Source: a virus. Taken from it: a DNA stretch of 64,000 bases. The stretch lies in IMG/VR virus record IMGVR_UViG_3300045988_176106. One strand, written 5' to 3'. This document shows, one piece after another, positions 1 through 64,000 of the stretch; position 1 is the stretch's first letter, and the number at the start of each line of letters is the position of its first letter. The position numbers and the translations under genes are program-made. The notes under the pieces were generated by a model. It saw nothing but the letters and a program-made list of their open reading frames with translations, was not told where the DNA came from and searched no databases.

Positions 1-51
1 TCACAGAAGCTTGAAGAGGAAAAAGATAAAGAGGTCCAAGAAGAGTCAGAG

Positions 52-414
52 ATGTCTCTTATAGTTAAAACATTAGCTATGCTTGAGGATGCTCCAACAG
101 AGGCAGATATTGAGAATTGGAAATCTCAATACGGAACAATACATATATCAACTATACTTAATGGATCAGATTTGTACTTGTGGCGCACCTTGCGTAGACA
201 AGAATATAAACAATTAATGAAAAGTGGATTCTTAAACGAAGTTCTTCGCGGAGAAGAAGCTATAGTTAAAAAATGTTTACTATATCCTAAACCAGACGAA
301 AAGTTTATGGCAACATCAAGCGCGGGTGTAGTATCATCACTAAAAGAACAGATAATGTACAAATCTTCATTTGTGCCAGAGTCTATAGCTTTAAGCCAAA
401 TAAAGGTTATATAA
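52..414 (+). CDS. hypothetical protein (possibly 5'-truncated by window edge)
   Basis: 120-aa ORF. The same frame is open from nt 1 (SQKLEEEKDKEVQEESE precedes the Met), so the true start may lie upstream of the window. No recognisable motif. Sits just before the giant virion proteins. Confidence 0.55.
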   Translation: MSLIVKTLAMLEDAPTEADIENWKSQYGTIHISTILNGSDLYLWRTLRRQEYKQLMKSGFLNEVLRGEEAIVKKCLLYPKPDEKFMATSSAGVVSSLKEQIMYKSSFVPESIALSQIKVI

Positions 415-415
415 T

Positions 416-946
416 ATGAATGCAATAGGTGTCAAATCAGGAAGCTTAATAATTCCATTTAACGATACTGATATAGAATTAGGTGGATATATCTATAGGA
501 ATCTTATAGTTATTGCAAGAATGCTTAACTCCGTAGAGCTACAAAGAATACTTATGATGGATCTCGAGAGGGGTTATGTAAGAGAAGAGCTATACGAGGA
601 TATATTTAGAGAATGCTATATATCAATTCCTGGAATAGTTGGAGATATAAATTTTGATGAGGCACCTGCTGGATTTATAACAACTGTCGCTAGTGTAATA
701 CTATCTAAATCATTAGAGTATTCTACTGACCCACAAAAGGCATTTGAAAGAGATAGAGAATCTGTGTCTTTATTAGATCAAATGGCTGCAATAGTTTCCA
801 GATATATGAACACTCCATACCTAGAAGTTGTAGAGCTTCCAGTAAATAAGTTATTTGAATTGTATGCAATATGTCATGCGACATATCCAGAGCATGTAAA
901 AGAAATAGTTGTAGAAGAACCACAAAACAATATTCCTCCGGTGTAA
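416..946 (+). CDS. hypothetical virion-module protein
   Basis: 176-aa ORF starting 1 nt after the previous stop. Tightly packed with the following giant protein gene. No diagnostic motif. Confidence 0.6.
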   Translation: MNAIGVKSGSLIIPFNDTDIELGGYIYRNLIVIARMLNSVELQRILMMDLERGYVREELYEDIFRECYISIPGIVGDINFDEAPAGFITTVASVILSKSLEYSTDPQKAFERDRESVSLLDQMAAIVSRYMNTPYLEVVELPVNKLFELYAICHATYPEHVKEIVVEEPQNNIPPV

Positions 947-948
947 TC

Positions 949-3900
949 ATGTCAGCACAAAATTTAGCAGCAAATATATTTGGTCGCAAAGTATTTGACG
1001 AAGGTATACAACCAGGGGATGTAAAATCCCCATATAATATGTATACTTCAGACGATGTAAATACGTATGAAGATATACAGGCTACAAAAGAAATTATAGG
1101 CTCTATAACAAAGTATGGATTATCAGCAGGTGCATTATTTACAGTAAAAGAGCTACTAAAAAGACAAAGCGCACAAAATAAGCTTAGAGACTATATAACT
1201 CTAAGTTATCTATCTGAATCAATTAACGGAACAGCAGATGATGCTGTACGAGCATACGGCGGGAGAGTCACCTTAACGAACTTAGCAATGAATACTGCTA
1301 GGGCGTTTGAGGAGCTCTCCCCTTTTTCTATTTTAAAGACATTCCAAACATCTCATATTATGCAGCCGTTTGCAACAAAAACTGGCGAGCATTTCTTCAC
1401 ACCAGAATTATTAAAGTACCAGAAAAAATATTTCGAAGAGCTTGCACATAAGTATGGCAATAGAGGTATAACATCCGCCGACATATCTACAGGCATATTA
1501 TATAAAGACGGCAAATTATTTTCATCTAGTGGTGAAGAAATAATAAGCAATGCAAGACTTGTTACATCTGAATGGACAGGACATACAGGTGGCCATGATG
1601 AAGGGTCAATGTATAACAAAATTTTAAGAAGACATATCTTGCGTCATCAAGATATGAGTGCACAGTCAAGAAAAGAAATATTTGATTTGTCTAAAAATAT
1701 ACTTGATACAGAGGCACCATTTACTGTTATAGCAGATACAAAAGACACAAATATTAATAAAGGCTGGATAAAATCTGTAATAGGCCAAGGTGTAGCACAA
1801 GGCTTTAACATGGTTAATGAACCATTAGGATTCGTTGAAGAACTTGGTGGCACATTATTCAATGAAAACAATAGCGTATTTAGATTTATAAATAAATATG
1901 GGAAAATAAATCCGCATGCAAATGCGGATATGAAAATAGCCGACTTGGCAGTTGGTTACGTTAGGCATGGCGCTGTTAAACTTGGGATACTTGGTGCGGC
2001 ATATTATACATTAGATAATATGGCCAAGGTAATTGGAACAAGTGGTAGTGGATATGATCAGGGTATAATAGAGGGCGTATCTACAACGGCTGTAAATGCA
2101 AAAATAGCATATGCTGAAATGGTGTCAGATAGATTCGAAGAGTATACTACACAACAAGAATATGTTGCACCAGGATCAACATCATTATTAAGATTAGCCG
2201 GGTTCCCATTAGTAGGAGCTATGCTTGCAGGTACGGTAGCATATAGTAAGCGTGTAGTTCCATCTGTATTATCAGATGAGGGATATAAAGCTGGACAAAG
2301 AATGGCCCATACACAGGGCGATGTAATAAGTTCTGGAGTTTCACAGCTTGTAAGTAACACATCTATAGAGTCTTCATTGGGTAGAATAGGAAATACCAAA
2401 AAATGGGCAATGAGAGGTGCTTTAGCTGGACTTGCATTAGCATTACCATTTTTACCTGGAGCACTAGCTGGTGAATCATCTGATTCAATAAAAGACAGAT
2501 ATCTGTACGGCGAAGATGTAGAACAAAGATCAAATGCATTATGGTTTTCAGGATCAACAGATATAGAAGGTGGAGGTATAAAATACTTCACTAAAAACTG
2601 GTATCAAAGACTGATGGCCGGGAATAAAGACAAAATATTATATGGAGATGGGGATACAAAAGAGGAGCTTAATCCTTTTCTAAATCCAATAGATTATCTA
2701 CAAAATCCGTATAGACTTGAAGAAATGCATCAGGATGATATGCCTTATCCAATATGGGGTATGGATGTATCTGTTGGCGGATGGGCCGGTAAAATATTTG
2801 AACGAACAATAGGTCAAATAATAAAACCGGACAGAATAAATCCAAATATGGCGCAGTTAATGGAAAATCCTAATTCAATAGATCAGGATTACTACGCTAG
2901 TGATGAAAATTCATATGCATTCGCTTATAACTTCGGGGATATAACAAGAAAGCCTAGTTTTGAAGTTCCAGTAAATTACTCAAATGTAGAACAGTCATTA
3001 ATAAACGATGACATGATAACAAAAAGGAAGAATTTAACATATTCTCCATATGCAGAATCAGCGCAATATATATATAATTCTGCATCAGACTATATAGGTC
3101 TTAAAGGATGGGCTATATCAGGAGCTCTAAGTGAATTTGCTGTTGGAGATTTTTCTCAAAAGGATCAATTAGCAAGATCAGGTGAATCAACAAATGTAGC
3201 AAGAGAGTTTGTAGAGCAAAACCTTGGTGGATTATTCGGCGCAGCAGATATACTTCGCCGTATAGTTCCAATGTCATCTAGCGTATTGTATGATAGAGCT
3301 AATCCATTACATAATAGCGTTGCTCCATCTTGGCTTCCAAGTGGAGAATATTATACAAACTTTTCAAAGGGTAATTATTATGGACATGTTGATCTAGGCT
3401 ACGATAGAATGCCTGGATTAGGATATGAATATTATAACCCAGAAGTAAAAGGTTTAAATCTAGAAGATTATCCTGATATACATAAATTTAAAGTATTATC
3501 AGATGTTGCATACGGTTCAAGTGAATTCTATAACGCAAAAGAGCTAATGGAGTCTAAATATAACTCTGGAGAGATGACGGAATCTGAAATAGTAATATAT
3601 GAGACTACATGGGATCAATTACAAAGACGTGCGCAAAAGAAAACATTTGCAGAGTATAAAACGGACGAAGATTATGACAATGTATCGGTTGGTGGGGAAC
3701 TTCTTGGCAAATTATGGGAAACAATAACACATAATGCAGAACTTCCAACAGAAAGGCTTACATTCTTTAGACCTGCCGGTAAACTATTACACCAAAGAAC
3801 AGCAATAGAGGATTATGAAAAGACTCAACTTATTGCATCTGATACAGCATTATGGAATGAACCATTCAAGCATTTTATAAGACCATTTATGGAGGAAAGT

Positions 3901-4773
3901 TATAAAACTTTCGATAAATCATATATTCCTGAGCATACTCAAGAAAAAAGAAATATAGATAATTACTTTGATGCATTAGAATACTATAAACAAATGAAGG
4001 TTTATAGAGAAAACGCTAAAGGTAATTTATTTATGGCAAATCAGGCCAAAGCTAAAGCATATAAAACAACATATGGTGCATTAGCATCAGGACTAGATTC
4101 TGAATCAGATGTAAGTTCTGCATATATGGGTTTATCTAGCGAAGAGAAACAATACTTTACTTCATTCGTTAATGCAAAAGATTCCGATAGAGAAAGAATA
4201 GCGTCTATTGTCGATGGTAATAATATATCAGAAATATACAAGATGTTATGGAGTAGGAAGGATGTTATAGAGTCCGGAGGAGATATATCAGAATATCTTC
4301 AAGATGAAGAGCAGCAACTTATACAAAGCAATCGTCAAGTATACAATGCTTATGAAAGAAGTGGAGATGCCGATATAGGCATATCATTTAGGGAATATCT
4401 ACAAGAAAAAAGAGCAGAGAAACTTATAGTAGATGCAACAGGTATGCCTGACGAAGAATTTGCAGGATGGGACCCAAGATTAAATGTAAAAGATATAAAA
4501 CTTAGAACATTAAATATTGGTGGAGAGAATGCAATAGAATTCGGATACTATCAGGATGACCAAGATGATCTAAAAAGACAATCGGCAATATTAGCAGAAG
4601 ATCAAGTAACTACTCAATTAAAATCTATAAGAAGAACAAAAGCTCAGCAAAGATTTGATACCTCAAATATGATAAAAGATGAATTATATCGTAATGGTAT
4701 AAGAGCAGTAAATGTAAATATAAGCAATAGTGGTCATGGTGATTTTGATATGACCGTATATAATAGGCAATAA
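949..4773 (+). CDS. giant virion protein 1 (tape-measure or ejection-protein-like), 1274 aa
   Basis: ORF-track ORF 871..4773 trimmed to the ATG at 949, 2 nt after the stop of the preceding gene. Gly/Ala-rich hydrophobic segments (LGILGAAYYTL, GFPLVGAMLAGTVAY, GALAGLALALPFLPGALAG) resemble tape-measure or internal virion proteins. Confidence 0.6.
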   Translation: MSAQNLAANIFGRKVFDEGIQPGDVKSPYNMYTSDDVNTYEDIQATKEIIGSITKYGLSAGALFTVKELLKRQSAQNKLRDYITLSYLSESINGTADDAVRAYGGRVTLTNLAMNTARAFEELSPFSILKTFQTSHIMQPFATKTGEHFFTPELLKYQKKYFEELAHKYGNRGITSADISTGILYKDGKLFSSSGEEIISNARLVTSEWTGHTGGHDEGSMYNKILRRHILRHQDMSAQSRKEIFDLSKNILDTEAPFTVIADTKDTNINKGWIKSVIGQGVAQGFNMVNEPLGFVEELGGTLFNENNSVFRFINKYGKINPHANADMKIADLAVGYVRHGAVKLGILGAAYYTLDNMAKVIGTSGSGYDQGIIEGVSTTAVNAKIAYAEMVSDRFEEYTTQQEYVAPGSTSLLRLAGFPLVGAMLAGTVAYSKRVVPSVLSDEGYKAGQRMAHTQGDVISSGVSQLVSNTSIESSLGRIGNTKKWAMRGALAGLALALPFLPGALAGESSDSIKDRYLYGEDVEQRSNALWFSGSTDIEGGGIKYFTKNWYQRLMAGNKDKILYGDGDTKEELNPFLNPIDYLQNPYRLEEMHQDDMPYPIWGMDVSVGGWAGKIFERTIGQIIKPDRINPNMAQLMENPNSIDQDYYASDENSYAFAYNFGDITRKPSFEVPVNYSNVEQSLINDDMITKRKNLTYSPYAESAQYIYNSASDYIGLKGWAISGALSEFAVGDFSQKDQLARSGESTNVAREFVEQNLGGLFGAADILRRIVPMSSSVLYDRANPLHNSVAPSWLPSGEYYTNFSKGNYYGHVDLGYDRMPGLGYEYYNPEVKGLNLEDYPDIHKFKVLSDVAYGSSEFYNAKELMESKYNSGEMTESEIVIYETTWDQLQRRAQKKTFAEYKTDEDYDNVSVGGELLGKLWETITHNAELPTERLTFFRPAGKLLHQRTAIEDYEKTQLIASDTALWNEPFKHFIRPFMEESYKTFDKSYIPEHTQEKRNIDNYFDALEYYKQMKVYRENAKGNLFMANQAKAKAYKTTYGALASGLDSESDVSSAYMGLSSEEKQYFTSFVNAKDSDRERIASIVDGNNISEIYKMLWSRKDVIESGGDISEYLQDEEQQLIQSNRQVYNAYERSGDADIGISFREYLQEKRAEKLIVDATGMPDEEFAGWDPRLNVKDIKLRTLNIGGENAIEFGYYQDDQDDLKRQSAILAEDQVTTQLKSIRRTKAQQRFDTSNMIKDELYRNGIRAVNVNISNSGHGDFDMTVYNRQ

Positions 4774-4775
4774 AT

Positions 4776-7700
4776 ATGGATCCAATTAAACAACCTAAAT
4801 TATTACTAGGTGGCGCAATAATAGGCGCTATGTCACAAGACCCAGAAGACCATCCAATAGCATCTGCATTAGGTATGGGAATAGGAGCTTATGTAGGTAA
4901 TTCACTGCAAATATCTAAAAGGGTATCTAGAGCTAGAAAAGAAATAGCAGACGATATATCATTTAACAGGGCTGACCTTTCTGGATACAGGGGATTGTCC
5001 AGAAGGGCAGCTAATAGGTTCGTAGATAAATTTGCTAGGAATGCAAAAGAAATGCATATGAATCTAAGTGCCCAAGCATATGCATCTCTAAATATAGGTA
5101 GATTTGGTAGTAACACAAGCAGTAGAGAAGCGCAGGTTGCTCTGTCTGAAATGCATAAACTTACACAACAAGGTATGCAGTCATACAAAGAGGCCGTAAA
5201 AAGAAACTTCTCAATGATATATGGACAAGATATAACATCTGTTATTGGCAATGATTTGTTCGACAATATATTTGAGTCATGGTTAAACAATAAAAACCTT
5301 GAGCAGATAAAACAAACATTGCCTACCCATATAAAAGATAAAAATGTGTTATCTGCTCTACTTAGCTCTTCAATGCCTAATGCAATAACGGGCGTATTAG
5401 ATGCAGAAACTGGACTCCTTATCCCTACATCTAGCCTACAAAAACTAAACCTTTCTAGTGTACCAGAAACAAACTTTAATAGAGGTAAATCTCTTGATCT
5501 AAGTATAAGTGCAACATCAGAACAAAAGACTGGTGCAATAAAAGAATATCTTGTAAAAGAACTTAATTATCCTGAAATAGAGGCATTTAGAGTAGCCTCA
5601 AATATAGGTAATAATACTGAAAACAGCAAGATAAGCTTTGAAGGTAATAAGATAAGTATAACAAAAGATGGTGTTACTGGCTCATTACATATGGAAGAGT
5701 ACAGTAAAGATGGATCTAAATTTGTATCTAAGGGCGGGAATATATATTCTGCTGAATCATATAATCAATTCCAGCTTCTTGGCGACAGTACAAAAGTAAA
5801 AGGCAATATATATACAAATACAAGTGGACCATTTTCATCATCATCTCCAGAAGTAAAATCACAAGTATTTACTCCTGTAGAGTCAATGCTATTTGAACAC
5901 TTAAATACAAATAAATCTCTTGAAGAGGTATCTAAGAAATTTTCTGACAGAATAGAATATATAGGTCCTAAAACAGATTTAGTAAAACTATCTGATATGC
6001 CTATAAAAAATAAACTTACTAATATAAGTGAACAATTTTACCGTAATGATATAACAAGAGAGATACAGGGTATAAGATCAATTAATGCAGAAGAGTATAA
6101 AAATATTATTGAAAATATAGAAATAGATAGGATGAGAAATGGCCTTAATCCTGGATTCAATAATATAAGACACTCTGACCAGGCAAAAGTGTTTATGGGT
6201 GATAATAATAAATCCGTATATACCGGCATAGTGTCATCTCCTGATCGTGATGCTACATATGCATCACGAGGAAATATATCTGTATCTGGTGATAATAGCG
6301 AGCTAAATAGAGCTGTTAAGGAATTATCAAATAGTGGTGTAGATGCATCATCATTTAATGGTGTTAAAAGTATAGGATTTAACGCTGTTGGATATGATTA
6401 CAACTATAGCTTAGGAAGCTGGGTAACTGGTACTGCTATAGGCGACGGCCAATCAATAATACAAGAGTCAGATTATACCGTTAGAAAAGCAACAACTATA
6501 TCACTTGGCAACAAAGATTTTGTAGCATCTAGTGATGCAGCAGAAAAGATACAGTCACTTATAAACGGTACAAATGAGGGACCGGTTACATTCAAAGGTG
6601 GAGAACTTTTAGGTTTTTCAAATGGCGAAGAAGTAAGGGCACCTAGACATTTTGAAACAGTAGAATTATCACAAGTAGTAAACTCTGCAGGAAAATATAA
6701 ACTAATTGGTGCCGGCACATCATCTCTATCAAACAATGATGACAACATTGTAAAACTATTCGGAGATCTTAAATCTAATGCAATCGTATTGGATAAACAT
6801 TCTTATAGAAAAGCCATGTACGGATATGCAATGTCAGAACTTGGACTTGTATCAGCAGATACTTCAAACGGGCTTAAGTTTTCTATAAATAAGTTTAGCG
6901 AAATAGGTAAGAATAATTTTCACGCTTTAGTAACTGGACTTATGGCTGCAGATGAAGAGCTGGGAAATACAGGAGAAGGAACTAAAAAATTCTTCGATAG
7001 ACTTCTAAACCTTGTAGACACATCTGATAATAGCAATGCTAGAAGAATACGAGAATATCTTGAAAATAATTCTAGTATAAATTTTGGCGCACAATGGATG
7101 GTTAGAGGATCTGACACGAAAATAGGTTCACAGATATCTGAAGCAGATAGGGCTATTAGAAAGTATAGATTTAGCCCTGATCAAGATACCCTAAAGAATA
7201 TAGTAAATAGAATAGTTGATTCTACAGAATTAGATTCCGAAGGCAGAATAAGTCCAGCAGGAAGAGAATTCGCTAGAATCAAAAAAGAAATAGACGTTTC
7301 TGGTAAGGTTAGTGATGCTAACCAATCTAAACTTATAGGTGCTATATTCGCAAACAATGCGATGTCAGATGGTAAATCGTCTCAAACAGCAATGTCTACA
7401 ATGATAGACATGATAAGTAAAATTGGCTCACAAGCTAACTCTACTGTAAAATTAAATCTTGCCGGGGTTGATATAGATGTAGATCCTAATAATATAGAAA
7501 AAAGTATAGCTAAATATATCAAAGAATCATCATCAAGAATGATTGACTATTCAAATGGCAGAATAAGTCCAGATGATATGTTTAAATCATTACAAGATGA
7601 TTTTTCATCATTATATGGAACTATAAGAAAAAATAATAGGACTGCATTAGGTATGAGTTCATTTGGTGTATTACAAGAGGGCACAAGGGAACTTACAGGT

Positions 7701-9770
7701 TCTAATACTGTAAAAGCAACTATGGACTGGATGGCATCAGATCAACTTAGAGCAGCTGGACTATCTATGGAGTCATTAGAATTACTTGGCGAAGCAAATG
7801 AAGATGCTAGATATGAGCTAAGGTCTAGGAAACTACAAACAATGGTCGAAGGACAAAGTATAGATTCTATATTTGGAGATGATCCTAAGGCTATAAGAGA
7901 CTTATTCGAATCTAGAAATAGAGAAGAATTTGCTGCTAAACATCTGAGAGATCTCGTAAACAATGATGGGGTTGCATCTGTTAAATTAGTAGTTCCAGAT
8001 GGAATGTCATCTAAAAAGATAGGATTAAAATCTTTATCTATAAATCTCCTGAACAGTGATAATAGCGGTATAAAAGATATAAATGGATCAGACGTTATGG
8101 CTGATATAGATAAGCTAAAACGTAATACCCTAGTGTCAATGATGGAATATCAAAGAGCTATCAGAGATGGCGAAAACCAAAGGTATATAGATATAGCAAA
8201 AGAATCATATCTAAAGGATCTTGAAGAACTTAAGGCAAAATTAAAATCTACCAATACTACAGTAGCAAAAGCTGCCACAAGAAGAACTGCCAGAAATGGT
8301 GTTACTGCAACTGCAATTTCTTTAACAGGCGCTGCAGAAATTATAAGGGCAGAAGAGGAGAAAGCTGGACGTAATGCTGTATTCTTAAATGAAGAGACTG
8401 CTAGAGCATTAGGATTTAAACTAAACAGAAAATCTAAATCTCCGTATGAAATAAAAAATAGTTTAGGCTTAGTAATACGTACACCTGCATCAAGTTCATT
8501 AAGTGCACAGGCTGTAACATTCTTTGTTGATCCATCTATAAAGCAAAATGGTACAGTTATATCTATGGGCGAAAACCAGTTAGCATCAGCATCTGGGGAC
8601 CTTGATGATGACAAAATACATGTATTTAGAGCAGACGATATAAATAACCCTAAATTAAATAAAGAATTAAGAAACTTGATGAGATTACAAAATGATATAT
8701 TTGTAAATGAAAAAGAGTTCTTAAAAACATTTAATACAAAAATGGCGGAGATGGAACAATATGGAGTTGTAAATCCTTTAAAGTCTGGAGCAAAAACTGT
8801 TGCAGAAGATCAATTCCAGGAAAATATACTTAAACAGGTTAAATCTCAGCAACGTAAATTTAGTGCTGCTGAGATAACCGAGTTCCAACAGCTACTATCT
8901 CAATCAATAGAAAGTAAAAGAAGAGCTGACTTATCTGAAGCTGTAAAAGTATTAGGGATTGATGATCCTGCTAGGAAAGTTATAGAAGATTCTATTAATA
9001 AAAGAGCATTTATGGCTCAGGCTGTAGCCGGAGCAATGCAAGAGAACGTACTTAAAACTGTTCGTTCTGGATCAAATGCGAATTCATTATTAGAAACTAT
9101 AGCATCCATGAGGGAATCTGCAGGTAGTAGTAGGTTTGCATCATATAGCCAAATAGGTGAATGGGTAAAAGGTGTAACCCCTGAAATATTTAACGGCGCA
9201 GAACACTTTGTCGATATTGGTAATTTTATAGGAGATGCAGTATCCACATATGGCGCTGATATAACTCTAAATAATCCAAATATGGTTGGTTCTAAATATA
9301 CTGGTAAACAGGCTGATAAAATAGAGGCAGCAATACCTAGAATACCAAAAACAGTGGCAAGAGAAGCAGATATTAGCCAAGAAGTATTGTCAAAAGCTGC
9401 AACTAATGCTACTATTGATACTGCTACTGATATAGGAAATCAAATTATTTCAACTATAAAAGCTAACAAGAAATCAATACTCTTAGGTGGATTAGGATTA
9501 GGAATAGTAGGATTAACAGTTGGGGCAGAGTCACCAAGTACAACCTCTCCAATGTATAATTCTCCTACTGCAAGAACAAATCCTACATTGCCAGTAATAG
9601 AAAACAATTCTGCATACATAACAGATGGCGCACAGGCACAATCTGTATCAGTTGCCGGATATCAAATAGATAATAGAAGTAACGACAGATTGAAGCAGTC
9701 ATTAAGAAGTATGCTTCAAGGTGATTCTGTGTCAAGAAGTACAATTAGGTTCCAGAATCAAAATTATTAG
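4776..9770 (+). CDS. giant virion protein 2, 1664 aa, C-terminal membrane-like segment
   Basis: Uninterrupted 1664-aa ORF starting 2 nt after the previous stop. Hydrophobic stretch ILLGGLGLGIVGLTVGA near the C terminus. No enzymatic motif recognised. Confidence 0.6.
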   Translation: MDPIKQPKLLLGGAIIGAMSQDPEDHPIASALGMGIGAYVGNSLQISKRVSRARKEIADDISFNRADLSGYRGLSRRAANRFVDKFARNAKEMHMNLSAQAYASLNIGRFGSNTSSREAQVALSEMHKLTQQGMQSYKEAVKRNFSMIYGQDITSVIGNDLFDNIFESWLNNKNLEQIKQTLPTHIKDKNVLSALLSSSMPNAITGVLDAETGLLIPTSSLQKLNLSSVPETNFNRGKSLDLSISATSEQKTGAIKEYLVKELNYPEIEAFRVASNIGNNTENSKISFEGNKISITKDGVTGSLHMEEYSKDGSKFVSKGGNIYSAESYNQFQLLGDSTKVKGNIYTNTSGPFSSSSPEVKSQVFTPVESMLFEHLNTNKSLEEVSKKFSDRIEYIGPKTDLVKLSDMPIKNKLTNISEQFYRNDITREIQGIRSINAEEYKNIIENIEIDRMRNGLNPGFNNIRHSDQAKVFMGDNNKSVYTGIVSSPDRDATYASRGNISVSGDNSELNRAVKELSNSGVDASSFNGVKSIGFNAVGYDYNYSLGSWVTGTAIGDGQSIIQESDYTVRKATTISLGNKDFVASSDAAEKIQSLINGTNEGPVTFKGGELLGFSNGEEVRAPRHFETVELSQVVNSAGKYKLIGAGTSSLSNNDDNIVKLFGDLKSNAIVLDKHSYRKAMYGYAMSELGLVSADTSNGLKFSINKFSEIGKNNFHALVTGLMAADEELGNTGEGTKKFFDRLLNLVDTSDNSNARRIREYLENNSSINFGAQWMVRGSDTKIGSQISEADRAIRKYRFSPDQDTLKNIVNRIVDSTELDSEGRISPAGREFARIKKEIDVSGKVSDANQSKLIGAIFANNAMSDGKSSQTAMSTMIDMISKIGSQANSTVKLNLAGVDIDVDPNNIEKSIAKYIKESSSRMIDYSNGRISPDDMFKSLQDDFSSLYGTIRKNNRTALGMSSFGVLQEGTRELTGSNTVKATMDWMASDQLRAAGLSMESLELLGEANEDARYELRSRKLQTMVEGQSIDSIFGDDPKAIRDLFESRNREEFAAKHLRDLVNNDGVASVKLVVPDGMSSKKIGLKSLSINLLNSDNSGIKDINGSDVMADIDKLKRNTLVSMMEYQRAIRDGENQRYIDIAKESYLKDLEELKAKLKSTNTTVAKAATRRTARNGVTATAISLTGAAEIIRAEEEKAGRNAVFLNEETARALGFKLNRKSKSPYEIKNSLGLVIRTPASSSLSAQAVTFFVDPSIKQNGTVISMGENQLASASGDLDDDKIHVFRADDINNPKLNKELRNLMRLQNDIFVNEKEFLKTFNTKMAEMEQYGVVNPLKSGAKTVAEDQFQENILKQVKSQQRKFSAAEITEFQQLLSQSIESKRRADLSEAVKVLGIDDPARKVIEDSINKRAFMAQAVAGAMQENVLKTVRSGSNANSLLETIASMRESAGSSRFASYSQIGEWVKGVTPEIFNGAEHFVDIGNFIGDAVSTYGADITLNNPNMVGSKYTGKQADKIEAAIPRIPKTVAREADISQEVLSKAATNATIDTATDIGNQIISTIKANKKSILLGGLGLGIVGLTVGAESPSTTSPMYNSPTARTNPTLPVIENNSAYITDGAQAQSVSVAGYQIDNRSNDRLKQSLRSMLQGDSVSRSTIRFQNQNY

Positions 9771-9779
9771 GAATAAGAA

Positions 9780-12700
9780 ATGTCAAGATTTACCTTTTCA
9801 ATAAATGGAATATTGGATATAGAACCAGTTTCTGTTGATAAAGTCAATAAATTTTATACAACACAAAATGAGTTCTTAAGGGACACATCTGTATTGACAT
9901 CTAAATCTCGATTTGCGGAGTCGCTACATTTAGCGACTTTCGCATTCGATTTGTCTAAAAGTGATAGTGTCGAAGAAATGTGTGACCTAATATCTATATG
10001 TAGGTCATTCCCATATATGTTCATAAGGTGTGAAGCTATGGGAACATCAGACTTAAGTATGCTAGGCTTAAGTATTGGTGATGGATACTTCATGTACGCA
10101 CTGCATGAATATGAAATTGAATTAGGTGCATCAGACAATATGCAAGGGATGGCTTTTGTATCTTTAAGATTACAAACTATCAACTGGAAACCTCTAGCAA
10201 AAACAATAAAATTCATATCTATAAATCAGCAATCTGAGTCAGAAAACAATTCTAAATCAATCTCCTCTAAATCTAAAAAATCCGGAAAATATAAAACAGA
10301 GTACGAGTTAAATCCTGGCGACTCTAACTTAATGAAAAAGTTAGTAGACTTTTACAGAAGGGATGTTGACAACTACAAAACACAAATAATAAATCAAGGT
10401 TACAATAGAGACTTTGACCTTTATCTTGGATACCCTATTGTATTTACAGATGCAGTTAAGTTGCATCGTGAATTACATGACTTATGTTGGGGAGAAGCAA
10501 GAACTTTTAGAATCCTTAAAAAAGTTGATTTGGCCGGAACAGATGCAAAAGATGGTCAACAAACAAATGCGAATATATCTGAAGTAAAATCTGATGAAGA
10601 AGTTAGATTTGATGAAACAGGTAGAATAAATGTAGGGTGGAAAAGAGAATTAATAGGCGGAACTAATTCTACAAAAAATAAAGATAATGTAGCAATACAA
10701 TCTATAAATATAAGAAGACGTAATAGATTTGCTAACCAAACAATACAGGATTTTAGTTATCCATATTGCCAATATCTTGGACACTCTCCTACAGAAATAA
10801 ATATATCAACAGTGACAAATCATGAAGAAGGAATGGATGCGGCATCTGCTGCAATGGCAATTGACCGCGTAGATGAATTTACAAAAAATATTAGAGTTAC
10901 ATATCCTGCATTAAAAGGTTTAGATGTTATAGCTATTGAAAATCCAATAGTTAATGCTATGGGTGTAAAATATGTAATAATAGATTCATCTCAGTCATCT
11001 ACAACTGGAAACATGAATAATATTATTACAAATAACTATTCATTTGTAGAGTCTGATTCTACAGACTTCTTGGAGAATAGTAAATTTGTAAAAGCTTCAA
11101 GTAAGGAAGCTTATAACGATATATTAGCTCAAGCAGAGACAATAAAAGATCTGCTAGCAATGGCCAATATAGAATCTAAAAAGGGTGCTAACACATCATC
11201 ATTAAAAGATGTGCTTGATAAGATAAACAAGCCTATAATAAAGGCTATTGATGAATATAAAGTTTATATAGATTCGGCAGTTAAAAAGGCTGATGATCCA
11301 ACAGCTGATATAGGCTTATTCCTTGAACCTATGCTTAGAAGCAAAAAGTATAAAAACATGACAGACACAGAAAAGTCTACAATGTTTATCAAGGAATACC
11401 TAAAAGCAATAAAAAGTCATTCGGCAACACAGTCTGAGGAAAGGGTTTTAAGAGAGCGTCTTAGAAGCTTTGAACAGGCAGTTACAAGAGCATATAAGGA
11501 TGCTCTTGGTAGCTCATTTAATAAATACACTATTGATGCATTATCTAAAGACCTAGAAAAAGAAAAAGAATACTATAAAACTCATAAAAGTAGTACATCT
11601 TTTTCTGGTGAAGCAATTCCAGATATGAAATATAAAGAAATATTTCATGATATGCCAAAAACAGAAGAGTATTCTTCATATAGAGATTTGCCATCATTGC
11701 CATTCGTGTATGACCAACAAATATTTGATGGCGAAAAGATAATGGCCAAATGGGAACAATCTTCTCCGCTTATAGATGAGATACTTGAAGATACAAATTC
11801 TATGGTGAATGGACCTGGAAGCAGCACTGACAGAACAAATAACTTCACAAAGGTCAACGCTGTTGCATCATCTGGAACTATAAATCCAGACGGAACTGTA
11901 TCTGCCGGCAGTGTAGATAGTGTAAATGGACAACTAGATGCTAAAACACTTAAAGGTGCACAATTAGGTGTACATGGTGCATCTGGAATATGGCTAAAAG
12001 ATTTATCATCAATAATGAAATATGTTCGTATATCGTCTCCTTTTGGTATGAGACGCGGAGGATTTCATCATGGCATAGACTTAGCTGGTCCAACAGGAAC
12101 TCCTATATATGCAGCAGCAGCAGGTAAGGTTACTGTAGCTTCCAATAGAGGAAGAGGTGGTAACTCTGTATATATTCAACATTCTGGGGGTATAACAACA
12201 TGGTACATGCACTTAAGTGCTTTTGCTGTTAAACCTGGACAACCTGTAATAGCTGGCCAACTAATAGGATTTTGTGGAAGCACTGGACATTCAACTGGCC
12301 CACATTTACATTATCAAGTAAATATAAACGGCAAGCCTGTAGATCCTGCCGCATTCCATAATTCAATAAATGGAGTAGCACGTCAAAGCAATCAACAAAA
12401 TATCACTCCTCCAGATTCAATCAAGAAGAAAAGTTGGTTAGAAAACCTTGGTGCATCAATTGCCGGAACCAATGGACAATCTGCAATAGGGTTAGGTATA
12501 ACTCCTGCAGGATCAGATAAGCAAAAAGCAAAAGATGGATTGGCATTGCCAAAAGAATCAGCAGCTATGCAATCTGCAGTCGCCAATGGATACCAACCAT
12601 TTACAGACTATAATTCTTATAATCTAGGTAAAAGCGGAGACCTTAAAGGTGTAGCAGCAGCATCTAGTGCTGGGTTTACAAGCCAAAAAGGTACATCACT

Positions 12701-15700
12701 TATAAATAGCACATTGCTTAGAGACTATGCAGGATCAATAGCAGCAATAGAGTCAAGGGGAAGATTAAATCCTACTGGAAATGAATCATATTTAGGTATG
12801 TATCAAATAGGTCTAGATGGACTTATGGATATAGGATGGATAAGAAAAACAGCTCCAAGACATAAATCATCGTTATACAATGATGCATATTGGACAATCC
12901 CAGGAGGATATAAAGCCTTTATATCTAGTAGAGAATTACAGGACCAAGCATTTGTATTATATACTCAGAAGAACATAGATTACTTGTCTGCTAAGCCTGG
13001 ATGGAATAAATTAACATTCCAGGATAAGGTATTGGCATTAGCTATGTCACATAATGGTGGACATAGCGCAGGATGGAAAGCGTTACAGGGCAAAGATAGT
13101 TATGATGGAAATCGTACATCTAGACAGCAATATGGTAGAGTCGCAATGTCTCTTTCAGCAGCTGTTGCAAAAGGTACTGCAGGTGTCGGCATGTTCAGTA
13201 GAGACGCTGCAGGGTATACATCAAATTATTATGACAATGTAGCTGTACAGCGTAATAATGAGTCAGTAGAATTTAATACCGATCCTACGCCTTGGGATCC
13301 TGAACTTCAAGGTAAGGCAAGAATTTCTAACATGGTAAAAGATTACACATGGGGGCTTGAGAAACTTATTCCAACATATAAGGTTTATCTTGTCCATGGT
13401 AATAATGAAAATACATTATTTAAACTTATAAATACCAGTGTGGAAGCAGTATATTATGAAATATCTACTGTAAGGAATATCCGTGTAGAAATGGCAAACC
13501 AAGATAATCCTGTTGCTGTTGCATACTTTGAAGTCCTAAACTCTTTAAATACATCAACAGATCCAACTACTGGTTATAATACTGCAGATAAACTTGGTAA
13601 TACTAAACTTGATATAACATCATTAGGAAGTGATTTTGCCAATGTAGTTGCTATGGATCAAATAAGACTTAAAGCAGGTAATAAAGTTCAAATAAGAATG
13701 GGTTATGGCAACAAAATAGATGACCTACCTGTAATCTTTAATGGTCTTATTACAGAGACAGATGGCGGAGACGTTGTAAGAGTTGTAGCAGAAGGATACG
13801 GAAGAGAACTTCAAAATGAGTTAATATTTGCCGGAGATGTATTGCCATTTACTACCTTTGCTAGTGATACTTCTGGTAGATATATTTCTGCAGCAATTGC
13901 AAGAATAGTTAAGAATGCTAGACTTCAACATTTTGGTGCAAACCCAAAAATTCTTGGAGAGGATGTAGATACAAACTCTACAGGAACTGCAGCTCAAGGA
14001 GTATCTGGACAAAGCGGATTCTCATTATCTAACTCACTATGGAATTCCGAATCAGGTGAATTCTTCTTCTACGATTTTAAAGGTCCAACTGATCATTTAG
14101 AAAACTTCTGGCTGATGAACGTTGATATGGTTGATAGATTCTTCGTTACAGAATGGAATGATTTATTTCCATTCTCTCTTAACGACTATTTTGTTAATTT
14201 CCCCGTTTTAAATAAAACAGTATGGGATGTCATAACAACAGGAAGAAGATTATTCCCTTCATCAGTATCTCTTGTTAAAAACATAGGTGCTAGATGCACA
14301 TTATTTACAGGAATAAAAGAACAGCTAATGGTAGGTTATGAAACTACACATTCTGTTGCATCAGAAGTATTTAGTAATATAAATGGCGGACTACTAGATA
14401 AAGAAGAGCAACATGCTCAAGAGGTTGAAGAGGTAGCAAATGCTACAAATATAAAAGGTAGTTTGGGCATCCCTGTAAATACAACCAATGGTATAAAGAA
14501 AAGACAAAAAGAAACAACAGCTAAATTTGAGGTGCTAAGAGATAATCCTGGACAAGTTGCAGATGCTGTAAGTTCTGTCATGGATTCAAGAACTATAGAC
14601 CCAACTGCATGGGTTCCTGCTACAAACTTCCATATGTTTAGTAGTGCTACTAATATAATTAGTAATCAGCTTAGATTAAATCAGGATATTATTACACAGG
14701 CAAATGTCGAGTATGGTTCAGACCCAGGAGACTTTGGAACTGGTAAAAACAAAATGTTCGATATGAAAAGTAATGGTGGATTAATGCCAGCATTCGTTAA
14801 ATCATCTTATCTAAGTGATAGCACATTAAATACAGAAGGTATGGCTATAAAAACTGGACAAGGATATCTTCTTGAAGAGTTAGAAAAAATGTATACCGGA
14901 AGTGTAATAATATCTGGAAATCCAGATGTTGCTCCAGGAGATTATGCTTATATATCTGACTCATTAAGACAGATGAGTGGTGTAATGAAGTGTAGGGAAG
15001 TTCAACATATCTTGACTGAAGACGACGGATATATTACAATAATTACACCAGGAATGTTTGTTGAACCTGCAACACATTTATATTCTTCACTGTATATCAA
15101 GCTAGGAATGTTCTATTCTATGTTAGCTCAAGGTCAGAGAGAATATGCTCTTGTATCTGTAAACTCATCACCAACTGGTGAGATGTACAGCAAGTTATCA
15201 ATAGCTCCTACTAATATAGGCTTTTGGAGTGTTGGATGGGCTACGGCAGGATCATTAGCATCAGTAGCTGCATCTGGAATGTTGCTTAAAACAGCCGCAA
15301 CTCGTATATCTGCTGCATTATGGGGTCCGATAACAGGTCATATAGCATCTGGATGGGCACGATTTAGTAAGGTAAACTTCATAGTAAGAGGTTTATCATC
15401 TATGAAAGGTGCATTAGGTGGAGTATGGGCAAGAATCGTAACAGCAGGAAGAACTATAAGTACAGCAATAAATGCTGTGAGAACTGTTGGAATTGTATCT
15501 AGTATAGGTTCGGGTGGACTTATAATGGCAGCTGGTATAACAATAATTGTAGCAGCAGTAGTTATAGCTGTATGGGGTATTCTTAAAAATGTTTGGGAAG
15601 CAAACAAGGAAAGAATAACCATGAGACATAGAGCGTTAATGAAAATGCCATTAACTGTATATGGTCAAGAATATACAGCTGGTCTATTAGGATGGAATGA

Positions 15701-15836
15701 TGAATTAAGTCCTATAGAACTTCAGGTTAGAAACCTTAAAACCACATGGGAGAATTTAGCTAAAGTGTGGGGAGCTACAAAAGATACAAGTGCATCAACA
15801 AAAGCCAGAATATTATATTCAATAGCGACTGACTAA
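9780..15836 (+). CDS. giant multidomain tail/baseplate-hub-like protein with M23 peptidase and lysozyme-like domains, 2018 aa
   Basis: 2018-aa ORF. Contains GFHHGIDLAG...GSTGHSTGPHLHYQV (M23/LytM HxxxD and HxH signatures) and AAIESRG...YLGMYQIG (lytic-transglycosylase-like E-S...GxxQ pattern). C-terminal hydrophobic helices (GLIMAAGITIIVAAVVIAVWGIL). Directly precedes the baseplate genes. Confidence 0.7.
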   Translation: MSRFTFSINGILDIEPVSVDKVNKFYTTQNEFLRDTSVLTSKSRFAESLHLATFAFDLSKSDSVEEMCDLISICRSFPYMFIRCEAMGTSDLSMLGLSIGDGYFMYALHEYEIELGASDNMQGMAFVSLRLQTINWKPLAKTIKFISINQQSESENNSKSISSKSKKSGKYKTEYELNPGDSNLMKKLVDFYRRDVDNYKTQIINQGYNRDFDLYLGYPIVFTDAVKLHRELHDLCWGEARTFRILKKVDLAGTDAKDGQQTNANISEVKSDEEVRFDETGRINVGWKRELIGGTNSTKNKDNVAIQSINIRRRNRFANQTIQDFSYPYCQYLGHSPTEINISTVTNHEEGMDAASAAMAIDRVDEFTKNIRVTYPALKGLDVIAIENPIVNAMGVKYVIIDSSQSSTTGNMNNIITNNYSFVESDSTDFLENSKFVKASSKEAYNDILAQAETIKDLLAMANIESKKGANTSSLKDVLDKINKPIIKAIDEYKVYIDSAVKKADDPTADIGLFLEPMLRSKKYKNMTDTEKSTMFIKEYLKAIKSHSATQSEERVLRERLRSFEQAVTRAYKDALGSSFNKYTIDALSKDLEKEKEYYKTHKSSTSFSGEAIPDMKYKEIFHDMPKTEEYSSYRDLPSLPFVYDQQIFDGEKIMAKWEQSSPLIDEILEDTNSMVNGPGSSTDRTNNFTKVNAVASSGTINPDGTVSAGSVDSVNGQLDAKTLKGAQLGVHGASGIWLKDLSSIMKYVRISSPFGMRRGGFHHGIDLAGPTGTPIYAAAAGKVTVASNRGRGGNSVYIQHSGGITTWYMHLSAFAVKPGQPVIAGQLIGFCGSTGHSTGPHLHYQVNINGKPVDPAAFHNSINGVARQSNQQNITPPDSIKKKSWLENLGASIAGTNGQSAIGLGITPAGSDKQKAKDGLALPKESAAMQSAVANGYQPFTDYNSYNLGKSGDLKGVAAASSAGFTSQKGTSLINSTLLRDYAGSIAAIESRGRLNPTGNESYLGMYQIGLDGLMDIGWIRKTAPRHKSSLYNDAYWTIPGGYKAFISSRELQDQAFVLYTQKNIDYLSAKPGWNKLTFQDKVLALAMSHNGGHSAGWKALQGKDSYDGNRTSRQQYGRVAMSLSAAVAKGTAGVGMFSRDAAGYTSNYYDNVAVQRNNESVEFNTDPTPWDPELQGKARISNMVKDYTWGLEKLIPTYKVYLVHGNNENTLFKLINTSVEAVYYEISTVRNIRVEMANQDNPVAVAYFEVLNSLNTSTDPTTGYNTADKLGNTKLDITSLGSDFANVVAMDQIRLKAGNKVQIRMGYGNKIDDLPVIFNGLITETDGGDVVRVVAEGYGRELQNELIFAGDVLPFTTFASDTSGRYISAAIARIVKNARLQHFGANPKILGEDVDTNSTGTAAQGVSGQSGFSLSNSLWNSESGEFFFYDFKGPTDHLENFWLMNVDMVDRFFVTEWNDLFPFSLNDYFVNFPVLNKTVWDVITTGRRLFPSSVSLVKNIGARCTLFTGIKEQLMVGYETTHSVASEVFSNINGGLLDKEEQHAQEVEEVANATNIKGSLGIPVNTTNGIKKRQKETTAKFEVLRDNPGQVADAVSSVMDSRTIDPTAWVPATNFHMFSSATNIISNQLRLNQDIITQANVEYGSDPGDFGTGKNKMFDMKSNGGLMPAFVKSSYLSDSTLNTEGMAIKTGQGYLLEELEKMYTGSVIISGNPDVAPGDYAYISDSLRQMSGVMKCREVQHILTEDDGYITIITPGMFVEPATHLYSSLYIKLGMFYSMLAQGQREYALVSVNSSPTGEMYSKLSIAPTNIGFWSVGWATAGSLASVAASGMLLKTAATRISAALWGPITGHIASGWARFSKVNFIVRGLSSMKGALGGVWARIVTAGRTISTAINAVRTVGIVSSIGSGGLIMAAGITIIVAAVVIAVWGILKNVWEANKERITMRHRALMKMPLTVYGQEYTAGLLGWNDELSPIELQVRNLKTTWENLAKVWGATKDTSASTKARILYSIATD
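12030..12350 (+). other. M23 (LytM-type) metallopeptidase domain inside 9780..15836
   Basis: Motifs FHHGIDL, YMHLS and GPHLHYQV, read directly from the translation. Confidence 0.8.
12700..13110 (+). other. lysozyme-like / lytic transglycosylase-like domain inside 9780..15836
   Basis: IAAIESRGRLNPTGNESYLGMYQIGLDGL fits the catalytic-Glu plus GLMQ-like pattern of SLT-type domains. Domain boundaries are approximate. Confidence 0.5.
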
Positions 15837-15837
15837 T

Positions 15838-16506
15838 ATGAGTAATACATTAGCTTCAATGGCATACTCAGAGATCGGAGAGATACAATCAGTATCTCTC
15901 CAAGGATCTCAAATATTTGTTGTTGTAAGATTAGTTGGAGAGACTCTATCAGACATGATGGGTAATCCTGTGCAGTGCGGACAATACCTTGTTGGTATAC
16001 CTAAGGGCGCACCAGAGCATACTGCTACAATGGCTGAACTTTTAATACCAATAAATATTACGTATGCTACACAAATATCAGACCCTAAATTTCTTATAGG
16101 GGCGAGAGTTCAAGTATTCTTCACAAAAGAAGGATTTCCTACTGGCTGTATATTAATGGCAAATTCAGATTCAAGAATTATATCTAGAAGAGCCATGTTT
16201 GATTACAGACTTTCAAACAAAGACAAGATATTCGATTCAAAATTAAAAGACAAATTAAAGAATCGCGGTATTCTTGAAAATTTCACAAAACTATCAAATG
16301 AAGTATATGACACAACATTCCATAAAGGATTCGTAGGTACATACGGCGAATCTCAAAATATGTTTATAGCAACAGCATCAGATATGGAGGATATAGTAAA
16401 CTTTGAAGAAAAAGTTGATCCAAATGTTGTAAGAACTGATAGTTATAAAACAATAAGAACAAAAGAATGTTATATGCCAACAACTGTTTTTACAGGTAAA
16501 ACATAA
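15838..16506 (+). CDS. baseplate-proximal structural protein (hypothetical)
   Basis: 222-aa ORF, start 1 nt after the previous stop. Located between the hub-like giant protein and the gp25-like gene. Confidence 0.6.
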   Translation: MSNTLASMAYSEIGEIQSVSLQGSQIFVVVRLVGETLSDMMGNPVQCGQYLVGIPKGAPEHTATMAELLIPINITYATQISDPKFLIGARVQVFFTKEGFPTGCILMANSDSRIISRRAMFDYRLSNKDKIFDSKLKDKLKNRGILENFTKLSNEVYDTTFHKGFVGTYGESQNMFIATASDMEDIVNFEEKVDPNVVRTDSYKTIRTKECYMPTTVFTGKT

Positions 16507-16826
16507 TGTTAATAAGACCATCTCCAGACAGTACAACACTAATAGATATAAGAGAAGATGTTACATCTATGTCATCTGGTAGTATGTCTATATCTACACA
16601 CAAAGATTATGGAGTTTTTGTAAACGGGCCAATGTCTGTATCATCACCACCAACATCAGTAGTGTTTGGAGGATTCTATAAATTTAATCCTGTTGCAGTG
16701 TCAGGTATTCCATCAACAATGATTACACCTGTGCCAACATTTGAGATAACAGTTCCTACTAAAAATGTAGGCATACAGTCAGCAATAAATGGTGTAGTTT
16801 TAAGTACAGTTACAGGATTATTCTAA
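16506..16826 (+). CDS. small baseplate-region protein (hypothetical)
   Basis: 106-aa ORF with a TAATG-type stop/start overlap on both sides. Confidence 0.6.
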   Translation: MLIRPSPDSTTLIDIREDVTSMSSGSMSISTHKDYGVFVNGPMSVSSPPTSVVFGGFYKFNPVAVSGIPSTMITPVPTFEITVPTKNVGIQSAINGVVLSTVTGLF

Positions 16827-17245
16827 TGTTAATAGAAGAAATAAATAAAGATATTATAACCGATGACTATGGTGACGTTATAATGCATAACGGAGACATA
16901 TATACATCATCTAATCAAAATCTTATTGCGCTGACAAATGCCAGACACAGATTAATGTCTGGATCATCAGATATGTACCTGTACAATATTTATGGTGCAA
17001 ATCTTCACAAATTTATAGGAAGACCGGTAACTGATTCTTTAGCTAGAGAAATTGTTAATAGTATTAAAAATTCTTTTACAGAAGATAAATTCTTTTCTGG
17101 CGATAACTTCCAAATAAACTATGTACTTGATGGACAAAAAATATTATTTAAGATTGCAGTAGGAACAGATTATCAATTTACAAGAAATAAACAATCAGAG
17201 GTGAATATAGTATTTTCACCTGTAACCGGAGTTTCTTATGTATGA
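16826..17245 (+). CDS. baseplate wedge protein, gp25/W/XkdS-like
   Basis: 139 aa. Size, position immediately upstream of a baseplate-J-like gene, and the pattern ...RHRLMSGSSDMYLYNIYGANLHKFIGRP...IVNSIKNSF... fit the gp25/W family loosely. Confidence 0.5.
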   Translation: MLIEEINKDIITDDYGDVIMHNGDIYTSSNQNLIALTNARHRLMSGSSDMYLYNIYGANLHKFIGRPVTDSLAREIVNSIKNSFTEDKFFSGDNFQINYVLDGQKILFKIAVGTDYQFTRNKQSEVNIVFSPVTGVSYV

Positions 17246-18392
17246 TCAATTAACTAATAAAGAGTTAATGACTCAAGAAATATCTGCGCGAATTAGTGAG
17301 AATACCGGTATTAACAATACCTCTAAATCCACTGTAGTAAGACATATTACAGACGCAATAACAGATACAGCAGTAAATCTTGTTGCATATTCCAATGCGG
17401 CAATAAATTCTACACATACACAATATGCTTCTGGTGATCTATTGACAAAGAATGCATATGAATTTGGTGTAGTAAGGAATATATACTCTGATGTATACAT
17501 TTCTAAAGATGATGCAATAGTTAATTTAGTAATGAGTGATGGATCAAAATTCCCTAAATATATGGATGGGAAAATAATAATAGAAGCTGGTAAAGTCTTC
17601 TTATTTGGTAGTGGTACATCAATAGAGGTTACTGAAAATGTATATGCATCTCATAATGAAACATCTATACCTATTCCAGCAAGAATAACTACATCCGATT
17701 CAACCGATATAAAGACCGGAACAAAAATAGATATATCAGATGATTCTAATCCAGTAACGATTGGTACATCTATATCTATAGACAGTAGTGTTTATACAAA
17801 TCTTTCTGAAGAGTCAGATGATAGTCTTAGAAGAAGAACAGTGTATTCTAAGATGCGAGTACACGGATCATCAGATTATTCTATAAGAGGAATATTATCA
17901 GGTATACCTACTGTTAGGTCTAGCAAAATAGTAAGAAAGCCTAATGATAGTAAAACATATATCTATATAACAACAGATAATTATCTTAAAAACTTTATAG
18001 ATGAGAATTATTCATTTATAAAATCTAAGATAGTGTCTGAGATGGATTACTTATCATCATCTGAACAGTCATTTGATGTGTTGATGCCAGAGGTATTATT
18101 ATTAGACGTATATTTTAAATATAAGAATACAACATCAAATATGGCAATGTCGGCCATTAATGAGTCTTTTAATTCTATATACACTCCTCTAATAACAGGT
18201 AATATAAATTTTGAAGATCTAGTTAAAGAAGTTAATACATACGGATTAGATATAACAATAGAGCATATTATAATACGGTCAGATATATATGGCACAATTG
18301 CAGATATATCATCTGGAGATTTTGCTGTACCAGATACAGCAATATGTGCATTAAGTCAGGCTACATCTATAGGTTTAGAAGAATCGGAATAA
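17238..18392 (+). CDS. baseplate J-like protein
   Basis: 384 aa. The N-terminal region (ITDAITDTAVNLVAYSNAAINST...ASGDLLTKNAYEFGVVRN) matches the general baseplate-J/gp6 pattern. Follows the gp25-like gene with an 8-nt overlap. Confidence 0.55.
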   Translation: MYDQLTNKELMTQEISARISENTGINNTSKSTVVRHITDAITDTAVNLVAYSNAAINSTHTQYASGDLLTKNAYEFGVVRNIYSDVYISKDDAIVNLVMSDGSKFPKYMDGKIIIEAGKVFLFGSGTSIEVTENVYASHNETSIPIPARITTSDSTDIKTGTKIDISDDSNPVTIGTSISIDSSVYTNLSEESDDSLRRRTVYSKMRVHGSSDYSIRGILSGIPTVRSSKIVRKPNDSKTYIYITTDNYLKNFIDENYSFIKSKIVSEMDYLSSSEQSFDVLMPEVLLLDVYFKYKNTTSNMAMSAINESFNSIYTPLITGNINFEDLVKEVNTYGLDITIEHIIIRSDIYGTIADISSGDFAVPDTAICALSQATSIGLEESE

Positions 18393-18393
18393 T

Positions 18394-19824
18394 ATGATCA
18401 AGCAAAATAACTCAATAAATATATTGACTAAATACTTTGCTCAATGGTCTGCACCATTCAATAATAATTTCTCTAATATATCAAAGTTACTATTACCATA
18501 TTCTGATATAGTAAATTCAAATATAGACAAGGTTGTAAACCTTGTCTTACAAAGATATAGAAATAATGATTTAGAGTGCTATAATAATATTTATAGACTT
18601 CCATCATTTGGCAAATATAAGTCAATAAAAGCTGAAACACACAGAATAAAACATTTAGACGGCAGAGTTGAATTAATCGGTAAAAGAGATATAGATTATG
18701 CCGGATCGTTCACATCAAATTTCTTTACACAATTCCCAATAACAGGATTCGAGTTAACAGAAATACCATTATCATTAAATAAAAATTATTTTAATGAAGA
18801 GTTATTTCCTGGTACAAAAATATTTGATAAAAAGTTATCAACAGACTGCACATTGTATATATCTCCGGTAGGACAAAATCAATCAGTATTTAATGTTGTA
18901 ATAATGGGATCTGACTCTAAAGGCGAGACCATAATAGAGACATTAAAGATTAATAAAGAATCCTCTTCAGAAACGTTCTATAAGTACAGTTATATCTATA
19001 AAATAGAAACACCAAATAGCATCACAATATCAGACAGACTAGATTTATCAAAATACCATTCTATTGATTCCGATGTAATACCACCAAAAAGAATAACAAA
19101 TAAGTATGGAGACTTTATATCTCCTTATTTAGAATACAATGATTCATCAATAATAATATATGATCAAACCGGTATAGTTAGAAGTGAAGAAATAAGGTTT
19201 GACACAGAATCAAATCTTAAATCAATATATTTAACTAACTCTTCTGATATAATTTCACTAGATGAGGCTGGATGGATTAATACATATAAACCATATCCTA
19301 TGTATGACCTTATAAATGCTAATGGCAGTTTAAACAATAATCCGTTTATATTTGTAGAAGAAGAAGAGAGTAAAATTGGATATAATGTAAGATGCAGAAT
19401 TTTTGCTCACGATATAGCAAAAAGATATAGAAGCGATAAAATTAAAATAACATTATATAATGGCGACGATGTATTTTATCTAAATAAATTTGGACAATTA
19501 TCAAATGATGAAAATACATGGATAAGCTCTGTATCATCTGCAGATATAATAAATTTATCCGTTCAATGCACAAACACTATGCCATATATCTTCTCGGTTA
19601 CAACACTGGATAATAAAGTGTTTTACGCTGCATCATATCAGGACGCATCCAATAATATGATGTTGATGGGCGGTATAACAAACATGTTTGTATTCAATAG
19701 AGAATTATGCTTTGAAATTGATAATAAGTTTTATACTGCTAAGCCAATAAGACATATATGGATGCAATATGATGATAATGAGATAGTTTTAGATTCAGAT
19801 TATAAGAGTATAGAGTTGACATGA
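18394..19824 (+). CDS. baseplate/tail-fibre-associated structural protein (hypothetical)
   Basis: 476-aa ORF, tightly coupled, N/I/K/Y-rich. Confidence 0.65.
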   Translation: MIKQNNSINILTKYFAQWSAPFNNNFSNISKLLLPYSDIVNSNIDKVVNLVLQRYRNNDLECYNNIYRLPSFGKYKSIKAETHRIKHLDGRVELIGKRDIDYAGSFTSNFFTQFPITGFELTEIPLSLNKNYFNEELFPGTKIFDKKLSTDCTLYISPVGQNQSVFNVVIMGSDSKGETIIETLKINKESSSETFYKYSYIYKIETPNSITISDRLDLSKYHSIDSDVIPPKRITNKYGDFISPYLEYNDSSIIIYDQTGIVRSEEIRFDTESNLKSIYLTNSSDIISLDEAGWINTYKPYPMYDLINANGSLNNNPFIFVEEEESKIGYNVRCRIFAHDIAKRYRSDKIKITLYNGDDVFYLNKFGQLSNDENTWISSVSSADIINLSVQCTNTMPYIFSVTTLDNKVFYAASYQDASNNMMLMGGITNMFVFNRELCFEIDNKFYTAKPIRHIWMQYDDNEIVLDSDYKSIELT

Positions 19825-20447
19825 TTAAACTTAGGGAATATAACATAAACCCATTTAAAAGAAGCGAGAGATATACTTCTTATAGTGATAATATAGGAGA
19901 AAAGTATCCAGCACTGTTAATAGAAAACTTTGCAGGATACATCTCTGTATATGATGGGGAGATAATTGTAGACGGAGAAAGTTTTCAATTATCTAATAAG
20001 AAAATAGGCGATGTATATAAACATTTGAAAGAGAAAGGCATTAGCGTAAAAGTTTATAAAGGTATGGAACATATACCAGCTATAATGCTGATAAATTCAT
20101 CAAATATAGATATAGTAACATCAACTATAGACAGGTCTCCTTTTGACATATATTTAAATAAATCAAAAAATCTTATCTCGATGATTCCATACTCTTATAA
20201 AGATGACGTTAAGATAGAACCAATTGATAATCATACAATTATAAATGGGAAAATAATAACAGACTCATCAAGGAATGGTGATGATATAAGTTTTAGGCAT
20301 CATGCTAAAAACTTTATTTTAAATATGTCAGATATAAATATAATAAGAGATATAGATTCTATATACAGTATCCCTCAAGTAAAGCAGTCTGTTATAGACT
20401 GGAACAGAATGGTAAAAGGTGAATCAAATGCCAACTATACAATATAA
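19821..20447 (+). CDS. structural-module protein (hypothetical)
   Basis: 208-aa ORF with an ATGA overlap to the upstream gene. Confidence 0.65.
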   Translation: MIKLREYNINPFKRSERYTSYSDNIGEKYPALLIENFAGYISVYDGEIIVDGESFQLSNKKIGDVYKHLKEKGISVKVYKGMEHIPAIMLINSSNIDIVTSTIDRSPFDIYLNKSKNLISMIPYSYKDDVKIEPIDNHTIINGKIITDSSRNGDDISFRHHAKNFILNMSDINIIRDIDSIYSIPQVKQSVIDWNRMVKGESNANYTI

Positions 20448-22164
20448 TATTACTATAAAGGGTACAAACTCTCATATAGTACAGCCGGAGATGGATATAG
20501 GGTTCTCTGAAATACCTTATACAAGATATCTAAAGCTGGCAGAAGATTTATCACAATCTTATCATCATACCAAATTTGGATGGGATAAACGCATAGATGA
20601 AAATGTAATTTATAGAGGATATTGGGTATCTGATAAAACTGTAATATCTAATACAAAAGGTATTTCATTTTTCCCAAAAATAAATAACGGAGAGATAGTA
20701 TTCGAGTTTGGCGATATCATTTATGATTATAGTGTATTTATAAATTCTAGAGACAGAGATAAATCCGGAATATACAAATTATATAAAAGGGGTGCCAGCG
20801 GCCCATATACATATATTGATAATAGTGACATCCCTATGGATGGAGTTTATAGTTATATAACAAATTCATACGCTGTCCCTGATAATAATTTTAAAATGAC
20901 CATAAAGATAGAGAAGCCAATATCTCCTAAGCTTATAGAATCAGGACTTGGTATATACACTCAGGATGAATTAGACTCTGCCGCTACAAGTATATCAACA
21001 CTATATAAAGATGATATAACATCAGATAATATATTGTCATACTCTGAAAAACCTTTTACTAAAAAGATAAAAGGTAAAACTGTATTATATTTAAAATTCT
21101 TCCCTATATACCCTAGTGTATCAGTATTTGATGATTCACTATCTCAGGTTACTATAGAGTCCGTTGACAATAAAAATGGTATAATATATATAGACGGTGA
21201 ATATGACAATCTAAATGTAATATATGGCATACTCCCAGAGCTAAAAATAGAAACTGGGATTGTGATAGATATATCTAAATCAATATCTCCAACAGATGAA
21301 ATAAATTTATTGTCTTTGTCCGAATATGATAATCAAGGGTTTATAATACCTAGTACAATAGATGATATAACCTTTGATGATAATGGTACATCTTATTCTG
21401 AAATGTCATTATCAATACCAGAAGAATATATTGGTTATTCAATATCGTCAGATACTGAAGTAAACATAAATGGGATATCAGCAAGGAATCCTAAATTTTA
21501 TACATCAAATAATGAGCAAGTTTTGTATGCCTCATTGCCAAATGACATAGGTTTACTTATAAATAAAATTGAACCTAAGGATGGCAAGTATGAATTTCCT
21601 GGGTATAAACCTGGTGGCCTATCTAGTATATATGGAATGTTTAAAAATAAGCATAATGGAGATATAAGGTTAGCCCATATATGCTTTACAAAAAAGGTTG
21701 AATCAGAACAACCAACTACTGGTAGTGTAACATTACAAATACAGGAAGATAAGGTTCATAAAATTATACATTTACCATCATGTGCATCTGAGTCGAGTAT
21801 AAGTATAAAAACAGAAGACAATAAAGATGTAGAGTTTAAATTTTATGCTCCTGATTTGGTAGAGATTCCAAAATACAGAGATATACAAACAGGAATAACT
21901 GTAACGTACAATTCTGTAATTCCAAATTCAAAAACTATATACATAAGAGACAAAAAGATAAACGAAGATTCATTATCTAACGTTATTTCAGAATATGGAG
22001 ATGATCTTTTAGGCTTATACGCTCTTTATTCTAGAGAGGTTAACTTAGATGTGTATGGTGTGAATTATAATAAAAATGAAATCCCATTAGGGACAGTAAA
22101 AACAAATATTTTATTTAGCGACAATGCTATAAAAGGTATGTCTGCAGTAATAAAAAATAGCTAG
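20428..22164 (+). CDS. fibre/baseplate-associated protein sharing an N-terminal adaptor with 26237..27961
   Basis: ORF-track start 20419 moved to the Met at 20428. MPTIQYNITIKGTNSHIVQ then aligns from residue 1 with MNTITYNIKIGGVEKAPHLVQ of the ORF at 26237. Confidence 0.6.
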   Translation: MPTIQYNITIKGTNSHIVQPEMDIGFSEIPYTRYLKLAEDLSQSYHHTKFGWDKRIDENVIYRGYWVSDKTVISNTKGISFFPKINNGEIVFEFGDIIYDYSVFINSRDRDKSGIYKLYKRGASGPYTYIDNSDIPMDGVYSYITNSYAVPDNNFKMTIKIEKPISPKLIESGLGIYTQDELDSAATSISTLYKDDITSDNILSYSEKPFTKKIKGKTVLYLKFFPIYPSVSVFDDSLSQVTIESVDNKNGIIYIDGEYDNLNVIYGILPELKIETGIVIDISKSISPTDEINLLSLSEYDNQGFIIPSTIDDITFDDNGTSYSEMSLSIPEEYIGYSISSDTEVNINGISARNPKFYTSNNEQVLYASLPNDIGLLINKIEPKDGKYEFPGYKPGGLSSIYGMFKNKHNGDIRLAHICFTKKVESEQPTTGSVTLQIQEDKVHKIIHLPSCASESSISIKTEDNKDVEFKFYAPDLVEIPKYRDIQTGITVTYNSVIPNSKTIYIRDKKINEDSLSNVISEYGDDLLGLYALYSREVNLDVYGVNYNKNEIPLGTVKTNILFSDNAIKGMSAVIKNS

Positions 22165-22172
22165 GAAAAATA

Positions 22173-25100
22173 ATGGCAAATTTACATTTAGATAGTGGCG
22201 CCCTTACACCTCAGCATGCTATTGAGGCTATAAACGAGGTATCACTTAATGTTGAAAACCTTAAGAATATAATAGGTGATGTAAATGGGTATGGCACTGG
22301 TATAGGTAATTCTTATAAGACATCTGTATCAGAATCTATAGGTGATTTCTCAAAGGTATCTCCTAATATTCCAGTAGGCGTTGTATTCTCCGACTATACA
22401 GACTCATTTAGCTCTGTGGGCATAAATGACTTCTATCTGACCCTTATTCCTATAGGTGATCTAACCATAAGAACTTCCGACAATAAAACGTATATAAAAG
22501 TGGAAGTAAATGATTTAAAAGAAGATAATCAATATTCTGTAATAGGTAGAAAATTATTATTCTTAAAAAATCCTATTGGAACATTTACCGTAAGTTACAA
22601 AGGTACATATCCTGGTTCTGAATATGGCGCAGGGTTTACACCAAACTGTATACCATCTCCATCTCTTCTTGCTGAAAACAAAATAACTAAACCTTCTGTT
22701 GTTAAAGTTTCAGACAGAGTATATGAGGTTACAGTATCTTCTTCAAATACATATGATAAGACTACATATCAGAAGAATGTAGATTTTGTATTAAAAGATA
22801 AATTTACAAAATTTATCTCTTCAACTGGTGCAATATTGGCTCCTAAAGAAGAAGTTTCAGTATGGAAACTATTCAATGGTGAATACCAGAAGATAGACGA
22901 TGCTAATATATATTTAATGTCTCCAAGTAAATATAGGTTTGAAACATCAATACCTATTAATACCTCAGACACTTTTGTATTGTCTGTTAATAACTGGACT
23001 GTATCAGACTCTCTTGCACTTCTATTTAAGTTTGCATTTAACCATTCTCACAATGGAGAAGAGCTAGGTTCTCAAATTTTACATAGTTCATTATCAGGAC
23101 TAAGAGCCAGCAGATATAATCAAGCTGATAGAAGATATGGTATATCTAATATACAAGGTGATGACCACCCTCAATATTTTAATAGGGAAGGGTATATACA
23201 AAATAATGATGGGAACTTTAATAATGCCATCATAGGTGATGTACTTATAGGGTCATCAGATCCTCATAACTTATATAACAATACTGTAGGAAATTCAAGA
23301 AAAATATATTTCGGAAGTGTATCTGATGCAGTATCATTACTGTATGATTTTGCTTTTAAAGGTTTAAAATTATACGGATCTGAAAATGGTCTAAAAATAG
23401 AGACGCACGCGAATCCCAATAATCCTGATAATTCATATGCAGTAGCGTTAGAACTTGATGGGAATAAGATATATTCAACCGGTGATAAAAACTCGTTACC
23501 AAATACCCTTAATATAGAGTCAAAAAATGGTGTAACTAAATTTGTAAACACAGAGGGTGGACTTAGCAAAATAATTGCTAAAACACTGAATATAAATGAC
23601 ATAGTTGCATCTGGTAATATAAGTATTACTGATCCTAGCTCTACATTAACAATTGGCGGAGTTAAATTTGCAAACTCAGATGGTAATGTAAATGTATCAT
23701 CAGAATCTGGAAATAAAATAACATTTGGTTCAGATGTTGACCTTTCAAATATTAATGTTGAAAACATGACCCCTAAAACAATTAATATCAAAGGCGAAGG
23801 AAAGATATTATTTGGTACACAGGACGGCGCAACATTAACAGAAAAAGACAACTCAATAGTTGTAACATCTAAACTACCAGTAGTGTTTGATGGCAGTGGT
23901 AAAAATACAGGCATTCAAAATAAGAATGCTACATATAATCCATATATGAACATATATACCTCTGCTAAGAATGGCGGATCATCAACACCAACAGACCATG
24001 ACACATATATAGAAGCTGGTAAAGGTGATATTTATTTCCTTAAAGATAGTACAGTCCCTCAGGTTGAAAATGGTATATCATACGGATTCGGAGATTCAAC
24101 ACCAGCAGGGTCTACAAGACTTGATAATTTAACATCATGGCCTAAATCAAATATACATGCATCAGTTGGTAATTTTAAATCTACCACAGTGGCTGTATCA
24201 TCTCTTAGAGAAAGAAGAGGTGTTAACTTCGGTGATGTTGGATCCATATATGTTACCGGTAGTGATACAGAATGTCCTCCAGGATGGATGGTTGTAGAAT
24301 CTAAGAATGGTGTAGTATTTGTTGATGCAAGAAGTGGGGCAATAGACTGTCAGTCTATGACCTATAGCACTATTACAACTGGTGATATAAAGGCATTCGG
24401 CAGCATAACTATAGATGAAAATCTTGGTGTAACAGGAAATACATCTGTTGCCGGAGATATAAGCTCAGAGAATATAAATGTAGTAGGCAAAGGTACATTT
24501 GGCACACTTGATATTAAAGGCACATCAAGATTTACTGGAGACGTATCATTTACAGAGAACGTAGGAATAAACTCCAACTTAAATGTAAACGGAACAATAA
24601 GCAGTAGCAACAGTATAAAAGGTAATGAATTATTCATTAAATCTAGATCTATACTGTCTGGCCCTGTTGATTTATCCGATTCGCTTAAAGTTGGCGGAGT
24701 ATCTTCTTTTGAGGGCGTTATAACAGCCGCCAGTGATTTACGTGTATCTGGGTCAATTAATTCTGCAAATGCAACTATAGAGAGAATATCTGCTTCATCA
24801 CTTAAAACTACAGAAGCAATAGATGCCAGAGGTGGTATAGCTTCATCTGGATTAATATCATCTACAGGCAATATAGAGACAACAAAAGATATTGTTGCGA
24901 ATATTGGTAGATTCTCTTCAAAATTAAGTACATTAGATTTTGATGCGCAAGGTTCTGTATCTATAAGTAAAACACTTACTGTTGAAGAAAAAGCAATATT
25001 TAATGGTCAGGCTGTAATAGGGTCAAAAGAAGCAGATAAACTTACTGTAAATGGTAATGCTATATTCAATAATGGCAAGACATCATTTGTAGGTGCAGTA

Positions 25101-26228
25101 GACGTTAATGATGATGCTACATTTAAATCTGACCTTAATGTAATTGGTACATTAGATTTGCAATCTAACGCAAATATACGGGGAAGTATAGATGTATCAG
25201 GCCCTGTAGTAGCATCTGCTAGTTTATCAGCAAAAACTATATCAACAGAAGAGCAAATGTATGTTGGATCTGATTTGAACGTTATTGGCATAACTAAGAT
25301 CGGTGGATCAATAGAAGTAAACGATGGCGCAATAATCAGGGGTGGCATATCTCTAGGTGAAGATGGTAAAATATTAACTGTGAGCAGTAACGCTCAATTT
25401 AATAATAATAAAACAATTTTCTCTGGAGAAGTTGATATAACAGATGTTTTAAATATATCTGGTGAAACTCATATCAACTCATCTATCACAATAGATGGTG
25501 CTCTTACAGCAGCTGGTAATACAACTGTTCAAGGTGTATTGACAGCAAACGTTGTTAGAACTGATGCACAGGCTGAATTTAGAGGCGGTATATCAGTTGG
25601 CAGACAAGCTAAATTAGAGGCTCTTGTTGTCGATGGTAAATCAATATTTAATAATGATGTAAACTATTATGGTACTATTGCTTACAACGGCGACATAACA
25701 ACACTATCAACATCAGTAGCTACACTTGGCACAGTTAACGTAACTAAGTTTATCAATCAGTCTGATAACTCGGGAACAAACCAATTTGCAGCATCAAGTA
25801 TATTCAATAACGATATAACAATTGCGGGCAACGCAACAATAAAAGGCTCTATAATATCTGGTACACCAACATCTGGTGTAACAATAGAAGGAAACTCTGT
25901 AACACTTAATGGCCCAACATCACTTATAACATCTAAAACAGCATTAATAGATAAAATAAGTGGCGGAGCTACTAAAGTGATAGGATCTATTTCCTCAAGA
26001 AACTCTACAGCAGCAACAAAAGCTGTAAGCCTGTCTAATAAACGCTACACAATAATGGATAATCTCTACGTAGAAGATTCTCAAGTTAACGCTAGTGATA
26101 TATTCTGTTTAGGAACATTATATGTAGGTGATATGCAGGTAATAGAGGTTCCTGGATCTAATAATAGATTTGATGAGAATTCTGCAGTGATGAACATACG
26201 TGCTGCTAGAGCTAGGTATGCCCCATAA
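22173..26228 (+). CDS. long tail fibre with repetitive central region, 1351 aa
   Basis: Central approx. 500 aa consists of degenerate short repeats rich in G/S/N/V/I (e.g. GNTSVAGDISSENINVVGKGTFGTLDIKGTSRFTGDVSFTENVGINSNLNVNGTISS...). AGGAAA Shine-Dalgarno-like motif upstream of the ATG. Confidence 0.7.
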   Translation: MANLHLDSGALTPQHAIEAINEVSLNVENLKNIIGDVNGYGTGIGNSYKTSVSESIGDFSKVSPNIPVGVVFSDYTDSFSSVGINDFYLTLIPIGDLTIRTSDNKTYIKVEVNDLKEDNQYSVIGRKLLFLKNPIGTFTVSYKGTYPGSEYGAGFTPNCIPSPSLLAENKITKPSVVKVSDRVYEVTVSSSNTYDKTTYQKNVDFVLKDKFTKFISSTGAILAPKEEVSVWKLFNGEYQKIDDANIYLMSPSKYRFETSIPINTSDTFVLSVNNWTVSDSLALLFKFAFNHSHNGEELGSQILHSSLSGLRASRYNQADRRYGISNIQGDDHPQYFNREGYIQNNDGNFNNAIIGDVLIGSSDPHNLYNNTVGNSRKIYFGSVSDAVSLLYDFAFKGLKLYGSENGLKIETHANPNNPDNSYAVALELDGNKIYSTGDKNSLPNTLNIESKNGVTKFVNTEGGLSKIIAKTLNINDIVASGNISITDPSSTLTIGGVKFANSDGNVNVSSESGNKITFGSDVDLSNINVENMTPKTINIKGEGKILFGTQDGATLTEKDNSIVVTSKLPVVFDGSGKNTGIQNKNATYNPYMNIYTSAKNGGSSTPTDHDTYIEAGKGDIYFLKDSTVPQVENGISYGFGDSTPAGSTRLDNLTSWPKSNIHASVGNFKSTTVAVSSLRERRGVNFGDVGSIYVTGSDTECPPGWMVVESKNGVVFVDARSGAIDCQSMTYSTITTGDIKAFGSITIDENLGVTGNTSVAGDISSENINVVGKGTFGTLDIKGTSRFTGDVSFTENVGINSNLNVNGTISSSNSIKGNELFIKSRSILSGPVDLSDSLKVGGVSSFEGVITAASDLRVSGSINSANATIERISASSLKTTEAIDARGGIASSGLISSTGNIETTKDIVANIGRFSSKLSTLDFDAQGSVSISKTLTVEEKAIFNGQAVIGSKEADKLTVNGNAIFNNGKTSFVGAVDVNDDATFKSDLNVIGTLDLQSNANIRGSIDVSGPVVASASLSAKTISTEEQMYVGSDLNVIGITKIGGSIEVNDGAIIRGGISLGEDGKILTVSSNAQFNNNKTIFSGEVDITDVLNISGETHINSSITIDGALTAAGNTTVQGVLTANVVRTDAQAEFRGGISVGRQAKLEALVVDGKSIFNNDVNYYGTIAYNGDITTLSTSVATLGTVNVTKFINQSDNSGTNQFAASSIFNNDITIAGNATIKGSIISGTPTSGVTIEGNSVTLNGPTSLITSKTALIDKISGGATKVIGSISSRNSTAATKAVSLSNKRYTIMDNLYVEDSQVNASDIFCLGTLYVGDMQVIEVPGSNNRFDENSAVMNIRAARARYAP

Positions 26229-26236
26229 TAAATGAC

Positions 26237-27961
26237 ATGAATACTATCACATATAACATAAAAATAGGAGGGGTCGAAAAGGCCCCTCATTTAGTGCAAT
26301 CTGATAACACTTTAAATACTATTTATGCAGTAGATACAAGAAGTTTAAATAAATCATTGTTCAATATAAGAAACACTTCTAAGGATAATGAAAATAGATT
26401 TATAAAGTTTGTATCTAAAACAATAAAGGGTATAACTGTAAAGTCTAATTCAGAAAATATATTAATAACAGATATATATGACAATGGTACACCATTGTAT
26501 AGAAAAACACCTATAAGATTTAAAGAATATGACTACATATTAATTAACGGTGTTAAGCCGGTATCCGATTCTAATTTTTTATACACAAATGATGATAGTG
26601 TTCATGTTTCTTATTACAAGAACAACTTATTGATATTGGAGTATGTAGATACAACATACCCTGTGTATATAAATTCCTCATACAAAAATTACGAATCAAT
26701 ATATTCTATAGATGGTAAAGTGTTTAAATCTGTATTTGATAAAGACCATTACACTATAACATGGAATAATACAGAAACATCGTACAAGGTATTAGATACT
26801 CCAATTTTTAATGTATCAGAATATTCTATTTATAATACTGACATGTTAAGTTTATTTATAAATAGCTTCATTATGAAAAGAAAAGGTATTAATTATTCTA
26901 CTATTAGGCACGGCCTTAATTTAGTAAAAGTAGAAAATGAAATAGCAAAGTATTCAAATAATGAGATTTTATTAAAAAATTCTGGTGTATCAAAAACTAA
27001 TATAAAGATATCTTTTATTAAAGACGGGGTGTCTGTAAAAGATATTCTAGGAAATTCTTTAGAGAATTATGAAATAGAACCCAAATATGGGTCAATTAAA
27101 CTACACAGATTTAAAGAAGAGATATCTGCAATATCTTATGATAAAGTTATAGTAGACTATTATTATTATGACTTTATATCTAATAATATAAAAATACCTA
27201 GATATATAGTAGACTCTTCTGAATATATATCTGTTGGGTTAACTAAGGATGGATTAAAATATTACGCTTATGATTCTTTTGGTTTTATTATATTTTCTAA
27301 CCATAAAATAAATAACTTGCCGTACGCAATAAATTTAGTTGATAAATCTCCTTTAAAATGGGAAATATCTGGACAGCCTGAAAATAGTGGCAATATGTAC
27401 ACTGGAGAAAAGGTAGCAGAAGATTTTATAGAGATATCAAAAATAAGCATTAAAGATATGTCAAAGCTTAAATATGTTTTAAATAAAAGACCATCCCTAC
27501 CAATATCTGGAGGACATGGGCTTAGAGAAATATATATTCCAAATCTTGCATATTGCAGAATAGTTATAGGAAAAGAAAAGGAATCGTATTTTAACTCTGG
27601 AGTTTCTGAGTTAAATGTAGGTATGTCAACCCAGGGAACATTATCATTGTATATGAGCACAGATACAAAAGTTGTATTTCAGCTAGACTACTCTAAAGAT
27701 AAATATAGTGATGATGTTGAATATGTTGATGAAGATATGCAAAAGGATCTAGATTTTAAAAATCCGACATTTATAAACAAGGACCCGTTAAAGTACGAGG
27801 TAATATATATAGATGGTAAAACATATTCCAAGCTTAATAGTATAAAGAAACACTATGATGACAAGGTTTATTTTATAGTAAACAAAGAGGACATAAAGCC
27901 GGGCTATAGATTTAGTGTAGTATACGGCGATTCAATCCCCACAATGGTGCATAAGATATGA
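26237..27961 (+). CDS. fibre/baseplate-associated protein (paralogous N terminus to 20428..22164)
   Basis: 574-aa ORF. The N-terminal 20 aa are shared with the ORF at 20428. Confidence 0.65.
   Translation: MNTITYNIKIGGVEKAPHLVQSDNTLNTIYAVDTRSLNKSLFNIRNTSKDNENRFIKFVSKTIKGITVKSNSENILITDIYDNGTPLYRKTPIRFKEYDYILINGVKPVSDSNFLYTNDDSVHVSYYKNNLLILEYVDTTYPVYINSSYKNYESIYSIDGKVFKSVFDKDHYTITWNNTETSYKVLDTPIFNVSEYSIYNTDMLSLFINSFIMKRKGINYSTIRHGLNLVKVENEIAKYSNNEILLKNSGVSKTNIKISFIKDGVSVKDILGNSLENYEIEPKYGSIKLHRFKEEISAISYDKVIVDYYYYDFISNNIKIPRYIVDSSEYISVGLTKDGLKYYAYDSFGFIIFSNHKINNLPYAINLVDKSPLKWEISGQPENSGNMYTGEKVAEDFIEISKISIKDMSKLKYVLNKRPSLPISGGHGLREIYIPNLAYCRIVIGKEKESYFNSGVSELNVGMSTQGTLSLYMSTDTKVVFQLDYSKDKYSDDVEYVDEDMQKDLDFKNPTFINKDPLKYEVIYIDGKTYSKLNSIKKHYDDKVYFIVNKEDIKPGYRFSVVYGDSIPTMVHKI
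26268..26288 (+). terminator. GC-rich hairpin (terminator/attenuator-like) embedded 31 nt into ORF 26237
   Basis: gaggggtc gaaaa ggcccctc: 8-bp stem including one G-U pair, 5-nt loop, followed by attt. Lies just downstream of the fibre gene stop at 26228 and is very GC-rich against an AT-rich background. Confidence 0.4.
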
Positions 27962-28350
27962 GGAAGTTTATTGAAAATCAGCAATTTAACTATGTTAATG
28001 ACATATTAAATCTATCGCTTCTTAATGGCAATATAAATAGACTTGGCATTGATTTTATAAATAGAAGCCTGCTGAGAGTATCTTTGCAAGCAAATCCATC
28101 TGTTGAATTTCTTAAAGAGTCATTAGACAGAATAGATAAACAGATTGAAGACTGGTACTCTGGATATGTTAAGAAAATAGATTTAGTAGAATCTAATAAT
28201 ATGTTTATACAGCTATTAAATCTGTCAACAGAAGATAGTGGATATTACTCTCTGTTTGAGATAGACACATCGAATTCCGACTCTGTTATATATTCCTTAT
28301 CAGACAAAGGTTATGTACTTAGCAGTTATGACGAGAAAGAACTATTATAA
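27958..28350 (+). CDS. hypothetical structural-module protein
   Basis: 130-aa ORF with an ATGA overlap to the upstream gene. Confidence 0.65.
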   Translation: MRKFIENQQFNYVNDILNLSLLNGNINRLGIDFINRSLLRVSLQANPSVEFLKESLDRIDKQIEDWYSGYVKKIDLVESNNMFIQLLNLSTEDSGYYSLFEIDTSNSDSVIYSLSDKGYVLSSYDEKELL

Positions 28351-29132
28351 TGGAAATAAAGAAAACATTTTCTTCAGAGTCATTATTTTTTAATAAGATA
28401 ATACTTAAACCAAAAATATCAGATATTTTTGTAAAATCAATATCATCTATAAATAGTTCTGGAACAGTAACACCTATAATGACCAATCCTTTTTATATAG
28501 ATGATATAGTAAATATAAACAGTTTACATAAAGACTCAATAGCAATTGAGATAGTCTTCGAGCATAATAATTTTACGTCTAATACTGAAATATCAGATTA
28601 TATAGATGTAGATATATCTAGGATAAGAAGTAATTACACTGGTGTATTGAAAACTAAACCTGTCGAAATATTATGTAAAAATTATATAGCTCCTATAATA
28701 AAAATAGATAATAGCAACGGTGTTATAGTTTCTGCAGATGTAAGTGTAAGAGGCATATCTTCTGATGGAAGAACATTATTTAATGAATCACTTAATATAG
28801 GTATAGGTGATTCAAAAGAATATATATATAAAAAAGACGGCAATATAGAATTTGATAAGATAAGATTCTTTAAAGATGGCATAGTTAGTAAATATTCTAA
28901 ATCGACAAACATAGACACGTTTGATGAAGAGACAATTTATATTTGCCACCCTAAATATATAGATAGTTCAGAGAAAAAGAGTATATCGGAGAATATAGAA
29001 ATAAATAGCAACAATAATATCTTTATATTAAATAAGGATACATATAAGGTTGAATGTTCTATAACTGCTACAATACTTGATACATTGTCGTCTTATCCTA
29101 TAATAAAATATATAGGGGTAGTATCTAGATGA
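28350..29132 (+). CDS. hypothetical structural-module protein
   Basis: 260-aa ORF with a TAATG overlap. Confidence 0.65.
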   Translation: MEIKKTFSSESLFFNKIILKPKISDIFVKSISSINSSGTVTPIMTNPFYIDDIVNINSLHKDSIAIEIVFEHNNFTSNTEISDYIDVDISRIRSNYTGVLKTKPVEILCKNYIAPIIKIDNSNGVIVSADVSVRGISSDGRTLFNESLNIGIGDSKEYIYKKDGNIEFDKIRFFKDGIVSKYSKSTNIDTFDEETIYICHPKYIDSSEKKSISENIEINSNNNIFILNKDTYKVECSITATILDTLSSYPIIKYIGVVSR

Positions 29133-31750
29133 ATAATTTTTTAAATACATCAGAAAAGTATGTTGGGAATACTCCAAACTGGCAGTCTAATCTTATTGCA
29201 AAAGTTCAAGAAGATGGCAACAATCTAATATCAGATATAAATAAGCTCAACAATAAGATAACTAGCAATGTCGGTGAATTTGCAAAATATGTGGCCGCAT
29301 TAAGAGATAAGATGGCCGAAGCTGTAGATATGTCATTATCTATGGCCTCTATATCTGGCAATAGTAATACACAGTACGATATTTCGCCTAGTGTTATATA
29401 TTCATCAGAAAACGTTGTTGTAAAAAATAACTCTGTATATATAAAACCAAAAGTTGCAAATAGATATACAATAGAGAATATAGAAGTTGATACATCTGGA
29501 ACATATGGCAATTCTTCAGATTATGAAAATCAAAGGTTTTACAATAAAGATACTATAGTATCAGATACGCAATTTGAAGTAGAAAGATTTAACCTACCTG
29601 TGTCTGCTACCTATACAATAAGATTATCTAAATTGTCTCCAGTTAATTTAATATCTTTTAAAGATGTCAATTTTGGCGTAGACATACCAGAAATAGTATC
29701 AATAGATGTATCTTCAGATGGAAAATCTTTTAAACGTATACCGTTCACAGTATTAAATGACTCTTTAAGAAGTATACAGATAGACGAATCATTTGTTAGA
29801 GTTTTAAGAGTTACAATTGTTCAGGATAATGGATATATCTCTGATGGTAAAAGGAATAGATTTGCTATAGGCATATCAAATCTTTCGATTGGTATTACTA
29901 CAGTTGAAGAACATGGAGAGATAATATTTGGCCCATTTAATTCTGGATATGAAATTTTAAAAGCATCAATAGCTGCTAAAATAAATAATGATGGATACTC
30001 TTTTAATAATTCACAATTCTCTATTAGCCCAGATTTAACAACATGGTATGACATAAGCACTCCGTACTCTATAAGTGAAAAACCTAAACATTTAGATTTT
30101 AATAATATATCGGATGGGTCTATATCAACAGAAAACCCTGTAAGGGTTTTATATTTAAGAATAATATTCTCTGGTAAAAAATATAGCAATTCATATTCTG
30201 ATAATAGAGTACAGAAACATACACAAAGTATAACAAAAATAAATCCTGTAATAGTATCTCCATTTGATCTAGGAGAAAAATATATCTTAGGTAAACTTTT
30301 AAATAGTTATTATGGCGGAAGTATTACAACAACTTCTTACTCTGATATAACTGGGACTACAGACTATATATCATCTATAAAAAGAAATAATGAATATGTA
30401 TATAGATCTTTTGATAGTATGGGATATATGGGAGAAACTAAAGTAAGGTATACTCCTAAAAGATGCAGAGTTGAAAAAGATAATAAATATAAAATAATAT
30501 CTAGTGAGACTATAGAGCCCGAATCAGTAAAAGTATATTCATATTCAAATCCTATAAGAAGAGATATAAGAGTTGCAAATTCAGAAAATGTTGTACTAGC
30601 GTTTAATGAGCATGCCGGAGTGTATAGACTTACAGATGGGAATATATACAGGGATTTAGATTTAACATCTGGATTTTTTGAGTCATGCTTCCAATGGACT
30701 TTTAAGCCATATGAAAAAGACTTATATTTATATGGTCCATCAGGTGTAATAGTTCATACATTTAATGCTGGTGAACCTGTAAATCTTTTAGATTATTTTA
30801 CATTTATTGCTCCGTTCTCATCTGAGAAATCACCAGTAAATATGAAATTTAATAAGAAGTACCCAGAAGTTAAATTAGAAGATTCTGAATTTACTATAAT
30901 AGATGGAAAAATATTTGCACATAATAGCTCTGCTATTATAAACTCAGACTATGTAGTAAAGAATAAATTAGACATAACAACAGATTTTTCTATAAATAGT
31001 ATAGATATATACACTGATGATGTAAGATTGTCTAAAACTTCTGAATCATTAAATTCTTATGATGGATTAAAAGTTGCAAAACTGTTAAAGACTCAAATAA
31101 TTAAAGGGTCTTTAGAATTTTCATATAAGAATGCTTCAGTATTCACATTCCTTAAAGAAGTAGATTTTATAAATGGGATCGATGAATTTAATACCGGCAA
31201 CAGTATTGAAATACAATTGCCTAAGGGTGCTAATAAATTTTCATTAGGAAGGCTAATAGATCACTTTTCAGATTTAAATTTTGTAGGATATACAGACATA
31301 TTTAAGACACAAGTTTACTCTGAAGCAGAATTAATATATGCTGGAGATTATTTATTAACAGATGAAAATAATCAAACATATATAACATTAGCTGATAATG
31401 CAAAAACCCATGATTTAATAGATACATCTGTAATATTAGATACAAATATATCATCTGCTGGTACTGGATACTATTCTATTGATTACAATAATGGAATAAT
31501 ATATTCTCAATCTATAATTAGTGGTGATATAAGAGTTTCATATTTGTACTCAAATGTATTTATAGAGGGCCAAAGTATGGAAACAATAGATAAAGAAAAA
31601 TACGGAATATCTGGCAGAACTGTTACTGTAAAAGAACCATCAGACTCTGACACTTATGCTGTACTATCTTTATTAGAAGATTCTATAACGGTCAATATAA
31701 ATAAATCTCCAGTTGTATCAAATATAACATTAAATACAGTGATAGGATAA
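29129..31750 (+). CDS. large structural protein with possible discoidin/galactose-binding-like module
   Basis: 873-aa ORF. The segment ...VSIDVSSDGKSFKRIPFTVLNDSLRSIQIDESFVRVLRVTIVQDN resembles carbohydrate-binding jelly-roll modules. This assignment is weak. Confidence 0.5.
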   Translation: MNNFLNTSEKYVGNTPNWQSNLIAKVQEDGNNLISDINKLNNKITSNVGEFAKYVAALRDKMAEAVDMSLSMASISGNSNTQYDISPSVIYSSENVVVKNNSVYIKPKVANRYTIENIEVDTSGTYGNSSDYENQRFYNKDTIVSDTQFEVERFNLPVSATYTIRLSKLSPVNLISFKDVNFGVDIPEIVSIDVSSDGKSFKRIPFTVLNDSLRSIQIDESFVRVLRVTIVQDNGYISDGKRNRFAIGISNLSIGITTVEEHGEIIFGPFNSGYEILKASIAAKINNDGYSFNNSQFSISPDLTTWYDISTPYSISEKPKHLDFNNISDGSISTENPVRVLYLRIIFSGKKYSNSYSDNRVQKHTQSITKINPVIVSPFDLGEKYILGKLLNSYYGGSITTTSYSDITGTTDYISSIKRNNEYVYRSFDSMGYMGETKVRYTPKRCRVEKDNKYKIISSETIEPESVKVYSYSNPIRRDIRVANSENVVLAFNEHAGVYRLTDGNIYRDLDLTSGFFESCFQWTFKPYEKDLYLYGPSGVIVHTFNAGEPVNLLDYFTFIAPFSSEKSPVNMKFNKKYPEVKLEDSEFTIIDGKIFAHNSSAIINSDYVVKNKLDITTDFSINSIDIYTDDVRLSKTSESLNSYDGLKVAKLLKTQIIKGSLEFSYKNASVFTFLKEVDFINGIDEFNTGNSIEIQLPKGANKFSLGRLIDHFSDLNFVGYTDIFKTQVYSEAELIYAGDYLLTDENNQTYITLADNAKTHDLIDTSVILDTNISSAGTGYYSIDYNNGIIYSQSIISGDIRVSYLYSNVFIEGQSMETIDKEKYGISGRTVTVKEPSDSDTYAVLSLLEDSITVNINKSPVVSNITLNTVIG

Positions 31751-31754
31751 TATA

Positions 31755-33515
31755 GTGGATTTAAATAAAATATCTAGGCTTTTTGATTCATATTCGCCAA
31801 TAAATGAATCTACTATAAATAATGAAAGTTCAGATATAACACCGTTATCATTAAATAACGGTGTTTATACTGATAAAAATATTAGGGACACTTTTTGGAA
31901 TTGGCATAAGATATTATTTCATAATCAGGATAAAGTATATGAGATAACAGAGAGGGCTAATAAAGTGTACGAAAAAATGCTAAACTACACAACAGATATT
32001 GGGAATAGAATTAATAAACTTTCAACATCTGCTAAAGGTGCAGCATTAGCTGATAGGTCCAACTCTAAATATACTAAGATCGTATACTATACCCCGACAA
32101 ATAAATCATATAATCCTGAAGATACAACAGCATCAGTATCAAATGGTAAAATATTCGGTGTAAACAATTCAGATAAGTTTGATAGCGACAAAGATATATC
32201 TAATTCAAAGATAACATTAGAGCATATAAGATGTACAATGTCAGATATAACAGGTGTAAATGATTGCCTAATAAGAAGTCATGATAATACACCTATTATG
32301 AAAACGGACGAAATAATAAATATTATGAAGCAGTTTAATGTCACTGGTACATCATCATTATCTGGAAACAAAACAATTGAATTTGTAGTTGATAGAGCAG
32401 AGTATAATTCATTTAACAATATACAGATAAAAACAGAAAAACCATATGTTTATACTGTTTACACTAGTGCAGATGGGGTCTATTATAATCACTTAAATAG
32501 TGATAAAATATTGACAAATGAACTAGATTTATCATTTAATTTATCTAATGATAGATATATAAAAATATCTGTACATTTTTCTAGACATACATTATTAAAT
32601 AATGGATTGTATAATTATATATGGGATGTAAATCATATATTTATAGCTATGAAGAAATACAAAAGTGAAACAGTATTTCAAAGCAACGATATAGATATAA
32701 ATACTACCGGTGAATATATAGCAATAGACACATGCGATAATTATGAAAATAAAAATGTAAGTATAAATTACATGATATCTATTGATGGTGGAATATTTAA
32801 AACAATAAAACCATTAAGAGCTATATCTAGAAGCGATTACACAATAAGATCACTAATCCCAATAAATGACTTTATAGATAACAATGTCGGCGTTATGACA
32901 AAATTTACAGAGTCAGAAGGAAAACATATCTATACAAATTTAATAGATAAAGGTATGTTCGAGAGCAATATTATCAAATTCTATAATGGATCTAATCCAT
33001 TTGTTGATAATGGAGACAGTATATCTATAACCGGCATAATAACTAAAGATAAAAAAGTAAACTTTAATGATACTGTATTCATAAATGGAGTACCATTTAG
33101 TGGAGAAACATTATTAAGGTGCGGGTTAGTAACAATAGATGTGCCAAAAAATAAATTTAATATACTTTTTGATTACCCTAATGTAGAAATAGTTTCATAT
33201 TCAAACGGCACATTTATTATTAAAAAAGACAATATAGAATCAACTGTATATGACAGAGACTACGAATCTAATATGTTTGTATTAATTGTTAATACATTTG
33301 ACTATATACTTGGAAACGAAATAACAGATGATATAGAAATGGACACTAAAGAAGATGGTGTTCAATTAAAAACATCTGATAGCGTTTCAAAATTATATGT
33401 ATTGGCGAGAAGTAAGTATTCTTCTGTTAAATCTGTTAAGATAAGAGCAGATATGAAATCATTAGATTCATATACTAAGCCTGAAATAACAAGAATAATA
33501 TTTAAAGTCGTCTAG
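31755..33515 (+). CDS. large structural protein (possible carbohydrate-binding module)
   Basis: 586-aa ORF with an apparent GTG start. The segment ...YTVYTSADGVYYNHLNSDKILTNELDLSFNLSNDRYIKISVHFSRH resembles the module in the preceding protein. Confidence 0.5.
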   Translation: MDLNKISRLFDSYSPINESTINNESSDITPLSLNNGVYTDKNIRDTFWNWHKILFHNQDKVYEITERANKVYEKMLNYTTDIGNRINKLSTSAKGAALADRSNSKYTKIVYYTPTNKSYNPEDTTASVSNGKIFGVNNSDKFDSDKDISNSKITLEHIRCTMSDITGVNDCLIRSHDNTPIMKTDEIINIMKQFNVTGTSSLSGNKTIEFVVDRAEYNSFNNIQIKTEKPYVYTVYTSADGVYYNHLNSDKILTNELDLSFNLSNDRYIKISVHFSRHTLLNNGLYNYIWDVNHIFIAMKKYKSETVFQSNDIDINTTGEYIAIDTCDNYENKNVSINYMISIDGGIFKTIKPLRAISRSDYTIRSLIPINDFIDNNVGVMTKFTESEGKHIYTNLIDKGMFESNIIKFYNGSNPFVDNGDSISITGIITKDKKVNFNDTVFINGVPFSGETLLRCGLVTIDVPKNKFNILFDYPNVEIVSYSNGTFIIKKDNIESTVYDRDYESNMFVLIVNTFDYILGNEITDDIEMDTKEDGVQLKTSDSVSKLYVLARSKYSSVKSVKIRADMKSLDSYTKPEITRIIFKVV

Positions 33516-33550
33516 CATAAGAAGATTAAAATATAATCAGGAAACAAAAC

Positions 33551-34831
33551 ATGCAAGTTACATTAACTTCTAAAGATACCAGCTTTACCTTTGTAAATGG
33601 CATCTCTGTTACACGTAATGGGACTAGTGTTGATTTAGATAAGGCCAGTCTAGATACAGTATCTGCTATATTAGCAGCTATTGATGATGGTCGTATTACA
33701 TCAGATACTCCTAGATCAACTGTTCTATCTAAACGTGGCTCATTAATTGCAGCCAGAGATGGAACAGCAGTTTTAGATGCATCAAGTATAGACCAAGACA
33801 TGCTTAAACAAGCTGTTAGTGGAGCTGTAACATCAGCATTAACAGATGAGTCAGTTAAAAATCAAATAGTTTCAGGCGTCAAAACAGCAGCAGAAGAAGC
33901 TAGCACTAAAGCACTTCAAGCTACGCAAACTGCATCTGCTGCAAGTACAGCTGCTCAGCAAGCTGCACAGCAAGCAACTTTGGCTATAACTAAAGCAAGT
34001 GAGGCTTCGGGTGCTGTTACTACAATAACAAACAAAGCAACAGAAGCAGAAGATAAAGCGCGTAGAGCATTAGAAACTGCTCAACAAGCAGCTACTACAG
34101 CAACTAAAGCTGCCGAAGCGGCAGGGAAGGTAACAGAAGCTGCAACCAAAGCAAATGAAGCTAGTAGTAAAGCAGCTCAAGCAGAATCTAAAGCTGCTGA
34201 AGCTGTAAGCAAAATAACACAGGCTGAACAAAAAGCTTCTGAAGCTTCGTCTAAAGTTGATGCTGCTGCAAGAAAAATTGAACAAGCAGAATCAAAAGCC
34301 TCTCAAGCTGAACAAAAAGTTGCTGAAGCTACTAAATCGGCTACAGAAGCAAAAGAAGCAGTTAGAGCTATCGAAGATAAAGTTGGATCTTTGCCTACTT
34401 TAGAGACAAGTGCTAAAGATAGCGCAGTTGTAGCTATAAATGAAGTTAAAAGTTTGGCAAATGCAGCATCTACTAAAGCTACTGGCTTGGAAGAAGCTCT
34501 CAAGACTCTGAAGACTAAAGTTGAAACACTTGAAAAATCTGGTGTTAAACCTGCTACTCCAGTTACTCCGCCAAATCCAGTAACTCCACCTCCAACACCA
34601 CAGCCTAATCCTGCTAATCCGGTAACACCAGCAGATCCATCAGATCCACGATCTGGACCAAATAAATATATTATCAGAAAAGATAATGGACAAAAACTTT
34701 ACGTATATGGACCTCGTCGTAACCTAGTTGATCTTACCGACTATGTATTAGCAAATGGTGATGACCAAATAGATGATGATGGATTCCCTAAACCTGGCGA
34801 AACAGTGTATACCGAAGAAGAAGGAGCTTAA
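33551..34831 (+). CDS. coiled-coil fibre/decoration-like protein with Ala-rich heptads and a Pro-rich linker
   Basis: 426 aa. Long run of K-x-x-(E/Q)-A-x-x heptads, then PATPVTPPNPVTPPPTPQPNPANPVTPADPSDP, then a small C-terminal globular part. First gene of the GC-richer island. Confidence 0.6.
   Translation: MQVTLTSKDTSFTFVNGISVTRNGTSVDLDKASLDTVSAILAAIDDGRITSDTPRSTVLSKRGSLIAARDGTAVLDASSIDQDMLKQAVSGAVTSALTDESVKNQIVSGVKTAAEEASTKALQATQTASAASTAAQQAAQQATLAITKASEASGAVTTITNKATEAEDKARRALETAQQAATTATKAAEAAGKVTEAATKANEASSKAAQAESKAAEAVSKITQAEQKASEASSKVDAAARKIEQAESKASQAEQKVAEATKSATEAKEAVRAIEDKVGSLPTLETSAKDSAVVAINEVKSLANAASTKATGLEEALKTLKTKVETLEKSGVKPATPVTPPNPVTPPPTPQPNPANPVTPADPSDPRSGPNKYIIRKDNGQKLYVYGPRRNLVDLTDYVLANGDDQIDDDGFPKPGETVYTEEEGA
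34031..34383 (+). repeat. 21-nt (heptad) periodic coding repeat
   Basis: KAAEAAG KVTEAAT KANEASS KAAQAES KAAEAVS KITQAEQ KASEASS KVDAAAR KIEQAES KASQAEQ KVAEATK SATEAKE AVRAIED, read directly from the translation. Confidence 0.85.
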
Positions 34832-34833
34832 TA

Positions 34834-37800
34834 ATGGCAACAGATGAACAATTAGCCACTATAGTTAACAAGTCTGTACTTAAAATAGGTAAGGACCAAT
34901 TTAAGCTTAAAAAAGAACTGCCTGTAACAATTCGAGAATCCTTCTATGATGAAGAGACATCAAAAGGATTAGCTGAAAAGCGTAAACAAACATTATTAAA
35001 TGAAGCGGCCCTTAAGTGGCCTCTTCATGATGAAGACAAGGTTTTCTACCTAGAAGACTGGTTTGAAGGCGAAGAGAGAGAAAGAATTATTTCTGGTTTC
35101 TACGAGAAAAATAGAAGTAGAGATGCCGAAACTAACCACTCTATAATTCTTCAACAAGCTTTTGACGCTATTCCTGATGGTTCTATAATTAAAACTAGAA
35201 AAACATCTAGATTCTTAATTGATAAAAATGAAAACTACATGGTAGACGAGTTCTCATTTAAAGTTCTTGAAAATGGCGTATATAAGAAAATTTCAAGAGT
35301 AGAACAATCTGATGGCCCAGATACACGTAGCCAATTACAAAAACAATTGGCCGAAGCTGGTGAACTGAGACATGAAGATTTGGGTCTAGAGCTTAGACCA
35401 ATGCAACCATGTGTATATATTCACCACAAACGTAGACTGTATATTGACTTTAACGGAACAATGTTCATAGTTAAAAAACTTGGTCAATCTGCTTTCTATC
35501 TTGGTTCTCACGATGGATATAACTCAGGCAACCACTTTATTAAAGACTTTGGTATATTCACTACCAGATGGTTCCAAGAGCGCGGATATAAAGGTGGTAA
35601 AAAAGGCTTCATGCCTCCTATAGATGGATGGTCAGAAGAACACCCTAATCATGGTAACGGTTATTCAACAAAAGGGTATTGGAAGTTTGGATTCAATACT
35701 TCTAACTATACTATTGATTTGTCTAGATTTGACAACAACTCTGCAATAACAGAAAATATTCAAGAAACTCCTGCTCTTACCAAACTTATCACTAGAGATA
35801 TTCTTAACCGCGTTTATGAAAACGGTAATGATGCCGGCTTACAATCTGACCCAGTTACTAAACTGAGCGGACAAGAGTTAAATGCTCGTTCTAGAGTTAG
35901 TCCTGGTGGATATGTAAACACTAAAACAGGTAAACATGAATTCCCTCAAGAAGATGGCACTACAGCTGAAAGATGGGGAACATGGGGTGGAATGCAATAT
36001 GGCTCAAATGGTAACGCAATTACAATTTTCGGTGACGAAGATACTGTAATTATGGACTTCTTGGCTGAAGGTTTCCACGGCGGCGCTATTGTATATGGAC
36101 GCTTAGGACGTATTGATGGTGTATCAGTTGAACGTGGAGATATTAAAACAGCAGAAGCTAATGGTCTTGTTGCAAGACGACAATATCTTCTTGGCGGTAA
36201 TGGACGCTACAATTATACTGGTATCGTTGGTTTAAACCGTGTAGACCGTATTGTAATATCAGGATTAGAATGTGATGGTATAGTAGGACATCCAGATTGG
36301 CACGTACAGCACTCTCGTTCTGGTACTAGTACAAATATTGACCCTGGCTATGGTTTATGGGTATCTAGATCACTCCCAATGACAGATATCCGTGCTGAAC
36401 ATAATAACTTCGGTGTATGTGCTCGTAAAGTAATGGATGCACACTGTGGATCTAAAATTTATTACAGATGGAATAAGGGTACAGCAGGCTACTACGGCGT
36501 ATCAGTAGTTGTTGGTGAATCATTAGCTACAGGCGATGATGGTGTAACAGAGGAACTGTTAACACACACATACTCAGACTCTGTAATGGATATTTCCTAC
36601 AATACATTTACAGTTGGTGTAATGGGTCTTCACTTCAGTAATGGCGACCTTGGCCCTAATGAAAGACGTAGGCTAAATAAATGGTGGTTGCGCGGAAACT
36701 TTATTGTACATGGTAATAATATATACGCTCCTTCTGGACTATATTATAACTATGGACACTATGGATTCTCTATTAAAGATAACGTGTTTACATATGCATT
36801 ACCATTTGGCGAATCATATGGAAGCAGAGCTGTAAGAAGCATCAGAGTTACAAAACCTGGTACTGGATATAAAATCCATGATCGTATTGTTATAGATGAC
36901 AGCTACGAGTCAACTGGATCATACGATGCACGTGGATGTTTCGGTTGGGTTACAGAGGTTGACGCTAACGGCGGCATTAAAGCTGTTGGACTGAATAGAG
37001 GTCATGACTACTACAAAGCTCCTAGAGTATCACATGTAATAACAGAGAACGGTACTGGTGCTGAATTTGAAACAAGCACAATTAATGGTTCTGCTGCAGT
37101 TACTATGGGTGCATGGAGACATCGTGGCCCAGCATTCGGCGATAAGATAGTAGACAACAGAATAAGAAATAGCCGCGACGGTAACTTTGCATATGCATTC
37201 AATTTGTATTCACTTGTTAATGCAACAATAACTGGGAATATAGTAGAGTCATCTCCATATTATACTATTGATCCAGTAATGAAAGAAACATTAACAATGC
37301 CTTATGCGTCTAAACGCGCATTCAGATCTGGTATTGAAACTAATCCGTACTATATGGATACATCAGATGGTGGTACAGGTGTTATAGCCTCTAAATGGGA
37401 TAACAACTGGATGGTTAATGATGCAAATGGTAAATACTCTTATATTAAAGAGCCTCCTACCAATAAAGATACTTATGGTGTTGATGGTAATATGTTCAGA
37501 GGCAATAATTATAAGGCTATAACTGTTCCTGTAAGAGAAGATAAGAATCCAGATAAAGAACTTATAATGCCTGCATTCGATGCTAGTGAAGAAAGAATTA
37601 TATTCAACTTCAAAGGCGATAAGAGGGATGACTACGCATGGGATACAAATAAAAAATATCCTGTAGTTCCGTTTATAACTATTACTAATCAGGTAAATAG
37701 ATACGCTAATCCAGAATGGTATTATATAGATCCATATCGTGATCGCGGTAGACTAGTTACTCTTGTAGGTAGAATAAATGGCACACCTGTAACTGGTGGT

Positions 37801-38487
37801 CAAATAGGTTTATTGCAAATAGACTTCGGTGATAACGCTGACAATAAAAAATCTACAATCTCTGCAGAAATGAGAGTAAGTAGCAAAGGTGTTAATAGCT
37901 ATGGTCGTGTAGTGTTATTTGGCAATAACAACGAATCTATTGAGGGACTTATACCTACAATTGGCGGTAAACGTGCTGATTACTTCTATATCATACAAAG
38001 AGGAAATCAAAATACCATTTATATAAATGGATCTAAAGCAGTTACAACCACAGATGCTAAGATAACAGCTGGTACAGCAGATTTAGATGGTGCCACCAAA
38101 GTTATGTTAGACCAATGGTTTAGAATATCTACACATATTACAGCTAAAGGTAAATCACTTGCAGTTGGTAGTAGATATTCTAATGGAGCCGGTAATTTAG
38201 CATCAGATATGGTTGCTAGAGGCAACTTCATAGTAGATAAATTTATCGAAAGATCTGAAGAAGAGATGGCTACTCTATCAGTTAAATCTGGAGTAGAAGA
38301 TCCGGAAGATCTTCCTGATAAAAGAGAAATAGTATTCTCTATGGATAATGCGAATGCCGGAGACAATAAAGTTCTTGGAGATAAAGCAAGCGATAATGCA
38401 GTTATAGAATTAGCTAGTACAGAATCGTTAGATTTATCTGAAGCAAGATATGCTCCGGATGGATTTAAATTAGTAGGTGCTATTTAA
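34834..38487 (+). CDS. tailspike/depolymerase-like protein (parallel beta-helix-like core, C-terminal LamG-like module), 1217 aa
   Basis: Good AAGGAG Shine-Dalgarno motif. The central region has repetitive G/N/V/I-rich turns (NGNAITIFGDEDTVIMDF..., NNIYAPSGLYYNYGHYGFSIKDNVFTY) typical of pectate-lyase-fold spikes. The C terminus (...TIYINGSKAV...WFRISTHITAKGKSLAVGSRYSNGAGNLASDMVARGNFIVDKFIERSEEEM) is LamG-like. Confidence 0.55.
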   Translation: MATDEQLATIVNKSVLKIGKDQFKLKKELPVTIRESFYDEETSKGLAEKRKQTLLNEAALKWPLHDEDKVFYLEDWFEGEERERIISGFYEKNRSRDAETNHSIILQQAFDAIPDGSIIKTRKTSRFLIDKNENYMVDEFSFKVLENGVYKKISRVEQSDGPDTRSQLQKQLAEAGELRHEDLGLELRPMQPCVYIHHKRRLYIDFNGTMFIVKKLGQSAFYLGSHDGYNSGNHFIKDFGIFTTRWFQERGYKGGKKGFMPPIDGWSEEHPNHGNGYSTKGYWKFGFNTSNYTIDLSRFDNNSAITENIQETPALTKLITRDILNRVYENGNDAGLQSDPVTKLSGQELNARSRVSPGGYVNTKTGKHEFPQEDGTTAERWGTWGGMQYGSNGNAITIFGDEDTVIMDFLAEGFHGGAIVYGRLGRIDGVSVERGDIKTAEANGLVARRQYLLGGNGRYNYTGIVGLNRVDRIVISGLECDGIVGHPDWHVQHSRSGTSTNIDPGYGLWVSRSLPMTDIRAEHNNFGVCARKVMDAHCGSKIYYRWNKGTAGYYGVSVVVGESLATGDDGVTEELLTHTYSDSVMDISYNTFTVGVMGLHFSNGDLGPNERRRLNKWWLRGNFIVHGNNIYAPSGLYYNYGHYGFSIKDNVFTYALPFGESYGSRAVRSIRVTKPGTGYKIHDRIVIDDSYESTGSYDARGCFGWVTEVDANGGIKAVGLNRGHDYYKAPRVSHVITENGTGAEFETSTINGSAAVTMGAWRHRGPAFGDKIVDNRIRNSRDGNFAYAFNLYSLVNATITGNIVESSPYYTIDPVMKETLTMPYASKRAFRSGIETNPYYMDTSDGGTGVIASKWDNNWMVNDANGKYSYIKEPPTNKDTYGVDGNMFRGNNYKAITVPVREDKNPDKELIMPAFDASEERIIFNFKGDKRDDYAWDTNKKYPVVPFITITNQVNRYANPEWYYIDPYRDRGRLVTLVGRINGTPVTGGQIGLLQIDFGDNADNKKSTISAEMRVSSKGVNSYGRVVLFGNNNESIEGLIPTIGGKRADYFYIIQRGNQNTIYINGSKAVTTTDAKITAGTADLDGATKVMLDQWFRISTHITAKGKSLAVGSRYSNGAGNLASDMVARGNFIVDKFIERSEEEMATLSVKSGVEDPEDLPDKREIVFSMDNANAGDNKVLGDKASDNAVIELASTESLDLSEARYAPDGFKLVGAI

Positions 38488-38497
38488 TAACTTAATA

Positions 38498-38518
38498 AGA
38501 GGGGTTAATAGCCCCTCT
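38498..38518 (+). terminator. GC-rich hairpin after the spike gene
   Basis: agagggg ttaatag cccctct: 7-bp stem, 11 nt after the stop at 38487. No strong T-tract. Confidence 0.45.
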
Positions 38519-38531
38519 ATAAAGGTAAATT

Positions 38532-39731
38532 ATGTTAAAATTCGTTAGAACAGGCAGAAAAGAAACTTCTTATTCAGCTGGCCTACATCCAGTAATAAAA
38601 GCAGGACTTAGAGCTGGAAAAGGAGAACATACTGTATTTGTTCCATTTAGATTAGAATCTATCAATACACAGCATAATATAGGCGTATTGGTATCTGGTA
38701 ATGGATACTCTCATGGTATAGTTGTTACTGACCCAACAAAAGAAGGTAAAAAGTTTAAAATAACAAGTAATGTAGATAGATATAATATCTATATTAATGG
38801 GGCAAAATATGATGGTAGAGAACTTGACTTCGGGCAAATTTATACGCTATCATTCTCTGCAGAATTAGGTACACTAGTACATCTTGGAGCATCTAAACTT
38901 GTATCGGCAGATTTCTATCAAGGTATAAAAATATTTTCAGAACGAAGAGTAGATGATACAGAGATAGAAGGTGAACATATATCTTGGTTAGAAAAATATG
39001 GCGAGGAAAAAACTAAAACATTAGCAGCTATTGAAGCAGCTAAACTAAATCCAGTTAAACCTAGTCCAGTAACGCCAAGCCCAGTTACTCCAGTTACACC
39101 TGAAAATCCTAAACAAGATGATCGAGCCATTAGAAACAATGATATAAACTCACTTGAGATAAATGAAAAAGAAAAGCTGGGAATATATACATTTAATTAC
39201 AACGGTGCATACGGCGGATTAGATTCAATAGGATCAGATGGTGCAGGAGTACTTACAATTTCCATAGTTCCATCTAATCCTCCTGTAGTAAATTATTCAT
39301 TATTTAATTCAACTGATGGTGAGGGAAATAGTAGCACCTCTGGACAAACATCGCCAGCAACTTCAGAAACTGGAACGCCACCTGTTGTAGAAAATAAACA
39401 TGAAGGATCTGGAGAACAAAACACTACAGCAACAGAGCAGCCTAATTCTGGCACAGGTACTAATACCCCATCTAGTGAAAATGCCCAGCCTGGTAATAAC
39501 TCTGGAACAGAAGTAAATCCGCCAGTAGCAAATACACCAGAAACGGGTAGTGAAACTGCAAAAGAAGAAACTGTAGCAGAAAAAGAAGCTAAAGGTATAT
39601 ATACTTTAAATCTTAAAAATGCAACAGAAGAATCAGTTAAATCTGACGGAGAAGGTTTAACAGTTAGAGCAGTATACTCATCTACTCCAGTAAATGGATA
39701 TAAACTTCTAGTTAAAGAAGAACAACAATAA
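38532..39731 (+). CDS. LamG-like domain protein with PVTP linker, internal duplicated small domain and S/T/N/G-rich spacer
   Basis: 399 aa. The N terminus (...NIYINGAKYDG...IYTLSFSAELGTLVHLGASKLVSADFYQGIKIFSERRVDDTEI) is LamG-like. Linker KPSPVTPSPVTPVTPENP. Duplicated segments EKEKLGIYTFNYNG...GAGVLTISIV and EKEAKGIYTLNLKN...GEGLTVRAVY. Confidence 0.5.
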   Translation: MLKFVRTGRKETSYSAGLHPVIKAGLRAGKGEHTVFVPFRLESINTQHNIGVLVSGNGYSHGIVVTDPTKEGKKFKITSNVDRYNIYINGAKYDGRELDFGQIYTLSFSAELGTLVHLGASKLVSADFYQGIKIFSERRVDDTEIEGEHISWLEKYGEEKTKTLAAIEAAKLNPVKPSPVTPSPVTPVTPENPKQDDRAIRNNDINSLEINEKEKLGIYTFNYNGAYGGLDSIGSDGAGVLTISIVPSNPPVVNYSLFNSTDGEGNSSTSGQTSPATSETGTPPVVENKHEGSGEQNTTATEQPNSGTGTNTPSSENAQPGNNSGTEVNPPVANTPETGSETAKEETVAEKEAKGIYTLNLKNATEESVKSDGEGLTVRAVYSSTPVNGYKLLVKEEQQ

Positions 39732-39745
39732 TATAAGGAATAAAA

Positions 39746-40300
39746 ATGTACTTTTTGCAATCAAAAACTAATCAAGCTGGTTATGGACACTATCCTAGAA
39801 TTGACGGACTAGATATCCAAGCTGGAGAACAAATTACAGCAGTAATACCGGTAAGATTCCATGACGCTCCTGTAGAAAGAACAATATTACTTGGCTCCGT
39901 AATTGATTCACCTAGTGGCGAAGAGACTAGCGGAATAGGATATTTAACTATATACAAACGTGAAGTAGATGGAGTTAAAAAATTCTCTATTGCTGCTACT
40001 AGCTGGACAGCACAATGGGACGAATGGACAAATAAAAATAGTCCACGTACAGTAGCAACTCCTGGAAACCAAAATGAATTAACATACGGAACAGAGTTTA
40101 ACGCTGGAGAGTGGCACGTACTTGTAGTTCAAGGACTAACTAAAACCAAAGGCTTACTATTAGGATCTGGACATAAGTCACGTTACGGTATAGAAGCTGA
40201 CTTTGGTGAAGGTATGATGATCATCAAAGGTACAGTTAAAGATGAAGTAATTGACAAGTATGTTAAATACATTAAGGAAAATACACTTCCACAAAAATAA
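39746..40300 (+). CDS. stand-alone LamG-like domain protein
   Basis: 184 aa. ...EWHVLVVQGLTKTKGLLLGSGHKSRYGIEADFGEGMMIIKGTVKDEVI matches the same C-terminal LamG-like pattern as the two preceding proteins. AAGGA Shine-Dalgarno-like motif. Confidence 0.5.
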   Translation: MYFLQSKTNQAGYGHYPRIDGLDIQAGEQITAVIPVRFHDAPVERTILLGSVIDSPSGEETSGIGYLTIYKREVDGVKKFSIAATSWTAQWDEWTNKNSPRTVATPGNQNELTYGTEFNAGEWHVLVVQGLTKTKGLLLGSGHKSRYGIEADFGEGMMIIKGTVKDEVIDKYVKYIKENTLPQK

Positions 40301-40379
40301 AAGATAAATTTAAACTAATGATATAAGACAGGCAAGGTGGTTTTATATCTATTTGAGGAGTTTAAGTTATCTTTTATAA

Positions 40380-40407
40380 GGGGCGCCTACTTAAAATGGG
40401 CTGCCCC
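40380..40407 (+). terminator. GC-rich hairpin between the structural island and the lysis cassette
   Basis: ggggcgcc...ggctgcccc stem with one bulge. No clear T-tract. Confidence 0.4.
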
Positions 40408-40426
40408 ATTAATAAGGAATAATACA

Positions 40427-40765
40427 ATGGCTTTATTAAATAAATATGGATATATCCTGATAGGAATAGTATTAGTTATACTAGTGTCTCTATTTGCAAT
40501 AAAATCATATGGGGATCTAAAATTTAATGATGGATATATAGCTGCACAAAAAGCATATGATGATTCAAATAATAAATTAAATGCAGCAATGAATGACATA
40601 AGATATGAAATCAGTAAAAACAATTCTTTGCAAAAAGAAGAATTTAAAAAAACTGTTGAAAAGCAGAATTATCAACTGATTGAAATCTTAAAGGGTGATT
40701 TTTATGATCAAATTTGTGTTAAACAAGAAGTAGTAGAATCACTTAACAATCGGGGCAAAAAATGA
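40427..40765 (+). CDS. i-spanin-like (Rz-like) type II membrane protein; a holin role not excluded
   Basis: ORF-track GTG start 40337 replaced by the ATG at 40427, which has an AAGGA motif and lies after the hairpin. N-terminal TM segment YILIGIVLVILVSLFAI, then a charged coiled-coil-like tail. Overlaps the following lipoprotein gene by 4 nt. Confidence 0.55.
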   Translation: MALLNKYGYILIGIVLVILVSLFAIKSYGDLKFNDGYIAAQKAYDDSNNKLNAAMNDIRYEISKNNSLQKEEFKKTVEKQNYQLIEILKGDFYDQICVKQEVVESLNNRGKK

Positions 40766-41034
40766 AAAACGTATTATTACTTTCACTACTATCTGTATGC
40801 CTATTAGGATGCAAATCATTATACAACCCTAACCTAACAAACAAAACAAAAATAGAAATACCAGAAGAAATCAGACACGGTGAATGTGAAAAAGATAGAG
40901 CATTACTAACAGGTAATACTTCTAGAGACTTAGTAAACTACGCTGCTTCACTTATTGACCATCTTGAACAGTGTAAGATAGAAAAAGCTTCACTGATTAA
41001 CCAAATTGACAAAATAAACGGTGAGTTAAAATGA
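40762..41034 (+). CDS. o-spanin-like outer-membrane lipoprotein (Rz1-like)
   Basis: Signal peptide plus lipobox MKNVLLLSLLSVCLLGC|K. Small protein adjacent to the i-spanin-like gene. Confidence 0.65.
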   Translation: MKNVLLLSLLSVCLLGCKSLYNPNLTNKTKIEIPEEIRHGECEKDRALLTGNTSRDLVNYAASLIDHLEQCKIEKASLINQIDKINGELK

Positions 41035-41456
41035 ACACAAAAACAGCAACATTAACGTCGCTTGGAAATACATTATATACATTATCTGAATCATATGTTG
41101 CTGGCTCATTACAAATCAATAGGTCTGGACACAGGATAGACGAATTAGATCCTAGTGCTGGATTATTCCTGATAGAGCCACCTATAAATCAAGATGAAGA
41201 ATTTACTATTACCTATAAAACAGGTGATGGAACAAATACAAATGTAACTAAAACTACATTTGTTGAAAATTTATCAAATTCAACTTTAACAAAGATAATT
41301 AAAATTTTGGGCGAAATAATATACGCACAAAATAGATTATCAAAAGAATTAGGTAAAAGAGTTACATATACAGAAATACATGATACTCTAGGCGATTTAC
41401 AAAGCAGGGTAAAATTGTTAGAAGAAAAAGCATCATTATACGAAAGATTAAAATGA
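41031..41456 (+). CDS. hypothetical protein within lysis cassette
   Basis: 141-aa ORF with ATGA overlaps on both sides. No TM segment. C-terminal coiled-coil-like region. Confidence 0.6.
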   Translation: MNTKTATLTSLGNTLYTLSESYVAGSLQINRSGHRIDELDPSAGLFLIEPPINQDEEFTITYKTGDGTNTNVTKTTFVENLSNSTLTKIIKILGEIIYAQNRLSKELGKRVTYTEIHDTLGDLQSRVKLLEEKASLYERLK

Positions 41457-42244
41457 GTTTAACTAAAAACAAATTAATACAACATGCATTGGGCTTAGAG
41501 ATAGATGGAGTAGTTGGTCCAAAAACAATAGCAGCAATTAAAGAACTTCAATCTAAAAATGGATTAGTAGTTGATGGTGTTGCCGGTAATAAAACAATGC
41601 TTTATGTATATGCAATAATTGCAGAGAAAGAGCATAAAGAATTAAATAGACAAGCATTTTTCAATGCACTAAAAGAGCAAAAGCTATTTTCTTCATTTAC
41701 TCAATCTCAAGTAGATGGTATCAACACTATACTAGATGTTATAAGTAAAAATACTATAACTGAACAAGCATATATGTTGGCCACTATTTATCATGAATGT
41801 GCTAGAACAATGCAGCCTATTGGTGAATATGGTAAAGGTAAAAACTACGTATACGGTAAATGGCATACACACAATGGTAAAAATGCATGCTATACAAACG
41901 GGTCAAGAACTAAAGTATATTATCAATCAGACCTAGACCACTTTTACTACGGCCGAGGATATGTTCAATTAACATGGCTGGATAATTATGAAAAAGCTAA
42001 AAAATATATTGGTCAAGACTTTGTAAATAAACCAGAGCTAGCATTAGATCCTACAAATGCTGCTAAAATTATGTTATGGGGAATGACATACGGATGGTTT
42101 ACTGGTAAAAAATTATCAGACTACATAAGTATGTTTGATGCCAATTATTCAGAAGCCAGAAGAATTATAAACGGCACAGATAAACAATTAGCTATTGCAA
42201 GTTATGCAGATAAATTTGAAACAGCTTTAAGAAAATCTAAATAA
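41453..42244 (+). CDS. endolysin: peptidoglycan-binding domain plus GH19 (chitinase-like) catalytic domain
   Basis: N terminus LGLEIDGVVGPKTIAAIKELQSKNGLVVDGVAGNKT (PG_binding_1-like repeat). Catalytic region YHECARTM...YYGRGYVQLTWLDNYEKA...DPTNAAKIMLWGM matches GH19 endolysin signatures. Confidence 0.8.
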   Translation: MSLTKNKLIQHALGLEIDGVVGPKTIAAIKELQSKNGLVVDGVAGNKTMLYVYAIIAEKEHKELNRQAFFNALKEQKLFSSFTQSQVDGINTILDVISKNTITEQAYMLATIYHECARTMQPIGEYGKGKNYVYGKWHTHNGKNACYTNGSRTKVYYQSDLDHFYYGRGYVQLTWLDNYEKAKKYIGQDFVNKPELALDPTNAAKIMLWGMTYGWFTGKKLSDYISMFDANYSEARRIINGTDKQLAIASYADKFETALRKSK

Positions 42245-42253
42245 AAAAAGAAA

Positions 42254-42277
42254 GCCTATAGCAATTAAGCTATAGGC
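42254..42277. terminator. bidirectional intrinsic terminator at the convergence point of the two arms
   Basis: gcctatagc aattaa gctataggc (9-bp stem), flanked by an A-run on the left and ccctttattta on the right. Lies between the stop at 42244 (+) and the stop at 42285 (-). Confidence 0.75.
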
Positions 42278-42284
42278 CCTTTAT

Positions 42285-42737
42285 TTATGAGATACATTCA
42301 ATAATTTTATTATAGATATCTTCTGAACTATAATTTTCATACGCATCAAGACACTCATCTAAAGACAAAGTTCTGCTATTTAGCTTATAAACAAGAAAAG
42401 AATATTTTTCATATGTCTTAATAAAATCGTTTAACAAGGATTCACCCCAAACGCGCATATTTGATTCTATCTTTCTAGAAGCCATTAATAGACTAAGATC
42501 TTTTACTGTAGTGATACCAACAGAGTCAATAACACCTTCAATGTCTTTTGAATTAAATAATATCTTTATTAAAAATTTAAAAAACTCAAATTCATTATTT
42601 TCAATTAGTAAACCGCTATTATACAGTCTTTCTATATTCTCAGATTGACCAGTGTCAATATCTGATAAAACATCTTTGGATATCAATACAAAGAATTTAT
42701 TAATCCCGTCCTCTATATCCGAACGTACATAATGCAT
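42285..42737 (-). CDS. hypothetical acidic protein (last gene of the minus-strand arm)
   Basis: 150-aa ORF with an AGGTG Shine-Dalgarno motif. Preceded by a 119-nt intergenic region. Confidence 0.65.
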   Translation of the reverse strand: MHYVRSDIEDGINKFFVLISKDVLSDIDTGQSENIERLYNSGLLIENNEFEFFKFLIKILFNSKDIEGVIDSVGITTVKDLSLLMASRKIESNMRVWGESLLNDFIKTYEKYSFLVYKLNSRTLSLDECLDAYENYSSEDIYNKIIECIS

Positions 42738-42856
42738 AAAGACACCTATAAATTAAAATTATTTATTATTCTTAAATAGCATTGACATGCCTGGGAGCCA
42801 TGATATAAATCCGGCCATTTTTATAAAAGTAATTTTCTGGATATCCATATTAAATC

Positions 42857-43756
42857 CTATAAATCATTAGTATCTCTAAACCCTAAAAATATTGGAAACC
42901 TTGGAGCATCTTTAACTCCCACTTCAAAACACTTAAATTTAACAAGCTTACCAATATAAGATTCTTTATTGTTCCATATTTCTAAACGCTCTTCATGAGT
43001 AAACCCAGAACCAATATTGAATTCAATATCATTGAATTTACATATTAAAGATCCAAGTCTACCATTTGGAACTAATCCATCTTTAGAAGAAGATCTTTCA
43101 GTATGGCCAAGTTCATTCTTTTTAGCTTCATTAAGATTCTTATATTCTTCAACAAATCCTATTATTGTAGCTTCATAATCGCTAAATCTTTTGAGTTTAA
43201 GGATTATCCCTTCTTTTAAGGTAGATCTCCCTAATTTATATTTACCATTAGAATCTCTAATCATTATACCTTCATAACCAGCATTAAGACAATACTCTTC
43301 ATATTCAAGTATATCATTATTGTTATTACAAATCTTGTATTCAAGATTTTCAAAAAGAGGGTCATCAAAAGCTGGTATAGATTTTAATCTATCTATATAA
43401 GGTTTATCAAGATTATTTATATCTAAAATGTCAAATACGTTTATTACAAATTTATGAGAATCATCTTCTTCTTTGTCAAATGAATTAACATAAGATGTAG
43501 TTATCCTATAGACATTTGGATCAGTTTTATCAACTACAGTTATTTCGCCATCAAAATTAATATTTTTATATTTAGAATTTGAAAATTTATTTATAAGAGC
43601 TTTATTCCGTATAGGTTTCATAGATCGACTATATAAAGTACCATCTAAAGCTAAAACTCTTACACCATCTATTTTGGGACTACAAATAACAGGATAATTT
43701 AAATTATCTAAATGCTTTTCTTCTACAGGAGATGCGAGCATAGGTTTAATAATCAA
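42857..43756 (-). CDS. ATP-dependent DNA ligase
   Basis: Adenylation motif I CSPKIDGVRV (KxDG), plus EGIMIR and later motifs. Size is typical of compact phage ligases. The start is either TTG at 43756 or ATG at 43741. Confidence 0.85.
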   Translation of the reverse strand: MIIKPMLASPVEEKHLDNLNYPVICSPKIDGVRVLALDGTLYSRSMKPIRNKALINKFSNSKYKNINFDGEITVVDKTDPNVYRITTSYVNSFDKEEDDSHKFVINVFDILDINNLDKPYIDRLKSIPAFDDPLFENLEYKICNNNNDILEYEEYCLNAGYEGIMIRDSNGKYKLGRSTLKEGIILKLKRFSDYEATIIGFVEEYKNLNEAKKNELGHTERSSSKDGLVPNGRLGSLICKFNDIEFNIGSGFTHEERLEIWNNKESYIGKLVKFKCFEVGVKDAPRFPIFLGFRDTNDL

Positions 43757-43758
43757 AT

Positions 43759-44256
43759 TTATTTACCTTTAAGAGAATTAATAACTTCCATTACAACTCT
43801 AGAATCAAACTGGCCATCATAATTAGCTTTCATGTGCGCCATGATTTGTCCTATTGATTTCTTATCATTTAAATCTAAACCAGATGCCTCAGAAAAACTT
43901 ATTACAACATTATATATCTCATCATTAGACATTTGTTTAGGAAGAAGAGAAGATACAAATTCTATTTCATGCTCAGTCTTATTTATAAAAGTTAAAGCTT
44001 TATCAGATTCAGATTCTTCTGTATTATTAATTCTATCAGAAAAATCAATAAGAGTTTTAGTTAAACTTTTATAGAATGATTGTAAAGCATCCAAAACAAC
44101 TTTAGATTCAAAATCTTTATCTGTATTATTATGAAGTTTACCATCATTTTCTATTTTAGAAATAATAAGTGCAAGAATATTTTCTTCTACTTTATTCTTC
44201 TTTTTAAATGATTCTACTTTAAGTAATTTAAGTTGTTCTAAACTATATTCTTTCAT
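43759..44256 (-). CDS. GatB/YqeY-domain-like protein
   Basis: 165 aa. The C-terminal pattern LPKQMSNDEIYNVVISFSEASGLDLNDKKSIGQIMAHMKANYDGQFDSRVVMEVINSLK resembles the YqeY family. Confidence 0.5.
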   Translation of the reverse strand: MKEYSLEQLKLLKVESFKKKNKVEENILALIISKIENDGKLHNNTDKDFESKVVLDALQSFYKSLTKTLIDFSDRINNTEESESDKALTFINKTEHEIEFVSSLLPKQMSNDEIYNVVISFSEASGLDLNDKKSIGQIMAHMKANYDGQFDSRVVMEVINSLKGK

Positions 44257-44277
44257 ATAAAACCCTTAAAATAAAAA

Positions 44278-44299
44278 AGAGGACTATAAAGTCCTCTTA
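44278..44299 (-). terminator. intrinsic terminator after gene 44284..44898
   Basis: Minus strand reads AAGAGGAC UUUAUA GUCCUCUU followed by UUUUUAUUUU. The stem overlaps the stop codon. Confidence 0.7.
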
Positions 44300-44898
44300 T
44301 TCTTTAATGCAATAGAGATAAGTTCAATACCATCTCTATTAAGCTTTATATCACTATCCGCTATATATATCTTTTTATCATCTTTTAAAATTATATCTAC
44401 TATATCAATATAAGTATTATATTCACTTTTAGCATTTTTAGACCGCATAAATTCCAATACTTCTTTTTGAAAGCAATATGGAATAGATGAGCCGAAAAAG
44501 GTAGAGAACTTTATTCCGTAAGATATATCATATTTATCAAGTGATATACGGATAAATTTATAAAAGGTCCTACTCATTATTTCAGACCAATTATCATTTA
44601 TCAAATTTCTTATGTATTCGTTTTTATAATATCCTGATCTAGAAAGCATATGATTTAGAACAGGATCTTTTTTATCGCTTTGTAAAAGCGAGAGGCATAA
44701 ATCTTTATTATTATATATTTTAAATAAATATTCAGTGCCTCTCAAATAGTTGCCATCTTTAACTAGATGATCCAATTTTAATCCAGAGTATAGGGTAGCT
44801 ATTCCATAATCTCTGGACAATTTAGAACCAGTAAACTTGGCCAGTTTTTTAATATTTTGATATCTTAGTTTACTAGTTAAATATTTTCCTTTAGCCAT
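44284..44898 (-). CDS. hypothetical protein, possibly a divergent sigma-like factor
   Basis: 204 aa. The segment GIKFSTFFGSSIPYCFQKEVLEFMR resembles sigma-70 region 2.2-2.3 (FSTYA..WIR). The resemblance is weak. Confidence 0.3.
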   Translation of the reverse strand: MAKGKYLTSKLRYQNIKKLAKFTGSKLSRDYGIATLYSGLKLDHLVKDGNYLRGTEYLFKIYNNKDLCLSLLQSDKKDPVLNHMLSRSGYYKNEYIRNLINDNWSEIMSRTFYKFIRISLDKYDISYGIKFSTFFGSSIPYCFQKEVLEFMRSKNAKSEYNTYIDIVDIILKDDKKIYIADSDIKLNRDGIELISIALKNKRTL

Positions 44899-45074
44899 TT
44901 TGTAATCTATAGGAAGGATATTGCTTATTAAATCTTTTTTCTTTTTGAGTTATAAAATCAAGAAGAAAGTTTATTATTCTTTTAGCGACAATAAGCATTG
45001 CTTGAAACGTTAAGATACCTAAAAATTTTGAAACAGAAACCATAAAAATAAAACGAAATACTTCAATTTTAATA

Positions 45075-45332
45075 CTATTCTATTTTACTCTCATCAATGT
45101 GAAGTATGTAGCCATCATGAGAGTCCGGACTAAGAATTGGCTCTATAGTAAACGTTGCGCCGCAACTATGAGAAATTCCATGAATAAAGTTTAATTCATG
45201 GATATCATTCCATACTAATGATAATGACCACTCTAATGGTGTACCACAAAGGTGACATGACGTCATTAAAGCTGATTCTATTGAATCAAATTCCATACCG
45301 TCTTCAGCTTCTATACAATTACTTAATAACAT
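45075..45332 (-). CDS. small Cys/His-containing hypothetical protein
   Basis: 85-aa ORF with CHLCG...HGISHSCG, a possible zinc-binding arrangement. Confidence 0.55.
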   Translation of the reverse strand: MLLSNCIEAEDGMEFDSIESALMTSCHLCGTPLEWSLSLVWNDIHELNFIHGISHSCGATFTIEPILSPDSHDGYILHIDESKIE

Positions 45333-45334
45333 AT

Positions 45335-45889
45335 TTAATCCTGAAGGTCTTTTAAATAAGGTCTATAAATAACCTTAAGAAAACCTGCAAATCGTTCATC
45401 AAAAGTATTTTTAATAATAAATGTTTTATCATTATCTTCCGGAACGAAAGATTCTGAAATATGAGATGATAATTCAATATCTTTAAAGTTTTTATCAGTT
45501 GCAATATTTATTATTATACCACCATTATTTACAATGGCGTCATACTCATTTTTAAATCTAACATCCGGAACAATAATTATATCAGATTTAGATTTATTAA
45601 CCTTCATCATGAAGATATCAACCCATAAGGAATCAGAAACAGAGTTTCTTCCCCATTCTGTTCCAAGAGTTTGCATAAGCTTTCTTAAGGAAACTCCTAA
45701 TTCTGGAATAATATCTTCTTTTGTCCCAGACTTATAAATATGATCAACATCCACTATTGCTTTAAGCATATCTCTTACAGCATCACCAAAGGATATAATT
45801 TCAGCATTTGGATATTCAGATTTAATTATATCTGCGGCATAGTTTTTACCACTATGGGCTTTGCCACAAAAGCCGATTATTTTCTTCAT
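45335..45889 (-). CDS. deoxynucleoside monophosphate kinase-like P-loop kinase
   Basis: P-loop GFCGKAHSGKN and IIIVPDVRFKNEYDAI, typical of phage dNMP kinases. Confidence 0.65.
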   Translation of the reverse strand: MKKIIGFCGKAHSGKNYAADIIKSEYPNAEIISFGDAVRDMLKAIVDVDHIYKSGTKEDIIPELGVSLRKLMQTLGTEWGRNSVSDSLWVDIFMMKVNKSKSDIIIVPDVRFKNEYDAIVNNGGIIINIATDKNFKDIELSSHISESFVPEDNDKTFIIKNTFDERFAGFLKVIYRPYLKDLQD

Positions 45890-46074
45890 ATTTTGTTTCC
45901 ATTAACTGCAACTATATTTACAAAACCCCATGTATCATCTACATCGATTGTTATATCTATAGTACCTACAGAAGAAGCAATAGCTTCTTGCTGCTCATCA
46001 TTAAAATTTAAAGAAAAGTGAGAGAGTTTTTCTCTCCCACTTTCATTGAGTGAATATTTCAAATCAATTAACAT
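45886..46074 (-). CDS. hypothetical small protein
   Basis: 62-aa ORF with an ATGA overlap to the downstream gene. Confidence 0.5.
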   Translation of the reverse strand: MLIDLKYSLNESGREKLSHFSLNFNDEQQEAIASSVGTIDITIDVDDTWGFVNIVAVNGNKI

Positions 46075-46082
46075 ATTTATTT

Positions 46083-46304
46083 TTATAAGGTAAGATAATC
46101 TAAAGCCTTATTAATGCCAAGCATAATGAAATCTCTGGCAGTCTCAGGCTGAGGTTCAATAGGAGCGGGCTCAACATAAGTATCTTCTGGCGGAATGCGT
46201 CCATATTTTTCCATAAACCTTTCATTTCTCCAAACTCTATTATTAACTTCGGCAAGACTTTGCCCAATAGAGGCATTAACAATATCTTTTATGCTTATAA
46301 TCAT
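46083..46304 (-). CDS. hypothetical small protein
   Basis: 73-aa ORF overlapping the nrdA stop by 4 nt. An alternative-frame 60-aa ORF (46100..46282) is less likely. Confidence 0.5.
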   Translation of the reverse strand: MIISIKDIVNASIGQSLAEVNNRVWRNERFMEKYGRIPPEDTYVEPAPIEPQPETARDFIMLGINKALDYLTL

Positions 46305-48634
46305 AAGCTACAACTCTCACAATGTTCTTCTTCTTGAGAAGCGACAGGTTCAACTACCTCTGCCTTTGTTTGAGAATCGCCATTATACAATGATACATCC
46401 ATTGTATCTTGGTTATTATTATAATAAAGTGTCTTTAGACCATAAGCATAGGCAAGGTATAGTTCATTAATAATAGATGTAACTGGAACCTTGTCATTTG
46501 AAAAATTCTTTCTATTAGTATAAGTATTAGCAGATATGGCTTGGTCGGTATATTTTTGCAAAACAGCAACTGTTTTTATATAACCTTCATTATTTTTCCA
46601 ATCCCATACTATATCATACTTATCTTTTAATCTTATTAATTCAGGAACTGTAAATTTAGCAACAGTCTCTTTACCGCCCTTGCTTTGAATTAAAGCTCTA
46701 ACGGGTTCAATACCATTTGTTGTACCTGATCCAGAAATTTTAGCAGAAGTTTCAGCAGGGAACAATGCAATCATAGATGCATTTCTTACACCATATTTTT
46801 TAACTTCATTTCTTATTTCATCCCAATCATAATATTCTTTATGAGGGATTATATCTTCTAGCGCGGGTTTACGAATATCTAAAGGCAATATACCTTCTGC
46901 CCATTTTGTATCCATCCACCCTTCACATGGACCACGTTTTTTAGCTAATTCAATAGAGGCTTTAATAACTGCATGAGAATATGTCTGCATCCAATAATCA
47001 GTTAATTCATAATTATTATTATAGCTTAGATTATTTTTAGCAAGCCAATATGCGAACCCAGTTATACCAAGACCAATAGGTCTAAATAGATTATTATGCC
47101 GCTTAGCAGCACCAAACGGATGTTCTTGGTAACTTAATATATTATCAATGGCATTCATCATTACATCTGCAATATCATAAAAATCATCAGGACTATTAAC
47201 TGCGCCCCAATTAATACCACCAAGATTACATAATGCTATAAGACCATCAATATCGTATTTTTCTGTAGTGCTATCATATTTGAATTCTAAATCAGCAGTA
47301 GGTAATGCAATTTCCATACATAAATTACTAGAGAATATAGGATGCTTATCTTCATTATAAGTAGACTTCTCATTAAGAGTATCAGCAAATCCTATATAAA
47401 CTCTTCCAGTACCAATACGTTCAGCAACAAGAAGTTCAATATATCTAGATGACGGAACAGCAATTTTATTTATTTTAGGATCAGCTACACAGCGATTATA
47501 TTCTTTAGCAAATTCAGATAGCTTAGAAGAATAAAAAAGTTTCCAAAGTTTAGGAACTTCTGGCGGATCAAATAAATAAATATCTTCATTATTACGAATT
47601 TTATGAAGAATAAATCCATTAATCCAGATAGCATGATCACTATGTTTCATAGAGTCAGCATCAGGTCTAGCACTATTTTTATAACTTACAGTATCAAGAA
47701 AATCTTTATGTAATCCATGCCAATGAAAAGTTATGCTACCTTTACGAACACCACCTTGAGAACAAGACAAAGCAGCACGTTCTATCGATTGAGCATGATA
47801 CAATGCACCAGTATTGATAGCAGCACCATTTCTTATTGGGGATAACTTACCTCTAAGATCGCCGGTATGAATACCTAATCCAGCTCCAAGAGTAGCATAT
47901 CTACGCGCAGCCATATCGACCGCAGAGATCGAATCAATCGAATCCCCTGTCTTGATAACAACACAGCTACTGAACGCTCTTGTAGGCGTTCTGAGCCTAG
48001 CTAAATGAGGCGTAGGAATATTCCACACACCTTCGGATAAATATTTATATGCCTTTGCGACATATTGAAGTCTTTCCTCTTTAGAGTATAACTTATTCTC
48101 ATTGAGGAAATACATCATTGCGACACACATATATGATATTTGAGGAGTTTCAAAATAAGTACCTGTTGCACGATTCTGAACAAGATATTTCTTTTCCCAT
48201 TCAAGTGCACCAGAGATACTGAAATTGAAATCTCTATCATGATCAATAAGTGTATCTAAATACTCAATTTCTTCTTCAGTATAATTAGCCAAAAGATCCT
48301 CAGTATACATACCAAGATATGTATTTTCTTTTATTATAGAAAGAAGACTATCAGGTGTAAAATCACCATAGGCTTTTTTACGAAGATCAGACATTAAAAT
48401 TCTTCCCGCAACTATAGCATAGTCAGGATTATTTTCAGAAATTAGGGACTCGGCTGAGTCTCTTAATGCCTTATTAATATTATCAGTAGTAATACCATCA
48501 TAAATAAGAAGGTCAGAATTCATTGCAATATCAGACATTGATGCATCTAACCCATCGCAAACAAATTCTAAAAATTTATTTATTTTTTCGGGATTATATT
48601 CTACTTTTAAACCATTACGTTTTACTACAATCAT
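46301..48634 (-). CDS. nrdA: ribonucleoside-diphosphate reductase, class I alpha subunit
   Basis: 777 aa. N-terminal ATP-cone-like VVKRNGLKVEYNPEKI, active-site NLCMEIALP, and a C-terminal redox pair CESCSL. Confidence 0.95.
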   Translation of the reverse strand: MIVVKRNGLKVEYNPEKINKFLEFVCDGLDASMSDIAMNSDLLIYDGITTDNINKALRDSAESLISENNPDYAIVAGRILMSDLRKKAYGDFTPDSLLSIIKENTYLGMYTEDLLANYTEEEIEYLDTLIDHDRDFNFSISGALEWEKKYLVQNRATGTYFETPQISYMCVAMMYFLNENKLYSKEERLQYVAKAYKYLSEGVWNIPTPHLARLRTPTRAFSSCVVIKTGDSIDSISAVDMAARRYATLGAGLGIHTGDLRGKLSPIRNGAAINTGALYHAQSIERAALSCSQGGVRKGSITFHWHGLHKDFLDTVSYKNSARPDADSMKHSDHAIWINGFILHKIRNNEDIYLFDPPEVPKLWKLFYSSKLSEFAKEYNRCVADPKINKIAVPSSRYIELLVAERIGTGRVYIGFADTLNEKSTYNEDKHPIFSSNLCMEIALPTADLEFKYDSTTEKYDIDGLIALCNLGGINWGAVNSPDDFYDIADVMMNAIDNILSYQEHPFGAAKRHNNLFRPIGLGITGFAYWLAKNNLSYNNNYELTDYWMQTYSHAVIKASIELAKKRGPCEGWMDTKWAEGILPLDIRKPALEDIIPHKEYYDWDEIRNEVKKYGVRNASMIALFPAETSAKISGSGTTNGIEPVRALIQSKGGKETVAKFTVPELIRLKDKYDIVWDWKNNEGYIKTVAVLQKYTDQAISANTYTNRKNFSNDKVPVTSIINELYLAYAYGLKTLYYNNNQDTMDVSLYNGDSQTKAEVVEPVASQEEEHCESCSL

Positions 48635-48909
48635 AGTGTTTTATTTGCAATTTTCTCTTGGATCATTTTATTATCACCAAGATACACTAATTCTTTCTCT
48701 TCAGTATATTTAAATATCTGTGGAACAGTTTTAGGACGAGGAAGACCCAAATTATCAAATATACTTAACAATTCATCTTTAAGTTCAGGACGTTCGTCAA
48801 CATATAGAACTTCAACAGATTCTTCAAAATCATCAAGATAAGATTTTAAAGAATGTAAAGCTTCTTTGCAATGAGGACAATTATTTTTTGAATAAATTTT
48901 AATTTTCAT
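48631..48909 (-). CDS. glutaredoxin-like redoxin
   Basis: Start trimmed to MKIKIYSKNNCPHCKEAL. CPHC active site and TVPQIF motif. Lies between nrdB and nrdA. Confidence 0.75.
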   Translation of the reverse strand: MKIKIYSKNNCPHCKEALHSLKSYLDDFEESVEVLYVDERPELKDELLSIFDNLGLPRPKTVPQIFKYTEEKELVYLGDNKMIQEKIANKTL

Positions 48910-50092
48910 TAAATAACCCTTTAATCTCTTTGGTGGATACACCAGGAGTATCATGCTCTATATCATCAGGCAAACCAAGATTAATCATAGTTAATCCTTC
49001 ACGATAATCACCAGATCCATAATCAACAATGCCTTTTTCATATGTAGTAATTTCTACTTCTTGAGGAGCCGGTTGATCGCCCATATCATTGCCAAGCCAC
49101 TTATTAATCCATACAATAGGGTTTTCATGTACAGATTCAAATCCAGCAACTTCTTCTAGAGTGCCAATTTCAAAATACTCTAATCTTGTAGTAGCAAGAT
49201 AGCAAAGATATTTAAACAATATCTTTTCATTCAATCCGAATATTTCACCTTCTTTAAATAGGTATTTTGCCCATTCTGCTTCTTCAAGAATAACAGTACG
49301 CCACATTTCTTTAATAGCTTTTATTACTTCAGGATCTTTAGCAATAAAGGCAATATCAGGATCGTCATTTTTTACTATTTTTATAAGATTATTAGTTATA
49401 GCAACATGCACTTTCTCATCGCGGGCAATAAGAGTTATAATCCGAGCAAGACCTGGAAGTACACCATTTTTACCAAATGCAAAACTACAAGCAAATGAGA
49501 TATGGAATCTTAATGCCTCTAATGAATTTGCAGCATGTAGTGCCAAATAAATAGCTTTACAAGCTTCATATCTGGAAACTTTATTTTCATAAAATAATTG
49601 AACTTTTTCTATAGCATCATCATAATACTTAGCAATAGAATCAGAACATGTAACAATCTCTTTGATATCCAATACCGTATCTAAAACATCTTTAGGCTGA
49701 GAGAAGCTTGATTGGATAATATGAGTATACGATTTACTATGTAAAGTCTCATATGCACTCCACCATTTAACACATGCTTCTAATGTAGGATCACTAGTAG
49801 CTATGCCAAATACTAAATCAGGAGCACGTCCCATAATACTATCTAGCATTATTTGACGTTTAATATTAGATATAACTATATGTTCTTGGGCCTTAGTTAG
49901 GCTACTAAAGTTAGATCTATCTTTTGACATGTCAATCTCTTCAGGACGCCAAAAGAATCCAAGTTGTTGATCTAACAATTTAAGAATAACAGGATATTTA
50001 GGATCATCAAAACGCTGAATAGATAAACCACTTTGTTTATTTAAAAATAGTGTATCAGATACAGCATCTCTATTAAAAACTTTTGAAGACAT
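48899..50092 (-). CDS. nrdB: ribonucleoside-diphosphate reductase, class I beta subunit
   Basis: 397 aa. FFWRPEEIDMSKD and EALRFHISFA. The N terminus is colinear with bacterial NrdB, so the coding region appears complete. Confidence 0.95.
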   Translation of the reverse strand: MSSKVFNRDAVSDTLFLNKQSGLSIQRFDDPKYPVILKLLDQQLGFFWRPEEIDMSKDRSNFSSLTKAQEHIVISNIKRQIMLDSIMGRAPDLVFGIATSDPTLEACVKWWSAYETLHSKSYTHIIQSSFSQPKDVLDTVLDIKEIVTCSDSIAKYYDDAIEKVQLFYENKVSRYEACKAIYLALHAANSLEALRFHISFACSFAFGKNGVLPGLARIITLIARDEKVHVAITNNLIKIVKNDDPDIAFIAKDPEVIKAIKEMWRTVILEEAEWAKYLFKEGEIFGLNEKILFKYLCYLATTRLEYFEIGTLEEVAGFESVHENPIVWINKWLGNDMGDQPAPQEVEITTYEKGIVDYGSGDYREGLTMINLGLPDDIEHDTPGVSTKEIKGLFNEN

Positions 50093-50297
50093 TATTAAAC
50101 CTTTTTATTATTGTTATTATTCTTTAGGCATATGCCTAATAAAATGGGTCGTATAGCTCAATAATGAATACTAAGATAATAGACCCAGCTCAGCACGGAG
50201 CTGCAGCTGATGCATGCAGATCTGGCTGAGTATCTGTACAATCCCAAAGCGATTGTACAGAAAACATAAAATATAAATCCCTAAGGATTTAAGCAGG
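50093..50297 (-). ncRNA. structured GC-rich RNA element upstream of nrdB (intron-like 3' region or 5' UTR element)
   Basis: Perfect 10-bp hairpin ctgtacaatc/gattgtacag, nested ctcagc/gctgag and ctgca/tgcag stems, and a tgggt/accca stem. Shares the ordered strings atgggtcg and acccagct with the 3' end of dnaE intron 1. Confidence 0.4.
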
Positions 50298-50768
50298 CTA
50301 CTTATTTCGCCTGCTATTTTTATATTCGAGATAACGTTTATGTCTTATCTCTTTAGCTTTTTTATTTATAGGATTATCACGATTATCATCTAATACGAAA
50401 TAATCATACTCTACTCCTGGATCTGGTATAGAATCTATCAAAGACTTTAATTCTTCTTTAGTTTTAGGACAATCCCACTGATTTATCCTTAATAACCTGA
50501 TACCCATTTCAGCAGCTATGGAATCTTTTTTAGAATCTTTTAATTGCTGTAACAAAAAGCCATTTTCATCTCTATGGAAATGCTTTACAAATTTTGTATG
50601 GTGGGCCCCATCTAATTCTACCACTACACCTATTTGTTTTACAAAGCAGTCAAATCTCATGCCATTCGGCAAGGTTGCCTCATAAATCACGTCATAGTTT
50701 GGATACAATTCTTTTAAGAATCTGTATATTATACGTTGTTCTTCTGATCCTCTATTATCAGAACTCAC
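50298..50768 (-). CDS. DUF559/Vsr-like PD-(D/E)XK endonuclease, putative homing endonuclease
   Basis: 156 aa. FDCFVKQIGVVVELDGAHH...DSIAAEMGIRLLRINQWD matches the DUF559/Vsr-like endonuclease pattern. Apparent GTG start overlapping the upstream stop. Sits next to the nrd genes. Confidence 0.55.
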   Translation of the reverse strand: MSSDNRGSEEQRIIYRFLKELYPNYDVIYEATLPNGMRFDCFVKQIGVVVELDGAHHTKFVKHFHRDENGFLLQQLKDSKKDSIAAEMGIRLLRINQWDCPKTKEELKSLIDSIPDPGVEYDYFVLDDNRDNPINKKAKEIRHKRYLEYKNSRRNK

Positions 50769-51076
50769 GATTTAAGCTTTCCGGTAAAATTATAATTCAT
50801 ACCATCAATTGCAATACCAAGTCCATTATCAAAAAAGAATTTATGATAAGCATCAAATGCATCATCATTTTCTATTTTTGCAAAATTATGAGGAGCAAAT
50901 TTCCAAATAGCATCTTTATCAATTATCCTATTGATATAATATTTACCAGTAGAAATGTCAACAATACATGCTACTTCGTCGTTATCGTCTTCTAGAACAG
51001 ACACTACAAGTTGAGTATCGCCAGTTCCTTCAACTATCCATCCTTGACTTAAAGGGGCCATATGAACTATTTTCAT
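50765..51076 (-). CDS. hypothetical protein
   Basis: 103-aa ORF, coupled to its neighbours. Confidence 0.6.
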   Translation of the reverse strand: MKIVHMAPLSQGWIVEGTGDTQLVVSVLEDDNDEVACIVDISTGKYYINRIIDKDAIWKFAPHNFAKIENDDAFDAYHKFFFDNGLGIAIDGMNYNFTGKLKS

Positions 51077-51291
51077 CGTTTATCTCCATATCCAAGTAGG
51101 AAAAACATAGTCATAACTATAATTATAGATACAGATACGCAACCAATAAATACTAATGGGCCAAGAAAAACTACTGCCCAAGAAATATTTATTATTCCGA
51201 TCATTTTAAATATGCTTAAAGCAAGCATCATTCCTGATATATATCCAAATAAAAATGGTCGTATATCATCTCTTACTCTATATATTTTCAT
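51073..51291 (-). CDS. small two-TM membrane protein
   Basis: 72 aa. Hydrophobic segments FLFGYISGMMLALSIFKMIGII and VVFLGPLVFIGCVSVSIIIVMTMFFLL. Confidence 0.6.
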   Translation of the reverse strand: MKIYRVRDDIRPFLFGYISGMMLALSIFKMIGIINISWAVVFLGPLVFIGCVSVSIIIVMTMFFLLGYGDKR

Positions 51292-51292
51292 T

Positions 51293-52141
51293 TTATATCC
51301 TATATATAGGGATCATATCTTTAACAGAACACATATTATTATATTTACAAGTTCTACAAAAGATAAGATTACTGGTAAATGTTGGGTCTGCCCTACAGAA
51401 ATTAATAGCAGACTGAACATTAACCTTATTGATAGGAATTCTTTGCAATGAGATAGTATTACCTTCAGAAAAAGGAATTACTATTTCATATACATTTAGT
51501 AGATTTAATCCAAGATCATTGAAATGATTTATTATATGCAATACTCTAGGGTTAGATATAGTTCGGGCATTATTTCTTGCACCAAATACTTGGGGAGTTA
51601 GTATAAAAACTTCTATCCCATCTTCACTAACAGTAATTAAGTCTACATATTGTTGATAACATAATCTAGGATTTCTACCATATGATAAATATATTTTCTC
51701 TTTAGAGATAAAACCAGCAGAATTCTTTATTTTATCTTTTAATGTTTTAATACAAGAAACAAAGCTAATATAAAGAGTCGATAAATATTTTATTTGAGAA
51801 TCATTTATATTAAATATCTTTAATTCTTCTGTATTGTCTATATGTGATGCAAGTTCAGATATATCTACATTTGGATCTTTTAAAAAAATATTAAAAGCTT
51901 CAAATATTTTAATGCCGCAAAATTCTTTAAATCTTAAATTATTGTTATTAATGCCTTCAAAATCTACTATAAATTCTGGATAATGTAGGGCAACATCATC
52001 ATAATTAGACATTGCCTTACAAAACATTGATACTGACAAATGATTAAATGAATTAAAATTAGGAACAGTTTTTGGTAAATCAAATCCTTTAAATTCTACT
52101 TTGCCAGCAACTAAATCCTCTTCTAATTCATTATTAAACAT
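51293..52141 (-). CDS. divergent Cas4/RecB-like nuclease-fold protein with a C-terminal Cys cluster
   Basis: 282 aa. N-terminal LSVSMFCKAM and C-terminal CRTCKYNNMC (C-x2-C-x5-C), as in Cas4-type Fe-S nucleases. The D..ExK motif is not clear. Confidence 0.4.
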   Translation of the reverse strand: MFNNELEEDLVAGKVEFKGFDLPKTVPNFNSFNHLSVSMFCKAMSNYDDVALHYPEFIVDFEGINNNNLRFKEFCGIKIFEAFNIFLKDPNVDISELASHIDNTEELKIFNINDSQIKYLSTLYISFVSCIKTLKDKIKNSAGFISKEKIYLSYGRNPRLCYQQYVDLITVSEDGIEVFILTPQVFGARNNARTISNPRVLHIINHFNDLGLNLLNVYEIVIPFSEGNTISLQRIPINKVNVQSAINFCRADPTFTSNLIFCRTCKYNNMCSVKDMIPIYRI

Positions 52142-54651
52142 TACATTCCTTCTTCATAAGCAGTATTTTCAGCTACAATGGTTTTATATTCAGTCTCCGT
52201 TATTTCAACAAAGAATGCCTTTTCTGGCCATGACTTAGTATATATATTACCTTTAAATGCAGCTATTTTATTTTTACCTACGGCCCATTCTACAATAGGA
52301 CGTTTATATCGTTTAGGATCGTCAGGGTCAATATGATAAGCAGTAGCCTTTTCTCTTAAACCATGAAGCTCATTCCAGCCGTGCATAATTAAATTACTAT
52401 CATATACAAGACTATTTGACTCAGCAATATTATTATTATCTGGTTTTTGATCAAGAGGCATCTTTGTATATTCTACAGTACTAACAATAGTAGAATTATA
52501 CTTAACTGCTAATGCTTTTACTTCATGAGATAAGGTTTTATATTTTTCTCTACCTTCAGAACCATTATTAAGCTGAACCAAATGGAAATTATCTAAAAAG
52601 AAGTACAATCTTCTATTGGGATATTTATCACGATATGTTCTAAGAAGCGTCTCAATAAAATCTAAACTTCTACCGTCTATTGAGTCATAAAGTACAAATC
52701 TGTCTTCTCTGGCATAAGATAAATATTTCTTATAAAATATTTCTCTTTCATCTTTAATAGAGGCATAAAGAACAGGGTTGTCTTTATATAAATCTGGCTT
52801 AGCAAATTTATTAATATCCAATAGCTTAAACAGATACATATCATTATTTTCCCATGCCCTTAGGCATGAATCAAAACAACAAATACGAGGAAGGAGCTCT
52901 TTAGCACTATCATCAATAGATAAGAATACAACCATAGAATCTGGATTGTTCTCTACTATTCTCCACGCTAAATTAACCTCCCATGAAGTTTTACCAACAT
53001 TCGATCCACCGCCAATGAATATTACTTTACCGGATGTATCCCCATCGGTAGCAGCATTAAGAGAATGAAATTGTGGTTTACCCCAATTAATAAGACTAAA
53101 GCTATCAGTATCTTCTTGATACTCTTTAATAGCTAAAATATTATTAATGCGAGAAGAAGTTTCCATTATCCCAGCATTAAAATTCTGATTAATTTCATAA
53201 ATTTCAGTAAGAGCTTCATTAAGCGCTAATTCAGGATCAACAGAAGATTCATCAAGATTGCGCACAAGATTTTCTAAAACACGTTTTTTAGCATTTTCAA
53301 CTTTACGAGTTTTATCAGATTCAGTTTTTTCGATTTCATCTCTAATAACTTTATCACTATATCCAGTATACATTGCAAGCTCATTAATCATTCTTTCTCT
53401 ACGAATGTATGATGGCTCAGCACATATAATAGGGATTACTGCTAGTGATATAACCTCAGGATCAGTATCGGAATCAAATCTTTGCAATCTCCAAGAAAAA
53501 GAATCTATAACAGGCAAAGCTTTAAAAGCTTCTTTGCCATGTTTCCTTATATATTCATCTGGATCGGTCTTTATTTTATTGCCATCTTCGTCATATTCAT
53601 CTGGCAAAAATATAAATTTTATTTTAATATCATGTATCTTAGATGCAACATCATCAAGAATTGCTTTAGCTTTTTCAGTTCCAGCATCATCATTATCAAG
53701 ACACATAATAATTTCATAAATAGCATTGCGACGCAATGTATTTAAATGATGTTCAGAAAAATTCAAACCACAAATACCAACAGCATTAGTAATACCATTA
53801 TTATGTAGTGATAATGCATCAGAATTTCCTTCTACAACTATAACGCTTTCATTACGTTTAGCTTTATCTAGAAGATATAATCTTTCTTTTTTGCGGTATA
53901 TATTTTTCTTAATATTAGATATTGTAGATCCAATAAATTTTGGACCATTTATAAAGTTGCCTGTACTTTCATCAACTTTTCCATCATAAGCAAGATTCCT
54001 TGCTTGAAATGCAACAGGACGACCATTGTCATCACATATCGTATAAATAATATTATTAGAATTAAATATACGTTTATTGCTTAAGTCAATTTCATCTATA
54101 AATGACGCCATATAACCACAAGATTTAAGATGCTCCCGTAATTTATTAACGTCATTACATATGCCAACTTTATATGCTTTCATAAATTCTCTTGAAAAGC
54201 CTCTTTTCTTCATTTCAGCTTTTTGAAGATCATTAAAATCTTCTTGAGAAATTATATAGTTTGCAGCAGCTTCATATGCCTGATACATATTTAATTCATA
54301 TATATCATCTTCACTAAGCTTTTTATATACAAGCTCAACACCATATTTATCTGCAAGATATGTAGCAGTATTGTCTATTAAGCCTGCACCCATAATAGGT
54401 CTGCCTTCTAAGACATTTGCTACATTAAATATATCCATGACAGTATTACAGCCATGACAACGAAGAAGAGGATATCCCTCTTCAGTAGTAAACATAGACA
54501 TAGATGGCGTATGATCATCATGGTCTGGAGATAGGCATCTTATTTTATGCCCATCTTTAACATCATGACCATGTTCCTCTAAATACTGAGGAAGAAACAT
54601 ACGCAACTTATCCATCTGAGTCTTAAAATCAGTAAGTTGCTTAATAGACAT
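52141..54651 (-). CDS. bifunctional DNA primase-helicase (DnaG-type zinc finger/TOPRIM plus DnaB/gp4-like helicase)
   Basis: 836 aa. CHC2 zinc finger CLSPDHDDHTPS...RCHGCNTV. TOPRIM VVEGNSDALSLH and LDNDDAG. Walker A GGGSNVGKTS and Walker B VVFLSIDDS. Confidence 0.85.
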   Translation of the reverse strand: MSIKQLTDFKTQMDKLRMFLPQYLEEHGHDVKDGHKIRCLSPDHDDHTPSMSMFTTEEGYPLLRCHGCNTVMDIFNVANVLEGRPIMGAGLIDNTATYLADKYGVELVYKKLSEDDIYELNMYQAYEAAANYIISQEDFNDLQKAEMKKRGFSREFMKAYKVGICNDVNKLREHLKSCGYMASFIDEIDLSNKRIFNSNNIIYTICDDNGRPVAFQARNLAYDGKVDESTGNFINGPKFIGSTISNIKKNIYRKKERLYLLDKAKRNESVIVVEGNSDALSLHNNGITNAVGICGLNFSEHHLNTLRRNAIYEIIMCLDNDDAGTEKAKAILDDVASKIHDIKIKFIFLPDEYDEDGNKIKTDPDEYIRKHGKEAFKALPVIDSFSWRLQRFDSDTDPEVISLAVIPIICAEPSYIRRERMINELAMYTGYSDKVIRDEIEKTESDKTRKVENAKKRVLENLVRNLDESSVDPELALNEALTEIYEINQNFNAGIMETSSRINNILAIKEYQEDTDSFSLINWGKPQFHSLNAATDGDTSGKVIFIGGGSNVGKTSWEVNLAWRIVENNPDSMVVFLSIDDSAKELLPRICCFDSCLRAWENNDMYLFKLLDINKFAKPDLYKDNPVLYASIKDEREIFYKKYLSYAREDRFVLYDSIDGRSLDFIETLLRTYRDKYPNRRLYFFLDNFHLVQLNNGSEGREKYKTLSHEVKALAVKYNSTIVSTVEYTKMPLDQKPDNNNIAESNSLVYDSNLIMHGWNELHGLREKATAYHIDPDDPKRYKRPIVEWAVGKNKIAAFKGNIYTKSWPEKAFFVEITETEYKTIVAENTAYEEGM

Positions 54652-54658
54652 TATTGTA

Positions 54659-54982
54659 TTACTCCGCTGAGTCTACTTTATCGTCATTTGCAGCAGATGC
54701 AGTTTGTACAGCTTCTGCAGCTTTTTCAGCATCAGCAAGAGCTTCTTTTTGCATTAACTCAATTTGTTCTGTAACTTTAGCAGAAGTTTTAGCAATAGCA
54801 GCAGTTAGATCTTCTTCAGTAATAAAGTTTTTCTGAATCAAAACATCCATAAGAGAAGATGCTAAAATACTCAGATTAGCAATACCTTCTTCATGACTAA
54901 TTACGCCGTTAGAAAGATTGTTAACAGCAGCAGTTAATTGTTCTAATGTATAGACTTGTGTATTATTATTTTTTTGTGTCAT
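54659..54982 (-). CDS. hypothetical Ala-rich acidic protein
   Basis: 107-aa ORF with no recognisable motif. Confidence 0.55.
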   Translation of the reverse strand: MTQKNNNTQVYTLEQLTAAVNNLSNGVISHEEGIANLSILASSLMDVLIQKNFITEEDLTAAIAKTSAKVTEQIELMQKEALADAEKAAEAVQTASAANDDKVDSAE

Positions 54983-54995
54983 TTTATTACTTTCA

Positions 54996-55931
54996 TTAAG
55001 CTAATGATTCTTGTTGTTTTAAACATAAAGTTTTATAATTGCAATACGAACATTGCCAATCACCAATAGGATATTTCTTTTTATTAGATTCCCATTTTTC
55101 GTAATTGGTTTTTGCAATCTCCCCAGCATTGTATAACCGGATAACTTTTTCATCAGAATATACGTGTTCGTAATCTGGACGAGGAGGAACTTCTTGACTT
55201 TCTCTTAAAGAGTTAATCAATTCTGTGTATCTAGCAAGAAGATTTTCCATCGTTATTCCAGGCATATCATATGAAAATGATGCACCTTTAGAATTCTTAC
55301 AATCAATATGAATAAGGGTTTTACCCTCTTCAACTGGATTAAGTGTAACCCAGAATTCTTGATTATTTTCTGGACCAGCACAACTTCTATCAAAATAAGT
55401 TAAAAGGACTCTTTTAACTCCACCATTTTCTGGTTTAGAAAAATACATCAAATATAATGCAGCTTGCATTACATTTTGTACTTTAGGTGTAGGGGTGCGC
55501 CCAGATAATCCAATTAATTCAGACTTAGCTTTATAATTATTACTACTATAAGTCTTAGATTCTATAATTATAACTTCATCAGTTTCTGGATCTCTAACAA
55601 CAATATCAACTTCACCGGATAAATAATATTCCGGCAGTGACCATTTTACACTGTTAGCTTCCCAGATTCCCATCTGTTTACATTGTTCAGTGAGCCAATC
55701 TTCCCATAAATTACCAGCAGCAAATATATACTGACTATATTCACCAGATGGATCGCTTTCTTTATAACCTGCACAACGATACCATTGTTGTCTCATACAT
55801 GCGCCATAAATAATAGATGGATTATCCATGTCTCGACAGCTAGCAGCACTAGGATACATTGTTGGCAATCTTTTTGCTTTAAGGGCTGGCTTACGTACTA
55901 AATGATTATTTAATTTATTAAAAAAATGCAT
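54996..55931 (-). CDS. Cas4-like PD-(D/E)XK exonuclease with 4-Cys cluster
   Basis: 311 aa. N-terminal Cys (GACMRQQWYRC), GEVDIVV...VIIIESKT (D...ExK), QAALY (QxxxY), and C-terminal CSYCNYKTLC (C-x2-C-x5-C). Confidence 0.75.
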   Translation of the reverse strand: MHFFNKLNNHLVRKPALKAKRLPTMYPSAASCRDMDNPSIIYGACMRQQWYRCAGYKESDPSGEYSQYIFAAGNLWEDWLTEQCKQMGIWEANSVKWSLPEYYLSGEVDIVVRDPETDEVIIIESKTYSSNNYKAKSELIGLSGRTPTPKVQNVMQAALYLMYFSKPENGGVKRVLLTYFDRSCAGPENNQEFWVTLNPVEEGKTLIHIDCKNSKGASFSYDMPGITMENLLARYTELINSLRESQEVPPRPDYEHVYSDEKVIRLYNAGEIAKTNYEKWESNKKKYPIGDWQCSYCNYKTLCLKQQESLA

Positions 55932-56084
55932 TTAAATATTTACCATTATTGAGAAACTTTTCCACACTTACAGCACTCTTTATATGAGCCACCATTGTAA
56001 GTTTTTATTTCTTTATATTTCCATTTGTGAATACAAAACAAATTTTTATGTATCCATTTATAAATTAAATGAATATAGTACATA

Positions 56085-56477
56085 TTAATATTCAGTTAAA
56101 AAATCTATAACAGAGATTGGTAAATAGTTGGACATATTAATTGTATGTATATGTCCATCAATAACAAATACAACTTTACATTCTATTAATCCGTCATCTG
56201 CACGAAATAACCAAAAATGATGATCTTCGCCAAAATTAAAAAAGGAAAAATCAGCATAAAGCTCCATTTGATATACACTATCTCTAGTTTGAGTCATTGC
56301 AATAATAGCTTCTTTAAATTTTGTCTTGTTAATAGAAACGCCAACTATCCTGTCTCCATTAACAGATACAGCAGCAGAAATATCATGAGAATGTGCATCT
56401 ATTATTTCTTCATACTGTTTAAACGTGGTTTTAAATACAAAATTATTATAACTATCAATATAAAATTCTTTTTTCAT
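56085..56477 (-). CDS. hypothetical protein
   Basis: 130-aa ORF downstream of the dnaE terminator. Confidence 0.6.
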   Translation of the reverse strand: MKKEFYIDSYNNFVFKTTFKQYEEIIDAHSHDISAAVSVNGDRIVGVSINKTKFKEAIIAMTQTRDSVYQMELYADFSFFNFGEDHHFWLFRADDGLIECKVVFVIDGHIHTINMSNYLPISVIDFLTEY

Positions 56478-56543
56478 TAGAAACTTTCATATATTATTAT
56501 TTTTCTAATTATATACAGTTTTTTGTTTTATATAAAAAAGAAA

Positions 56544-56565
56544 AGGCTGAGATTTCTCTCAGCCT
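56544..56565 (-). terminator. intrinsic terminator after dnaE
   Basis: Minus strand reads AGGCUGAGA GAAA UCUCAGCCU followed by UUUUCUUUUUUAUAU. The stem overlaps the dnaE stop codon. Confidence 0.8.
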
Positions 56566-57997
56566 ATCTTGTAGCTATCGTAACATCAGGAAGCTTGTTT
56601 AACATCCTTATTACATCGACATCAATCAATTTGGTATAAAATGGTCCAAATCTCATTTCAAAATCAGAGTCTTTCCTATCTATATTGACAGAATCGTATT
56701 TATTAGTAGGCACTTTAACCACTATTGATACAGCACCATCTGAGTCATATTTATTCTCAGGAATAATTTCTTGTATCTTATTCAATATAGACTTAAATCT
56801 TACACTACTAGGAATATCATCTAATATAATAAAAGCTTCTTTTACTTTATTTTTATGTTCTTCTTCTCGAACCTGTTCTTTGCATCGTTCACCTAAATCT
56901 ATAGCAACATTAACAATAGAATCAATTTCGCCATTACCTTTATAACTAGGCTTAGCAGATATAACTAATTGAAGATAATTACCAGAACGTAAAATATCTT
57001 TTAGTTTAGTATAATTAGGATCAAACACAGTAGCAGAAAAACGGTTTCCTTCACGATCTATACAATCTAGGAAGCACATCTTCTTACCAGTACGAGTATT
57101 TAAAGCACGAACAGATGAAATATAAGCAACAACAGACCCAGAAAACATACCTTTGTACATTACAGCAGATTTAACTTCTTCTGATGTAAAATGTCTTTCG
57201 GTAACAGTTTTTACTACTAGATCCATAGGATCGCCAGAAATATATACTCCAATAAAATTCTTTTCGTCTTCAAGAATATCAAATAAAGAAAATTCTTTAA
57301 AGGTTTTATCATCAAAATATTCAGATTCTTTTGATAAAAATTCTTTATATCTTTCTTTTATTTCATTAGTCATCTTGCCATCTTTAGCTATTTCGCGCTT
57401 AAATGATTTCTTAGGATCAAAGTCTAATTTAAACTTTTCATAAGAACGGAGCATAACACTTCGTTTATATCCAAAACAATCCATAGATCCAGAACGTATT
57501 AAAGCATCAATAGCTTTTTTAGTAATACTTGATCCAAATAAATGTGTTTTTAATAAGAAATCGCCGAAACTTTTAAATGGGCGCAATTCCATAATTTGCT
57601 TATAAATAGGTTCACCAATATTAACAATACCAGATAAACCATAAATAATATCATTATTCCTATCTAGTGTAAAACTACTATCAGATTCATTAAGATTAGG
57701 AGGTAAAATTTTAATACCATGAGCTTTAGCATCTTCCATATAAATACGTTGAGTAGTAGAATCAGTCTCACAACTTATAATAGAACAATAAAACTCATTA
57801 GGATAATTGGCTTTAAGCCAAGCAGTATAATAGGTCAAGTGACCATACGAGTAGGCATGCGAAGCATTAAATGCATACTGCGCAAACAGCATTAGTTCTT
57901 CCCAAAATGAACTAACTTTCCTTTCATCTTCGCCAGAAGCAACAGCACCACTAATAAACTTATCTCTTAGTGATGCAAGTAAAGCAGCATCTTTTTT
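56564..57997 (-). CDS. dnaE: DNA polymerase III alpha (DnaE-type) exon 4 (fingers C-terminal part, beta-binding and OB regions)
   Basis: Begins KKDAALLASLRDKF..., completing the LRKAVG|KK motif. Contains YAFNASHAYSYGHLTYYTAWLKANYPNEF (DnaE GFNKSH-type motif). Confidence 0.9.
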   Translation of the reverse strand, partial: KKDAALLASLRDKFISGAVASGEDERKVSSFWEELMLFAQYAFNASHAYSYGHLTYYTAWLKANYPNEFYCSIISCETDSTTQRIYMEDAKAHGIKILPPNLNESDSSFTLDRNNDIIYGLSGIVNIGEPIYKQIMELRPFKSFGDFLLKTHLFGSSITKKAIDALIRSGSMDCFGYKRSVMLRSYEKFKLDFDPKKSFKREIAKDGKMTNEIKERYKEFLSKESEYFDDKTFKEFSLFDILEDEKNFIGVYISGDPMDLVVKTVTERHFTSEEVKSAVMYKGMFSGSVVAYISSVRALNTRTGKKMCFLDCIDREGNRFSATVFDPNYTKLKDILRSGNYLQLVISAKPSYKGNGEIDSIVNVAIDLGERCKEQVREEEHKNKVKEAFIILDDIPSSVRFKSILNKIQEIIPENKYDSDGAVSIVVKVPTNKYDSVNIDRKDSDFEMRFGPFYTKLIDVDVIRMLNKLPDVTIATR

Positions 57998-58239
57998 CAA
58001 TTATGTTATTCTATTGGCTTTTTATCCAATAGTTCTTATACTTCATATTTGTATAAGTTCGGCGTACATTTTCATCCTATAGGGATGTCGAACACTCTTG
58101 GAGATATTATATCTTTTCAATCTCTACGCTCTACGGTGGCTTATAGTTTCTATAAACTTACCTCGGTATTAGCATCTCAGCCTTCACCGATTTTGCTCGA
58201 TACACATTGTTTTATTACTAAAACAAGGGGCAATTACTC
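57998..58239 (-). mobile_element. ORF-less intron 3 (group I-type), 242 nt
   Basis: The 5' exon ends ...GTAGGT (U at -1) and the intron ends ...AATTG (terminal G). An in-frame stop lies 2 codons into the intron. Dense hairpins and GC-richer than the exons. Shares a 17-nt core block with intron 2. Confidence 0.75.
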
Positions 58240-58696
58240 ACCTACAGCTTTTCTTAGTTTATCTGCTTCTATCTCTGTGAATCCGCACATATCCATTGAT
58301 AAACGGAGGAAACCTTCCTGAAAAATCAATTCGTTATGTGCATTTTCAAAAATATAATTATATTTTGGGAATATAAAGTCAGTCTTAGGGATTTCTCCAC
58401 TGATCTTACCAATTATACGTTCGACCAAGCCATGTATACCCATTGGCCCAGGCCGCCATGTACTAACACATACTGCTATATCATGTATTGTTTTAGGTTT
58501 ACACTTATTAATAAAAGAAGACATACCAGATTCTTCAAATTGGAATATGCCATAATTACGCCTATCCCACATAATCTTATATGCTTTTTCATCATCCATT
58601 GGTAATGTATACCAATCTATATCAATACCATGTCTATCTTTAATAAGCTTCTTAGCATACTCAAGTACGCCAAGCGTTTTTAAACCTAATATATCT
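58240..58696 (-). CDS. dnaE: DnaE-type polymerase exon 3
   Basis: Begins (L)DILGLKTLGVLEYA and contains GIFQFEESGM and STWRPGPMG (DnaE finger motifs). Ends ...EADKLRKAVG. Confidence 0.9.
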
Positions 58697-58966
58697 CAAA
58701 AAAATTCTATATATCAAATATATAGTGTTAAGTTTTTTATCTTAACAGTCCAGACTTCTTTTAATCTGGTTCGGCATATTTTTTCAACCGTTCTGGTTGC
58801 ACCGGCCTCGTGGGTAGATTATATTCTGATTAACAGTTTCACCACCTATGCTCTGCGCCTGACTATTGCTTTAAAATAGCCTTCGGACTCGAGTTAGCAT
58901 CACAGCCTTCTCGCTTAATTCCGGTGTAATAATAACCAATATTCCTATTGGAAACGCCAGATTCCT
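58697..58966 (-). mobile_element. ORF-less intron 2 (group I-type), 270 nt
   Basis: Splits a Leu codon (CT|A). The 5' exon ends in T and the intron ends ...TTTTTTTG. The junction restores GIVKLDILGL. Structured and GC-richer than the exons. Confidence 0.75.
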
Positions 58967-59922
58967 AGCTTAACAATACCAGCATATTCTTCAATTTTGT
59001 TCCCTTCCCATTGGGTAACAGTTTTACCTTTACTATCCCATAATGGAACATCTTCCCATAATGGTCTATCGGATAACGCTACTCCACAATTATGTACTGC
59101 AATACCATTAGCAACATATGAAGAATCATCTAAAACAGTAAGATTATATACATTAACTGTTTCATCATTCGATTCATTGTAATAATTAGACTGTTTCCAT
59201 ACATCAAGAACTAATCTTGTGGAAAGGCCTTTCCCTCCGGTATGTGAACTAACAACACCATAATGGCGACTTACATTTCCTGCTTTTACCCACCTACATT
59301 TACCAATATATAATCCATCTTCATCTGGCTCATCACTAAGACTGTCAAGTATAAGAATAGGATGATCAAGTGTACATTTTACAAATGAAAAATCATCATA
59401 ATTAGTTTGTTGATAGGCTAGATGAACAAGATTACTCTTTTTAGATTCATTTACTTGAGTATCTACTACAGGTTTCCAATTTAATGAAGCTGTTAAAGCT
59501 AAATATCCAACCTTAACATCTTCGATGTTCATATACTCAGGTTCAGAATCTTCAGCTCTTTTTATAGTAACTTTGGTTCCTGCAACGAAGCAAGCATGCA
59601 ATCCGGTACTTGAAATACAGTCTTGTAGCTTAATAGCATCATCCCAGATTTCTTTAATTTCTGGATCAGAATTATAAAGTTTCTTTATATCAGAATTTTC
59701 TTCTAATAAAACTTCTAATCTGGGACAATTTATATCAGGCATAAGATTAGAAATCTTATTTGCCTTTTCAAATGACATACCATGAATGCGGGCAGCCGAT
59801 TTAAATACTTGTTTACCAGCGGTATAAGTAATAGTACCCAAATGAGCAAATCCATCACCGTATTTTGCTTTTAAATAATCAAATACCTTTTGACGTTTAT
59901 CATTACTGAAGTCACTATCGAT
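58967..59922 (-). CDS. dnaE: DnaE-type polymerase exon 2 (includes intein)
   Basis: Begins IDSDFSNDKRQKVFDYLKAKYGDGFAHLGTITYTAG. Contains STGLHA-[intein]-CGVALSDRPLWEDVPLW. Ends EEYAGIVK(L). Confidence 0.9.
59089..59592 (-). mobile_element. mini-intein (168 aa, no endonuclease domain) in the DnaE HAxGV motif
   Basis: Starts CFVAGTKVTI (block A), has an internal CTLDHPI (block B TxxH), and ends NGIAVHN with a +1 Cys (CGVALS). Removing it restores GLHA-CGVALS, matching the bacterial KHAGGVVI motif. Confidence 0.85.
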
Positions 59923-61023
59923 CCTTTATGTTCAGTATGGGTCGCTAATTCCATACCCGGGAATAACCCAGCTGCATATTACTATGCAGAGCAGACTATA
60001 TCTTCACCATATTAAAATTAACTTAGGTGCTGTGCGCTTGGAGCCGCTTGGCTCTACTTCCAAAGGAATAGTCGTTACACGTTCAATATATAAAATATCG
60101 CTTCGCTCGGTATTGTCCATGTAGGAGTTCCACCGAATTCACACAGTTTTCATTTACTCTTTTCAGAATAAAGGGACTTTAAATCAACAAATCTATTATA
60201 TTTTCTATCTAAAAATATAGTTGAATCATTATATAGATAATTCATAATATTGAAAACCTGAATGTTCCCACCAATATCTATATCATAATTATCATTATTC
60301 CTGTCCTTATGTCTTTTATTAAGGGTTTTATGTTCAAACCCTATATATTTAAGGACAGAATTTAAAAAAGAAGAAGTTCCGCATAGCCTAAATCTATAAG
60401 TATATCCATTTTTTGCTTTATGTTTAGATAATGACCCATCGCCATCAAAATACCCACGTATAAAATGACGAACAAGATTCTCATCTATATTTGGAAAAAC
60501 TAATTTAAAAGTCTTGTTTTCTAAACATCCATGACTTATCAGATCATTCTTAAGTTTATTACTATAAATAATTACCCTAGCATACTCTCTATTAATATTA
60601 TTAGTGTACCTAGATATTTTATTATTAGCATTAAGACTTGCTAAAAATTTCTCAAGATGATTGATATCTTCAGTTGAAAGCGACAGTCCTATAGCATCTC
60701 TATCTGAAAGTATATATCCATCTGCATACATAAACCCAAGCCAATATGCTTTTTCTTCAGTATCTATAATATTGAAAAAATTATCATTACATTTATATTT
60801 TTTAGAATTTATAGAATTACTTCTTCTTTTTATATTTTTAGATTCAAGAACCGAATATACAGTATATAAACTTATGTCAAGTTCTTTTGAAATTTTGCAT
60901 CCAGAGATTTTATCATCTGTATACATTTTTACAATTTTATCTTCAATTTCCATATATACACCTTTCAAAAAAATTGATGTATACATATAGTAATTTATAA
61001 TTTAAGATTTGTCAATAATATTA
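59923..61023 (-). mobile_element. group I intron 1 (1101 nt) carrying a LAGLIDADG homing endonuclease ORF
   Basis: The 5' exon ends ...CCGGAT (U) and the intron ends ...AAAGG (G). The junction restores FPD|IDSDF. The minus strand carries AACGACUAUUCC (R-like) and GAAGAUAUAGUC (S-like) elements that can pair as P7. Confidence 0.85.
60150..60986 (-). CDS. intron-encoded double-motif LAGLIDADG homing endonuclease with N-terminal HTH-like region
   Basis: Motifs WLGFMYADGYI and FIRGYFDGDGSL. The N terminus ISKELDISLYTVYSVLESKNIKRR is HTH-like. The start may be the Met at 60953. Confidence 0.85.
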   Translation of the reverse strand: MYTSIFLKGVYMEIEDKIVKMYTDDKISGCKISKELDISLYTVYSVLESKNIKRRSNSINSKKYKCNDNFFNIIDTEEKAYWLGFMYADGYILSDRDAIGLSLSTEDINHLEKFLASLNANNKISRYTNNINREYARVIIYSNKLKNDLISHGCLENKTFKLVFPNIDENLVRHFIRGYFDGDGSLSKHKAKNGYTYRFRLCGTSSFLNSVLKYIGFEHKTLNKRHKDRNNDNYDIDIGGNIQVFNIMNYLYNDSTIFLDRKYNRFVDLKSLYSEKSK

Positions 61024-61278
61024 ATCCGGGAAGCCACCACCAACAGTATCAATACGTTTATGTGGCTCGATAGTTGTCATACCCAGTAAATATAAAATAT
61101 TACTACTATTTGGATTATCAAGGTCTTTAATACCAGCATTGTAAAGATTTAAAAAATAAGAATCAATATGATGGAGCTCACAATGATTAAGCTCAAACAT
61201 GATATTCTTCTTATTATGCAAAAACCACTCCTCTTGGGAGTGGCTTAATACTAATTCTCTTAAAGTTTTATATTTCAT
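61024..61278 (-). CDS. dnaE: DnaE-type polymerase exon 1 (palm N-terminal part; no PHP domain)
   Basis: 85 codons ending ...TVGGGFPD. ELNHCELHHIDSYFLNLYN and NSSNILYLLGMTTIEP are colinear with the E. coli DnaE region just before PDFDVDF. Confidence 0.8.
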
Positions 61279-61289
61279 TTTATCTTACT

Positions 61290-61553
61290 TTAGAATAACT
61301 CAAGTTGAGGATTTTCATATGCCCATCCCCATACTTCAAATTCAGTATCAGATACCATTTCAATAGTGAACTTTTTATTTTTAAGAATAGAGATAATTTT
61401 GTCAACAATATGTGGCTCATATGATTCCAATTTAAATACATGAGAATCTTTACCTTTGCTTGCTGCATCAAATATAGCATCCCAAATAGGTTTCATTATA
61501 TTATTTAAACCTTCTTGGTACAATGCATTTGCTTTATCTAATTCTTGATTCAT
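61290..61553 (-). CDS. hypothetical protein
   Basis: 87-aa ORF. An alternative-frame ORF (61280..61480) is less likely. Confidence 0.55.
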   Translation of the reverse strand: MNQELDKANALYQEGLNNIMKPIWDAIFDAASKGKDSHVFKLESYEPHIVDKIISILKNKKFTIEMVSDTEFEVWGWAYENPQLELF

Positions 61554-61564
61554 ATTAATTCTTT

Positions 61565-62173
61565 CTAAGTAAGTTTAAAAGTTTTTTCCCAATAATACAT
61601 TAAAGGTTTAGAGCAATATTTAATATAGTCTAATGCACTAATATTTTTAGGTAGTAGGTCTACAATAGCACATATTGCAGGTCCTTCTATATAAGCAGAG
61701 TGCTTTAATGTACAATCAAAAATAAAAGGTTCGCCATCATTATATTTTTTTATTGTCTCTTCCGAGTCAGAAGAATCTTTTTTATAAATGGTAATTTCTG
61801 GCGGATTAGTATAACGAATAGGAATAAATATTCTTATTCTACGATCATCAAAATTATGATCATCTACATGTGGATCTACATTACAATCTTCAAAAAGATT
61901 AAATTCAATAGAGGCTATTTTATATCCTTCTAAAGCTAATATTCTATTAAATGAATTTACACCCTTTAAAAGATCATAATAACCATTAAATCCAGTCCTG
62001 TATAATGCTTCCGTATTGATTATATCAATACCATATACTACAGCACTACGCCAAATGCCACTATACGTATCCATTGTATTATCAAAACTTACATCTTTAT
62101 ACGTTTCTGCAGTTTTATGAAAATAATTTGATATAGTGGTTTTAAGCTCGTTTATTCTCTTTGGGAATATCAT
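61565..62173 (-). CDS. aspartyl/asparaginyl beta-hydroxylase-like cupin (2OG/Fe(II) oxygenase fold)
   Basis: 202 aa. VDPHVDDHNFDDRRIRIFIPI...GEPFIFDCTLKHSAYIEG matches the AspH-family HxD...R...FD....H pattern. Confidence 0.55.
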   Translation of the reverse strand: MIFPKRINELKTTISNYFHKTAETYKDVSFDNTMDTYSGIWRSAVVYGIDIINTEALYRTGFNGYYDLLKGVNSFNRILALEGYKIASIEFNLFEDCNVDPHVDDHNFDDRRIRIFIPIRYTNPPEITIYKKDSSDSEETIKKYNDGEPFIFDCTLKHSAYIEGPAICAIVDLLPKNISALDYIKYCSKPLMYYWEKTFKLT

Positions 62174-62732
62174 CTATATATCTTTCTTTGTAATATTTAT
62201 AAATAATCCCTAAATCATTAATGGATAATCCATCTTTGTATATATCCATTATTAGGTAGTATCCATCATTCTCTTCTTGAATAAGAGAATGTGGCTCCAT
62301 AGGTTTAAATATAGAAAACTGATACATTTGATCAAGTCTATGCTCATGATCTGTATTAAACAAACATTTTCCATCAGACATAGACATTATGATTCTAAAA
62401 TCAATGTATTCATTTACTTTTTCAGAATCAGAATGCTCACCAACAATAGATCCTTCTGAAAATTTATTTATCCATGCAAACCCAATTTCATTATCATATA
62501 GCACATTATCTATACCATACAAATTATTATTCCATGAAAAAGGATATACAGGGAAAGCAGACCATTTTGACTTAGAAAAACATATATGATCTATTGCATC
62601 TACGTTTTTCTTAATAATCAATCCATTGCTATCATCATCAATAATCTTTTTACAAAAAGAATTTTCATGCATCCACTTTATGATGTTTTGAATTCTATTT
62701 TTTAGGTTTTCTGCACCCATAAAATATACCAT
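62142..62732 (-). CDS. second AspH-like cupin hydroxylase paralog
   Basis: 196 aa (start uncertain: 62732, 62720 or 62672). IVGEHSDSEKVNEYIDFRIIMSM...MEPHSLIQEENDGYYLIMD shows the same pattern. Confidence 0.45.
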   Translation of the reverse strand: MVYFMGAENLKNRIQNIIKWMHENSFCKKIIDDDSNGLIIKKNVDAIDHICFSKSKWSAFPVYPFSWNNNLYGIDNVLYDNEIGFAWINKFSEGSIVGEHSDSEKVNEYIDFRIIMSMSDGKCLFNTDHEHRLDQMYQFSIFKPMEPHSLIQEENDGYYLIMDIYKDGLSINDLGIIYKYYKERYIDDIPKENKRA

Positions 62733-63363
62733 AATCTTTCCAAGATTTAAAATATCTTTTATTTATAATAACATCATCCCAGTCAAGAGATACGATTGAG
62801 CCGTTAATTATAAAATCAATGTAACTTAATCCACCATATCCTATCATTATACCTTCTGGGCGCAATATATTATAAAGTCCAGAAGCATATTCATTATATG
62901 GATCAGCAGCAAGATCATCTACAAGATCAACAACTATCAAATCAAATGTCTGAGTATTTTCTTTTAGAAAATCTTGAATTTTGACTTCATTAATATTCAG
63001 AAATGATTTATTTTCATAGCAGTGTTTTTGCTCACTATAAATCCTTTCAGGAATATTATCCTTATTTTCCTCAAGTAACTCAAAATATTTAGAAACTCCA
63101 GGGTCAACAAGCGTTATTCTATTCTCATTTGATAAGAATGTTTTGCTGCTAAGCAATTGGAAATCTCCACCACCAACAACAAGTATATTTAAAAATTCTT
63201 GAGGGGCTTTACCAGGAGGAAACATAGAATTAAACACTCTCTGAAACATTAAGGAATATGTATAATATTCTCTAGATGCACTCCATTGAATCGCTCCATC
63301 TATATAAAATCCAGGAGAAGATATATCAGTTTTAAATTCTGGTACCATATTATCTATCATCAA
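62695..63363 (-). CDS. spermidine-synthase-like class I SAM-dependent transferase
   Basis: 222 aa. ILVVGGGDFQLL, ITLVDPGV and FDLIVVDLVDDLAADPYNEYASGLYNILRPEGIMI are colinear with the SpeE GGGDGG / veiD / D.sdP motifs but divergent. The start may be the ATG at 63348. Confidence 0.5.
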   Translation of the reverse strand: MMIDNMVPEFKTDISSPGFYIDGAIQWSASREYYTYSLMFQRVFNSMFPPGKAPQEFLNILVVGGGDFQLLSSKTFLSNENRITLVDPGVSKYFELLEENKDNIPERIYSEQKHCYENKSFLNINEVKIQDFLKENTQTFDLIVVDLVDDLAADPYNEYASGLYNILRPEGIMIGYGGLSYIDFIINGSIVSLDWDDVIINKRYFKSWKDYGIFYGCRKPKK

Positions 63364-63913
63364 AACAGAAAGTAAAATCTTTAGTTAAATCTGTTATATT
63401 ATATTTATTTATAACAGCATCAACCTTTTCTTTTGTATAGTTAGTTTCACCAACTACAATACGATATTCATCAGTTATTTTAAATTCTTTTAATTCTGGA
63501 ATAACAGACTGAACAACAGAGACAATTAATTTATTCCATGTATTGTATTCAAAGAATCTATAATTATTTGATATTAGAGTGCCTCTAATTGCTATAGCTC
63601 TAATTATTTTTAATATAGCCATCTTGCATGCATGTCTATGCATAAATGCAATGCCACCTATAGCTGAATTAGTTTCATCTATATCTTGACTAAAAAATCC
63701 TACATCTTTATATCCTGTATTAACTATATATAAATCTTGAGGAAGCTTAGGATTAACATAAGTCTGCACAGTTCTTAAATCTCTTTTTCCTGGGAATACA
63801 TCAGTAATCCAGTCATCAAAATCCATTTGATAATCATTAATCTGATAATCTTTGTTTATACATTCAATCATAAACTCAACATCAGATTCAGTAGCTTTTC
63901 TAATAGAAATCAT
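63350..63913 (-). CDS. hypothetical protein, weak GNAT-like N terminus
   Basis: 187 aa. ISIRKATESDVEFMIECINKD resembles a GNAT beta1-alpha1, but no clear acetyl-CoA motif. Confidence 0.3.
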   Translation of the reverse strand: MISIRKATESDVEFMIECINKDYQINDYQMDFDDWITDVFPGKRDLRTVQTYVNPKLPQDLYIVNTGYKDVGFFSQDIDETNSAIGGIAFMHRHACKMAILKIIRAIAIRGTLISNNYRFFEYNTWNKLIVSVVQSVIPELKEFKITDEYRIVVGETNYTKEKVDAVINKYNITDLTKDFTFCFDDR

Positions 63914-63999
63914 ATTTTAAGTCTTTCAAATATTTTAGGTAGATTATATATATATTTGTCTATAAATGGACTTATAGTTTTATCTCCAACATCAATTGC
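63910..63999 (-). CDS. 3' end of an upstream minus-strand gene (partial)
   Basis: Open frame ...AIDVGDKTISPFIDKYIYNLPKIFERLKI* whose TGA overlaps the ATG at 63913 (ATGA). Truncated by the window edge. Confidence 0.4.
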   Translation of the reverse strand, partial: AIDVGDKTISPFIDKYIYNLPKIFERLKI

Positions 64000-64000
64000 C

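What the first reader, a model, noticed from the sequence alone, without database searches (positions are those of the whole stretch)
56564..61278. DnaE-type replicative polymerase gene fragmented by three self-splicing-type introns and one intein
Four minus-strand ORF fragments are colinear with bacterial DnaE. They form one protein only if three intervening segments are removed. The junctions are ...TVGGGFPD | IDSDFSNDKRQKVFDYLKAKYG (restores the catalytic PDIDxDF motif), ...EEYAGIVK-L(CT|A) | DILGLKTLGV (restores the GxxKxDxLGL motif) and ...EADKLRKAVG | KKDAALLASLRDKF (restores LRxAxGKK). In all three cases the upstream exon ends in T (U at -1), the intervening sequence ends in G, the frame is preserved, and the in-frame read-through hits a stop within a few codons. 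Exon 2 also carries a 168-aa mini-intein. That makes four selfish elements in about 4.7 kb of an essential replication gene. The predicted precursor is 1033 aa and the mature protein 865 aa.
Basis: partly seen in the sequence, partly recalled or inferred. Interest (0 to 1): 0.85.

Follow-up and report, generated by a model that had tools for sequence, protein, structure and literature searches.

The report
Phage DnaE gene: three introns, one intein
The catalytic DNA polymerase gene of an uncultured ~185-kb phage from the human mouth is interrupted by three self-splicing group I introns and one mini-intein, each inside an invariant active-site motif; the description is correct, but this is a new example of a well-known kind of selfish-element mosaic.

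Summary
Four minus-strand exons (61278-61024, 59922-58967, 58696-58240, 57997-56564) join in frame into a 1033-aa precursor. Removing a 168-aa insert gives an 865-aa protein that aligns without junction gaps to Thermus aquaticus DnaE (E 1e-90) and to uninterrupted 859-aa homologues.

Closely related metagenomic phage contigs lack exactly these segments. L003 lacks introns 1 and 2. L004 and L001 lack intron 3.

Intron 1 (1101 nt) is a canonical group I intron (Rfam 86 bits) and carries a LAGLIDADG endonuclease gene. Rfam misses introns 2 and 3 (no hit; 23.6 bits). They nevertheless share a covariation-supported group I, IA-like fold: P2-P9.1, the P3/P7 pseudoknot and a bulge plus invariant G-C in P7. 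A covariance model built only from intron-3 relatives finds intron 2 at 87 bits and the intron 1 core at 35 bits.

The insert has Cys1, TxxH, His-Asn/Cys+1 and a predicted HINT fold.

Across this phage lineage the gene has at least six intron sites plus the intein site. Multi-intron phage polymerase genes and phage genes with both introns and inteins are already described. Verdict: real, interpretation supported, a new member of a known kind, moderate interest. No RNA or protein data were available.

The parts
61024..61278 (-). Exon 1 (85 codons). It ends ...GGGFPD; the last codon, GAT, encodes the first catalytic Asp (Taq D463 equivalent).
   Evidence: L003 is contiguous across this junction.
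59923..61023 (-). Intron 1: a 1101-nt group I intron. The ORF lies between the 5' splice site and the ribozyme core. The proposed guide sequence is GUCC near 60170 (by eye), pairing with exon GGAU. The proposed P10 is UUGAU paired with AUCGA.
   Evidence: Rfam RF00028, 86.4 bits, at 60200-59972. Absent in its entirety from L003, L004 and L001. P1 and P10 were read from the sequence.
60150..60986 (-). Intron-encoded LAGLIDADG homing endonuclease ORF, with two motifs (LGFMYADGYI and IRGYFDGDGSL). It is 278 aa from the first ATG. It is probably 267 aa from ATG 60953, which follows the ribosome-binding site GAAAGGTG.
   Evidence: Pfam PF14528, E 2.4e-8. Identical or 267-aa versions occur on other contigs.
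58967..59922 (-). Exon 2. It encodes IDSDF... to ...GIVK-L(CT) and contains the intein.
59089..59592 (-). Mini-intein coding segment (168 codons, Cys1 to Asn168), inserted in HA|CGV. The +1 Cys codon is 59088-59086.
   Evidence: In-frame insert relative to P0001, P0002 and Taq DnaE. TIGR01443, E 3.4e-7. C1, T74, H77, H167, N168 and C+1 are invariant among inteins at this site. HINT fold.
58697..58966 (-). Intron 2: a 270-nt ORF-less group I (IA-like) intron, splitting the Leu codon (CT|A) just before the third catalytic Asp (Taq D618 equivalent). P1 is AAGCU|AG...CU-GGC(G)UU. P10 is AUCU paired with AGAU.
   Evidence: Absent from L003 and L004. Model R1 gives 87.1 bits, E about 1e-17, at 58929-58770. 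The minimum-energy fold reproduces the helices, z = -3.06. No Rfam hit.
58240..58696 (-). Exon 3 (A-DILGLK... to ...LRKAVG).
57998..58239 (-). Intron 3: a 242-nt ORF-less group I (IA-like) intron between Gly556 and Lys557 of the LRKAVGKK motif. P1 is GGU|GA-GUAA-UU-GCC.
   Evidence: Absent from L004 and L001. Rfam 23.6 bits, E 0.0075. Covariation on alignments A2 and A4. Fold z = -4.79.
56564..57997 (-). Exon 4 (KKDAALL... to the stop codon at 56566-56564): fingers, HhH and OB-like C-terminal part.
56544..56565 (-). Intrinsic-terminator-like hairpin with a T-run, directly after the stop codon.

Best explanation
Proposed pathway. Only the sequence and structure features are shown; every step of the pathway is inferred.

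1. Transcription. The minus strand from 61278 to 56564 is one gene for the catalytic (mid-palm, thumb, fingers, HhH, OB) polypeptide of a phage family-C (DnaE-type) DNA polymerase. It is transcribed as one pre-mRNA.

2. RNA splicing. Three group I ribozymes excise themselves by the usual guanosine-initiated two-step transesterification. In each, U at exon position -1 forms a U-G wobble in P1, the intron ends in G, and P7 provides the G-binding site. In-frame stop codons 0-7 codons into each intron release ribosomes before they can unfold the ribozyme core.

3. Protein splicing. The ligated mRNA encodes a 1033-aa precursor. A class-1 mini-intein (Cys1 ... His-Asn, followed by Cys+1) excises itself and joins HA to CGV. 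This gives the 865-aa enzyme.

4. Partner subunit. The enzyme presumably works with a PHP/N-terminal DnaE polypeptide that relatives encode separately.

5. Spread. All four elements sit in invariant active-site motifs, as expected for homing elements. Intron 1 carries a LAGLIDADG endonuclease that can drive homing into intron-less alleles during co-infection. Introns 2 and 3 and the mini-intein carry no endonuclease and are passengers. Presence/absence polymorphism of all of them in near-identical phage genomes shows gain or loss on short time scales.
For: Gene structure: exact in-frame junctions. Colinear alignment to Taq DnaE across all junctions, E 1e-90. Full-length uninterrupted homologues exist. 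Pfam finds DNA_pol3_alpha, the finger domain and HHH_6.

Intron-less alleles: the three segments are precisely absent in L003, L004 and L001.

Intron 1: Rfam 86.4 bits.

Introns 2 and 3, covariation: on an unguided MAFFT alignment of 10 intron-3 relatives, my structure has 96.5% of cells paired. Shuffled controls give 74% and slid controls give 34-42%. 45 of 64 pairs show changes on both sides.

Introns 2 and 3, model search: model R1 was built without intron 2 or intron 1. It finds intron 2 at 87.1 bits and the intron 1 core at 35.1 bits (E about 1e-5 to 1e-7), and nothing else in the window scores significantly.

P7 pseudoknot: P7 was not part of the model. It is 100% paired in 18 sequences, with 3 of 6 pairs compensatory. 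It includes a pair across a one-base bulge next to an invariant G-C.

Thermodynamic folds reproduce the helices, z = -3.06 and -4.79.

Intein: TIGR01443 scores above its cut-off. Splicing residues are invariant. The model has pLDDT 82 and matches the RecA, Prp8 and DnaB mini-inteins.

Endonuclease: Pfam LAGLIDADG_3.

Prevalence: the 85-aa exon-1 ORF has 34 sequence variants on roughly a hundred contigs, so this is not an assembly accident.
Against: There is no transcript or protein evidence; splicing is inferred.

Intron 2 has no Rfam match, and intron 3 reaches only 23.6 bits against a threshold of 50. None of 13 relatives of these two introns gets an Rfam group I hit.

The exon part of P1 is short: 3-5 base pairs, read by eye only.

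The intein N-terminal half matches no curated profile at threshold (Pfam Intein_splicing, E 0.0023, below cut-off).

The gene lacks the PHP domain and the first ~330 residues of DnaE. Activity therefore depends on a partner that was not seen in the window.
Confidence: 0.9

Rival explanations
1. The gene is a decaying, fragmented pseudogene, or a set of separately translated polymerase fragments. On this view the intervening segments are dead insertions that are not removed from the RNA.
For: Gene callers in public data annotate the pieces as separate ORFs (85, 121 and 478 aa). Introns 2 and 3 carry no ORF. Rfam does not recognise them.
Against: All four exons stay in one frame and keep every invariant DnaE residue. 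The ribozyme helices are intact and covary. The same architecture recurs in dozens of independent assemblies. No other homologue of the catalytic DnaE part was noticed among the ORFs of 130 aa or more in the window, though these were not searched one by one. The exon 2, 3 and 4 segments have no canonical start context of their own: they begin at TTG or at internal ATG codons.
Confidence: 0.04
2. Introns 2 and 3 are removed from the RNA but are not group I ribozymes. They would belong to another, undescribed class, or would need a host or phage protein for excision.
For: There is no Rfam group I hit for intron 2 or for any of 13 relatives. No biochemical data exist.
Against: The helix order P1-P2-P3-P4-P5-P6-P7-P7.1-P3'-P8-P7'-P9 is the group I topology. 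It includes the P3/P7 pseudoknot, the J8/7 segment, a bulged base next to an invariant G-C in P7, U at -1 and a terminal G. P7.1/P7.2 are features used to define the group I classes (PMC3984707); from my own knowledge they are typical of class IA. The model of this family aligns full-length to the Rfam-certified intron 1 core, E about 1e-5 to 1e-7. Dependence on a protein chaperone cannot be excluded.
Confidence: 0.05
3. The arrangement is an assembly chimera that mixes strains with and without the insertions.
For: Several contigs carrying the intron 1 endonuclease are short or end near the intron. This suggests strain heterogeneity that breaks assemblies.
Against: Identical proteins for exon 1, the endonuclease, exon 3 and exon 4 occur on many independent contigs of 180-189 kb from different projects. 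The junctions are exact to the base and obey splice-site rules.
Confidence: 0.01

Closest known systems
Group I introns in DNA polymerase genes of Herelleviridae phages (SPO1, Bastille, Bastillevirinae survey; PMC11878797)
   Same: One to three group I introns, mostly IA-like, interrupt the phage replicative polymerase gene at conserved motifs. Many carry a homing endonuclease in a loop. Presence varies between related phages.
   Different: Those polymerases are not described there as DnaE-type; from my own knowledge SPO1 and Bastille have family A enzymes, whereas this one is family C (DnaE). In that survey the endonucleases are mostly HNH, with LAGLIDADG seen once. No intein is reported in the same gene there.
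Staphylococcus phage Twort orf142 (three group I introns in one gene) and the Twort ribozyme (PDB 1Y0Q). This entry rests on my own knowledge; the Twort ribozyme structure paper is reference 22 of PMC3984707.
   Same: Several small (about 250 nt) ORF-less IA-type introns lie in one phage gene, with a P7.1/P7.2 subdomain and a GNRA-capped P2.
   Different: The host gene is different. The introns 2/3 family here has a different P7 sequence (GCGUA/UACGC or GCAUA/UAUGC, against GACUA/UAGUC) and escapes the Rfam model.
[quoted passage not shown]
   Same: Group I introns and an intein coding sequence occur together in one phage DNA-metabolism gene.
   Different: The gene there is a ribonucleotide reductase, not the polymerase, and each gene carries fewer elements.
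Bacterial DnaE (PolIII alpha) inteins (PMC4760082)
   Same: Inteins inserted in the polymerisation domain of family C polymerases. That survey counts 116, including mini and split forms.
   Different: The reported hot spot is a 75-residue stretch of the fingers. This intein sits earlier, in the conserved HA|(A/C)GV motif. I did not check whether this site already has a name in intein databases.

Membership tests
Group I intron (intron 1) | Match to the curated covariance model RF00028 at or above the gathering score (50 bits) | tested here: met
   86.4 bits, E 1e-21, full model 1-253 at 60200-59972. The default gathering scan lost it to the speed filters.
Group I intron (introns 2 and 3) | Match to RF00028 at or above the gathering score | tested here: not met
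   Intron 3 scores 23.6 bits, E 0.0075. Intron 2 has no hit, even when scanned alone. Relatives get none either. This reflects the model's coverage and does not show that the fold is absent; see the next rows.
Group I intron (introns 2 and 3) | Core topology: the P4-P5-P6 stack, the P3-P8 domain and the P3/P7 pseudoknot, supported by covariation | tested here: met
   On A2, 96.5% of cells are paired and 45 of 64 pairs are compensatory. On A4 (18 sequences), P3 is 95% paired with 5 of 6 pairs compensatory. P7 is 100% paired with 3 of 6 compensatory, although P7 was not in the model. Intron 2 scores 87.1 bits with a model built without it.
Group I intron (all three) | U at exon position -1 forming a U-G wobble with the internal guide sequence (P1), and G as the last intron base | tested here: met
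   Exons end in T and introns end in G. Guide sequences were read from the sequence: intron 1 GUCC, intron 2 GGC(G)UU, intron 3 GCC. The exon pairing is short (3-5 bp) and was assessed by eye only.
Group I intron (all three) | G-binding site in P7: a G-C pair next to a bulged base | tested here: met
   The G-C at A4 columns 137/291 is invariant in 18 of 18 sequences, including intron 1. It is flanked by a one-base bulge and a covarying outer pair (GC 12, AU 5, CG 1).
Group I intron (all three) | Guanosine-dependent self-splicing | not testable with these tools
   This needs in vitro transcription and a GTP assay, or RNA-seq.
Intein (HINT domain, class 1) | In-frame insertion absent from orthologues, starting with Cys/Ser/Thr, ending in His-Asn, followed by Cys/Ser/Thr | tested here: met
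   The 168 aa are absent from P0001, P0002 and Taq DnaE. The insert runs from Cys1 to His167-Asn168, then Cys+1.
Intein (HINT domain, class 1) | Block B TxxH and the C-terminal splicing motif | tested here: met
   T74 and H77 are invariant among 11 inteins at this site. TIGR01443 scores 30.3 bits against a cut-off of 15.6. Pfam Intein_splicing reaches only E 0.0023, below its cut-off.
Intein (HINT domain, class 1) | HINT fold | tested here: met
   AlphaFold2 model with pLDDT 82.1 and pTM 0.77. Foldseek top hits are the BIL2 HINT-type domain (rank 1), then the Prp8, Mtu RecA, Ssp DnaB and NrdJ-1 inteins, with E 5e-7 to 1e-5 and target-normalised TM-scores of 0.6-0.75.
Intein (HINT domain, class 1) | Protein splicing activity | not testable with these tools
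   This needs expression and mass spectrometry.
LAGLIDADG homing endonuclease (intron 1 ORF) | LAGLIDADG motif(s) and a profile match | tested here: met
   Pfam PF14528, E 2.4e-8, above its cut-off. Two motifs are visible in the sequence. Cleavage of the intron-less site was not testable.
DnaE-type (family C) DNA polymerase alpha subunit | Palm, fingers and HhH domains with the three catalytic aspartates | tested here: met
   PF07733, PF17657 and PF14579 all score above their cut-offs. D85, D87 and D405 (precursor numbering) align with Taq D463, D465 and D618.
DnaE-type (family C) DNA polymerase alpha subunit | N-terminal PHP domain in the same polypeptide | tested here: not met
   The protein starts at about the position of E. 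coli residue 335 (my estimate from the motifs). In relatives a separate 598-aa gene carries the PHP domain plus DnaE profile positions 1-363. The product is therefore one part of a two-gene DnaE, not a complete alpha subunit.

The most novel reading that the evidence does not exclude
This reading combines three points.

1. In this lineage of ~185-kb oral phages, the catalytic DnaE gene is an unusually dense arena for homing elements. It has at least six distinct intron insertion sites, with several unrelated introns competing for the KAVG|KK site. It also has an intein site occupied by either mini or full-size LAGLIDADG inteins.

2. Two of the window's introns belong to a widespread IA-like group I subfamily that the standard Rfam model does not detect. 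The subfamily is also present in crAss-like, Staphylococcus, Clostridium/Clostridioides and Bacillus phages and in jumbo Aeromonas and Yersinia phages. Introns of this type would then be systematically under-annotated in phage genomes.

3. The polymerase itself is a naturally split two-gene DnaE.
Probability: 0.45. Interest if true: 0.5.

Novelty: new member of a known kind. Interest (0 to 1): 0.4.

Why it matters
Annotation. Public pipelines call this essential gene as four or five unrelated small ORFs ("hypothetical protein", "error-prone DNA polymerase"). Recognising the introns and the intein restores one polymerase gene.

Detection. The case shows a practical blind spot: Rfam RF00028 misses a whole subfamily of phage group I introns. 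None of 13 relatives was detected, and the gathering scan even lost the 86-bit intron to its filters. Intron content in phage metagenomes is therefore probably underestimated.

Biology. Near-identical genomes that differ only in which of seven or more sites are occupied form a natural data set for studying homing, co-conversion and competition between introns and inteins in an uncultured human-oral phage.

It does not reveal a new mechanism.

Tried and rejected
Rfam at gathering threshold on the whole window gave nothing, a filter artefact.

Rfam on intron 2 alone gave only noise hits (LhrC, miRNA models and similar, E above 1).

Rfam on 3 relatives of intron 2 and 10 relatives of intron 3 gave no group I hit.

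Megablast of the locus, and of 24 kb around it, against GenBank phages gave only a 37-nt match of the intron 3 core to Clostridioides phage pCD1602_4. There is no cultured relative. tblastn of DnaE and of the primase-helicase gave under 31% identity.

PDB sequence search with the intein gave only a marginal hit (E 3.4), so I used structure prediction instead.

I considered further upstream exons or a split intein to explain the missing PHP domain, and rejected both. Uninterrupted homologues have the same N-terminus. The N-terminal 57 residues carry DnaE-like motifs and no intein-C motif; the Cys in FELNHC is Leu in most homologues aligned.

Group II introns were rejected on size (242-270 nt).

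The promoter scan is not informative in this AT-rich DNA: 41 sites against 31.8 +/- 5.2 expected.

Full report
**1. What is in the sequence**

On the minus strand, the ORF listing shows four ORF pieces: 61278-61021, 59841-58945, 58599-58234 and 58000-56564. A 278-aa ORF (60986-60150) lies between the first two.

Joining 61278-61024, 59922-58967, 58696-58240 and 57997-56564 gives 3102 nt in one frame. This encodes 1033 aa plus a stop. Removing CFVAG...AVHN (168 aa) leaves 865 aa.

Every number and coordinate in the finding is reproduced. Each upstream exon ends in T and each intervening segment ends in G. In-frame read-through stops after 0, 7 and 1 codons.

**2. It is one DnaE-type gene**

The 865-aa product carries Pfam DNA_pol3_alpha, DNA_pol3_finger and HHH_6, all above their cut-offs.

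It aligns with Thermus aquaticus DnaE residues 454-960 at E 1.1e-90, with no gap at any of the four junctions.
- PD|IDSDF corresponds to PDIDTDF (catalytic D463 and D465).
- HA|CGV corresponds to HAAGV.
- VKL|DILGL corresponds to LKMDFLGL (catalytic D618).
- RKAVG|KK corresponds to RRAMGKK.

A search of 5.8 billion proteins found uninterrupted 859-aa homologues (P0001, P0002; 61% identity, 100% coverage) on contigs of about 180 kb. It also found many more distant 830-860-aa versions. In the seven-sequence alignment, all four insertion points lie inside invariant columns.

**3. Natural intron-less alleles fix the junctions**

Contig L003 carries P0007, whose exons are 98% identical to the window. 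It is contiguous exactly across 61023-59923 and 58966-58697, but it has intron 3. L004 and L001 are contiguous across 58239-57998.

- Intron 2's boundary can slide by 0-2 nt without changing the mRNA.
- Intron 3's boundary could shift by one base, giving a synonymous codon.

**4. Class of the intervening sequences**

*Intron 1.* It matches Rfam RF00028 over the whole model at 86.4 bits, E 1e-21. The default gathering scan had lost it to the speed filters.

Its ORF lies between the 5' splice site and the ribozyme core. The ORF is a double-motif LAGLIDADG endonuclease (Pfam PF14528, E 2.4e-8).

*Introns 2 and 3 in Rfam.* Intron 3 reaches only 23.6 bits (E 0.0075), and intron 2 has no Rfam hit even when scanned alone.

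*Relatives found by BLAST.*
- Relatives of intron 3 occur in crAss-like phages cr118_1 and cr6_1, Staphylococcus phages, Bacillus phage PJN02, Clostridioides phage pCD1602_4 (two copies), Clostridium perfringens phages and an Arcanobacterium phage. They usually lie between two halves of a gene, or just after an annotated endonuclease.
- Relatives of intron 2 occur between split RNA polymerase genes of Aeromonas jumbo phages, and between gyrase A fragments of Yersinia phage phiR1-37.
- None of these relatives is recognised by Rfam.

*Structure proposed from the sequences.* I derived the following elements:
- a GNRA-capped P2;
- P3, P4, P5, P6/P6a;
- P7, with a bulged base;
- P7.1, with an optional P7.2;
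- P3', P8, J8/7, P7';
- P9 and P9.1, and a terminal G.

*Test on an unguided alignment.* On a MAFFT alignment of 10 intron-3 relatives, 96.5% of cells pair. Shuffled controls give 74% and slid controls give 34-42%. 45 of 64 pairs change on both sides, and 0 of 500 shuffles reach any of the measures.

*Test with a covariance model.* I built a model from the core of these 10 sequences only, leaving P7 out.
- It finds intron 2 at 87.1 bits, E about 1e-17.
- It finds the Aeromonas and Yersinia elements at 63-84 bits.
- It finds the Rfam-certified core of intron 1 at 35.1 bits, E about 1e-5 to 1e-7.
- Nothing else in the 64-kb window scores significantly.

*The P7 pseudoknot.* P7 was not modelled, yet it is 100% paired in all 18 sequences. 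Compensatory changes link the three introns of the window: GCGUA/UACGC in intron 3, GCAUA/UAUGC in intron 2 and GACUA/UAGUC in intron 1. An invariant G-C lies next to a one-base bulge, which is the arrangement of the group I G-binding site.

*Independent folding.* Minimum-energy folds reproduce the helices, with z = -3.06 and -4.79.

*P1 and P10.* Pairings can be drawn for all three introns directly from the sequence, but they are short.

*Conclusion.* All three are group I introns. Introns 2 and 3 belong to an IA-like subfamily that the Rfam model does not cover. P7.1/P7.2 are features used to define the group I classes (PMC3984707).

**5. The intein**

The 168-aa insert is absent from uninterrupted homologues. 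It starts with Cys, has TxxH (T74, H77), and ends His-Asn followed by Cys.

It matches TIGR01443 above its cut-off. It shares its invariant splicing residues with the large LAGLIDADG-containing inteins that occupy the same site in relatives.

An AlphaFold2 model (pLDDT 82, pTM 0.77) matches solved HINT-fold proteins. The top hit is a BIL2 domain, followed by the Prp8, RecA, DnaB and NrdJ-1 inteins, at E 5e-7 to 1e-5.

The intein evolves faster than its exteins: 75-79% identity against 93-100% in the closest relatives.

**6. Context**

The window's own proteins occur on contigs of 180-189 kb from JGI, ENA and Logan. Samples carrying the intron 1 endonuclease include human oral metagenomes. No cultured relative exists in GenBank phages.

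The gene lies in a minus-strand replication module. Neighbours, identified through their counterparts in relatives, are a PD-(D/E)XK nuclease, a primase-helicase and a ribonucleotide reductase. An intrinsic-terminator-like hairpin follows the gene.

The product lacks the PHP domain. In relatives a separate 598-aa gene 4.7-5.8 kb upstream encodes the PHP domain plus DnaE profile positions 1-363. In the window this gene would lie beyond base 64000.

**7. Population picture**

The points at which ORFs are truncated in relatives indicate six classes of intron site:
- PD|ID;
- KL|D;
- YRP|GP;
- FQEG|(F), with two different read-throughs;
- KAVG|KK, with at least five different read-throughs, meaning different introns;
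- FAQYA|FNASHA.

The intein site carries either a mini or a full-size intein. The window's allele carries three of these introns plus the mini-intein.

**8. Mechanism and novelty**

Shown here: gene structure, exact junctions, ribozyme and intein architecture, and polymorphism between genomes. Inferred: self-splicing, protein splicing, homing by the LAGLIDADG enzyme, and function together with the PHP subunit.

Phage polymerase genes with up to three group I introns are documented (PMC11878797). DnaE inteins are common (PMC4760082). From my own knowledge, genes combining introns and inteins occur in Bacillus prophage ribonucleotide reductase genes, and Twort orf142 has three introns.

This is therefore a new member of a known kind. 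Two useful side results are an intron subfamily that Rfam does not detect, and a two-gene DnaE.

Noticed in passing
L001:2361-4157, L003:1-1260, L004:1-1260 (would lie beyond window base 64000): In relatives, DnaE is encoded by two genes. A 598-aa PHP + N-terminal palm protein (DnaE profile positions 1-363) is separated by eight unrelated genes (radical SAM, spermine-synthase-like and others) from the catalytic gene studied here. No split-intein signature was seen at the N-terminus of the catalytic gene; the C-terminus of the 598-aa protein was not examined.
   Followed up: partly
window 57998-58239 and 58697-58966; L005-L017: The introns 2/3 type of group I intron is invisible to Rfam RF00028: no hit in 13 relatives. 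It occurs unannotated in crAss-like phages, Staphylococcus, Clostridium/Clostridioides, Bacillus and Arcanobacterium phages, and in jumbo Aeromonas and Yersinia phages, where it splits helicase, RNA polymerase, gyrase A and tape-measure genes.
   Followed up: yes
window 1-64000 (Rfam scan): The default gathering-threshold Rfam scan returned nothing, although intron 1 scores 86 bits (threshold 50) in E-value mode. The speed filters dropped a true hit.
   Followed up: yes
relatives P0004-P0045, P0146-P0173: There are at least six intron insertion sites in this gene across the lineage. Several different introns occupy KAVG|KK. Large LAGLIDADG inteins replace the mini-intein in some genomes. P0164 combines the large intein with intron 2.
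   Followed up: partly
L013:32-311 and L013:561-822 (Clostridioides phage pCD1602_4): Two copies of the intron-3-type ribozyme lie about 250 nt apart in one unannotated gene.
   Followed up: no
window 60987-61015 and 60953-60970: A TTGACA-17-TACTAT promoter-like site lies just inside intron 1. A ribosome-binding site, GAAAGGTG, lies before the second ATG (60953). The endonuclease may therefore have its own promoter and be 267 aa, as in cluster members such as P0138. The promoter scan is not significant in this AT-rich DNA.
   Followed up: partly
L001:19806-21845: The ribonucleotide reductase small-subunit gene of a relative is 679 aa, against a 397-aa ORF in the same part of the window's module (48899-50092; its identity was not tested). 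This hints at an intein or another insertion there.
   Followed up: no
L018-L023: Many assemblies that contain the intron 1 endonuclease break within a few kb of it. This is consistent with strain-level presence/absence of the introns confusing assemblers.
   Followed up: no

What the first reader, a model, noticed from the sequence alone, without database searches (positions are those of the whole stretch)
59923..61023. Intron 1 sits inside the catalytic Asp motif and has canonical group I R/S-like elements plus a LAGLIDADG gene
The 1101-nt insert separates FPD from IDSDF, the codons of the polymerase active-site aspartates. Read on the minus strand, it contains GAAGAUAUAGUC (plus-strand 59994-60005), identical over AAGAUAUAGUC to the classic group I S element. 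It also contains AACGACUAUUCC (plus-strand 60065-60076), and the two can pair GACUAU/AUAGUC as P7. A double-motif LAGLIDADG ORF (60150-60986) occupies the 5' part. That leaves about 37 nt of intron 5' and about 227 nt of catalytic core 3' of the ORF.
Basis: partly seen in the sequence, partly recalled or inferred. Interest (0 to 1): 0.7.

Follow-up and report, generated by a model that had tools for sequence, protein, structure and literature searches.

The report
Mobile group I intron in phage dnaE
A 1101-base self-splicing group I intron carrying its own LAGLIDADG homing-endonuclease gene splits the two catalytic aspartate codons of a phage DNA polymerase III alpha gene; it is a well-formed new example of a known kind, since Bacillus phage 0305phi8-36 has a related element at the same site.

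Summary

**Position.** The minus-strand insert 61023..59923 (1101 nt) lies between codon D85 (GAT, 61026..61024) and codon I86 of a PHP-less phage DnaE. D85 and D87 align with the catalytic residues D463 and D465 of Taq Pol III alpha.

**Ribozyme.** Rfam RF00028 scores 86.4 bits (gathering score 50). Eleven same-site homologues from a family of roughly 166-185 kb metagenomic phages support P1-P9.2. In a six-sequence alignment, 29 of 69 pairs show compensatory changes. The 3' half aligns helix by helix with the T4 td intron, which is subgroup IA2.

- The ORF sits in the P1 loop.
- Its last ~9 codons encode the internal guide sequence (IGS, AGUCC, 60178..60174) and P2, so the ribozyme is about 255 nt, not 227.
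- The likely start codon is ATG 60953, giving 267 aa with an N-terminal helix-turn-helix (HTH).

**Endonuclease.** The protein is a double-motif LAGLIDADG enzyme. AlphaFold2 gives pLDDT 93.7, and the top Foldseek matches are I-Tsp061I and I-AniI.

**Mobility.** In this phage family the same site is found with the endonuclease gene, ORF-less (253-279 nt), or empty.

**Novelty.** Bacillus phage 0305phi8-36 has a 40%-identical endonuclease at the same PD^ID site, so this is a new member of a known kind.

The parts
61024..61278 (-). dnaE exon 1 (85 aa, ends ...GGGFPD). D85 is GAT 61026..61024 and matches Taq D463.
   Evidence: ORF list; PDB alignment; intron-less relatives
59923..61023 (-). Intron 1, 1101 nt, a group I intron of td-like IA2 architecture. 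The 5' splice site follows U61024 and the terminal guanosine (omega-G) is 59923.
61023..61027 (-). P1 5' strand: exon GGAU plus intron U. U61024 forms the wobble pair with G60177.
   Evidence: The IGS is invariant in all homologues. The +1/-1 pair covaries (U-A to A-U in L006). The ORF-less L078 folds this as a simple hairpin.
61021..61023 (-). UAA in frame with exon 1, at the first three intron bases. It stops ribosomes at the splice site on unspliced RNA.
   Evidence: Sequence. The same UAA is present in L002-L005, L078 and L131-L133. Its function is inferred.
60987..61015 (-). Promoter-like TTGACA-17-TACTAT in the intron leader. This is weak evidence only.
   Evidence: Consensus scan, 10 of 12 positions; the region gives 22 matches against 10.5 expected.
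60150..60953 (-). Homing-endonuclease gene, 267 aa plus stop. It has an N-terminal three-helix HTH (aa 3-38) and two LAGLIDADG motifs, with D78 at 60722..60720 and D172 at 60440..60438. The Shine-Dalgarno sequence GAAAGG is at 60966..60961. The maximal ORF starts at 60986.
   Evidence: Pfam LAGLIDADG_3, 34.6 bits against a cut-off of 22.5; PHROG 4645, 1.3e-58; invariant D78 and D172 in 50 homologues; AF2 pLDDT 93.7; Foldseek to I-Tsp061I, I-AniI and I-OnuI at probability 1.0
60174..60178 (-). P1 3' strand, the internal guide sequence AGUCC, located inside the 3' end of the ORF.
60153..60172 (-). P2 hairpin with a GAAA loop, inside the ORF. The stop codon UGA (60152..60150) follows directly.
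   Evidence: 6 of 8 pairs have compensatory changes.
60030..60146 (-). P3 (60146..60140 with 60036..60030), which encloses P4 (60137..60132 / 60111..60106), P5, P6 (60100..60095 / 60089..60084), the P7 5' strand, P7.1 and P7.2 (60054..60050 / 60045..60041).
   Evidence: Covariation in P3, P4, P6, P7.1 and P7.2
60068..60073 (-). P7 5' strand GACUAU, within the R element AACGACUAU.
   Evidence: Aligned to the consensus in the RF00028 alignment; invariant in the homologues
59994..59999 (-). P7 3' strand AUAGUC, within the S element AAGAUAUAGUC (60004..59994).
60005..60029 (-). P8 hairpin (CACC...GGUG)
59935..59989 (-). P9 (GUAA loop), P9.1 and P9.2
   Evidence: 10 of 18 pairs have compensatory changes. 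The region is collinear with T4 td.
58967..59922 (-). dnaE exon 2, starting IDSDF (D87 at 59919..59917, matching Taq D465). It contains a 168-aa mini-intein.

Best explanation
The insert is a mobile group I intron of the phage IA2 (T4 td-like) type. It sits in phase 0 between the codons of the two catalytic aspartates (PD^IDSDF) of a phage DnaE-type replicative polymerase.

**Splicing (inferred from the anatomy).**
- In the pre-mRNA, the last four exon bases plus the first intron base (GGAU|U) pair with the internal guide AGUCC 845 nt downstream to form P1. The U-G wobble marks the 5' splice site.
- The core P3-P9.2, with the P3/P7 pseudoknot, binds guanosine at P7 and carries out the two transesterifications.
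- The intron's terminal guanosine (omega-G, G59923) defines the 3' splice site.
- Ligation restores ...FPD-IDSDF....

**The endonuclease.** The P1 loop carries a separately translated gene for a 267-aa HTH plus double-LAGLIDADG homing endonuclease. Its reading frame runs through the P1 3' strand and P2 and stops 1 nt after P2. In mixed infections this enzyme would cut intron-less dnaE alleles at the conserved active-site sequence, and the intron would be copied in by repair (homing).

**Shown:** the sequence motifs, the fold with covariation, restoration of the reading frame, the protein fold, and presence/absence polymorphism.
**Inferred:** actual self-splicing, endonuclease activity, and the endonuclease's target.
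For: **Ribozyme**
- RF00028 scores 86.4 bits, E = 6.8e-22, and is the only hit in the window in E-value mode.
- In 6 same-site homologues, 98.5% of cells are paired and 29 of 69 pairs change on both sides, against 1-4 in the slid controls and 0 of 500 shuffles.
- RNAalifold on 11 sequences independently recovers P2-P9.2, with 29 of 66 pairs compensatory.
- The natural ORF-less versions L078, L126 and L131-L133 (253-279 nt) sit at the identical site. The L078 minimum-free-energy fold gives P1 with the U-G pair exactly as predicted.
- The 3' half is 75.5% identical to the T4 td intron, is collinear from P7 to the terminal G, and ends CUGAACAUAA(A/U)G in both.

**Splice junction**
- The spliced frame is intact.
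- Relatives at 98% and 70% identity lack the insert and read GGGFPDIDSDF.
- D85 and D87 align with Taq D463 and D465.

**Endonuclease**
- Supported.

**Mobility**
- The site is found HEG-bearing, ORF-less and empty within one phage family.
- L006 and L126 differ by a clean 762-nt block in the P1 loop.

**Precedent**
- In 0305phi8-36, ORF240 is annotated as 'interrupted by a mobile intron' at PPD|IDVDF, with a 39.7%-identical endonuclease.
Against: - No splicing or cleavage data exist; everything rests on sequence.
- The exon part of P1 is short (4 bp plus 1 intron pair), and P1 must form across an 844-nt loop.
- P10 is weak: 3-5 bp, not conserved in register.
- P7 never varies, so covariation says nothing about it.
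- RNAalifold, which cannot draw pseudoknots, pairs the exon end with the S element instead of the IGS.
- Translation of the ORF through P1-3' and P2 could compete with folding.
- Rfam in gathering mode on the whole window missed the hit.
Confidence: 0.93

Rival explanations
1. The gene is fractured rather than spliced. A free-standing endonuclease gene separates two independently translated polymerase fragments, and the RNA is never spliced.
For: Fractured genes with embedded endonucleases are known in metagenomes (PMC2677866, listed). Exon 1 ends at a stop codon.
Against: - A complete ribozyme is maintained by compensatory changes.
- ORF-less 253-279-nt versions at the same site still interrupt the frame.
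- No start codon or ribosome-binding site is seen at the head of exon 2.
- The split would separate two aspartates that bind the same metal centre.
- Close relatives encode one continuous protein.
Confidence: 0.02
2. The intron splices, but the LAGLIDADG protein no longer acts as a homing nuclease. It would be a decaying passenger or mainly a splicing maturase, as with I-AniI and bI3.
For: - The top structural matches include the bifunctional I-AniI and the bI3 maturase.
- Truncated copies exist in relatives: P0123 at 191 aa and P0124 at 196 aa.
- P1 has to close an 844-nt loop, where a protein helper is plausible.
- ORF-less forms are common, so the endonuclease gene is often lost.
Against: - Both catalytic aspartates and the full length are kept, and both are invariant in 50 homologues.
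- ORF-less introns of the same family persist at the site, so the ribozyme does not obviously need the protein.
- The patchy distribution among phages 96-98% identical fits recent homing.
Confidence: 0.15
3. The splice sites are shifted by a base or more from 61024|61023 and 59923|59922.
For: The 3' end reads AAAGG, with two candidate G residues.
Against: - Only the stated pair of sites keeps the frame, the exon U paired to G, and PDIDSDF identical to intron-less relatives.
- Using G59924 gives GAU GAU CGA UAG, which is a stop.
- Shifting both sites by one base would give PEID.
Confidence: 0.03

Closest known systems
Bacillus thuringiensis phage 0305phi8-36: DNA polymerase III alpha (ORF240) mobile intron with ORF036 'mobile intron protein' (GenBank EF583821)
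   Same: - Same host gene family.
- Same insertion point and phase: CCGCCCGAT|ATTGACGTCGATTTC, i.e. PPD|IDVDF.
- The endonuclease is homologous (39.7% identity over 81% of the query).
- The endonuclease gene lies at the 5' side, and an AUAGUCCC guide sequence overlaps the ORF stop.
   Different: - Its ribozyme gives no RF00028 match even at E <= 10.
- By eye it lacks P7.1 and P7.2 and has a longer P5 region, so the core is of another type or very divergent.
- Its DnaE has a PHP domain; this one does not.
T4 td intron with I-TevI (subgroup IA2)
   Same: - The 3' half (P7, P7.1, P7.2, P3', P8, P7', P9, P9.1, P9.2 and the CUGAACAUAA-G tail) is 75.5% identical and collinear.
- Both are phage introns in a nucleotide- or DNA-metabolism gene, with an in-frame stop early in the intron.
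   Different: - From general knowledge, td carries a GIY-YIG enzyme in the P6 region. Here a LAGLIDADG enzyme lies in the P1 loop.
- The host gene differs.
Monomeric double-motif LAGLIDADG homing endonucleases (I-AniI, I-OnuI, I-Tsp061I, bI3 maturase)
   Same: - Two alpha-beta-beta-alpha-beta-beta-alpha domains.
- One acidic residue at the end of each LAGLIDADG helix.
- Foldseek probability 1.0.
   Different: - No PDB relative is detectable by sequence at E <= 1.
- There is an extra N-terminal three-helix HTH.
- It belongs to PHROG 4645, a large family found mostly in phage and bacterial metagenomes, with more than 3600 relatives.
Group I introns in DNA polymerase genes of Bastillevirinae, SPO1-like and Twort-like phages (PMC11878797)
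   Same: These are IA2/IA3-type ribozymes interrupted by a loop that encodes a homing nuclease. Replication genes are the preferred hosts, and several introns can occur in one gene.
   Different: - Those polymerases fall in PHROG 17 'DNA polymerase', not DnaE.
- Their nucleases are mostly HNH; LAGLIDADG was seen once among 45 introns.

Membership tests
Group I intron (Rfam RF00028) | Covariance-model score at or above the curated gathering score | tested here: met
   86.4 bits against 50, covering model positions 1-253. The hit was missed in gathering mode on the full window.
Group I intron (Rfam RF00028) | P1 with a U-G wobble at the 5' splice site, formed with an internal guide sequence | tested here: met
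   GGAU|U pairs with AGUCC. GUCC is invariant, the neighbouring pair covaries, and the ORF-less L078 folds it as a hairpin.
Group I intron (Rfam RF00028) | Conserved core P3-P8 with the P3/P7 pseudoknot and the R/S (P7) elements | tested here: met
   Compensatory changes occur in P3, P4, P6 and P8. The P7 sequence matches the consensus but never varies.
Group I intron (Rfam RF00028) | Terminal guanosine (omega-G) at the 3' splice site, and exon ligation that restores the gene | tested here: met
   G59923 is the last intron base. The spliced frame is intact and collinear with intron-less homologues.
Group I intron (Rfam RF00028) | Guanosine-dependent self-splicing | not testable with these tools
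   This needs in vitro transcription and splicing, or RNA from infected cells.
Subgroup IA2 (T4 td type) | Extra helices P7.1 and P7.2 between P7 and the 3' strand of P3, plus P9.1 and P9.2 | tested here: met
   The helices are present and covary. P7.1 is deleted in the L004/L078 branch. The region is collinear with td.
Subgroup IA2 (T4 td type) | Best score with a subgroup-specific covariance model (GISSD-type models) | not tested
LAGLIDADG homing endonuclease, monomeric two-motif class | Two LAGLIDADG helices, each ending in a catalytic acidic residue | tested here: met
   The motifs are WLGFMYADG (D78) and IRGYFDGDG (D172), both invariant in 50 homologues. Pfam PF14528 scores 34.6 bits against a cut-off of 22.5.
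LAGLIDADG homing endonuclease, monomeric two-motif class | Pseudo-dimeric alpha-beta-beta-alpha-beta-beta-alpha fold | tested here: met
   The AF2 model has pLDDT 93.7 and pTM 0.81 with the expected order of elements. The top 50 Foldseek PDB matches are LAGLIDADG enzymes.
LAGLIDADG homing endonuclease, monomeric two-motif class | Site-specific cleavage of the intron-less allele, and homing | not testable with these tools
   Support is indirect only: presence/absence among phages 96-98% identical.

The most novel reading that the evidence does not exclude
One lineage of HTH-LAGLIDADG endonuclease, tied to the PD^ID active-site target of DnaE, is found inside two structurally different ribozymes: a td-like IA2 core here, and a core invisible to RF00028 in phage 0305phi8-36. 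Within one phage family it also enters and leaves the P1 loop as a discrete cassette, seen as a 762-nt block flanked by an 8-nt repeat. This would be a natural case of the endonuclease and the ribozyme evolving as separable modules that meet at the same conserved target.
Probability: 0.3. Interest if true: 0.45.

Novelty: new member of a known kind. Interest (0 to 1): 0.3.

Why it matters
- **Annotation.** The gene encodes one 865-aa polymerase after removal of three introns and one intein. Gene callers instead report fragments of 85, 298, 121 and 478 aa.
- **A textbook case.** It illustrates the rule that homing elements settle in the most conserved, active-site-coding DNA (PMC2814812).
- **A comparative set.** This phage family shows the site filled with the endonuclease gene, filled without it, and empty, which is useful for studying the homing cycle.
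- **An uncharacterised enzyme family.** The endonuclease belongs to a large family with an added HTH domain and no solved structure detectable by sequence. Its long, conserved target could interest those looking for new meganuclease scaffolds.

None of this changes current understanding.

Tried and rejected
- **Rfam, gathering mode, whole window:** no hit. This was a filter artefact; E-value mode finds the intron.
- **Near-identity search against GenBank phages:** no relative of the window.
- **PDB sequence search with the endonuclease:** nothing at E <= 1.
- **NCBIfam:** only noise.
- **Internal guide sequence in the 37-nt 5' leader:** none fits. The guide lies 845 nt downstream.
- **P10:** UUGAU/AUCGA pairs in the window, but only 3 bp are shared across homologues and not in register. 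It is left as unsupported.
- **Intron-internal promoter TTGACA-17-TACTAT:** real as a match, but the AT-rich region gives 22 matches against 10.5 expected, and it is absent from the more distant homologues.
- **Co-conversion tract around the site (window against L001):** differences are spread evenly, so there is no signal.
- **The -7 and +3 synonymous differences next to the site:** they do not track intron presence.
- **RNAalifold's pairing of the exon end with the S element:** rejected as a consequence of the no-pseudoknot rule and a one-column MAFFT shift.
- **Literature searches for a described group I intron in phage dnaE:** no paper found. The precedent is the GenBank annotation of 0305phi8-36.
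- **A second AACGACTAT at 14181(+):** no RF00028 signal there.

Full report
**1. The observation**

On the minus strand, exon 1 of a DnaE-type polymerase gene (61278..61024) ends ...GGU GGC UUC CCG GAU, followed at once by UAA. The frame resumes at 59922 with AUC GAU AGU GAC UUC. The insert is 61023..59923, exactly 1101 nt.

GAAGAUAUAGUC lies at 60005..59994 and AACGACUAUUCC at 60076..60065, as stated. The exact 11-mer AAGATATAGTC occurs once in 64 kb.

The spliced protein aligns with Thermus aquaticus Pol III alpha (2HPI, E = 8e-90). FPDIDSDF lies over MPDIDTDF, so D85 and D87 correspond to D463 and D465. From general knowledge, these are two of the three catalytic aspartates, equivalent to E. 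coli D401 and D403. The intron therefore lies between the codon of the first catalytic aspartate and the next codon, in phase 0.

**2. It is a group I intron**

- **Rfam.** Gathering mode on the whole window returned nothing. E-value mode gives RF00028 at 60200..59972(-) with 86.4 bits (gathering score 50), E = 6.8e-22 over 3.6 kb and 1.2e-20 over the whole window. The first result was a speed-filter loss.
- **P7.**
- **Similarity to known introns.** blastn against GenBank phages matches the 3' 150-220 nt to known phage group I introns. These include T4 td (75.5%), Klebsiella and Staphylococcus phage introns, and a T4-like DNA polymerase intron annotated Intron_gpI.
- **Alignment with td.** A pairwise alignment with td is collinear from P7 through P7.1, P7.2, P3', P8, P7', P9, P9.1 and P9.2 to the tail CUGAACAUAA(A/U)G. 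The architecture is that of phage subgroup IA2. No subgroup-specific models were available for a formal test.

**3. Boundaries**

Joining 61278..61024, 59922..58967, 58696..58240 and 57997..56564 gives an open 3102-nt frame.

A database search with the mature protein found many relatives on contigs of 166-188 kb. P0006 (98% identical), P0003, P0005 and P0008 (85-96%) and P0001/P0002 (70%, full length at 859 aa) all read GGGFPDIDSDFS... without interruption.

At the DNA level, the empty site in L001 is GGCTTTCCGGAT|ATTGATAGTGAC. The window has GGCTTCCCGGAT|[intron]|ATCGATAGTGAC. Only these splice sites keep the frame, the exon U, the terminal G and the conserved PDID.

**4. Fold and covariation**

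- **Same-site homologues with an ORF.** The endonuclease's homologues led to L003 (98% protein identity), L002 (80%), L005 (62%), L004 (57%) and L006/L007 (59%).
- **Same-site homologues without an ORF.** A 15-mer scan and a scan with an intron 2 22-mer added five ORF-less introns of 253-279 nt: L078, L126, L131, L132 and L133. They also added one more empty site, L130.
- **Pair counts.** On six sequences, my structure (13 helices, 69 pairs) is 98.5% paired. 29 pairs change on both sides, against 1-4 when the partners are slid by 1-3 columns. No shuffle of 500 reached the observed values for four of the five measures.
- **Independent prediction.** RNAalifold on all eleven recovered P2, P3, P4, P5, P6, P7.2, P8, P9, P9.1 and P9.2, with 29 of 66 pairs compensatory.
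- **P7.** It is invariant, so covariation is silent there.

**5. Where P1 is, and where the ORF sits**

No guide sequence exists in the 5' leader. All homologues share GUCC(C) about 255 nt from the 3' end, at 60177..60174 in the window. This pairs with the exon's GGAU, placing the U-G wobble at the splice site. The adjacent pair covaries: U-A in most, A-U in L006.

The ORF-less introns settle the point. L078 reads GGAU|UAAAUUAGUCC, and its minimum-free-energy fold draws exactly this hairpin together with the rest of the core.

The endonuclease gene therefore lies in the P1 loop, which is 844 nt here against 3-5 nt in L078. The last ~9 codons of the ORF encode the P1 3' strand and P2, and the UGA stop (60152..60150) follows P2 by one base. 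The ribozyme is thus about 255 nt contiguous plus the first intron base, not 227 + 37.

L006 (with ORF) and L126 (without) are identical for the first 11 nt and 96% identical over the last 268 nt. They differ by one 762-nt block flanked by ATTTAAAA on both sides, so the gene behaves as a cassette.

**6. The protein**

- **Start codon.** The likely start is ATG 60953, with GAAAGG 7 nt upstream, and the homologues start there. This gives 267 aa.
- **Family assignment.** Pfam LAGLIDADG_3 passes its cut-off and PHROG 4645 'endonuclease' matches at 1.3e-58. More than 3600 relatives exist.
- **Conserved residues.** Fifty of those relatives were aligned. ADG (D78) and DGDG (D170, D172) are invariant.
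- **Predicted structure.** AlphaFold2 gives pLDDT 93.7 and pTM 0.81. The model has a three-helix N-terminal domain followed by two alpha-beta-beta-alpha-beta-beta-alpha units.
- **Structural matches.** All top Foldseek matches are monomeric LAGLIDADG enzymes: I-Tsp061I, I-AniI, bI3 maturase and I-OnuI. No PDB relative is visible by sequence.

**7. Mechanism**

- **Shown:** the anatomy above.
- **Inferred:** guanosine-initiated two-step splicing that restores FPD-IDSDF; homing by cleavage of the empty site.
- **Ribosome stop at the splice site:** the first three intron bases are an in-frame UAA, conserved in the UAA-type homologues. This probably stops ribosomes at P1, as is known for phage introns.
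- **Possible internal promoter:** a near-consensus promoter-like site lies in the leader (61015..60987), but such matches are common in this AT-rich DNA.
- **Recent mobility:** the patchy distribution of filled-with-gene, filled-without-gene and empty sites among phages that are otherwise 96-98% identical is the expected signature.

**8. Comparison with known elements**

tblastn of the endonuclease against GenBank phages hits Bacillus phage 0305phi8-36. There, ORF240 (DNA polymerase III alpha) is annotated 'coding region interrupted by a mobile intron' and ORF036 is annotated 'mobile intron protein' (39.7% identity).

Its junction is CCGCCCGAT|...|ATTGACGTCGATTTC, i.e. PPD|IDVDF, the same site and phase. 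An AUAGUCCC guide overlaps the ORF stop. The kind of element, the host gene and even the site are therefore already on record.

That ribozyme gives no RF00028 match at E <= 10. By eye it lacks P7.1 and P7.2, so the same endonuclease lineage and target appear with two different cores. I did not test this further.

A recent survey of Bastillevirinae phages finds the same general pattern: IA2/IA3 cores, nuclease-bearing loops and polymerase genes as hosts. LAGLIDADG nucleases were rare there (PMC11878797).

**9. Verdict**

This is a new member of a known kind. Interest is modest.

Noticed in passing
window 58697-58966 (-): A second intervening sequence of 270 nt with no ORF splits GIVKL|DILGL. 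Relatives lack it (P0006). RF00028 does not see it even when it is searched alone. The minimum-free-energy fold gives a P1 hairpin with U-G at the splice site, a P3 CACCGG/CCGGUG pairing and a terminal G. It is probably a group I intron of a type that Rfam misses. Copies at 85-98% identity exist in four IMG/VR contigs of about 184 kb (L130-L133).
   Followed up: partly
window 57998-58239 (-): A third intervening sequence of 242 nt splits KAVG|KKDAALL. RF00028 gives only 23.6 bits. Homologues are present in L001, L002, L004 and L006/L007. In L002 an extra LAGLIDADG ORF lies between the end of that exon and the region homologous to intron 3.
   Followed up: partly
window 59086-59589 (-): A 168-aa mini-intein (CFVAGT...VHN, followed by C+1) is inserted after GLHA in exon 2. 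Relative P0008 carries a much larger insertion at the same place that ends ...THN|C. P0001 and P0002 have none.
   Followed up: partly
window 56564-61278 (-): This DnaE has no PHP domain. Only 85 residues precede the catalytic aspartates, and the full-length relatives (859 aa) also lack PF02811. The two ORFs directly upstream were not examined for a separate PHP or exonuclease.
   Followed up: no
whole window: Method caveat: Rfam in gathering mode on all 64 kb reported no family at all, although intron 1 scores 86.4 bits against a gathering score of 50 in E-value mode. Large-window gathering scans can lose true group I introns to the speed filters.
   Followed up: yes
L006 2490-3530 compared with L126 (reverse strand, 279-nt intron): Introns with and without the endonuclease gene, from the same sub-lineage, differ by one 762-nt block in the P1 loop bounded by the direct repeat ATTTAAAA. 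In L006 the ORF (315 aa) reads on into the ribozyme core.
   Followed up: partly
L128 3815-4927 (Bacillus phage 0305phi8-36, EF583821): The intron at the same dnaE site has a homologous endonuclease, but its core is not recognised by RF00028 and has no P7.1 or P7.2 by eye. This may be a case of one endonuclease lineage and target combined with two ribozyme types.
   Followed up: partly
L004 4212-4452 and L006 4220-4458: Relatives carry yet another strong group I intron (RF00028 at 103-104 bits) further into dnaE, followed by another LAGLIDADG ORF. This site is not occupied in the window.
   Followed up: no
Many lie in contigs of 20-90 kb unrelated to this phage family, so this core type is widespread in uncultivated phages.
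   Followed up: partly
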